Source: a virus (Duplodnaviria > Heunggongvirae > Uroviricota > Caudoviricetes). Taken from it: 64,000 bases of DNA. The notes beneath the pieces are model-generated. The model saw only the letters and a program-made list of their open reading frames with translations. It was not told the DNA's origin and did not search any database. Location of the stretch: the IMG/VR virus record IMGVR_UViG_2877962823_000010; one strand, written 5' to 3'. Both the position numbers and the translations under genes were made by a program. Below are positions 1 to 64,000 of the stretch, in pieces. Numbering within the stretch: position 1 is the first letter of the stretch; each line of letters opens with the position of its first letter.

Positions 1-40544: not shown

Positions 40545-40818
40545 AATGACGCCCTCTGGTGGTTTCTTAATAACTCACCACCGACGACGCCAATCGTCTG
40601 GTGGTGAACTGTGCAGGGTTGGCGTAACCGGGAAACCGACCGGCGCGGATCTCTCCGCCCCCACACAGCCCACCATAATTCAGATGTGCGCGTGCATACG
40701 ACAATAAAAAACACGCTCGCGGCGTGTATCTGTCGCGGTCTCTATCCAGGACGCCAATCCCGACGCCAGATTTTGCTGGCGCGTGAGGAATATAGCCCCG
40801 AATAAATCATCGCGTCAA

Positions 40819-41001
40819 TCACCTTGTTTTCCTCGCACGATGTCTTAGCCACCGGATATCCCACAGGTGAGCCGTGTAATTGAAGGTTTTTACGTCAGAT
40901 TCTTTTGGGATTGGCTTGCGTTTATTTCTGGAGCGTTTCGTTGGAAGGTATTTGCAGTTTTCGCAGATGATGTCGGTGATACTTCGTCGCTGTCGCCTCA
41001 T
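40819..41001 (-). CDS. ninE: NinE-like protein
   Basis: 60 aa [27 protein letters not shown]... Confidence 0.55.
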
Positions 41002-41525
41002 GCCGCCCTCCTGACGCCCTGCCCGATCGCCATCAATGCCGCTTTGGATACAGTAGTAAACATTCGTCGAGGACTGATGAACGGTCGCCAAATCAGCAGC
41101 ATGGAGCCTTTGCTGTTTCCCTTCTTCTCCAGCCCTGTCGATGGTTCGATAAAATTAATCCGTCCATCAGTGATGATGCGAACTTCGTCAACACTCTCCA
41201 GAGCCTTGCTGAACCATCCGACTGACATATCCTCTGGCACAAGCATAACTACCGTCTGTCGCTGTTGTATGCACTGCTCAGCGGCTTTTTCCACCCACGG
41301 CCTGATATTGCTGTACGGTGGGTTATTCCAGATTGCACCGTGGCTTACCCACTCAGAATTGAGCGCGTCGTCGGCCTCAGTTAGCCAGTGAGCGCACAGA
41401 GCATTTTTGTCGCTCGCTGCCGAATCCAGCCAGAATCCAAACTCAATATCCAGTGCATCAAAAAGCCAAAGCGGCGTTTGCCAGCAGTCCTTGTCGTGTG
41501 CTGGCGTATTTGATTTGATAGTCAT
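40998..41525 (-). CDS. Phage DNA N6-adenine methyltransferase (Dam-like)
   Basis: 175 aa; [10 protein letters not shown] and NPPY motifs. Confidence 0.7.
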
Positions 41526-41968
41526 GCAGCCCTACCTTTTCGTTGTGACCATTCATACTCTCGCCGGGAGTCATCACTCCACCGCACGTTGCGCTCTGAG
41601 CCGAACCAGAACATGATTTCGATAAGCTCAGTCATGCTGGCCTTCCGCATTTTGCTGGTACGCACGCCAAGCATGACAACGCCACCGTCGATACCAGGCA
41701 CACTTCGTTGCTCCAGTTTTTTGGTCTTAAGCCACAGGGCAGTGAACAGGTCTTTCCAGTCTTCCGGCGCCAGCCGTTGACCATGCCATAGCACCTGACG
41801 CGAAACATCGTTCAGCATCGGCCACATACGGTCATTCTGCGCTTTGCTGCGCTTGGGTTCTTTAACGTGGACTTCGTGGGGTGACTTGTCGTCGATGGGT
41901 AGTGAGAGAATGGCGTCTATGGCGTTATTTCTGATTGCTTCGTTGCGAAGCAGAAAGGTTTGCTTCAT
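41522..41968 (-). CDS. ninB: NinB recombination protein
   Basis: Start at MKQTF; NinB-like motifs. Confidence 0.7.
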   Translation of the reverse strand: MKQTFLLRNEAIRNNAIDAILSLPIDDKSPHEVHVKEPKRSKAQNDRMWPMLNDVSRQVLWHGQRLAPEDWKDLFTALWLKTKKLEQRSVPGIDGGVVMLGVRTSKMRKASMTELIEIMFWFGSERNVRWSDDSRREYEWSQRKGRAA

Positions 41969-42167
41969 CTCCTGCTCTCCGGTTCCATTTTTCAGCCGCC
42001 GCAGCAACTGATGGTGCCCATGCCCCCCTGGCTTCACAGAGGTCACATTCTGCATAGCCCCACACATCAATATTTATTCCGGCCTCAACCCACAGACGAG
42101 CATTACCGCCGCAAAACGGACATTCTTTTAGCTTTGGCTGGGTTAATGATAGGTCGCTCATGCTCAC
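41925..42167 (-). CDS. Lar-family restriction alleviation protein
   Basis: 80 aa with CPFCGG zinc ribbon. Confidence 0.6.
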   Translation of the reverse strand: MSMSDLSLTQPKLKECPFCGGNARLWVEAGINIDVWGYAECDLCEARGAWAPSVAAAAEKWNRRAGDEANLSASQRSNQK

Positions 42168-42171
42168 TCCT

Positions 42172-42387
42172 TCACTTTAAATCCAGACTCCGGATAATTC
42201 TGTTGCGCTGAAACTCATTGTTGAGTTTGAACAACCGTCGAAGAACACGGTCACGCGGATAGCGTCGTGCGGCAGGTGAATGCTCATACAACTCATCAAG
42301 CGGCAAACTGGACGATGAACGATACCGATACCAACGCACCAACTCTTCACGAAAATTAGCCCTGACAAGCTCAGCTATCGTACTCAT
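42172..42387 (-). CDS. Hypothetical protein
   Basis: 71-aa ORF in nin region. Confidence 0.4.
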   Translation of the reverse strand: MSTIAELVRANFREELVRWYRYRSSSSLPLDELYEHSPAARRYPRDRVLRRLFKLNNEFQRNRIIRSLDLK

Positions 42388-42519
42388 TTCTTAAAACCTC
42401 CTCAAACACATTCTGACGCATTTTTCATTCTCGCTGCTTATTGGCATGCCTTGCACGCGTTTACCTCGCTACAGAGCGATTGTGATGCCTTAAAAGCGAT
42501 TTATTGAAGTGATATTTGC

Positions 42520-42813
42520 TTAATCGAAATTCTTTTCTTTGATTCCTGCGGCCCTGATGGCTTTCATTACTGCAATTACCGTTTTGTCACGCCCATCCTC
42601 ATAACCCATCGCATAAGCACCTTCTTCACCATCTTTCCAAAAGTCGTCATTCGATTCGGGCCAGTCGATATCCAGTTCAATAGCAGAGCGCGATGCCTGC
42701 CATATCACCCAGGCAAACTCTTTTAATTCATCGTCTCCCGTGAACTGGCTTTTGTCTTTTGACCACCAGTTTTCAAACTGTCGGTAGCTATCGTTCACTT
42801 CCCTCTCCCCCAA
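42520..42813 (-). CDS. Hypothetical protein
   Basis: 97-aa ORF. Confidence 0.4.
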   Translation of the reverse strand: MGEREVNDSYRQFENWWSKDKSQFTGDDELKEFAWVIWQASRSAIELDIDWPESNDDFWKDGEEGAYAMGYEDGRDKTVIAVMKAIRAAGIKEKNFD

Positions 42814-42868
42814 ATAAAAAGGCCTGCGATTACCAGCAGGCCTGTTATTAGCTCAGTGATGTAGATGG

Positions 42869-43138
42869 TCATTGCTTCATCTCCCTTTCCATTTCATCAA
42901 TGTCAACGTCATCAGGAAGATGGGAGCAATACGCCGCTATACCATGATGATTTATCTCATACCCTTTAAACGTTACCATCTGGCGCGTAATCTCAATTTC
43001 GTTCAGGAATCCGCCATCGCATAACTGCCTGGCTATTTTCGATTTGGTCTGGATTATTGGTAGTGCCTGTTCTTTCAAAGCGTATGATATTTGTGCATCC
43101 CATGCCTTTTCGAGAATGGCTAATTGTTTTTTATTCAT
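42869..43138 (-). CDS. Hypothetical protein
   Basis: 89-aa ORF coupled to helicase stop. Confidence 0.4.
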   Translation of the reverse strand: MNKKQLAILEKAWDAQISYALKEQALPIIQTKSKIARQLCDGGFLNEIEITRQMVTFKGYEINHHGIAAYCSHLPDDVDIDEMEREMKQ

Positions 43139-44574
43139 CAGAATCCTCCTTTCTTCTTGGACTGCGGTTCCTCGCGTTCACGTCGGCGCATTTCAGCAGA
43201 CTGTTGGTCTGTGTCATAAATAGCGCCATTTGCCTGAATGCAATACACCGTGCCGGTATTGCCATGACGATTGAGACGAAGGATTAGTTCGGTTTCACCA
43301 GGTGGAACACTGTCATCAAAAGCACCTTCACGATGGATCCCCACCCAATAATCGCAATCCTGTTCAATCTGCCCTGTATCTCGTGAGTCACTTGGTAGTG
43401 GGCGTTTATTGGTTCGGCTTTCCAGTGCGCGGTTAAGCTGCGTCAGAAGCACAACAACGCAATCAAGCTCTTTGGCAAGGTTCTTCAGTCCTTTGGTGAT
43501 CATGCCGTAAGCAAGGTCGTTGCGATCGGCCTTCTCAGCGGTCATTAGTGTCAGGTAATCGACCAGAATCATGCCAACGCATCCTTTTTCTCGTTTGATT
43601 CGACGGCTTTCGCTGACGATTTGAGCCAGAGATAATCCCGGCGTGTCGTCGATGTAAAGCAGGTCGATTTCACTCAAGCGATTAGCTGTTTCGATCGCCC
43701 TGTTGAAGTCACCATCGTAATCACCCTGATAGCCGTCATCGGCGTCATTTGTCGCCGGAAGGTAAAAAATATTCGGGTTAACACCTGACTTCTGTCCTAC
43801 CAGTTTTTCCAGTATCTGATCACCTGGCATTTCAAGGCTGAACATCAGAGCGGGCTTTTTCTCATGCACTGCGCAATTGATTGCCATCTGGCTGTATAGC
43901 GTCGTTTTCCCCATCTTAGGGCGAGCGCCAATGACAAACAGAGAGCCTTTCACCAGACCTTTCGGTGACAGCATCCTGTCCAGCGATGGGATCCCTGTGC
44001 TCATTCCTCGTTGTTCGCCTGACGGGTCAAATCGCTTCTCAAGGTCGCTAACCCAGTCTTCCATGACCTCGCCAAATGAGCGAAGGCCGCGACGCGATCC
44101 GGTTTTTGCATGGTCTGTCAGTTGCGTGAAAATCGCCTGAATAGCTTCGTACTTCTGCGTTGCAGTCATTCCGTTGCGGGAATAGAGCAATTCCGTCGCT
44201 TCAGTCATGCGGTTGATGGCGTAGCGTTCCATTGCGGTTTCACGAACCTGCATTGCATAGGCAACGATGTTTGCTGCGCTTGGCGTGTTCTTTGCGATCT
44301 CAGCGATATAAGCAAAACCGCCAACAGACGCCGTTAACGATTTACGCTCCAGTTCATCGAAAAGCGTCAGGCCATCTACTGGCTTTTGCTCCCGGTGCAT
44401 TCTGGTTATTTCTTCGAAAATGATTTTGTGTGGTCGGCTGTAAAATGAATCAGGCTTCAGCATCGCCAGAACTTTCTGGACGCGCTCACTGCTGTCATCA
44501 TCCAGAAGCAATCCACCAATCACCGCCTGCTCTGCCTCGATGCTATGGGGCGGCGCATAAAAATTATCGGTCAT
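43138..44574 (-). CDS. Replicative DNA helicase, DnaB family
   Basis: Walker A GARPKMGKT and DnaB N-terminal domain. Confidence 0.85.
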   Translation of the reverse strand: MTDNFYAPPHSIEAEQAVIGGLLLDDDSSERVQKVLAMLKPDSFYSRPHKIIFEEITRMHREQKPVDGLTLFDELERKSLTASVGGFAYIAEIAKNTPSAANIVAYAMQVRETAMERYAINRMTEATELLYSRNGMTATQKYEAIQAIFTQLTDHAKTGSRRGLRSFGEVMEDWVSDLEKRFDPSGEQRGMSTGIPSLDRMLSPKGLVKGSLFVIGARPKMGKTTLYSQMAINCAVHEKKPALMFSLEMPGDQILEKLVGQKSGVNPNIFYLPATNDADDGYQGDYDGDFNRAIETANRLSEIDLLYIDDTPGLSLAQIVSESRRIKREKGCVGMILVDYLTLMTAEKADRNDLAYGMITKGLKNLAKELDCVVVLLTQLNRALESRTNKRPLPSDSRDTGQIEQDCDYWVGIHREGAFDDSVPPGETELILRLNRHGNTGTVYCIQANGAIYDTDQQSAEMRRREREEPQSKKKGGF

Positions 44575-45463
44575 CGTGTTCACCCTCACGAACTTTCAGG
44601 TAGGTATTATCGTTAAGCAGGAAATCAAATCCCTTTTTGTGCCAGACGGTTCCGCGCTGATGGTTTGGGCGCTCTTCGAACATCCATCGGCAATTTTCGC
44701 CTACGTAGCTCAAATAATTTCTCCAGTCCTGCATCGTGAACCCATGCCCGTCAAGCTGGCGGGTTATCACTCCGGCTTTGCGCCAGAACGTTCGGATCTG
44801 GTTTTTACGCTTGTCATTCAGTGCGCGGATTTTTGGCGCTTCAGGAAGGATTTCGTGGTAAGCATCGACAACATCCTGACAGCTAACGGAAGGTTTTTTC
44901 TTGTCAGACTTTTTGTCTGCTGTGGCACTCTCTAATACGTCAGTATTAGAGATAATATTATTATATTCTTTATCTGTGGTAATTTGCTGGTAATCTGCTG
45001 GTACAGTATTGCTTGCAGGCATTGGTATTGCTGGCTTTGAGGTGGTAATTTGCTGGTAATCTGCTGGTACAAAATTTGACTGATAATCGTCATATTTCTC
45101 TACCGAGAAAACTGAGAATTTACCGTGTGAAACCCAGTCAATCATGCCGAGTTTTTTGAACTTTCTAAGCAGGTACTGAACGCGATCTGGTTTGAGTCCT
45201 GTTTCAAACGCCAGAGAGTTTCTACCGCCAAGTAGCTTCCCTCTGCCTACCAGAATTTCTCCTGCGTCAGTCATTACATACTCAGGCGTATGCTTTGCTT
45301 TGAGGATTAAGTGAACCCACAGATGCGCAGCTTCTGCGTCCTTGTAAAACGGCACATCCATAATTTTACGGTGCAGCAAGGCATACCCCTTACCGCTGCT
45401 TTGATGCGGTTGTTGTAGCCTTCTTGCCTCTCTGGCTTCGGCTAGATTAGATATGTTACTCAT
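44564..45463 (-). CDS. Replication initiation protein (lambda O-like)
   Basis: 299 aa; internal duplicated [10 protein letters not shown] linker coinciding with DNA iterons. Confidence 0.6.
44935..45075. repeat. Candidate origin of replication: iterons plus AT-rich tract
   Basis: ggtaatttgctggtaatctgctggtaca occurs twice (44978, 45044) with further tgctgg motifs; AT-rich 44940-44975. Confidence 0.5.
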
Positions 45464-45602
45464 GACCTTTCTCCTTCTGCATCAGCTTCACTTTTTCCAA
45501 CTCAGCCCGGAATCGACCAGGCTGCTTGAAGCTGGACAGGAAGCGATCACGTAGTATGTGTTTGTGAATTTTGTCCTGGTAAGGACTGAGTTGTTTTGTC
45601 AT
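45456..45602 (-). CDS. Small hypothetical protein (48 aa)
   Basis: Manually found ORF between cII and O-like gene. Confidence 0.25.
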
Positions 45603-45634
45603 AATTACTCCTGTGGATTGATCCAGTAATTCCC

Positions 45635-45931
45635 TCAGAATTGCATATCAATTTGCTTAAAATCCTCGGTGGCGGCCGGGGATTTTTTCTTTGTGATTTC
45701 ATCAAGCGCATACTTAAAAGCCCTGCTAATCGGACTGATGTCTGATGCCATTCCGAAAGCACACAAGACCGAAGCAATAAATCTCCAGTCCGTTCTGCTT
45801 ATCTTCGATTCATGACAGCCAATCATCTTTGCCAGACCGCGCTGGGTAAGCGTTGACAGGTTGATGAGTAAATCAGTTTCAGCGCGATCAATTTCTCGCT
45901 GTGATAGTTTGCTGTAACTTGTTTGTTCCAT
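45635..45931 (-). CDS. cII: CII-like transcriptional activator
   Basis: C-terminus [17 protein letters not shown] resembles lambda CII KKRPAATERSEQIQMEF; HTH in the middle. Confidence 0.65.
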
Positions 45932-46017
45932 TTCTTAAGATTTCCAATAGTGAATAGCTAGTTGAAAGGTATGCGTGGAAACGCATATGGCCTTAGTTGG
46001 TCAGATATCTTGGGACT

Positions 46018-46062
46018 CGCTTTTCAGCGACGTAGGACGAATGTCCGTTGTTACAAAGAGCG
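46018..46062 (-). promoter_or_regulatory. nutR candidate (boxA cgctctttgtaa; boxB cgctgaaaagcg)
   Basis: Minus-strand boxA-like motif and GAAAA-loop hairpin just downstream of cro. Confidence 0.4.
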
Positions 46063-46072
46063 GCTCCGCTTA

Positions 46073-46288
46073 TTAAGCGGCTTTGTGCTCCGGCGGGAAC
46101 ACGTCATCAAGACTTACTTTTGCGCCTAACTTGTTTAGACACGCAACAAGAGCACGGCATGTTTTAAGGTCTGGGAAGCGACGACCAGATTCCCAATGTC
46201 CGATAGCTCCCTGTGTGCATCCAACTGCCTTAGCAAGTGTTGTTTGAGAGATATTCAGTGACTCTCGATATTTTCGTAGGTTGCTCAT
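46073..46288 (-). CDS. cro: Cro-like HTH repressor
   Basis: 71 aa from MSNLRKY with ggaggg SD; divergent from cI. Confidence 0.7.
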   Translation of the reverse strand: MSNLRKYRESLNISQTTLAKAVGCTQGAIGHWESGRRFPDLKTCRALVACLNKLGAKVSLDDVFPPEHKAA

Positions 46289-46399
46289 ATGCCCTCCATA
46301 GTAACCACGAATAAAAAAATACAATATGTACTTCTCAAATACAAGTAAAAATACACATTGTGCATGGATGGTTCCAGTACAGAGCGTAATAATAAGGAC
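46289..46399. promoter_or_regulatory. Divergent PR/PRM promoter-operator region
   Basis: AT-rich intergenic region; agtacatat motif shared with pL region. Confidence 0.45.
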
Positions 46400-47059
46400 A
46401 TGAAAATGAAATGGTATGAACTGGCTAGATCCAGAATGAAAGAGCTCGGCATAACTCAAGAGAAGTTAGCCGAAGAGCTAGGTATGACGCAGGGTGGAAT
46501 TGGACACTGGTTGCGCGGATCTCGTCATCCATCTCTTAGTGATATTGGTGTGGTGTTTAAATACCTTGGTATTGATAACATATCATTCAACCACGACGGG
46601 ACATTTTCACCTGTTGGCGAATACTCATCGGCCCCAGTTAAAAAACAATATGAGTACCCTGTTTTTTCTCATGTTCAGGCTGGGATGTTCTCTCCAGAAC
46701 TCAGAACCTTTACCAAAGGTGATGCGGAGAGATTGGTAAGCACAACCAAAAAAGCCAGTGACTCTGCATTCTGGCTTGAGGTTGAAGGTAACTCAATGAC
46801 CGCACCAACAGGTTCCAAACCTAGTTTTCCTGACGGGATGTTAATTCTGGTTGACCCTGAGCAAGCTGTTGAGCCCGGCGATTTCTGCATAGCCAGACTT
46901 GGTGGTGATGAATTTACCTTCAAGAAACTGATCAGGGATAGCGGTCAGGTGTTTCTACAACCACTAAACCCGCAATATCCAATGATCCCATGCAATGAGA
47001 GTTGTTCCGTTGTGGGGAAAGTTATCGCCAGCCAATGGCCTGAAGAGACGTTTGGGTAA
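46400..47059 (+). CDS. cI: CI repressor (lambda-type S24 C-terminal domain, distinct N-terminal HTH)
   Basis: C-terminal ~130 aa match lambda CI ([51 protein letters not shown]...); N-terminal domain differs. Confidence 0.9.
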
Positions 47060-47560
47060 AGAGGATAGATGGAGTTTAATGGCCATGAGTATCAAGCGGT
47101 CAAAAAGAAGTTCATCTATTCATTGAAAGCATAAGGCCATCTGAGTATATCCGTAATGATCTGGATATTGTCTATAACATCAATGACCGGACGATAGATA
47201 TCGGTGAGCAGCGTCCTGTATGGCAGGGTGAGGCAGGTGAAAAAACGTCCTGCCATCAACAAGAATCAAGTGCATCCGCTCTCTGGACAGATGGAAAATT
47301 TATTGGATGCAAAAAGATATGAAATAACACCTGTATAGCACGGAGCTTTCTCTGACCGATGCACTTGAAGTTGTTAGGGCTGACCCAGCCTGCTGTTTCT
47401 TTAGGTAAGAGAAAAGAGATTTAGGAGATGAAAGGTCGCAGAGGTGCGGCCTTTTTTATTGAGAGTGGATCTTGAACGGAAATTCTCAAGACTTGAGTCT
47501 TGCATGCAAATCAATTCCTGGATAAACTCGATCTGAGTCAATAACTTAGAGAGAGAGCAA

Positions 47561-48082
47561 ATGGCAAAGTCAAACGTTAGCGTGCAGGCATTCAAGGACT
47601 TCCTTGAAGAGCTTATGTCGCTGAACATAATGAAGGAGGCCACCGCTCGAAATTTAAAAAACTCATCCGCTCGCCTCTTAACGGTAGTCCAAGAAGAGGA
47701 AATGGGTGATGTTACTCAGCTTGATGTGAATGAGCTTGCCGAGCGATACATCAACGCAACTGAGCCGAAGCCTAGCGACAGCAGCATTACTGCATATAAA
47801 AGCCGCATGGAAAGTGCAATCAAAAAGTTTGTAGCTTTCCAGTCTGGTGAAGAAATCCCATACACTCCGATTGACAAAGAATCCAGTGAGGAAAAAGATT
47901 TGACTGGCGAACCAACAAAAGTCGAAGGCAAGGCTAATGCACTTCATACCTATGATCTTCCAGTAGTTCTTCGACCTGAATCAGGGGTTACAGTAACGAT
48001 TAAAGGCATTCCTAACGATATCACAAACGAAGAAGCCGAACGCATCTCTTCAATTCTGAAGGTTTACGTTCGGCCTCAATAA
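47561..48082 (+). CDS. Hypothetical protein at the rexAB-equivalent position
   Basis: 173-aa ORF downstream of cI, upstream of a t_imm-like terminator and pL. Confidence 0.5.
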   Translation: MAKSNVSVQAFKDFLEELMSLNIMKEATARNLKNSSARLLTVVQEEEMGDVTQLDVNELAERYINATEPKPSDSSITAYKSRMESAIKKFVAFQSGEEIPYTPIDKESSEEKDLTGEPTKVEGKANALHTYDLPVVLRPESGVTVTIKGIPNDITNEEAERISSILKVYVRPQ

Positions 48083-48255
48083 TGCAAAAGCATTCAGCAC
48101 AATGTCCAACTCCCCAGTCCGACATTGATGCTGTTTAACCAGAGCCTCCAAAAGGAGCCCTTGTTAAGGTACACAATATTTGCGATGTAACCTTAGCGCG
48201 TCTGGTACATTTTTTCAAGCGGTTGTAGGGCTGCCGCCAATATGAGAAAACACAG

Positions 48256-48378
48256 ATGTCTACATACAATTTGAATGACCAATTCGATCGAGAAGTTCAT
48301 GTGAATGCCTATGAACGGATAAGGCATGGAAATCTTGAACATGTGTGTGAGCATTATCGCTCAAGGCCACACCGCTAA
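48256..48378 (+). CDS. Small ORF (40 aa) before terminator
   Basis: Manually found ORF MSTYNLNDQFDREVHVNAYERIRHGNLEHVCEHYRSRPHR. Confidence 0.2.
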   Translation: MSTYNLNDQFDREVHVNAYERIRHGNLEHVCEHYRSRPHR

Positions 48379-48383
48379 TCATC

Positions 48384-48412
48384 AACCCGGCCTCCATGCC
48401 GGGTTTTCTTTT
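48384..48412 (+). terminator. Rho-independent terminator (t_imm analogue)
   Basis: aacccggc-ctccat-gccgggtt hairpin followed by ttctttt. Confidence 0.55.
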
Positions 48413-48592
48413 CCTCTCGCCCAAAAAAACACATAACCAATTGTATTTATTGGAAAATAAATAGATACAACTCACTAAACAACGCAATTCTGATCTCTCC
48501 TTACATCGCCGAGGCAATACACCCACGCTAAAAAACAATACTATTAAATACAAAGCGTTGTAAAAAAACGCCCCGTTTTAGAACAAATTGTA

Positions 48593-48621
48593 TTGACCAA
48601 GTGAAGTACATATCGTACTAT
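48593..48621 (+). promoter_or_regulatory. pL candidate promoter with overlapping operator-like palindrome
   Basis: TTGACC, 17-bp spacer, TACTAT; spacer contains agtacatatcgtact. Confidence 0.45.
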
Positions 48622-48667
48622 TTAACCATCAGCAGGACGCTGGAAGCCAAATGGAACAGACTGGCAG

Positions 48668-48712
48668 GCTCTTTAAACAACGTCGACTCTCGACTACGTG
48701 GCTGAAAAGCCA
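48668..48712 (+). promoter_or_regulatory. nutL candidate (boxA gctctttaaa; boxB tggctgaaaagcca)
   Basis: boxA-like motif then GAAAA-loop hairpin about 100 bp upstream of N. Confidence 0.5.
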
Positions 48713-48810
48713 GATCACCCAACCACATAAGCTGTGGGATGCAATGCCGAAGCAACCGTCTCAGGAGGAGCTTCGAGATTGCATCGCCAAAGTTTATTCG
48801 GGAGGAATCT

Positions 48811-49083
48811 ATGTCCAGAAAAACAGAATTTAAAGGCACCGCAGCTTCTCGCCGTAGAGCTCGTCGCGCAAACCTGCAAAGTCAGGAGGCGATTAGCTCC
48901 GACAAACTACACAGGCCAACCCCATCACGAGTGGTCTTACAATGCAAACGCAAACCAGCAATGAGAGCAGAAGTAATAACACTGACAACGTTGACCAGAA
49001 AATATGAAGGCTCAACTTGTCTTCCAAATGTAGCTCTTTACGCGGCAGGCTACCGTAAATCCAAACAACTGACAGCAAGATGA
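48811..49083 (+). CDS. N: N-like antitermination protein
   Basis: 90 aa with N-terminal arginine-rich motif TAASRRRARRANLQ; gggagg SD; downstream of nutL. Confidence 0.6.
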   Translation: MSRKTEFKGTAASRRRARRANLQSQEAISSDKLHRPTPSRVVLQCKRKPAMRAEVITLTTLTRKYEGSTCLPNVALYAAGYRKSKQLTAR

Positions 49084-49141
49084 CTTGTGTTGGTCGCCAG
49101 AAAATGAAATTAGGCAGCAAACCACTTATTTGAGGTGATAT

Positions 49142-49393
49142 ATGGAATTTCATGAAAGTGCGATTTGTGATTTTCGCGCTAACGCAAATTCAGTAAAACC
49201 ACAGCCAATTGCAGTTCTTTTTAAAACAATGGGTGCGTGGGCTGTTTTATGCTTCGCCGCTGACGACACTGACGCAAGAATGGCAATAGGACAAGAGATG
49301 GAGATGGACCCGACAAACGATGAATTCATAATTTATGGCGCTCCATCTAATTACTTACTTGATACCTGCAACATTTACAACAAGGCTGCCTGA
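49142..49393 (+). CDS. Hypothetical early protein
   Basis: 83-aa ORF in pL operon. Confidence 0.4.
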   Translation: MEFHESAICDFRANANSVKPQPIAVLFKTMGAWAVLCFAADDTDARMAIGQEMEMDPTNDEFIIYGAPSNYLLDTCNIYNKAA

Positions 49394-49575
49394 TGGTGGC
49401 CTTTATTTTTGGCATAAACAACAGAATAAACACAGCACTGTGTATTCATTCCAACGAGTGAATACACGGAGCAATGTCGCTCGTAACTAAACAGGAGCCG
49501 ACTTGTTCTGATTATTGGAAATCTTCTTTGCCCTCCAATGTGAGGGCGATTTTTTATCTGTGAGGATATGAACAG

Positions 49576-49944
49576 ATGTCAAACATCAAAAAATACATCA
49601 TTGATTACGACTGGAAAGCATCAATAGAAATTGAAATCGACCATGACGTAATGACAGAGGAAAAACTTCACCAGATTAATAATTTCTGGTCAGACTCTGA
49701 ATACCGACTCAATAAACACGGCTCTTTATTAAATGCTGTATTAATCATGCTGGCGCAACATGCTCTGCTTATAGCAATTTCAAGCGACTTAAATGCATAT
49801 GGTGTTGTGTGTGAGTTCGACTGGAATGATGGAAATGGTCAGGAAGGATGGCCTCCAATGGATGGTAGCGAAGGAATAAGAATTACCGATATCGATACAT
49901 CAGGAATATTTGATTCAGATGATATGACTATCAAAGCCGCCTGA
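49576..49944 (+). CDS. ea10: Ea10-like protein
   Basis: 122 aa; position and recalled similarity to lambda Ea10. Confidence 0.5.
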   Translation: MSNIKKYIIDYDWKASIEIEIDHDVMTEEKLHQINNFWSDSEYRLNKHGSLLNAVLIMLAQHALLIAISSDLNAYGVVCEFDWNDGNGQEGWPPMDGSEGIRITDIDTSGIFDSDDMTIKAA

Positions 49945-50016
49945 GCGCGGCGTTACCGCATACCAATAACGCTTCACTCGAGGCGTTTTTCGTTATGTAT
50001 AAATAAGGAGCACACC

Positions 50017-50181
50017 ATGCAATATGCCATTGCAGGGTGGCCTGTTGCTGGCTGCCCTTCCGAATCTTTACTTGAACGAATCACCCGTAAATTACGTGAC
50101 GGATGGAAACGCCTTATCGACATACTTAATCAGCCAGGAGTCCCAAAAAATGGATCAAACACTTATGGCTATCCAGACTAA
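50017..50181 (+). CDS. cIII: CIII protease inhibitor
   Basis: 54 aa [54 protein letters not shown], lambda CIII-like. Confidence 0.85.
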   Translation: MQYAIAGWPVAGCPSESLLERITRKLRDGWKRLIDILNQPGVPKNGSNTYGYPD

Positions 50182-50293
50182 ATTCACTATCGCCACTTTT
50201 ATTGGCGATGAAAAGATGTTTCGTGAGGCCGTCGACGCTTATAAAAAATGGATATTAATACTGAAACTGAGATCAAGCAAAAGCATTCACTAA
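50150..50293 (+). CDS. kil: Kil host-killing protein
   Basis: 47 aa [47 protein letters not shown]; overlaps cIII end. Confidence 0.75.
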
Positions 50294-50664
50294 CCCCCTT
50301 TCCTGTTTTCCTAATCAGCCCGGCATTTCGCGGGCGATATTTTCACAGCTATTTCAGGAGTTCAGCCATGAACGCTTATTACATTCAGGATCGTCTTGAG
50401 GCTCAGAGCTGGACGCGTCACTACCAGCAGATCGCCCGTGAAGAGAAAGAGGCAGAACTGGCAGACGACATGGGAAAAGGTCTGCCCCAGCACCTGTTTG
50501 AATCACTCTGCATCGATCATTTGCAACGCCACGGGGCCAGCAAAAAAGCCATTACCCGTGCGTTTGATGACGATGTTGAGTTTCAGGAGCGCATGGCAGA
50601 ACACATCCGGTACATGGTTGAAACCATTGCTCACCACCAGGTTGATATTGATTCAGAGGTATAA
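50248..50664 (+). CDS. gam: Gam RecBCD inhibitor
   Basis: 138 aa essentially lambda Gam ([12 protein letters not shown]...[15 protein letters not shown]...). Confidence 0.9.
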
Positions 50665-50669
50665 AGCGG

Positions 50670-51455
50670 ATGAGTACAGCACTCGCAACGCTGGCAGGGA
50701 AGCTGGCTGAACGTGTCGGCATGGATTCTGTCGACCCACAGGAACTGATCACCACTCTTCGCCAGACGGCATTTAAAGGTGATGCCAGCGATGCGCAGTT
50801 CATCGCATTGTTGATCGTCGCCAACCAGTACGGCCTTAATCCGTGGACGAAAGAAATTTACGCCTTCCCTGATAAGCAGAACGGCATCGTTCCGGTGGTG
50901 GGCGTTGATGGCTGGTCCCGCATCATCAATGAAAACCAGCAGTTTGATGGCATGGACTTTGAGCAGGACAATGAATCCTGTACATGCCGGATTTACCGCA
51001 AAGACCGTAATCATCCGATCTGCGTTACCGAGTGGATGGATGAATGCCGCCGCGAACCATTCAAAACCCGCGAAGGCAGAGAAATCACCGGCCCGTGGCA
51101 GTCGCATCCCAAACGGATGTTACGGCATAAAGCCATGATTCAGTGTGCCCGTCTGGCCTTCGGATTTGCTGGTATCTATGACAAGGATGAAGCCGAGCGC
51201 ATTGTCGAAAATACTGCATACACTGCAGAACGCCAGCCGGAACGCGACATCACTCCGGTTAACGATGAAACCATGCAGGAGATTAACACTCTGCTGATCG
51301 CCCTGGATAAAACATGGGATGACGACTTATTGCCGCTCTGTTCCCAGATATTTCGCCGCGACATTCGCGCATCGTCAGAACTGACACAGGCCGAAGCAGT
51401 GAAAGTTCTTGGATTCCTGAAACAGAAAGCCTCTGAGCAGAAGGTGGCTGCATGA
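50670..51455 (+). CDS. bet: Bet single-strand annealing protein (Red beta)
   Basis: 261 aa lambda Bet-like. Confidence 0.9.
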
Positions 51456-52132
51456 CACCGGACATTATCCTGCAGCGTACCGGAATCGACGTGAGAGCTG
51501 TCGAACAGGGGGATGATGCATGGCACAAATTACGGCTCGGCGTCATCACCGCTTCAGAAGTTCACAACGTGATAGCAAAGCCCCGCTCAGGAAAGAAGTG
51601 GCCTGACATGAAAATGTCCTACTTCCACACCCTGCTTGCCGAGGTTTGCACCGGTGTGGCTCCGGAAGTTAACGCTAAAGCACTGGCCTGGGGAAAACAG
51701 TACGAGAACGACGCCAGAACCCTGTTTGAGTTCACTTCCGGCGTGAATGTTATTGAATCCCCGATCATCTATCGCGACGAAAGTATGCGTACCGCCTGCT
51801 CTCCCGATGGTTTATGCAGTGACGGCAATGGCCTTGAGCTGAAATGCCCGTTTACCTCCCGGGATTTCATGAAGTTCCGGCTCGGTGGTTTCGAGGCCAT
51901 AAAGTCGGCTTACATGGCCCAGGTGCAGTACAGCATGTGGGTGACACGAAAAGATGCCTGGTACTTTGCCAACTATGACCCACGTATGAAGCGTGAAGGC
52001 CTGCATTATGTCGTGGTTGAGCGGGATGAAAAGTACATGGCGAGTTTTGACGAGATGGTGCCGGAGTTCATCGAAAAAATGGACGAGGCACTGGCTGAAA
52101 TTGGTTTTGTATTTGGGGAGCAATGGCGATGA
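51452..52132 (+). CDS. exo: Exo 5'-3' exonuclease (Red alpha)
   Basis: 226 aa lambda Exo-like. Confidence 0.9.
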
Positions 52133-52311
52133 AGCATCCTCACGATAATATCCGGGTAGGTGCGATCACTTTCGTCTACTCCGTTACAAAGCGAGGCTGG
52201 GTATTTCCCGGCCTTTCTGTTATCAGAAATCCCCTGAAAGCACAGCGGCTGGCTGAGGAGATAAATAATAAACGGGGAGCTGTATGCACAAAGCATCTCC
52301 CGTTGAGTTAA
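52123..52311 (+). CDS. Hypothetical protein (lambda orf60a position)
   Basis: 62-aa ORF downstream of exo. Confidence 0.45.
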
Positions 52312-52475
52312 GAACGAGTATCGAGATGGCACATAGCCTCGCTCAAATTGGAGTCAGGTTTGTGCCAATACCAGTAGAAACAGACGAAGAATTTCATACG
52401 TTAGCCACATCCCTTTCACAAAAGCTGGAAATGATGGCGGCGAAAGCAGAAGCAAACGAGAGAGACCCGGCATGA
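52284..52475 (+). CDS. Hypothetical protein (lambda orf63 position)
   Basis: 63-aa ORF. Confidence 0.45.
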   Translation: MHKASPVELRTSIEMAHSLAQIGVRFVPIPVETDEEFHTLATSLSQKLEMMAAKAEANERDPA

Positions 52476-52551
52476 CAACAACAGAATGCATTTTTCTGGC
52501 AGCAGGCTTCATATTCTGTGTGCTTATGCTTGCCGACATGGGACTTGTTCA

Positions 52552-52767
52552 ATGACACCTCAGCAGGAAAACGCCCTTCGCAGCATTGCCCGTCAGGCTA
52601 ATTCTGAAATCAAAAAAGCCAGACAGCAGTTTCCGGATAAAAACGTCGATGACATTTGCCGTAGCGTACTGAAGAAGCACCGCGAAACGGTAACGCTAAT
52701 GGGATTCACACCGACTCATTTAAGTCTGGCGATCGGCATGTTAAACGGCGTCTTTAAGGAACGGTGA
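52552..52767 (+). CDS. Hypothetical protein (lambda orf61 position)
   Basis: Start at MTPQQENALRS; 71 aa. Confidence 0.45.
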   Translation: MTPQQENALRSIARQANSEIKKARQQFPDKNVDDICRSVLKKHRETVTLMGFTPTHLSLAIGMLNGVFKER

Positions 52768-52865
52768 ACATGAAAAGCAAAATCATCAGGGAGCTACAGG
52801 CTCCTTTTTTATTATTCGCATTCACCCTCAAGCGTATTAACCAACAATTCAGGGATTAATGAAAG

Positions 52866-53087
52866 ATGGCAGACCTCATTGATTCAGCATCAGAAATTGA
52901 AGAATTACAGCGCAACACAGCAATAAAAATGCGCCGCCTGAACCACCAGGCTATATCTGCCACTCATTGTTGTGAGTGTGGCGATCCCATAGATGAGCGA
53001 AGACGCCTGGCCGTTCAGGGTTGTCGGACTTGTGCAAGTTGCCAGGAGGATCTGGAGCTTATCAGTAAACAGAGAGGTTCGAAGTGA
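52866..53087 (+). CDS. TraR/DksA-family C4 zinc-finger protein
   Basis: 73 aa; paralog of 1744-1965. Confidence 0.7.
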   Translation: MADLIDSASEIEELQRNTAIKMRRLNHQAISATHCCECGDPIDERRRLAVQGCRTCASCQEDLELISKQRGSK

Positions 53088-53857
53088 GCGAAATTAATTA
53101 TCAGGCACTGCGTGAAAAGGCAGAGAAAGCAACTAAAGGAAGCTACATCGTAGGGCATACATCTGTTAACCAGCACGGCAATTTAACAGGAGTTTTTGTT
53201 TGCCAAAAATGGAAAGGAGAACCCGGTGGCGTGATTGCGGAATGTCATGTTAACTGCCTGATTGAATCAGATGATCAGGCTTATGCAAACGCTGAATTCA
53301 TAGCAGAGGCTAACCCGGCTACCGTGCTGGCACTGCTGGATGAACAGGAAAGAAACCAGCAATACATCAAACGCCGCGACCAGGAGAACGAGGAGATTGC
53401 GCTTACGGTTGGGAAGCTGCGTGTTGAGCTTGAAGCAGCAGAGAACAACCTTATTGATAGTGAATGCCATGTTGCTGAACTGGAAGAAGCTCTACGCGAT
53501 AAGCAGGCGTTACTTGAAGCCTCAGAAAAGCGCAACGCAAAATTACAAAGCGAGAATGCATACATCCGCAACCGGTACAAAGAACTGGACCTATTAATCG
53601 GGAAAAACATTCTGGTCATGCAGGCTGCCATTATCGAATGGCAGGCAACTGGCGACGCTAAGAGCGGACTAGCATGGATTTATAACACACTGTTTGGCCC
53701 TGGCGAATTACCGGACGAATCTGAGAAAGATGCTCAGGCCTACTTTAATCGCAAATATGCACCGATTGACGAAAAGCTTATGGCGCTTCACAAGTGGTTT
53801 TGGGAACAAAGTGAAGCCGAGCGCGCCGCTGGCATTCGCATCAAAAGAGGTGAGTAA
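53084..53857 (+). CDS. Ead/Ea22-like protein (intact)
   Basis: 257 aa; N-terminal two-thirds paralogous to the frameshifted 2233-3131 copy. Confidence 0.6.
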   Translation: MSEINYQALREKAEKATKGSYIVGHTSVNQHGNLTGVFVCQKWKGEPGGVIAECHVNCLIESDDQAYANAEFIAEANPATVLALLDEQERNQQYIKRRDQENEEIALTVGKLRVELEAAENNLIDSECHVAELEEALRDKQALLEASEKRNAKLQSENAYIRNRYKELDLLIGKNILVMQAAIIEWQATGDAKSGLAWIYNTLFGPGELPDESEKDAQAYFNRKYAPIDEKLMALHKWFWEQSEAERAAGIRIKRGE

Positions 53858-54009
53858 TGCGTGTGGCATGTATCGGCTTGTTACCGTATCCGACTCGTTT
53901 TTGGGCTTCTGCGCTAATTGCAAAGAACATCATCCCGACACCAAAGCGCCGCCATACCGGTATTGCAGCGGCACGACGAGCAGCAAAGAGATGCAGGAGA
54001 GCAAAACGA

Positions 54010-54197
54010 TGAAAAACCGTAAAGCAAAGATTCTGTTAGTTCGTAGAAACGCTCCTGGCGTCTGGCAGTGGGTGAGACTCAGCAACCGACGGATGGGGTT
54101 GATGAAATATTACGGGATGATGGATTGTGGTTTTTGCAAAAAGCCCAGCGCGGAGCAAAACCGCTGGAAAAACCACTTGCGCACTAAAGGAGAGTGA
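54010..54197 (+). CDS. Hypothetical basic Cys-containing protein (start uncertain; alternative 53868)
   Basis: ATG at 54010 with aggag SD, in frame with ORF 53694-54197. Confidence 0.3.
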
Positions 54198-54198
54198 T

Positions 54199-54414
54199 AT
54201 GGCTATTGCTGCAAGTTACACCATGCATCTCTATTGTGATTGCCTCCAGTGTACAGATGGCAAATATAAGTCGCCAGACTTCGGTGAGTATATCGGTACG
54301 TCATGGGCTGGCTGTGCAAAAGAGGCGCGCAAGGATGGCTGGCGAATAAGCAAAGACAAAACGCGTGCTTTTGCGCCAGGGCATAAAATTTTGAGGAGCA
54401 ACAAAGGAGAGTGA
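54199..54414 (+). CDS. Hypothetical Cys-rich protein
   Basis: 71 aa from MAIAASYTMHLYCDCLQCTDG; aaaggagag SD. Confidence 0.45.
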   Translation: MAIAASYTMHLYCDCLQCTDGKYKSPDFGEYIGTSWAGCAKEARKDGWRISKDKTRAFAPGHKILRSNKGE

Positions 54415-54415
54415 T

Positions 54416-54634
54416 GTGCCTACATTATTCAGAAAAGAATATCCGCGAAAAAGTAGAGCGACAGAATTTTTGTTTCTCATTCTGTTTATCGTGTTGATGA
54501 CACCGATATCCCCGCTAATTTTTGTCTGGGCAATCGGGAAAATAATTGAGCTAGTTATTGAGTTGTATAACGACGTGGTATGGGCGTCGTTCAACACACT
54601 GCACAATAAAATTAACCCATATAAGGAAAACTGA
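54416..54634 (+). CDS. Hypothetical small membrane protein
   Basis: 72 aa with central hydrophobic helix. Confidence 0.4.
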   Translation: MPTLFRKEYPRKSRATEFLFLILFIVLMTPISPLIFVWAIGKIIELVIELYNDVVWASFNTLHNKINPYKEN

Positions 54635-54635
54635 A

Positions 54636-54923
54636 ATGGCAACTTTGCAGGAATTAATCGACCTGACGCCAGAACAGGAAAAAGCGTGGAATCGTCTTGT
54701 GAAGGCTGTAAAGGATTTCAGGGCAGCCGGAGGAAAGTTTTATAGTGTCCTAGACACGCTGAGCGCATACAACGGCGAGCACGTTGCCAGCATTGATAAC
54801 GATAAGGGCTACCACACTGCAAGCGTCTATATGCCTAGCATTGATGCGCCTGGGTTAACCAGTTGGGCTGATGATTGGCACGGCATCACGCTGAAAGATG
54901 GCGTTGAAGTGGATAAGGACTAA
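54636..54923 (+). CDS. Hypothetical protein
   Basis: Start at MATLQELIDL; 95 aa. Confidence 0.45.
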   Translation: MATLQELIDLTPEQEKAWNRLVKAVKDFRAAGGKFYSVLDTLSAYNGEHVASIDNDKGYHTASVYMPSIDAPGLTSWADDWHGITLKDGVEVDKD

Positions 54924-54926
54924 CAC

Positions 54927-55550
54927 ATGACAACGTTCACCGACAAAGAAATGATTAAAGAAATCAAAGAGCGAATCGGCAGCCTGGACGTGCGAGATAA
55001 TATTGAGCGCCGTGCTTATGAAATTGCGTTGACTGCATTGACCACTGAACCATTCGCCACTATCGACACAGTGGGAATTGAGCTCGTTAAATATGGTTGT
55101 AACACGTTTATTTGTCCCGACAATTCGATGGAGCCGGGAAATGTACCACTATATATCGGCCTGCCACGAATTGATCCAGCAAGCCAGACTGCCAAGCTGT
55201 CATTCCAGGAATGGTTGTCAGAACAAAAAGAAAAAATAGACGTTGATTGCGGATGTGTAAGCATCGAAACGCTTACGCACTGGATGAAATCCGCTTATGA
55301 GGCTGGTAACTCTCCGGTAACTCCGGATAGTTGGATAAGCTGTAGTGATCGAATGCCTGAAAAGGGCCAGAACGTGCTTATTTCGGTGAATTTCGATAGC
55401 TCTCTGGTTGAACCGCTAATATGCTCCGCACGCTATACCGGAAGCACCTTTCGGCGCGGAGATGCAACGATTAAGCCGGGTAATGGTATTGAGCAAGCAA
55501 CTCACTGGATGCCGCTACCAGAACCGCCGCAGGAGGTTAACCGTGGCTAA
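54927..55550 (+). CDS. DUF551-like protein
   Basis: 207 aa; C-terminal SPVTPDSWISCSDRMP...WMPLPEPPQEV shared with 2472-3131. Confidence 0.5.
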   Translation: MTTFTDKEMIKEIKERIGSLDVRDNIERRAYEIALTALTTEPFATIDTVGIELVKYGCNTFICPDNSMEPGNVPLYIGLPRIDPASQTAKLSFQEWLSEQKEKIDVDCGCVSIETLTHWMKSAYEAGNSPVTPDSWISCSDRMPEKGQNVLISVNFDSSLVEPLICSARYTGSTFRRGDATIKPGNGIEQATHWMPLPEPPQEVNRG

Positions 55551-55827
55551 CCTGCAACTTGCCGTTAAAGGTGAATACTTCGATGCCATGATTCGCGGAG
55601 AGAAAACGGAAGAGTATCGCCTGTTTAATGACTACTGGAATAAGCGAATTATGTTCCGCGAGTATGACCGCCTGATTATCACAAAGGGATATCCGAAGCG
55701 CGACGATTCCAGCCGAAGAATTGATGTTCCGTATGACGGATATGAAATCAAGACAATCACACATCCGCACTTCGGTGATAAACCGGTAAAGGTGTTCGCG
55801 ATAAAGGTGAATATCGGCAATGAATAA
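55543..55827 (+). CDS. Hypothetical protein (possible ASCH/PUA-like fold)
   Basis: GTG start overlapping previous stop; 94 aa. Confidence 0.4.
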   Translation: MANLQLAVKGEYFDAMIRGEKTEEYRLFNDYWNKRIMFREYDRLIITKGYPKRDDSSRRIDVPYDGYEIKTITHPHFGDKPVKVFAIKVNIGNE

Positions 55828-55861
55828 CAATCCTCGCACTCGCGGGGATTTCTTTTATCTG

Positions 55862-55886
55862 AACTCGCTACGGCGAGTTTTGTTTT
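55862..55886 (+). terminator. Rho-independent terminator
   Basis: actcgc-tacg-gcgagt hairpin plus tttgtttt. Confidence 0.4.
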
Positions 55887-55898
55887 ATGGAGATGATT

Positions 55899-56198
55899 AT
55901 GGCCTGTTCAACATTCAACCCTCTAACGTTACAGAAATACCAGCCAGACCCTGAAGATTTATGCTCACTGTGTGGCGGAAATCATGGCAAAGCCGCCATG
56001 ATCGAATGTAAAGACAAAATCCACATTTGCCTTAATTGCGTTGATGTCCTCGTTGATATCAAAAATGAGAGAGAAGATAAAAAGCGTAGCGAGGCTGTTC
56101 GCGCCTTAGATTCATGGATGCGAGATGGGTATAGTGCCGCGCAAATTTATGACTTAGCAATATCAAAAGGCGAAATACCAGGAGTGCGCATCGAATAA
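55899..56198 (+). CDS. Hypothetical Cys-rich protein
   Basis: Start at MACSTF with ggag SD; CSLCGG...CLNC motifs. Confidence 0.4.
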   Translation: MACSTFNPLTLQKYQPDPEDLCSLCGGNHGKAAMIECKDKIHICLNCVDVLVDIKNEREDKKRSEAVRALDSWMRDGYSAAQIYDLAISKGEIPGVRIE

Positions 56199-56239
56199 GA
56201 CGTAACCAATATTCGAATTGAAGAACTGAAAGAACACCA

Positions 56240-56262
56240 AGCCGCCTGATGGCGGTTTTTTC
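56240..56262 (+). terminator. Rho-independent terminator
   Basis: ccgcc-tgat-ggcgg hairpin plus tttttt. Confidence 0.5.
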
Positions 56263-56283
56263 TTACACATGCAGAGGCAACTT

Positions 56284-56568
56284 ATGCGCGAGTTAGTAAA
56301 CCAACATAACCATGGCATTCAGCCAGTCATCACACCTGTTGTACAGATAAATGCGAATGAATGGGTAACACTGGAGCTTTTAATGGCTGTAACAGGCCTG
56401 AGAAAAGGAACAATATTACGCGCCAGGGACAGTGCGTGGATGAACGGCAGAGAATATAAACAAATCGCCCCCGACGGAACGCCAAAGAAAAACAGCGAAT
56501 GTCTCTATCATCTTCCTACCATCAACACTTGGATCAAAAACCAACCCTTACCATCTCAGGATGTTTAA
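56284..56568 (+). CDS. xis: Excisionase-like DNA-binding protein
   Basis: Small ORF immediately upstream of int; WVTLELLMAVTGL motif; start may be 56269. Confidence 0.5.
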   Translation: MRELVNQHNHGIQPVITPVVQINANEWVTLELLMAVTGLRKGTILRARDSAWMNGREYKQIAPDGTPKKNSECLYHLPTINTWIKNQPLPSQDV

Positions 56569-56620
56569 TTCTTGTCCATAAGAGTATAACCTGAGCGTGC
56601 TCTTGGACGCAGGAGGAACA

Positions 56621-57931
56621 ATGGCGAATTCAGCCTATCCAGCCGGCGTTGAAAATCACGGAGGAAAACTCCGAATAACGTTTAAGTACAGGGGTAAACG
56701 AGTGCGCGAAAATCTTCGCGTGCCCGATACACCGAAAAACAGAAAGATCGCTGGTGAGTTAAGGGCTTCGGTCTGCTTTGCAATCAGAACAGGAACGTTT
56801 GATTATGCCGATCGATTCCCTGACTCACCTAACCTGAAGCTATTTGGCCTGGTAAAAAAAGATATCACCGTCGGTGAACTGGCACAGAAATGGCTTACTC
56901 TGAAAGCAATGGAAATCGGTAGTAACGCCTTAAATCGTTATCAATCAGTGATGAAAAATATGCTACCGAGGCTTGGTCCTGGCAGGCTGGCGTCATCGAT
57001 TACAAAAGAAGATCTGCTGTTTATCAGGAAAGATTTACTGACCGGGGAAAAGGGAAGCAGGAAAACCAGCACGTCCCGAAAAGGAAGAACCGTACCCACA
57101 GTGAACTATTACATGACAACAACAGCCGGAATGTTCAGCTTTGCCGCCGAAAACGGGTATCTGGAGAAAAACCCGTTTAATTCAATAACACCGCTGAGGA
57201 AATCAAAACCAGTGCCGGATCCACTGACCAGAGATGAGTTTAGCCGTCTCATTGATGCCTGCCATCATCAACAGACCAAAAACCTCTGGACAGTGGCTGT
57301 TTTTACAGGGATGCGACACGGTGAAATTGCCGCACTTGCATGGGAGGATATCGACCTGAAAGCTGGCACGATAACAGTGCGACGAAATTTTACAAAAATA
57401 GGTGATTTTACGCTACCAAAGACCGACGCAGGCACTAACCGGGTTATACATCTTCTGGCACCAGCAATTGAAGCACTTAAAAACCAGGCGATGCTTACTC
57501 GTCTTAGCAGGCAGCATCAGATCACTGTTCAATTACGCGAGTACGGAAGAACAATTTTGCACGAGTGCACTTTTGTTTTCTGTCCGCAAATCGTTCGCAA
57601 GAATCACAAGGCGGGTATTAACTACGCGGTAAGCTCCATCGGAGCGACATGGGATTCAGCAATAAAAAGAGCGGGTATCCGATCCCGTAAAGCGTATCAG
57701 TCACGCCATACCTATGCGTGCTGGGCTTTATCTTCCGGAGCAAACCCGACATTTATTGCATCACAGATGGGGCACTCCAGCGCCAGCATGGTCTACAATG
57801 TTTATGGTGCATGGATGCCTGAGTGCAGCGTGACTCAAGTTGCCATGTTGAATAATGTCCTTAATGCCCGTGCCCCAGACGTGCCCCAAAGTGACCAGGA
57901 GGATGAAATAAAATTATATTTTTCAAAATGA
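56621..57931 (+). CDS. int: Tyrosine site-specific integrase
   Basis: 436 aa from MANSAYP with aggagg SD; C-terminal R...HxxR...Y catalytic region; adjacent to att. Confidence 0.9.
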   Translation: MANSAYPAGVENHGGKLRITFKYRGKRVRENLRVPDTPKNRKIAGELRASVCFAIRTGTFDYADRFPDSPNLKLFGLVKKDITVGELAQKWLTLKAMEIGSNALNRYQSVMKNMLPRLGPGRLASSITKEDLLFIRKDLLTGEKGSRKTSTSRKGRTVPTVNYYMTTTAGMFSFAAENGYLEKNPFNSITPLRKSKPVPDPLTRDEFSRLIDACHHQQTKNLWTVAVFTGMRHGEIAALAWEDIDLKAGTITVRRNFTKIGDFTLPKTDAGTNRVIHLLAPAIEALKNQAMLTRLSRQHQITVQLREYGRTILHECTFVFCPQIVRKNHKAGINYAVSSIGATWDSAIKRAGIRSRKAYQSRHTYACWALSSGANPTFIASQMGHSSASMVYNVYGAWMPECSVTQVAMLNNVLNARAPDVPQSDQEDEIKLYFSK

Positions 57932-57952
57932 TAAACCATATCCTTAGACATG

Positions 57953-57963
57953 TTGAAACCATG
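57953..57963. other. att junction core (ttgaaaccatg) between prophage copy 1 and repeated left arm
   Basis: Sequence from here onward is identical to 523 onward. Confidence 0.5.
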
Positions 57964-58081
57964 AAGCATTAAAAACACAGAATTACCGAAGATCGTCCAA
58001 GAGCATATATTTTTCAATCTGTTACACCTCATTTTGACCATGAAGAAATCAATTTTACACCGTTCTTTATACGTTCTTTTT

Positions 58082-58133
58082 TGCCCCAAATATGCCCCAA
58101 ACAACCACATTTTGCCCCAATAGTGCCCCAAAC
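58082..58133 (+). promoter_or_regulatory. tgccccaa repeat array (copy 2)
   Basis: Repeat of 652-703. Confidence 0.4.
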
Positions 58134-58496
58134 ATTTAAGGGGATTTAACTTGATATTTCAGATAATTAACGCAAGTTTGCGATGCGAATTTGCGTTAAT
58201 TTTCTGGATGAGGCATTTACCGTTACCCGTTCATCAATATTCCGCTGATTGACAAATCCTCCAGAGCTATCGCATACTGACCGCACTGAACAAATAAGCG
58301 GTCTCCGCACCCGATAGCTTTGCGGCTTTTTTATGCCTGCAATTTGGCATAGTTACATCCGTACAAAGGTCGGGTGGAGAGGCGTAATACAACACCCGCA
58401 AGGGGAATATGCCCAGAGCTTCTTATTTGGCTCAGTTGACACCCGACCGCCAGCTACTAACTGGCGGTTATAAACTAAACAAATAAGGAGGTCATC

Positions 58497-59126
58497 ATGA
58501 CCAGTCAACTCATCCCCGTATTCAACGGCACTATCGCCAACGAAACCACTCTTCTCGTTAATGCCCGTGATTTACATACTTTTCTTGGAGTAGGTAAACG
58601 CTTTGCATCGTGGATTACAGAACGTATTGAAGAGTACGGATTCGTTGAAAATCAGGACTATATAGCTATTTCCCAGAAACGGGAAATAGGTTATGGGCGA
58701 GGGAAAAAAGACTACCACCTTACCCTCGATACAGCCAAAGAAACGGCGATGGTAGAGCGTAACGAAAAAGGCCGACAGATACGCAGATACTTCATCGAGT
58801 GCGAAAAGAAACTTCGCAACATGCAGTCGGCACAAGCAGAACCACAGCAACAATTCACAGACGAGGAAATCATCCTCCTCTGCTACATGCAACTCTGGAT
58901 GGAAAAAGCCCAGGACCTCAGCAAACACCTGTATCCGATCATGAAAGAGCTGAACTCCTCATACACGAACAAGCTGTATGACATTGCGTTTGAGACCATC
59001 TACATGGTGACGAAGAACAGAGATGTGCTACTGAGAGAGGCGGCACGGCTTGACCAGTCGAGTTTCGTAGTTCAGCGGGCCAGACCAATGCTGAAAAGCC
59101 TGCGGGCAAGGCAATTCGAATTCTAA
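58497..59126 (+). CDS. Phage antirepressor, AntA-like (copy 2)
   Basis: Identical to 1067-1696. Confidence 0.55.
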   Translation: MTSQLIPVFNGTIANETTLLVNARDLHTFLGVGKRFASWITERIEEYGFVENQDYIAISQKREIGYGRGKKDYHLTLDTAKETAMVERNEKGRQIRRYFIECEKKLRNMQSAQAEPQQQFTDEEIILLCYMQLWMEKAQDLSKHLYPIMKELNSSYTNKLYDIAFETIYMVTKNRDVLLREAARLDQSSFVVQRARPMLKSLRARQFEF

Positions 59127-59173
59127 AACCAAAGGAGCTTCGGCTCCTTTTTTCATGCCTGAAGGAAAGGAAA

Positions 59174-59395
59174 ATGGCAGATATCATCGACAACGCCGCT
59201 GAAATCGAAGAATTGCAGCGCAATCTCTCCCTGCAAAAATACAAATCCGATAGTAATGCCCCATCTGCTACTCATTGTTGCGAGTGTGGCGATCCGATAG
59301 ATGAGCGGCGACGCCTGGCTGTTCGTGGATGCAGAGCTTGCGCCAGTTGCCAGCAGGATATTGAACTTATCAACAAACAGAGAGGTGTGAAGTGA
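59174..59395 (+). CDS. TraR/DksA-family zinc-finger protein (copy 2)
   Basis: Identical to 1744-1965. Confidence 0.7.
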   Translation: MADIIDNAAEIEELQRNLSLQKYKSDSNAPSATHCCECGDPIDERRRLAVRGCRACASCQQDIELINKQRGVK

Positions 59396-59676
59396 ACATC
59401 AACACCACGATAACGATCGATACAGCCCTGAACACCGGCCTAGCGCTCCTTGGTTATTTCTACATCATGTTCTGCAGCGGACGATGGCTGTCACTGTTGT
59501 TCATGAAAAAATGGAATAAACGCCGTAAGCAGGAGCAACGCCAAAAGGCAATAGATGCATTTTTCGAAGCCTTCGGTATTGACGGCATGGAACCAGGGGA
59601 TCCAGCTCGCGCAATTAGCAGAGGGGGCGTAGTAATCCTTGTATACCGGAGTGAAGAGAAAAATGAGCAAGATTGA
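59392..59676 (+). CDS. Hypothetical membrane protein (copy 2)
   Basis: Identical to 1962-2246. Confidence 0.4.
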   Translation: MNINTTITIDTALNTGLALLGYFYIMFCSGRWLSLLFMKKWNKRRKQEQRQKAIDAFFEAFGIDGMEPGDPARAISRGGVVILVYRSEEKNEQD

Positions 59677-60561
59677 CTATCAGGCACTGCGTGAAAAGGC
59701 AGAGAAAGCAACTAAAGGAAGCTACATCGTAGGGCATACATCTGTTAACCAGCACGGCAATTTAACAGGAGTTTTTGTTTGCCAAAAATGGAAAGGAGAA
59801 CCCGGTGGCGTGATTGCAGAATGTCATGTTAACTGCCTGGTTGAAACAGATGCTCAGGCTTATGCAACGCTGAATTCATAGCAGAGGCTAACCCGGCTAC
59901 CGTGCTGGAACTGCTGGATGAACGGGAAAGAAACCAGCAATACATCAAACGCCGCGACCAGGAGAACGAGGAGATTGCGCTTACGGTTGGGAAGCTGAGA
60001 GTTGAGCTGGGAGCAGCAGAGAACAACCTTATTGATAGTGAATGCCATGTTGCTGAACTGGAAGAAGCGCTACGCGATAAGCAGGCGTTACTTGAAGCAT
60101 CAGAGAAGCGCATAGCAGAACTGGAAGCCGAACTCGTAAGCCAAACTTACAAGTTGCCACACACGCAGTTTGAACAGATTGCTAACCTCTACGAAATGCA
60201 ATTTGATGACGGTCGCACTTGTGCCTTTCACACTGATGCGCAAAAGGCTGAGCAATGGCTTCAGGCGTGCGACGGAAACAGGGTTCAGGAATACGTTAAG
60301 CTGGAACGGTTGCAGAATGCGCTGTCTGGCAACTCTCCGGTAACTCCGGATGGTTGGATAAGTTGTAGTGAGCGAATGCCGGATACCAAAACAGCCGTTC
60401 TTGTTGCCGTGGAGTTTGACAGGAAAGGTGACTGGCGAATGAAGTGGGCGACTTACATCCCGGGGCATCCTGACGCTAATGATGGGTGGATAATTCCTGG
60501 TGCGTCGTGGAAACCGTCACACTGGATGCCGCTACCAGAACCGCCGCAGGAGGTGAACTGA
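59663..60561 (+). pseudogene. Ead/Ea22-like, frameshifted (copy 2)
   Basis: Same two-ORF split as copy 1. Confidence 0.5.
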
Positions 60562-60956
60562 TGGAAAATGAAGGCGATAATATCATCACACTGGTGCAGC
60601 CAAAGCGCGATGAAGAGAAGCTGCTGAACATTACAGTAACTGGCAGAAAAAACTACACACAACAGAGCTGTAAGCATCGGGCCATTGAGGTTCATGAACA
60701 GGATCACGTTATCCTGTGCTTGCAGTGCGGATGTGTTGTGGACCCTTTTCAGTATGTTCTGCGGTGTGCGAACGATGGTGAGGCTGTGGTGAGAGAGATT
60801 AGACAGCTTCATAACAGACACGATCAGCTCCGAGAATCTGTTGCCAGCCTCGAGCGTGAAGAAAAGAACACCAAAGCACGGTTGCGGGCAGCAAGAACTG
60901 CAATACTGTATGCGGAAAATGACCTTAAAAATATTGAGCAGAAGGTGAATCAATGA
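60561..60956 (+). CDS. Hypothetical Cys-containing protein (copy 2)
   Basis: Identical to 3131-3526. Confidence 0.5.
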   Translation: MENEGDNIITLVQPKRDEEKLLNITVTGRKNYTQQSCKHRAIEVHEQDHVILCLQCGCVVDPFQYVLRCANDGEAVVREIRQLHNRHDQLRESVASLEREEKNTKARLRAARTAILYAENDLKNIEQKVNQ

Positions 60957-61246
60957 CCTGGCCTGAAGCATTCGCAAATGTAGGAACAGTAATGGCGGTG
61001 GTGCTGGTTGTGTATTCGATTTGTCGCTGGAGATAAAAACGGTTTGCGGGAAAAGGAGAGTTAAGTAGAATTGCTGCGGGTGCTTGAGGCTATCTGCCTC
61101 GGGCATGAACACCAACGGCAGATAGAGAAAAGCCCCAGTTAACATTACGCGTCCGGCAAGACGCTTAACATTAATCTGAGGCTCAATCCATGCTGAACAC
61201 ATGTAGGTTAGCCTCTTACGTGCCGAAAGGCAAGGAGAAGCAGGCT

Positions 61247-61402
61247 ATGAAGCAGCAAAAGGCGATGTTAATCGCCCTGATCGTCATCTGTTTAACCGTC
61301 ATAGTGACGGCACTGGTAACGAGGAAAGACCTCTGCGAGGTGCGAATCCGAACCGGTCAGACGGAGGTCGCTGTCTTCGTAGACTACGAATCTGAGAAGT
61401 AA
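61247..61402 (+). CDS. hok: Hok/Gef-family toxin (copy 2)
   Basis: Identical to 3817-3972. Confidence 0.8.
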   Translation: MKQQKAMLIALIVICLTVIVTALVTRKDLCEVRIRTGQTEVAVFVDYESEK

Positions 61403-61521
61403 GAGACCAAGCGGGGGAGTAATCTCCCGCCACCTCTGATGTGTCAGGCATCCTCAACGCACCCGCGCTTTACCATACTGAAAATGCTGTTTGAATGTTC
61501 ATCTCTGAAAGAGGACTATGA

Positions 61522-64000: not shown

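What the first reader, a model, noticed from the sequence alone, without database searches (positions are those of the whole stretch)
44935..45075. Iterons plus AT-rich tract inside the O-like gene: candidate origin
A 28-bp unit occurs twice with additional tgctgg motifs and an adjacent AT-rich tract. It lies in the linker of the initiator, as with lambda ori inside O.
Basis: partly seen in the sequence, partly recalled or inferred. Interest (0 to 1): 0.4.

Follow-up and report, generated by a model that had tools for sequence, protein, structure and literature searches.

The report
Predicted replication origin inside phage initiator gene
The repeats are real and are almost certainly the replication origin of this Shiga-toxin phage, sitting inside its own initiator gene, but public records of the same phage have labelled exactly these repeats as origin iterons for over twenty years.

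Summary
Observation confirmed. An exact 30-bp unit occurs at 44976-45005 and 45042-45071. Beside it lie the most AT-rich 30 bp of the gene (10% GC) and a perfect 10-bp palindrome.

The window is 100% identical over this gene to VT2-Sakai and the Stx1-converting phage. GenBank AP000422 already annotates these two repeats as 'ori iteron 1/2', bound by O. HK620, Sf6 and phage L carry equivalent origin annotations, and a 2020 phage L paper describes six 11-bp repeats.

What the comparison adds:
- The real unit is 11 bp (TACCAGCARAT on the gene strand), in two triads exactly 66 bp apart.
- The units are read in three codon phases.
- They are conserved at synonymous sites (95% against 60%).
- 119 of 123 distinct homologous genes keep the layout, with at least eight different iteron sequences.
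- Iteron type tracks the N-terminal domain, which is predicted to be a winged helix. The C-terminal domain tracks the helicase or loader partner.
- The palindrome keeps strict Watson-Crick pairing through 24 different stems.

The initiator is HK022 O / phage L gp18 type. Its N-domain does not match Pfam Phage_rep_O, so it works like lambda ori without being a member of that family. I found no binding or origin-mapping experiment for this family.

Verdict: already known as a prediction; low interest.

The parts
44564..45463 (-). Replication initiator gene (299 aa), HK022 O / phage L gp18 type. The origin lies inside it.
   Evidence: ORF listed. phrog_345 'replication initiation O-like', E 7e-88. 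100% DNA identity to the gene annotated 'O protein' in VT2-Sakai and the Stx1-converting phage. About 99% protein identity to HK022 O.
45080..45463 (-). Part coding the N-terminal domain (aa 1-128): predicted winged helix-turn-helix and presumed iteron-binding module.
   Evidence: AlphaFold2 model, mean pLDDT 81.7, with helices 81-88 and 92-104 followed by a beta hairpin 108-121. All top Foldseek PDB hits are winged-helix DNA binders, at weak E-values of 1e-3 to 1e-2. No PF04492 match. Its sequence identity tracks iteron type, Spearman -0.74.
45042..45071 (-). Iteron triad 1 (gene-proximal). Two full 11-bp units sit at 45059-45069 and 45048-45058 (TACCAGCAGAT and TACCAGCAAAT on the gene strand), with a half unit TACCAC at 45042-45047.
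   Evidence: Annotated 'ori iteron 1' in AP000422.
45006..45041 (-). Spacer between the triads. Its length is kept (triads always 66 bp apart) but its sequence is free.
   Evidence: 66-bp spacing in 119 of 123 distinct homologous genes. Spacer nucleotide identity is 62%, against 95-97% for the triads, among 11 diverged genes with the same iteron.
44976..45005 (-). Iteron triad 2. Two full 11-bp units sit at 44993-45003 and 44982-44992, with a half unit TACCAC at 44976-44981.
   Evidence: Annotated 'ori iteron 2' in AP000422.
44953..44975 (.). AT-rich tract, the presumed DNA unwinding element. It is also the mosaic junction between the N-module and the C-module.
   Evidence: The 30-bp window 44944-44973 is 10% GC, in the lowest 0.02% of the 64-kb window. 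Mean GC of the homologous stretch across the family is 20%. Identity to HK75 and Sf6 jumps from about 47% to 97-100% at gene nt 495-510.
44929..44952 (.). Perfect palindrome TCTCTAATAC-TGAC-GTATTAGAGA (gene strand): 10-bp arms and a 4-nt loop.
   Evidence: I7. Folded as single-stranded DNA, the region gives -10.1 kcal/mol, z = -6.3. 118 of 119 relatives have a perfect 9-10-bp stem with loop T[AG]A[CA]. Across 24 distinct sequences, 96.7% of cells pair against 59.6% in shuffles. All 10 pairs change on both sides and there is no wobble in the inner nine pairs.
44567..44941 (-). Part coding the C-terminal domain (about aa 175-299): presumed helicase-recruiting module.
   Evidence: 25% identity to the P22 gp18 C-terminal part, E 1e-4. 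In the 114 of 119 loci where the downstream gene could be read, the C-domain class goes with the partner: 107 window-type with DnaB-type helicase, 5 lambda-O-type with lambda P, 2 P22-type with DnaB-type helicase.
43138..44589 (-). Phage-encoded DnaB-family replicative helicase ('P' of HK022 / VT2-Sakai). It overlaps the end of the initiator gene.
   Evidence: TIGR03600 phage_DnaB, 585.9 bits against a cut-off of 498.65. Pfam DnaB and DnaB_C.

Best explanation
This is the replication origin of an HK022 / VT2-Sakai-type lambdoid replicon, embedded in the linker-coding part of its own initiator gene.

Anatomy, in the direction of the gene:
- two triads of an 11-bp iteron (TACCAGCARAT), with starts 66 bp apart, which is six 11-bp periods, so all sites lie on roughly one face of the helix;
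- a tract of about 25-30 bp of 10-20% GC;
- a 10-bp-arm palindrome.

Proposed mechanism (inferred, not shown):
1. The N-terminal winged-helix domain of the initiator binds the iterons and builds a nucleoprotein complex.
2. This destabilises the adjacent AT-rich tract.
3. The C-terminal domain brings in the phage's own DnaB-type helicase, encoded immediately downstream. No lambda-P-type loader or host DnaB hijack is then needed, as known for P22 gene 12.
4. The palindrome probably acts as DNA: a hairpin or cruciform once the region is unwound, or a symmetric site.

Shown here: the sequence anatomy, DNA-level selection on the iterons, family-wide conservation of the layout, co-segregation of iteron type with the N-domain, co-segregation of the C-domain with the partner protein, and complementarity-preserving evolution of the palindrome.
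For: - Identity and prior annotation: the gene is 100% identical to VT2-Sakai and the Stx1-converting phage. AP000422 annotates window 44976-45005 and 45042-45071 as 'ori iteron 2/1', bound by O. HK620, phage L and Sf6 have rep_origin features at the homologous position. The phage L paper describes six 11-bp repeats as the likely origin (PMC8022706).
- The constraint is on DNA, not on peptide: the 11-bp units start in codon phases 1, 3 and 2. Among 11 diverged genes sharing this iteron, the triads are 95-97% identical, against 80% for N-domain DNA and 62% for the spacer. Third-codon-position identity is 95% in the triads, against 60% and 59%.
- Family-wide layout: 119 of 123 distinct complete homologous genes, at 33-100% protein identity, have two triads 66 bp apart followed by an AT tract and a palindrome. 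They use at least eight different iteron cores.
- Specificity module: iteron-core distance correlates with N-domain identity (Spearman -0.74) much more than with C-domain identity (-0.22). One pair has a 100% identical C-domain, a 47% identical N-domain and different iterons.
- The N-domain model has a winged helix-turn-helix, and its best PDB matches are winged-helix DNA binders.
- Partner module: C-domain class matches the downstream gene in all 114 readable loci.
- The AT tract is extreme for this window.
- Palindrome covariation is strong.
- Lambda and P22 origins show the same order of iterons, AT tract and palindrome.
- The replicon is functional in vivo: the Sp5 prophage amplifies and transfers after mitomycin C (PMC2669165).
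Against: - I found no experiment for this family that shows O binding to these repeats or maps initiation here. All database 'ori' labels are by analogy with lambda.
- Co-segregation of iterons with the N-domain is also expected from simple physical linkage, because they are adjacent.
- The Mantel and shuffle controls do not remove shared ancestry.
- The fold matches are weak (E 1e-3 to 1e-2, TM about 0.4).
- In this phage the third unit of each triad is only a half site (TACCAC).
- One relative has a single triad and another has three (L100 and L098), so the number needed is unknown.
Confidence: 0.85

Rival explanations
1. The repeats are initiator-binding sites used mainly for something other than initiation, such as autoregulation of O and P expression or copy control by pairing of sites. 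The true start of replication would then lie elsewhere.
For: The sites lie inside the transcribed initiator gene, so bound protein could block transcription from pR. Iterons of plasmid replicons are known to serve both initiation and control (general knowledge). Isolated exact 11-mers occur elsewhere in the phage at 33074, 50422 and 51164, against 0.06 expected, which hints at binding outside an origin.
Against: The conserved downstream AT tract and palindrome reproduce the order of elements seen in the lambda and P22 origins. No other iteron cluster exists in the 64-kb window.
Confidence: 0.07
2. The repeat is only a 66-bp in-frame duplication of linker coding sequence (peptide [10 protein letters not shown] twice), with no function as DNA.
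For: The two copies encode the same decapeptide. Copy number varies from one to three among close relatives (L100 and L098), as tandem duplications do.
Against: The 11-bp period inside each copy is read in three codon phases, so it is not a peptide period. Synonymous sites in the triads are 95% conserved, against 60% in flanking coding DNA, while the spacer between them diverges to 62%. Every family member keeps two triads, but with its own sequence.
Confidence: 0.03
3. The palindrome alone is an intrinsic terminator or RNA hairpin for transcripts antisense to the initiator gene, and is not part of the origin.
For: The consensus scan flags 44929-44952 on the + strand as terminator-like, with the tail TAATATTATT. 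The phage L record annotates predicted terminators there.
Against: Only 3 of the 10 stem pairs are G-C and the T tail is poor. No promoter-like site was found in 44500-45700 to feed it. Across 24 distinct stems there is no G-U pair in the inner nine positions, which is unusual for an RNA helix and expected for a DNA palindrome. It sits at a fixed 16-19 nt from triad 2.
Confidence: 0.1

Closest known systems
Annotated origins of the same replicon type: VT2-Sakai 'ori iteron 1/2' (AP000422), HK620 rep_origin (AF335538), HK022 O gene
   Same: The sequence is identical or about 99% identical. The annotated coordinates map exactly onto window 44976-45005 and 45042-45071.
   Different: Nothing in the sequence differs. 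Those records mark two 30-bp iterons. The family comparison here shows 11-bp units in two triads, plus the AT tract and the palindrome.
Phage L / ST64T / Sf6 gene 18-type origin: six 11-bp repeats TGTCCAACGGA (PMC8022706; MW013503, NC_005344)
   Same: Same protein family (about 65% identity). Same layout of two triads 66 bp apart, AT tract and palindrome, and a nearly identical C-terminal domain and helicase type.
   Different: The iteron sequence differs (TGTCCAACGG against TACCAGCARAT) and the N-terminal domain has diverged (about 47-50% identity), which implies a different origin specificity.
Bacteriophage lambda ori inside gene O
   Same: The origin lies inside the initiator gene between the parts coding its two domains. 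The order of elements is iterons, then AT-rich tract, then palindrome. The initiator is built from an N-terminal origin-binding domain and a C-terminal partner-binding domain. Some relatives (Eho59 and others) even carry the lambda-O C-domain with a lambda P gene.
   Different: Lambda has four iterons of about 18-19 bp with internal dyad symmetry. Here there are six 11-bp direct units with no dyad. The N-domain does not match PF04492 and shows no significant profile similarity. The partner is a DnaB-type helicase rather than lambda P.
Phage P22 ori inside gene 18
   Same: It lies inside the initiator gene with iterons, AT tract and palindrome. The partner is a phage DnaB-type helicase (gene 12), and the C-terminal domain is distantly similar (25% identity, E 1e-4).
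   Different: The P22 gp18 N-domain is PF04492, the lambda-O type. Its repeats are about 20 bp with a CGGTAAAAC core (PMC8022706).
Iteron origins of plasmids (pSC101, R6K, RK2, P1) with winged-helix Rep proteins
   Same: Direct repeats bound by a winged-helix initiator lie next to an AT-rich unwinding element (general knowledge; fold evidence).
   Different: Plasmid iterons are 17-22 bp and lie outside the rep gene. Host DnaA and DnaB are usually needed. No homology was shown here.

Membership tests
HK022 O / VT2-Sakai / phage L gp18-type intragenic origin | Initiator protein belongs to the HK022 O / L gp18 family | tested here: met
   About 99% protein identity to HK022 O and 65% to phage L gp18. 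phrog_345, E 7e-88.
HK022 O / VT2-Sakai / phage L gp18-type intragenic origin | Six 11-bp direct repeats in two triads 66 bp apart, just after the KYDD[YF]Q motif of the gene | tested here: met
   In this phage the third unit of each triad is a half site (TACCAC).
HK022 O / VT2-Sakai / phage L gp18-type intragenic origin | AT-rich tract and palindrome immediately downstream of the second triad | tested here: met
   10% GC over 30 bp. Perfect 10-bp arms. Found in 118 of 119 relatives.
HK022 O / VT2-Sakai / phage L gp18-type intragenic origin | Initiator binds the repeats and replication starts here | not testable with these tools
   I found no experiment for any member of the family. The whole Sp5 replicon is active in vivo.
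Lambdoid 'origin inside the initiator gene' architecture (functional class) | Iterons, then AT-rich tract, then palindrome, between the N- and C-domain coding parts and in the direction of the gene | tested here: met
   The window anatomy compared with lambda and P22.
Lambda O family proper (Pfam Phage_rep_O, PF04492, with its iterons) | N-terminal domain matches PF04492 | tested here: not met
   No hit at E up to 1 for the window N-domain. Lambda O scores 123 bits and P22 gp18 scores 130 bits. hhalign probability is 0.9%.
Lambda O family proper (Pfam Phage_rep_O, PF04492, with its iterons) | Iterons of about 18-19 bp with internal dyad symmetry, four or more copies | tested here: not met
   The units are 11 bp, direct, and not self-complementary. 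Lambda iterons are shown.
Lambda O family proper (Pfam Phage_rep_O, PF04492, with its iterons) | C-terminal domain paired with a lambda P-type helicase loader | tested here: not met
   The downstream gene is a DnaB-family helicase (TIGR03600). The C-domain is P22 gp18-like. Only 5 distant relatives carry the lambda-type pair.

The most novel reading that the evidence does not exclude
The palindrome just beyond the AT tract is an essential, structure-dependent part of this origin class. It would be a DNA hairpin or cruciform whose sequence is free but whose complementarity and T[AG]A[CA] loop are required, for example as the entry or priming signal for the phage helicase. The AT tract between iterons and palindrome would double as the preferred recombination joint, at which origin-specificity modules (N-domain plus iterons) are swapped between helicase modules. 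None of the records or papers I read describes either point for this family.
Probability: 0.35. Interest if true: 0.35.

Novelty: already known. Interest (0 to 1): 0.15.

Why it matters
This is the element from which an Stx2/Stx1-converting phage of E. coli O157:H7 most likely starts copying its genome after induction, and that copying amplifies the toxin genes. Knowing the site and its specificity module is useful for work on Stx phage replication. That work has so far examined biochemically only the lambda-type O proteins of 933W and P27 (PMC7466680). The prediction itself is old and sits in the public annotation. What is still missing is the experiment, not the idea.

Tried and rejected
- Rfam scan of 43000-47500 at E up to 1: no hit, so no known RNA family explains the palindrome or the repeats.
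- Sequence search of the initiator against PDB chains: nothing meaningful.
- Pfam and NCBIfam on the initiator: only a sub-threshold DUF7376 match and no NCBIfam hit.
- Profile comparison of the N-domain with lambda O and P22 gp18 N-domains: not significant. Only the helix-turn-helix stretch aligns. Both profiles are shallow, so distant homology is not excluded.
- The search for homologous proteins on the N-domain returned only 36 hits, mostly fragments at 57-100% identity. They were used only to support the structure model.
- A first automatic repeat finder (9-mers with one mismatch) picked chance words for the window-type genes, because they have only four full units. I replaced it with a lag-66 / lag-11 analysis.
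- Literature searches for binding or mapping experiments on HK022 / VT2-Sakai-type origins found none.
- The Oberto 1994 (HK022) and Sato 2003 (Stx1 phage) papers are not held. The original VT2-Sakai papers (Makino 1999, Miyamoto 1999) and the HK620 and Sf6 genome papers were not looked up.
- The spacer copy of TGCTGG at 45029 (an in-phase, 7/11 match) was considered as a seventh iteron. I rejected it because it is not conserved in relatives with the same iteron.
- Promoter scan of 44500-45700: no sigma-70-like site.

Full report
**What the window is.** The region 43.1-47.1 kb is the immunity and replication block of a lambdoid phage. It holds a CI-like repressor (46358-47059, +), cro, cII (45635-45931, -; Pfam Phage_CII), a small orf48/DUF2740 gene (45456-45602, -), a 299-aa initiator gene (44564-45463, -) and a DnaB-family helicase (43138-44589, -; TIGR03600 at 585.9 bits). 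The initiator gene is 100% identical in DNA to VT2-Sakai (AP000422), the Stx1-converting phage (AP005153) and many O157 Stx2 phages. It is about 99% identical in protein to HK022 O and HK620 O.

An exact 30-bp unit, GTGGTAATTTGCTGGTAATCTGCTGGTACA, occurs at 44976-45005 and 45042-45071, 66 bp apart. Each copy is internally an 11-bp tandem array. The full unit ATYTGCTGGTA sits at 44982, 44993, 45048 and 45059. The core 8-mer is 6.7-fold over-represented in the window, and no shuffle out of 100 reached the observed count. The adjacent 30 bp (44944-44973) are 10% GC, which puts them in the lowest 0.02% of the 64-kb window and makes them the lowest in the gene. Just beyond lies a perfect palindrome with 10-bp arms and a 4-nt loop (44929-44952). 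Folded as single-stranded DNA, that region gives z = -6.3 against shuffles.

**It is already annotated.**
- AP000422 carries two misc_binding features, 'ori iteron 1' and 'ori iteron 2', bound moiety O protein. They map exactly to 45042-45071 and 44976-45005.
- HK620 has a two-piece rep_origin spanning the same bases.
- Sf6 has a 'repeat region reminiscent of the phage lambda origin'.
- Phage L has a 'putative origin of replication'.
[quoted passage not shown] It also states that L gp18 is only about 15% identical to lambda O and 25% to P22 gp18 (PMC8022706).

I found no experiment on binding or origin mapping for this family. The published biochemistry of Stx-phage origins deals with the lambda-type O proteins of 933W and P27 (PMC7466680). 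[quoted passage not shown]

**The repeats are constrained as DNA.** On the gene strand the units are GTACCAGCAGA / TTACCAGCAAA / TTACCAC... They start in codon phases 1, 3 and 2, so the 11-bp period cannot come from a peptide period. The peptide [10 protein letters not shown] repeats only because the whole 33-bp triad does. I compared 11 diverged genes that share this iteron (56-100% protein identity to the window):

| Segment | Nucleotide identity | Third-codon-position identity |
|---|---|---|
| Triads | 95.5-97.4% | 95% |
| N-domain coding DNA | 79.8% | 60% |
| Spacer between triads | 61.8% | 59% |

**The layout is a family trait.** I fetched 51 genome loci and 80 viral-contig loci, plus phage records.
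- 119 of 123 distinct complete genes, down to 33% protein identity, have two triads exactly 66 bp apart right after the conserved KYDD[YF]Q motif.
- The cores differ between lineages: TACCAGCA, TACCAACA, TGTCCAACG, TGTCCAGCC, GTGCCAACA, AATCCAAAG, GGCCAACG and TGTCCGxAG.
- The stretch between triad 2 and the palindrome averages 20% GC.
- Close relatives exist with three triads (L098, 966-bp gene) and with one (L100, 834-bp gene).
- More distant homologues from Prevotella, Bacteroidia and Elusimicrobiales contigs carry 11-12-bp tandem arrays at the same place.

**Two modules.**
- Iteron-core distance correlates strongly with N-domain identity (Spearman -0.74) and weakly with C-domain identity (-0.22). 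L063 (window type) and HK75 have 100% identical C-domains, 47% identical N-domains and different iterons. The reverse also occurs: the same iteron with a C-domain only 21% identical.
- The C-domain class matches the downstream gene in all 114 of 119 loci where that gene could be read. That is 107 window-type C-domains with a DnaB-type helicase, 5 lambda-O-type with lambda P, and 2 P22-type with a DnaB-type helicase (Eho59).
- Against HK75 and Sf6, identity jumps from about 47% to 97-100% at gene nt 495-510, inside the AT tract.

Linkage alone would also produce the N-domain/iteron association, so this result is consistent with specific recognition but does not prove it.

**The N-domain.** It has no Pfam match, whereas lambda O and P22 gp18 both match Phage_rep_O. 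A profile comparison with those two is not significant; only the helix-turn-helix stretch aligns. An AlphaFold2 model (20 sequences, mean pLDDT 81.7) shows helices 81-88 and 92-104 followed by a beta hairpin. The best Foldseek PDB matches are all winged-helix DNA binders (CodY, ArsR/SmtB, CRP, MarR, TubR), though at weak E-values of 1e-3 to 1e-2. PHROGs place the domain with 'DnaD-like helicase loader' families.

**The palindrome.**
- 118 of 119 genes have a perfect 9-10-bp stem with loop T[AG]A[CA], 16-19 nt (7-22 in a few) after triad 2.
- Across 24 distinct sequences, 96.7% of cells pair, against 59.6% in shuffles and 29-48% when the partner columns are slid.
- All ten pairs show changes on both sides. 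The inner nine pairs contain no G-U pair at all.

Strict Watson-Crick complementarity with free sequence fits a DNA-level structure, either hairpins on both strands or a cruciform. It fits an RNA helix or a fixed protein site less well. The consensus scan does flag it as a weak terminator on the antisense strand, and phage L's annotators did the same. I give that reading about 10%.

**Comparison with the known origins.** Lambda has four iterons of about 18 bp with dyad symmetry, then an AT-rich tract, then an inverted repeat. P22 has four repeats of about 20 bp, an AT tract and a CCCCCT/AGGGGG palindrome. The window has the same order of elements and the same position in the gene. So it works like lambda ori. 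It is not a member of the lambda O / Phage_rep_O family, because three defining features were tested and not met: the N-domain family, the iteron form and the partner. It is a member of the HK022 O / L gp18-type class.

**Verdict.** The reading is well supported by comparison (confidence about 0.85) but not by experiment. Novelty: already known. Interest: low. The only points that I did not find in the records and papers I read are the complementarity-preserving palindrome, the exact 66-bp phasing, and the module joint in the AT tract.

Noticed in passing
window 33074-33084 (-), 50422-50432 (-), 51164-51174 (+); also 41650-41660 (+) with one mismatch: Isolated exact copies of the 11-bp iteron ATYTGCTGGTA lie outside the origin, all inside ORFs, against about 0.06 expected from base composition. 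The 8-mer core occurs 10 times in the window against 1.49 expected. This could be chance, a codon effect, or secondary initiator-binding sites.
   Followed up: partly
L098 (IMGVR_UViG_2645727562_000001) and L100 (IMGVR_UViG_2630968558_000001), initiator genes: These are natural copy-number variants of the 66-bp unit in close relatives (92% protein identity). L098 has three iteron triads (966-bp gene) and L100 has only one (834-bp gene).
   Followed up: partly
window 44953-44975 (gene nt about 495-510): The mosaic junction between the window-type gene and the HK75 / Sf6-type gene falls inside the AT-rich tract. Upstream identity is about 47% and downstream it is 97-100%. The N-domain plus iterons therefore exchange as one block, and the palindrome, C-domain and helicase as another.
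   Followed up: yes
window 45595-45627 and 45659-45686 (+): The 33-bp block conserved at the oop promoter and 5' end in lambdoid phages (PMC3349717) is present exactly, reading on the minus strand. A strong terminator-like hairpin with a T run lies on the + strand inside cII. Together they suggest an OOP-like antisense RNA. Rfam gave no hit.
   Followed up: partly
window 45456-45602 (-): The 48-aa orf48 / DUF2740 gene between cII and the initiator is labelled 'tail protein' by PHROGs (phrog_1913) and by several RefSeq records. Its position in the early right operon makes that label implausible.
   Followed up: no
L011 (Erwinia phage Eho59), L051, L052, L054, L058: These are hybrid initiators. 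They combine an N-domain and 11-bp iteron triads of this family with a lambda-O-type C-terminal domain, followed by a lambda P-type loader gene instead of a DnaB-type helicase.
   Followed up: yes
L059 (Elusimicrobiales MAG), L060 (Bacteroidia MAG), L061 (Prevotella sp.), initiator homologues: Distant homologues of the N-domain (25-32% identity) also carry tandem arrays of 11-12-bp units. In L061, the one checked, they lie just after the N-domain coding part (nine to ten 12-bp units of CAAACAAATGAG type).
   Followed up: no
L033 and L034 (Silvania hatchlandensis, Leclercia MAG): Two family members depart from the 11-bp / 66-bp rule. Their repeats (ATTACCAA core) are spaced 12 bp apart, and the lag-66 signal is absent.
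   Followed up: no
window 44576-44935 (+): A 119-aa ORF antisense to the initiator gene is annotated as a hypothetical protein (ORF b66) in AP005153. It lies wholly inside the initiator gene and is probably not a real gene.
   Followed up: no

What the first reader, a model, noticed from the sequence alone, without database searches (positions are those of the whole stretch)
47561..48082. Unannotatable 173-aa gene at the rexAB-equivalent position
The layout cI, gene X, terminator, pL, nutL, N mirrors lambda cI-rexA-rexB-t_imm-pL-N. This slot is a known site for prophage-encoded exclusion genes expressed in the lysogen. The protein has no family I recognise, and the 500-bp gap before it may hold remnants of a partner gene.
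Basis: inference. Interest (0 to 1): 0.6.

Follow-up and report, generated by a model that had tools for sequence, protein, structure and literature searches.

The report
Undeletable Shiga-phage gene, three-part cassette
The 173-aa gene is real: it is the uncharacterised gene ECs1184 of Shiga-toxin phage Sp5, which published work could not delete from a lysogen, and it encodes an integrase-like DNA-binding domain without the enzyme part and heads a small self-contained gene-RNA-miniprotein cassette of unknown, probably addiction or defence-type, function.

Summary
The ORF at 47561-48082 is real. It is H0093/ECs1184/ORF23 of Stx phage Sp5, and the region is 100% identical to VT2-Sakai. The layout cI - X - terminator - pL - nutL - N is correct.

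The 500-bp "gap" holds a frameshifted DUF3024 pseudogene followed by a strong terminator hairpin. ECs1184 therefore probably has its own promoter and is not a cI-operon gene like rexAB.

It heads a roughly 1-kb mobile cassette (47433-48413): terminator, promoter, ECs1184, structured RNA ending in a U-run, 40-aa ORF H0092, terminator. Relatives keep this architecture but carry one of three unrelated micro-ORFs. In 32 of 35 loci found with one micro-protein, a family member ends about 155 nt upstream.

Published marker-free allelic exchange could not delete ECs1184 from an Sp5 lysogen.

My best reading, by inference, is an antitoxin-like regulator of an addiction or abortive-infection cassette. 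The exclusion function itself is untested.

The parts
46406..47059 (+). cI repressor (HTH + S24 peptidase). Context only: the left neighbour of the slot.
   Evidence: Pfam Peptidase_S24 1e-28 and HTH_3 2e-10. Annotated cI in AP000422.
47069..47402 (+). DUF3024 pseudogene. This is the 'remnant' in the 500-bp gap.
   Evidence: 81% nucleotide identity to the intact DUF3024 gene downstream of cI in 933W, phi24B and SE1. tblastn shows the reading frame split over three frames with one in-frame stop.
47430..47460 (+). Intrinsic-terminator-like hairpin plus U-run. It marks the left boundary of the mobile cassette and insulates ECs1184 from pRM/cI transcription.
   Evidence: dG -15.9 kcal/mol, z -4.04, 0 of 200 shuffles fold as well. 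The stem is invariant in Salmonella, Proteus and Serratia copies. Homology with Salmonella cassettes begins at about 47433.
47500..47528 (+). Putative sigma-70 promoter of ECs1184: TTGCAT, 17-nt spacer, TAAACT. Conserved TTGAGTC / CTGAGTC repeats and short palindromes around it are candidate operators.
   Evidence: It aligns in register with TTGCAA-17-TAGAAT in Proteus. The flanking motifs are conserved across genera. It matches only 7 of 12 consensus positions and was not called by the scan, so it remains putative. Divergent relatives have palindromic CGATCGAT repeats at the same place.
47561..48082 (+). ECs1184 / H0093 / ORF23, 173 aa, acidic (pI 4.85), with no membrane segment. Residues 8-94 (47582-47842) form the core-binding (SAM-like) four-helix domain. 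Residues 101-129 form a disordered variable linker. Residues 130-166 (47948-48058) form a beta-hairpin plus helix domain.
48095..48215 (+). Structured spacer RNA: P1 hairpin 48095-48133, multibranch P2 48138-48206, then U-run 48210-48215. It is read as an attenuator-like leader or 3' UTR.
   Evidence: Single-sequence fold of 48085-48175 has z -5.16. The consensus structure of 6 sequences has 54 pairs, 7 with compensatory changes, including 3 in the P2 closing helix. Positions 48137-48235 are 96-100% identical to the Salmonella copies, more conserved than the coding DNA. There is no Rfam match.
48256..48378 (+). H0092, a 40-aa His-rich micro-ORF (PHROG 21154). It is the positional equivalent of the 57-aa and 47-aa micro-ORFs of relatives.
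   Evidence: Annotated in AP000422. It is 92-95% identical in Salmonella cassettes, with 5-6 synonymous versus 2-3 non-synonymous codon changes. Its position and spacing match the micro-ORFs of relatives.
48384..48415 (+).
   Evidence: 8-bp GC-rich stem plus T-run. dG -14.3, z -4.75. Homology with Salmonella cassettes ends at about 48413.
48546..48621 (+). oL operators and pL. Context only: the right side of the slot.
   Evidence: AP000422 annotation transferred by offset. Promoter scan finds TTGACC-17-TACTAT at 48593-48621.
48811..49083 (+). N antiterminator. Context only.
   Evidence: Pfam N_peptide 3e-32.

Best explanation
ECs1184 is the large subunit of a self-contained, lysogen-expressed three-part cassette that has landed in the cI-N slot of Stx phage Sp5. 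The cassette runs: terminator, own promoter, ECs1184, structured RNA ending in a U-run, micro-ORF H0092, terminator.

ECs1184 is a soluble acidic protein. It has a tyrosine-recombinase core-binding domain but no catalytic domain, so it can bind nucleic acid but cannot recombine it. It also has a small C-terminal beta-hairpin-helix domain joined by a hypervariable linker.

I propose that it acts as the regulator or neutraliser of the cassette, in the manner of an antitoxin. On this reading it represses its own promoter and/or acts on the downstream leader RNA, and it holds the downstream micro-protein in check. The U-run after the RNA keeps read-through into the micro-ORF low. Loss of ECs1184 alone would then be lethal to the lysogen, which would make the cassette an addiction module that could also act as an abortive-infection or exclusion device.

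Shown: the gene, the fold, the cassette boundaries, the synteny with micro-ORFs, the RNA covariation, the published non-deletability and detection of the protein.

Inferred: nucleic-acid binding, autoregulation, neutralisation, toxicity of H0092 and any anti-phage effect.
For: 1. Marker-free sacB allelic exchange that leaves 9 nt at each end of the ORF never yielded a delta-ORF23 (ECs1184) Sp5 lysogen. The same method made 43 other mutants (PMC5155283). The deletion leaves the promoter, RNA and H0092 intact, so the defect lies in loss of the protein.
2. The protein is made in uninduced EHEC Sakai (TRAPP mass spectrometry, FDR 0.065; PMC7618764).
4. The transcription unit looks autonomous: a terminator hairpin upstream and a terminator downstream, and a promoter region conserved across genera with repeated or palindromic motifs.
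5. The cassette (47433-48413) is shared with Salmonella P22-like phages that carry different cI/cro alleles. Relatives also sit outside immunity regions: a tail-region moron site, early-left operons, beside an RM/PLD-helicase/PIN island and beside an Rhs gene. The function therefore does not depend on a particular repressor.
6. Every homolog above about 30% identity examined is followed 150-175 nt downstream by a micro-ORF. In the reverse search, 32 of 35 loci found with the 57-aa micro-protein have a family member ending about 155 nt upstream. The other 3 have an XRE-HTH plus ImmA/IrrE peptidase pair there, which is a known regulator pair.
7. The spacer is a structured RNA with compensatory changes in both spacer types. 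A covariance model recovers it in loci it was not trained on.
8. All 233 E. coli genomes that carry the cassette carry it whole, at 99% identity or more.
Against: - No Pfam, NCBIfam or PADLOC model of any toxin, antitoxin or defence protein matches ECs1184 or H0092.
- The three micro-ORF families (H0092, the 57-aa one and the 47-aa zinc-ribbon-like one) are not detectably homologous.
- H0092 is a neutral, hydrophilic 40-mer with no resemblance to known toxins, and nothing shows that it is toxic.
- A structured spacer of 150-175 nt is unlike type II TA operons.
- ECs1184 is acidic overall, which is unusual for a DNA binder.
- The PNK assay found it not to be a strong RNA binder.
- ECs1180, downstream of N, was also undeletable and is unrelated to the cassette. 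The lethality could therefore reflect a general fragility of lysogeny in this region.
- The predicted promoter matches only 7 of 12 consensus positions.
- No transcript mapping was available.
Confidence: 0.38

Rival explanations
1. Lysogeny-maintenance factor in the manner of phage 434 Hex or a second repressor. ECs1184 would keep the Sp5 prophage quiescent, for example by protecting cI from RecA-stimulated cleavage, countering the phage antirepressor, or repressing a lytic promoter. Its loss would cause runaway induction that kills the lysogen.
Against: The same cassette, 77-100% identical, is combined with unrelated cI/cro alleles. Members at 33-46% identity lie away from any repressor, and even outside prophage immunity regions. 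The conserved partners are the downstream RNA and micro-ORF, not cI. The gene appears insulated from the cI transcript. A hex deletion only raised spontaneous induction and was obtainable.
Confidence: 0.22
2. Ordinary accessory superinfection-exclusion or abortive-infection gene. It would be dispensable for the lysogen, and the reported non-deletability would be a technical or cis-acting artefact.
For: The slot hosts RexAB, Stk, Hex and BstA. The architecture is moron-like. A hypervariable segment (47837-47990, about 55% identity between flanks of 90-100%) resembles the specificity regions of defence proteins. Distant members sit in defence-island-like neighbourhoods, and one lies next to a PADLOC candidate, a PDC-M14B-like gene.
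Against: No enzymatic or membrane effector domain is present. There is no PADLOC hit. The deletion design was clean: marker-free and in-frame, with 43 other successes. No phage-challenge data exist.
Confidence: 0.17
3. Transcription factor acting on host or other prophage genes. This would be a lysogenic-conversion regulator, with the micro-ORF an unrelated passenger.
For: It has a DNA-binding-type fold and lysogen expression from what appears to be its own promoter.
Against: This does not explain the strict coupling to the RNA and micro-ORF. It does not explain the lethality of deletion in K-12, which lacks EHEC virulence loci.
Confidence: 0.1
4. Degenerate recombination accessory protein. 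A catalytic-domain-less integrase fragment would act as an architectural or directionality factor for a site-specific recombinase, for example on the invertible P1 hairpin loop.
For: It has the CB fold. The 14-nt loop of hairpin P1 is found in both orientations among cassettes.
Against: Small hairpin-loop flips arise without recombinases. No recombinase gene is linked to the cassette. The family is full-length and conserved, not a decaying fragment.
Confidence: 0.04

Closest known systems
Lambda RexA/RexB (and the cI-N 'immunity-region' accessory slot in general)
   Same: It sits between cI and pL/N on the cI strand, is expressed in the lysogen, and is followed by a terminator before pL.
   Different: There is no sequence or domain similarity. 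ECs1184 has no membrane protein partner; its maximum hydropathy is 0.72. It appears to have its own promoter behind a terminator rather than pRM co-transcription. [quoted passage not shown]
Phage 434 Hex
   Same: A gene in the same slot that is tied to the stability of lysogeny as well as to exclusion.
   Different: Hex is translated from the pRM-cI mRNA and overlaps cI. Its loss raises induction but is tolerated. ECs1184 cassettes combine with many cI alleles and also occur in non-immunity sites. The sequences were not compared, because no Hex sequence was at hand.
933W Stk and BTP1 BstA (abortive-infection proteins downstream of cI)
   Same: Same hotspot. 933W even shares the cI-proximal DUF3024 gene, which is a pseudogene here.
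   Different: Stk is a kinase and BstA is a KilA-N protein with a DNA self-immunity element. ECs1184 has neither domain.
Type II toxin-antitoxin modules, including XRE + ImmA/IrrE (M78 peptidase) regulator-effector pairs
   Same: The upstream gene has a DNA-binding-type domain plus a second small domain, and a small downstream gene follows. The promoter carries operator-like repeats. Loss of the upstream gene alone is lethal. In 3 loci an XRE + M78 pair replaces the ECs1184-family gene upstream of the same micro-protein.
   Different: No known toxin or antitoxin family matches. The genes are separated by a 150-175-nt structured RNA with a U-run. The putative effectors are 40-57 aa and belong to three unrelated families.
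Tyrosine recombinase core-binding (SAM-like) domain: lambda Int CB (2oxo), 3nrw, XerD; and recombinase-derived prophage regulators MrpR/SroF

Membership tests
Tyrosine recombinase / phage integrase | Core-binding (SAM-like) four-helix domain | tested here: met
Tyrosine recombinase / phage integrase | C-terminal catalytic domain with the R-K-H-R-H/W-Y active site | tested here: not met
   The protein is 173 aa and has no PF00589 hit. After the CB domain come a disordered linker and a 44-aa beta-hairpin-helix. It is not a recombinase.
Lambda RexAB-type exclusion system | RexA-like sensor plus RexB-like multi-pass membrane protein, co-transcribed with cI from pRM | tested here: not met
   No family hits. 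No hydrophobic segment in ECs1184 or H0092. A terminator hairpin lies between cI and the gene. Only the genomic position matches.
Lambda RexAB-type exclusion system | Excludes superinfecting phages | not testable with these tools
   No phage-challenge data were found in the literature searched.
Moron (autonomous promoter-gene-terminator unit inserted between conserved phage genes) | Own promoter and terminator, mosaic boundaries, expression from the prophage | tested here: met
   Flanking terminators. Conserved promoter-like region, predicted only. Sharp homology boundaries at about 47433 and 48413 against Salmonella phages with other cI alleles. Protein detected in uninduced cells.
Type II toxin-antitoxin module | Conserved adjacent gene pair on one strand | tested here: met
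   A micro-ORF lies 150-175 nt downstream in all homologs above about 30% identity examined. 32 of 35 loci in the reverse search show the pairing.
Type II toxin-antitoxin module | Membership of a known toxin or antitoxin family | tested here: not met
   Pfam, NCBIfam, PADLOC and PDB sequence searches are negative for ECs1184, H0092 and the 57-aa protein.
Type II toxin-antitoxin module | Antitoxin loss is lethal, toxin alone is toxic, and the two proteins bind each other | tested here: inconclusive
   Only the first point has support: the published failure to delete ECs1184. Toxicity of H0092 and binding between the proteins could not be tested.
BstA / Stk abortive-infection proteins | KilA-N domain (BstA) or protein kinase domain (Stk) | tested here: not met
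   No such Pfam hits. The 933W slot content is different.
Any Rfam RNA family (for the spacer RNA) | Covariance-model match | tested here: not met
   No hit at E of 1 or below in window 45500-50000. No hit at the spacers of five relatives either.

The most novel reading that the evidence does not exclude
A previously undescribed three-component prophage system. A catalytic-domain-less integrase core-binding protein, together with a structured leader/attenuator RNA, would control interchangeable micro-protein effectors. The system would act both as an addiction module that locks Shiga-toxin prophages into their host and as an abortive-infection device, and so would influence lysogen stability and Stx phage induction.
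Probability: 0.25. Interest if true: 0.8.

Novelty: new variant of a known kind. Interest (0 to 1): 0.6.

Why it matters
Sp5-type Stx phages carry the toxin genes of E. coli O157:H7. What keeps them stably lysogenic governs toxin release.

ECs1184 is one of only two early genes that could not be removed from an Sp5 lysogen, and no one has explained why. This work gives the first structural handle on it: an integrase core-binding domain without the enzyme.

It also places the gene in a defined genetic unit. It is the first gene of a 1-kb cassette with a conserved RNA and a micro-ORF, found in 233 of 5426 complete E. coli genomes and in Salmonella, Proteus and Serratia prophages.

That turns a nine-year-old puzzle into direct experiments: delete the pair rather than the single gene, and express the micro-protein alone. 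If the addiction/defence reading holds, it adds a new protein-RNA-microprotein architecture to the toxin-antitoxin and phage-defence repertoire.

Tried and rejected
- **Sequence families.** Pfam, NCBIfam and PADLOC gave nothing significant. PHROGs placed the gene only in an unknown-function family (2602). PDB sequence searches, single and profile, gave nothing.
- **One micro-protein family?** hhalign gave probability of about 0.1% or less for all three pairs among H0092, the 57-aa and the 47-aa proteins. Rejected.
- **One RNA family for both spacer types?** The covariance model built from the 57-aa-type spacers hits untrained relatives at E 1e-25. Salmonella Sp5-type spacers score only E of about 5, and the window is not hit. 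The two types are therefore analogous, and homology is not shown.
- **ECs1180 as partner.** It is absent from most loci that carry ECs1184 homologs. Rejected.
- **DUF3024 as partner.** It accompanies cI and also occurs with Stk. Rejected.
- **Rfam matches.** None.
- **Literature.** Searches by accession numbers and by neighbouring locus tags found nothing beyond two papers. The H0092 protein search returned only 3 clusters.
- **EHEC transposon-sequencing data.** I did not pursue this. EDL933 did not appear among the carriers listed.

Full report
**Observation.**
The + strand ORF from ATG 47561 to the stop at 48080-48082 encodes 173 aa. Window 47060-48600 is 100% identical to VT2-Sakai (Sp5), Stx2 II, a Stx1-converting phage, Nil2, phage 1717 and about 40 further Stx phage records. 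There the ORF is H0093 / ORF b63 / ECs_1184, always 'hypothetical protein'.

- cro lies on the - strand.
- cI is at 46406-47059 (HTH + S24 peptidase).
- The ORF follows, then an intrinsic terminator at 48384-48405.
- oL/pL is at 48546-48621, nutL at 48667-48707 and N at 48811-49083.
- ea10, cIII, kil, gam, bet and exo follow.

The gene is present at 99% identity or more in 233 of 5426 complete E. coli genomes.

It is a real gene for four reasons. There are 44 protein clusters at 41-99% identity in Escherichia, Cronobacter, Salmonella, Yersinia, Morganellaceae and Serratia. A profile search finds 653 clusters at the 50% level, all 165-200 aa and full length. Synonymous codon changes outnumber non-synonymous ones. 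The protein was detected by mass spectrometry in uninduced EHEC Sakai (PMC7618764).

**The protein.**
No Pfam, NCBIfam or PADLOC model reaches significance. PHROGs places it in family 2602, function unknown.

The alignment shows two conserved blocks joined by a variable, indel-rich linker.

The protein is acidic (pI 4.85) and has no membrane segment.

It is therefore not a recombinase and not a RexA/RexB, Stk or BstA relative. It is a stand-alone core-binding-domain protein.

**The gap upstream.**
Positions 47069-47402 are 81% identical in DNA to the intact DUF3024 gene that follows cI in 933W, phi24B, P27 and Salmonella SE1. Here the reading frame is split over three frames and carries a stop, so it is a pseudogene.

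DUF3024 goes with cI, not with this gene. In 933W it is followed by a RuvC-like gene and stk. In Proteus prophages it is intact and followed by an ECs1184 homolog.

Right after the pseudogene lies a hairpin plus U-run (47430-47460; dG -15.9, z -4.0). Its stem is invariant in Salmonella, Proteus and Serratia copies.

Downstream of it is a conserved promoter-like region: TTGCAT at 47500-47505, a 17-nt spacer, TAAACT at 47523-47528. In Proteus the same columns read TTGCAA-17-TAGAAT. The region has conserved TTGAGTC/CTGAGTC repeats and a conserved 5' leader. More distant relatives carry palindromic CGATCGAT repeats around the -35 position.

The promoter is a weak consensus match (7 of 12) and was not called by the scan. 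It remains a prediction. Even so, co-transcription with cI, as for rexAB, looks unlikely.

**The cassette.**
BLAST against the fetched loci shows that homology with Salmonella P22-like phages (Oslo and others) starts at about 47433 and ends at about 48413. These phages carry different cI/cro alleles.

Identity along the cassette is mosaic:
- About 92% in the N-terminal domain.
- About 55% across the linker and the first strands of the C-terminal domain (47837-47990).
- 96-100% in the non-coding stretch 48137-48235.

Downstream of the ORF lies H0092 (48256-48378). This 40-aa ORF was annotated in AP000422 and dropped from RefSeq. It is 92-95% identical in the Salmonella cassettes, with mostly synonymous changes.

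A tblastn survey of 77 loci shows that homologs are followed 150-175 nt downstream by a micro-ORF of one of three kinds:
- H0092, in E. coli and Salmonella.
- A basic 57-aa protein (PHROG 33859), in Proteus, in Erwinia, in many viral contigs, and next to a homolog of only 31% identity.
- A 47-aa CxxC...CxC protein, in Serratia and others.

The 47-aa protein occurs with both spacer types.

The three micro-proteins are not detectably homologous.

In the reverse test I searched viral contigs with the 57-aa protein. In 32 of 35 loci a family member ends about 155 nt upstream. The other three have an XRE-HTH plus M78 (ImmA/IrrE) peptidase pair there.

Only the most distant members lack a micro-ORF. 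One of these is followed by a 305-aa protein with a sub-threshold SAP-domain match (E 0.004, below the Pfam cut-off).

**The spacer RNA.**
In the window, 48095-48133 forms hairpin P1. Positions 48138-48206 form a multibranch P2 whose closing helix shows three compensatory pairs. A U-run follows at 48210-48215, then a further hairpin, a weak SD sequence and the H0092 start.

The 57-aa-type spacers fold into an analogous structure: 24 consensus pairs, 10 with compensatory changes. A covariance model built from them finds the Serratia spacers, which were not in the training set, at E 1e-25. It finds further viral loci at E 1e-25 to 1e-35.

The model does not reach the window's spacer. The two spacer types are therefore analogous in position and architecture, and homology between them is not demonstrated.

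Rfam has no match for either type.

The U-run after P2 suggests attenuation of read-through into the micro-ORF. This is inference.

**What is known experimentally.**
Mondal et al. 2016 (PMC5155283) built marker-free in-frame deletions of all Sp5 genes of unknown function in an MG1655 lysogen. They used sacB allelic exchange and left 9 nt at each end of each ORF.

They obtained 43 mutants. ORF23 (ECs1184) and ORF21 (ECs1180) could not be deleted. [quoted passage not shown]

A 2025 NAR paper (PMC7618764) detected ECs1184 in an RNA-associated proteome at FDR 0.065. In a PNK assay its signal was similar to the GFP control, so it is 'not a strong RBP'.

No phage-exclusion test has been reported.

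**Interpretation.**
The published deletion would leave the promoter, the RNA and H0092 in place. The lethality therefore points to loss of the protein.

The cassette combines with unrelated repressor alleles and also occurs outside immunity regions. Examples are an Erwinia tail-region site, early-left operons next to DUF977, DUF1627 or methylase genes, a Type IIG RM/PLD-helicase/PIN island, and an Rhs neighbourhood. This argues for a self-contained function rather than one tied to Sp5 cI.

Taken together, the cassette has these features:
- a nucleic-acid-binding-type domain and a second small domain;
- operator-like repeats at the promoter;
- a tightly linked downstream micro-ORF kept low by an attenuator-like RNA;
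- lethality when the upstream gene alone is removed.

They fit an antitoxin-like regulator of an addiction module best. Such modules often double as abortive-infection defences, which is also what the slot is known for: RexAB, Stk, Hex and BstA. I give this reading 0.38.

The main rival is a Hex-like or second-repressor lysogeny stabiliser (0.22). It is what the original authors suggested and is favoured by the constant cI-N position of the close homologs. It is disfavoured by the cassette's indifference to the cI allele and by its downstream partners.

A plain dispensable exclusion gene gets 0.17. It needs the deletion failure to be an artefact.

**Weak points of my reading.**
- No known toxin, antitoxin or defence family matches.
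- The three micro-ORF families are unrelated.
- H0092 has no toxin-like features.
- The protein is acidic.
- ECs1180, an unrelated gene, was equally undeletable.
- The promoter is only predicted.

**Verdict.**
The gene is already on record as an unexplained, apparently essential prophage gene.

New here are:
- the fold assignment (a core-binding domain without a recombinase);
- the identity of the gap (a DUF3024 pseudogene);
- the cassette boundaries;
- the conserved structured spacer;
- the strict coupling to micro-ORFs.

I rate it a new variant of a known kind: a lysogen-expressed moron or addiction-type module in the immunity-region hotspot. There is a 0.25 chance that it is a new three-component system. 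Interest 0.6.

Noticed in passing
window 49142-49393 (+): ECs1180 (H0090, 83 aa, acidic, PHROG 2471, unknown function) lies just downstream of N. It was the only other Sp5 gene that could not be deleted from the lysogen (PMC5155283). It has one borderline hydrophobic stretch (KD19 1.68 at residue 22). It does not co-occur with ECs1184 homologs outside Sp5-type phages.
   Followed up: partly
window 48104-48124 (loop of hairpin P1); L009, L021, L042, L050: The roughly 14-nt loop of hairpin P1 is present in both orientations. It reads CCAACTCCCCAGTCC in Sp5 and L042, and its reverse complement in the Salmonella cassettes and L050. This is a hairpin-loop flip that has happened more than once.
   Followed up: partly
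L065:2770-2936, L003:6519-6686, L007:6534-6701 and about 30 other loci: A conserved structured RNA of about 155 nt lies between ECs1184-family genes and the 57-aa or 47-aa micro-ORFs. Ten of 24 consensus pairs show compensatory changes. It has no Rfam family. Covariance model R1 finds it in untrained loci at E 1e-25 to 1e-47.
   Followed up: partly
window 47837-47990: A hypervariable segment inside ECs1184, covering the linker and the first strands of the C-terminal domain. It is about 55% identical to the Salmonella copies, while the flanks are 88-100% identical. This suggests recombination or diversifying selection on a specificity region.
   Followed up: no
L110-L112 (e.g. L111:1454-2650): In three viral contigs a 49-aa relative of the 57-aa micro-protein is preceded not by an ECs1184-family gene but by an XRE HTH protein and an M78 (ImmA/IrrE) peptidase. 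The spacer is about 145 nt and lacks the R1 RNA.
   Followed up: partly
L013:7885-8544: Next to the most distant cassette examined (31% identity, with a 57-aa-type micro-ORF) lies a 219-aa protein. Its C-terminal half matches the PADLOC defence candidate PDC-M14B (E 3.5e-9). An Rhs-repeat gene lies on the other side.
   Followed up: no
window 48108-48079 (-) and 47684-47667 (-): There is a promoter-like site (TGGACA-18-CATTAT) and a terminator-like hairpin on the minus strand. Together they could give an RNA of about 400 nt antisense to the 3' two-thirds of ECs1184. These are consensus matches only.
   Followed up: no
L055, L057, L063, L065 (about 100 nt upstream of the homolog start codons): Divergent cassettes have promoters embedded in GATC-rich palindromes (for example TTCATCGATCGATGAA ... 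TTGATCGATGAA). These could be operators, or Dam/SeqA-sensitive sites.
   Followed up: no
window 47069-47402 versus L020:3009-3350: The DUF3024 gene that follows cI in 933W, phi24B and SE1 and in Proteus prophages is decayed in all Sp5-type phages. The function of DUF3024 in lysogens is unknown.
   Followed up: partly
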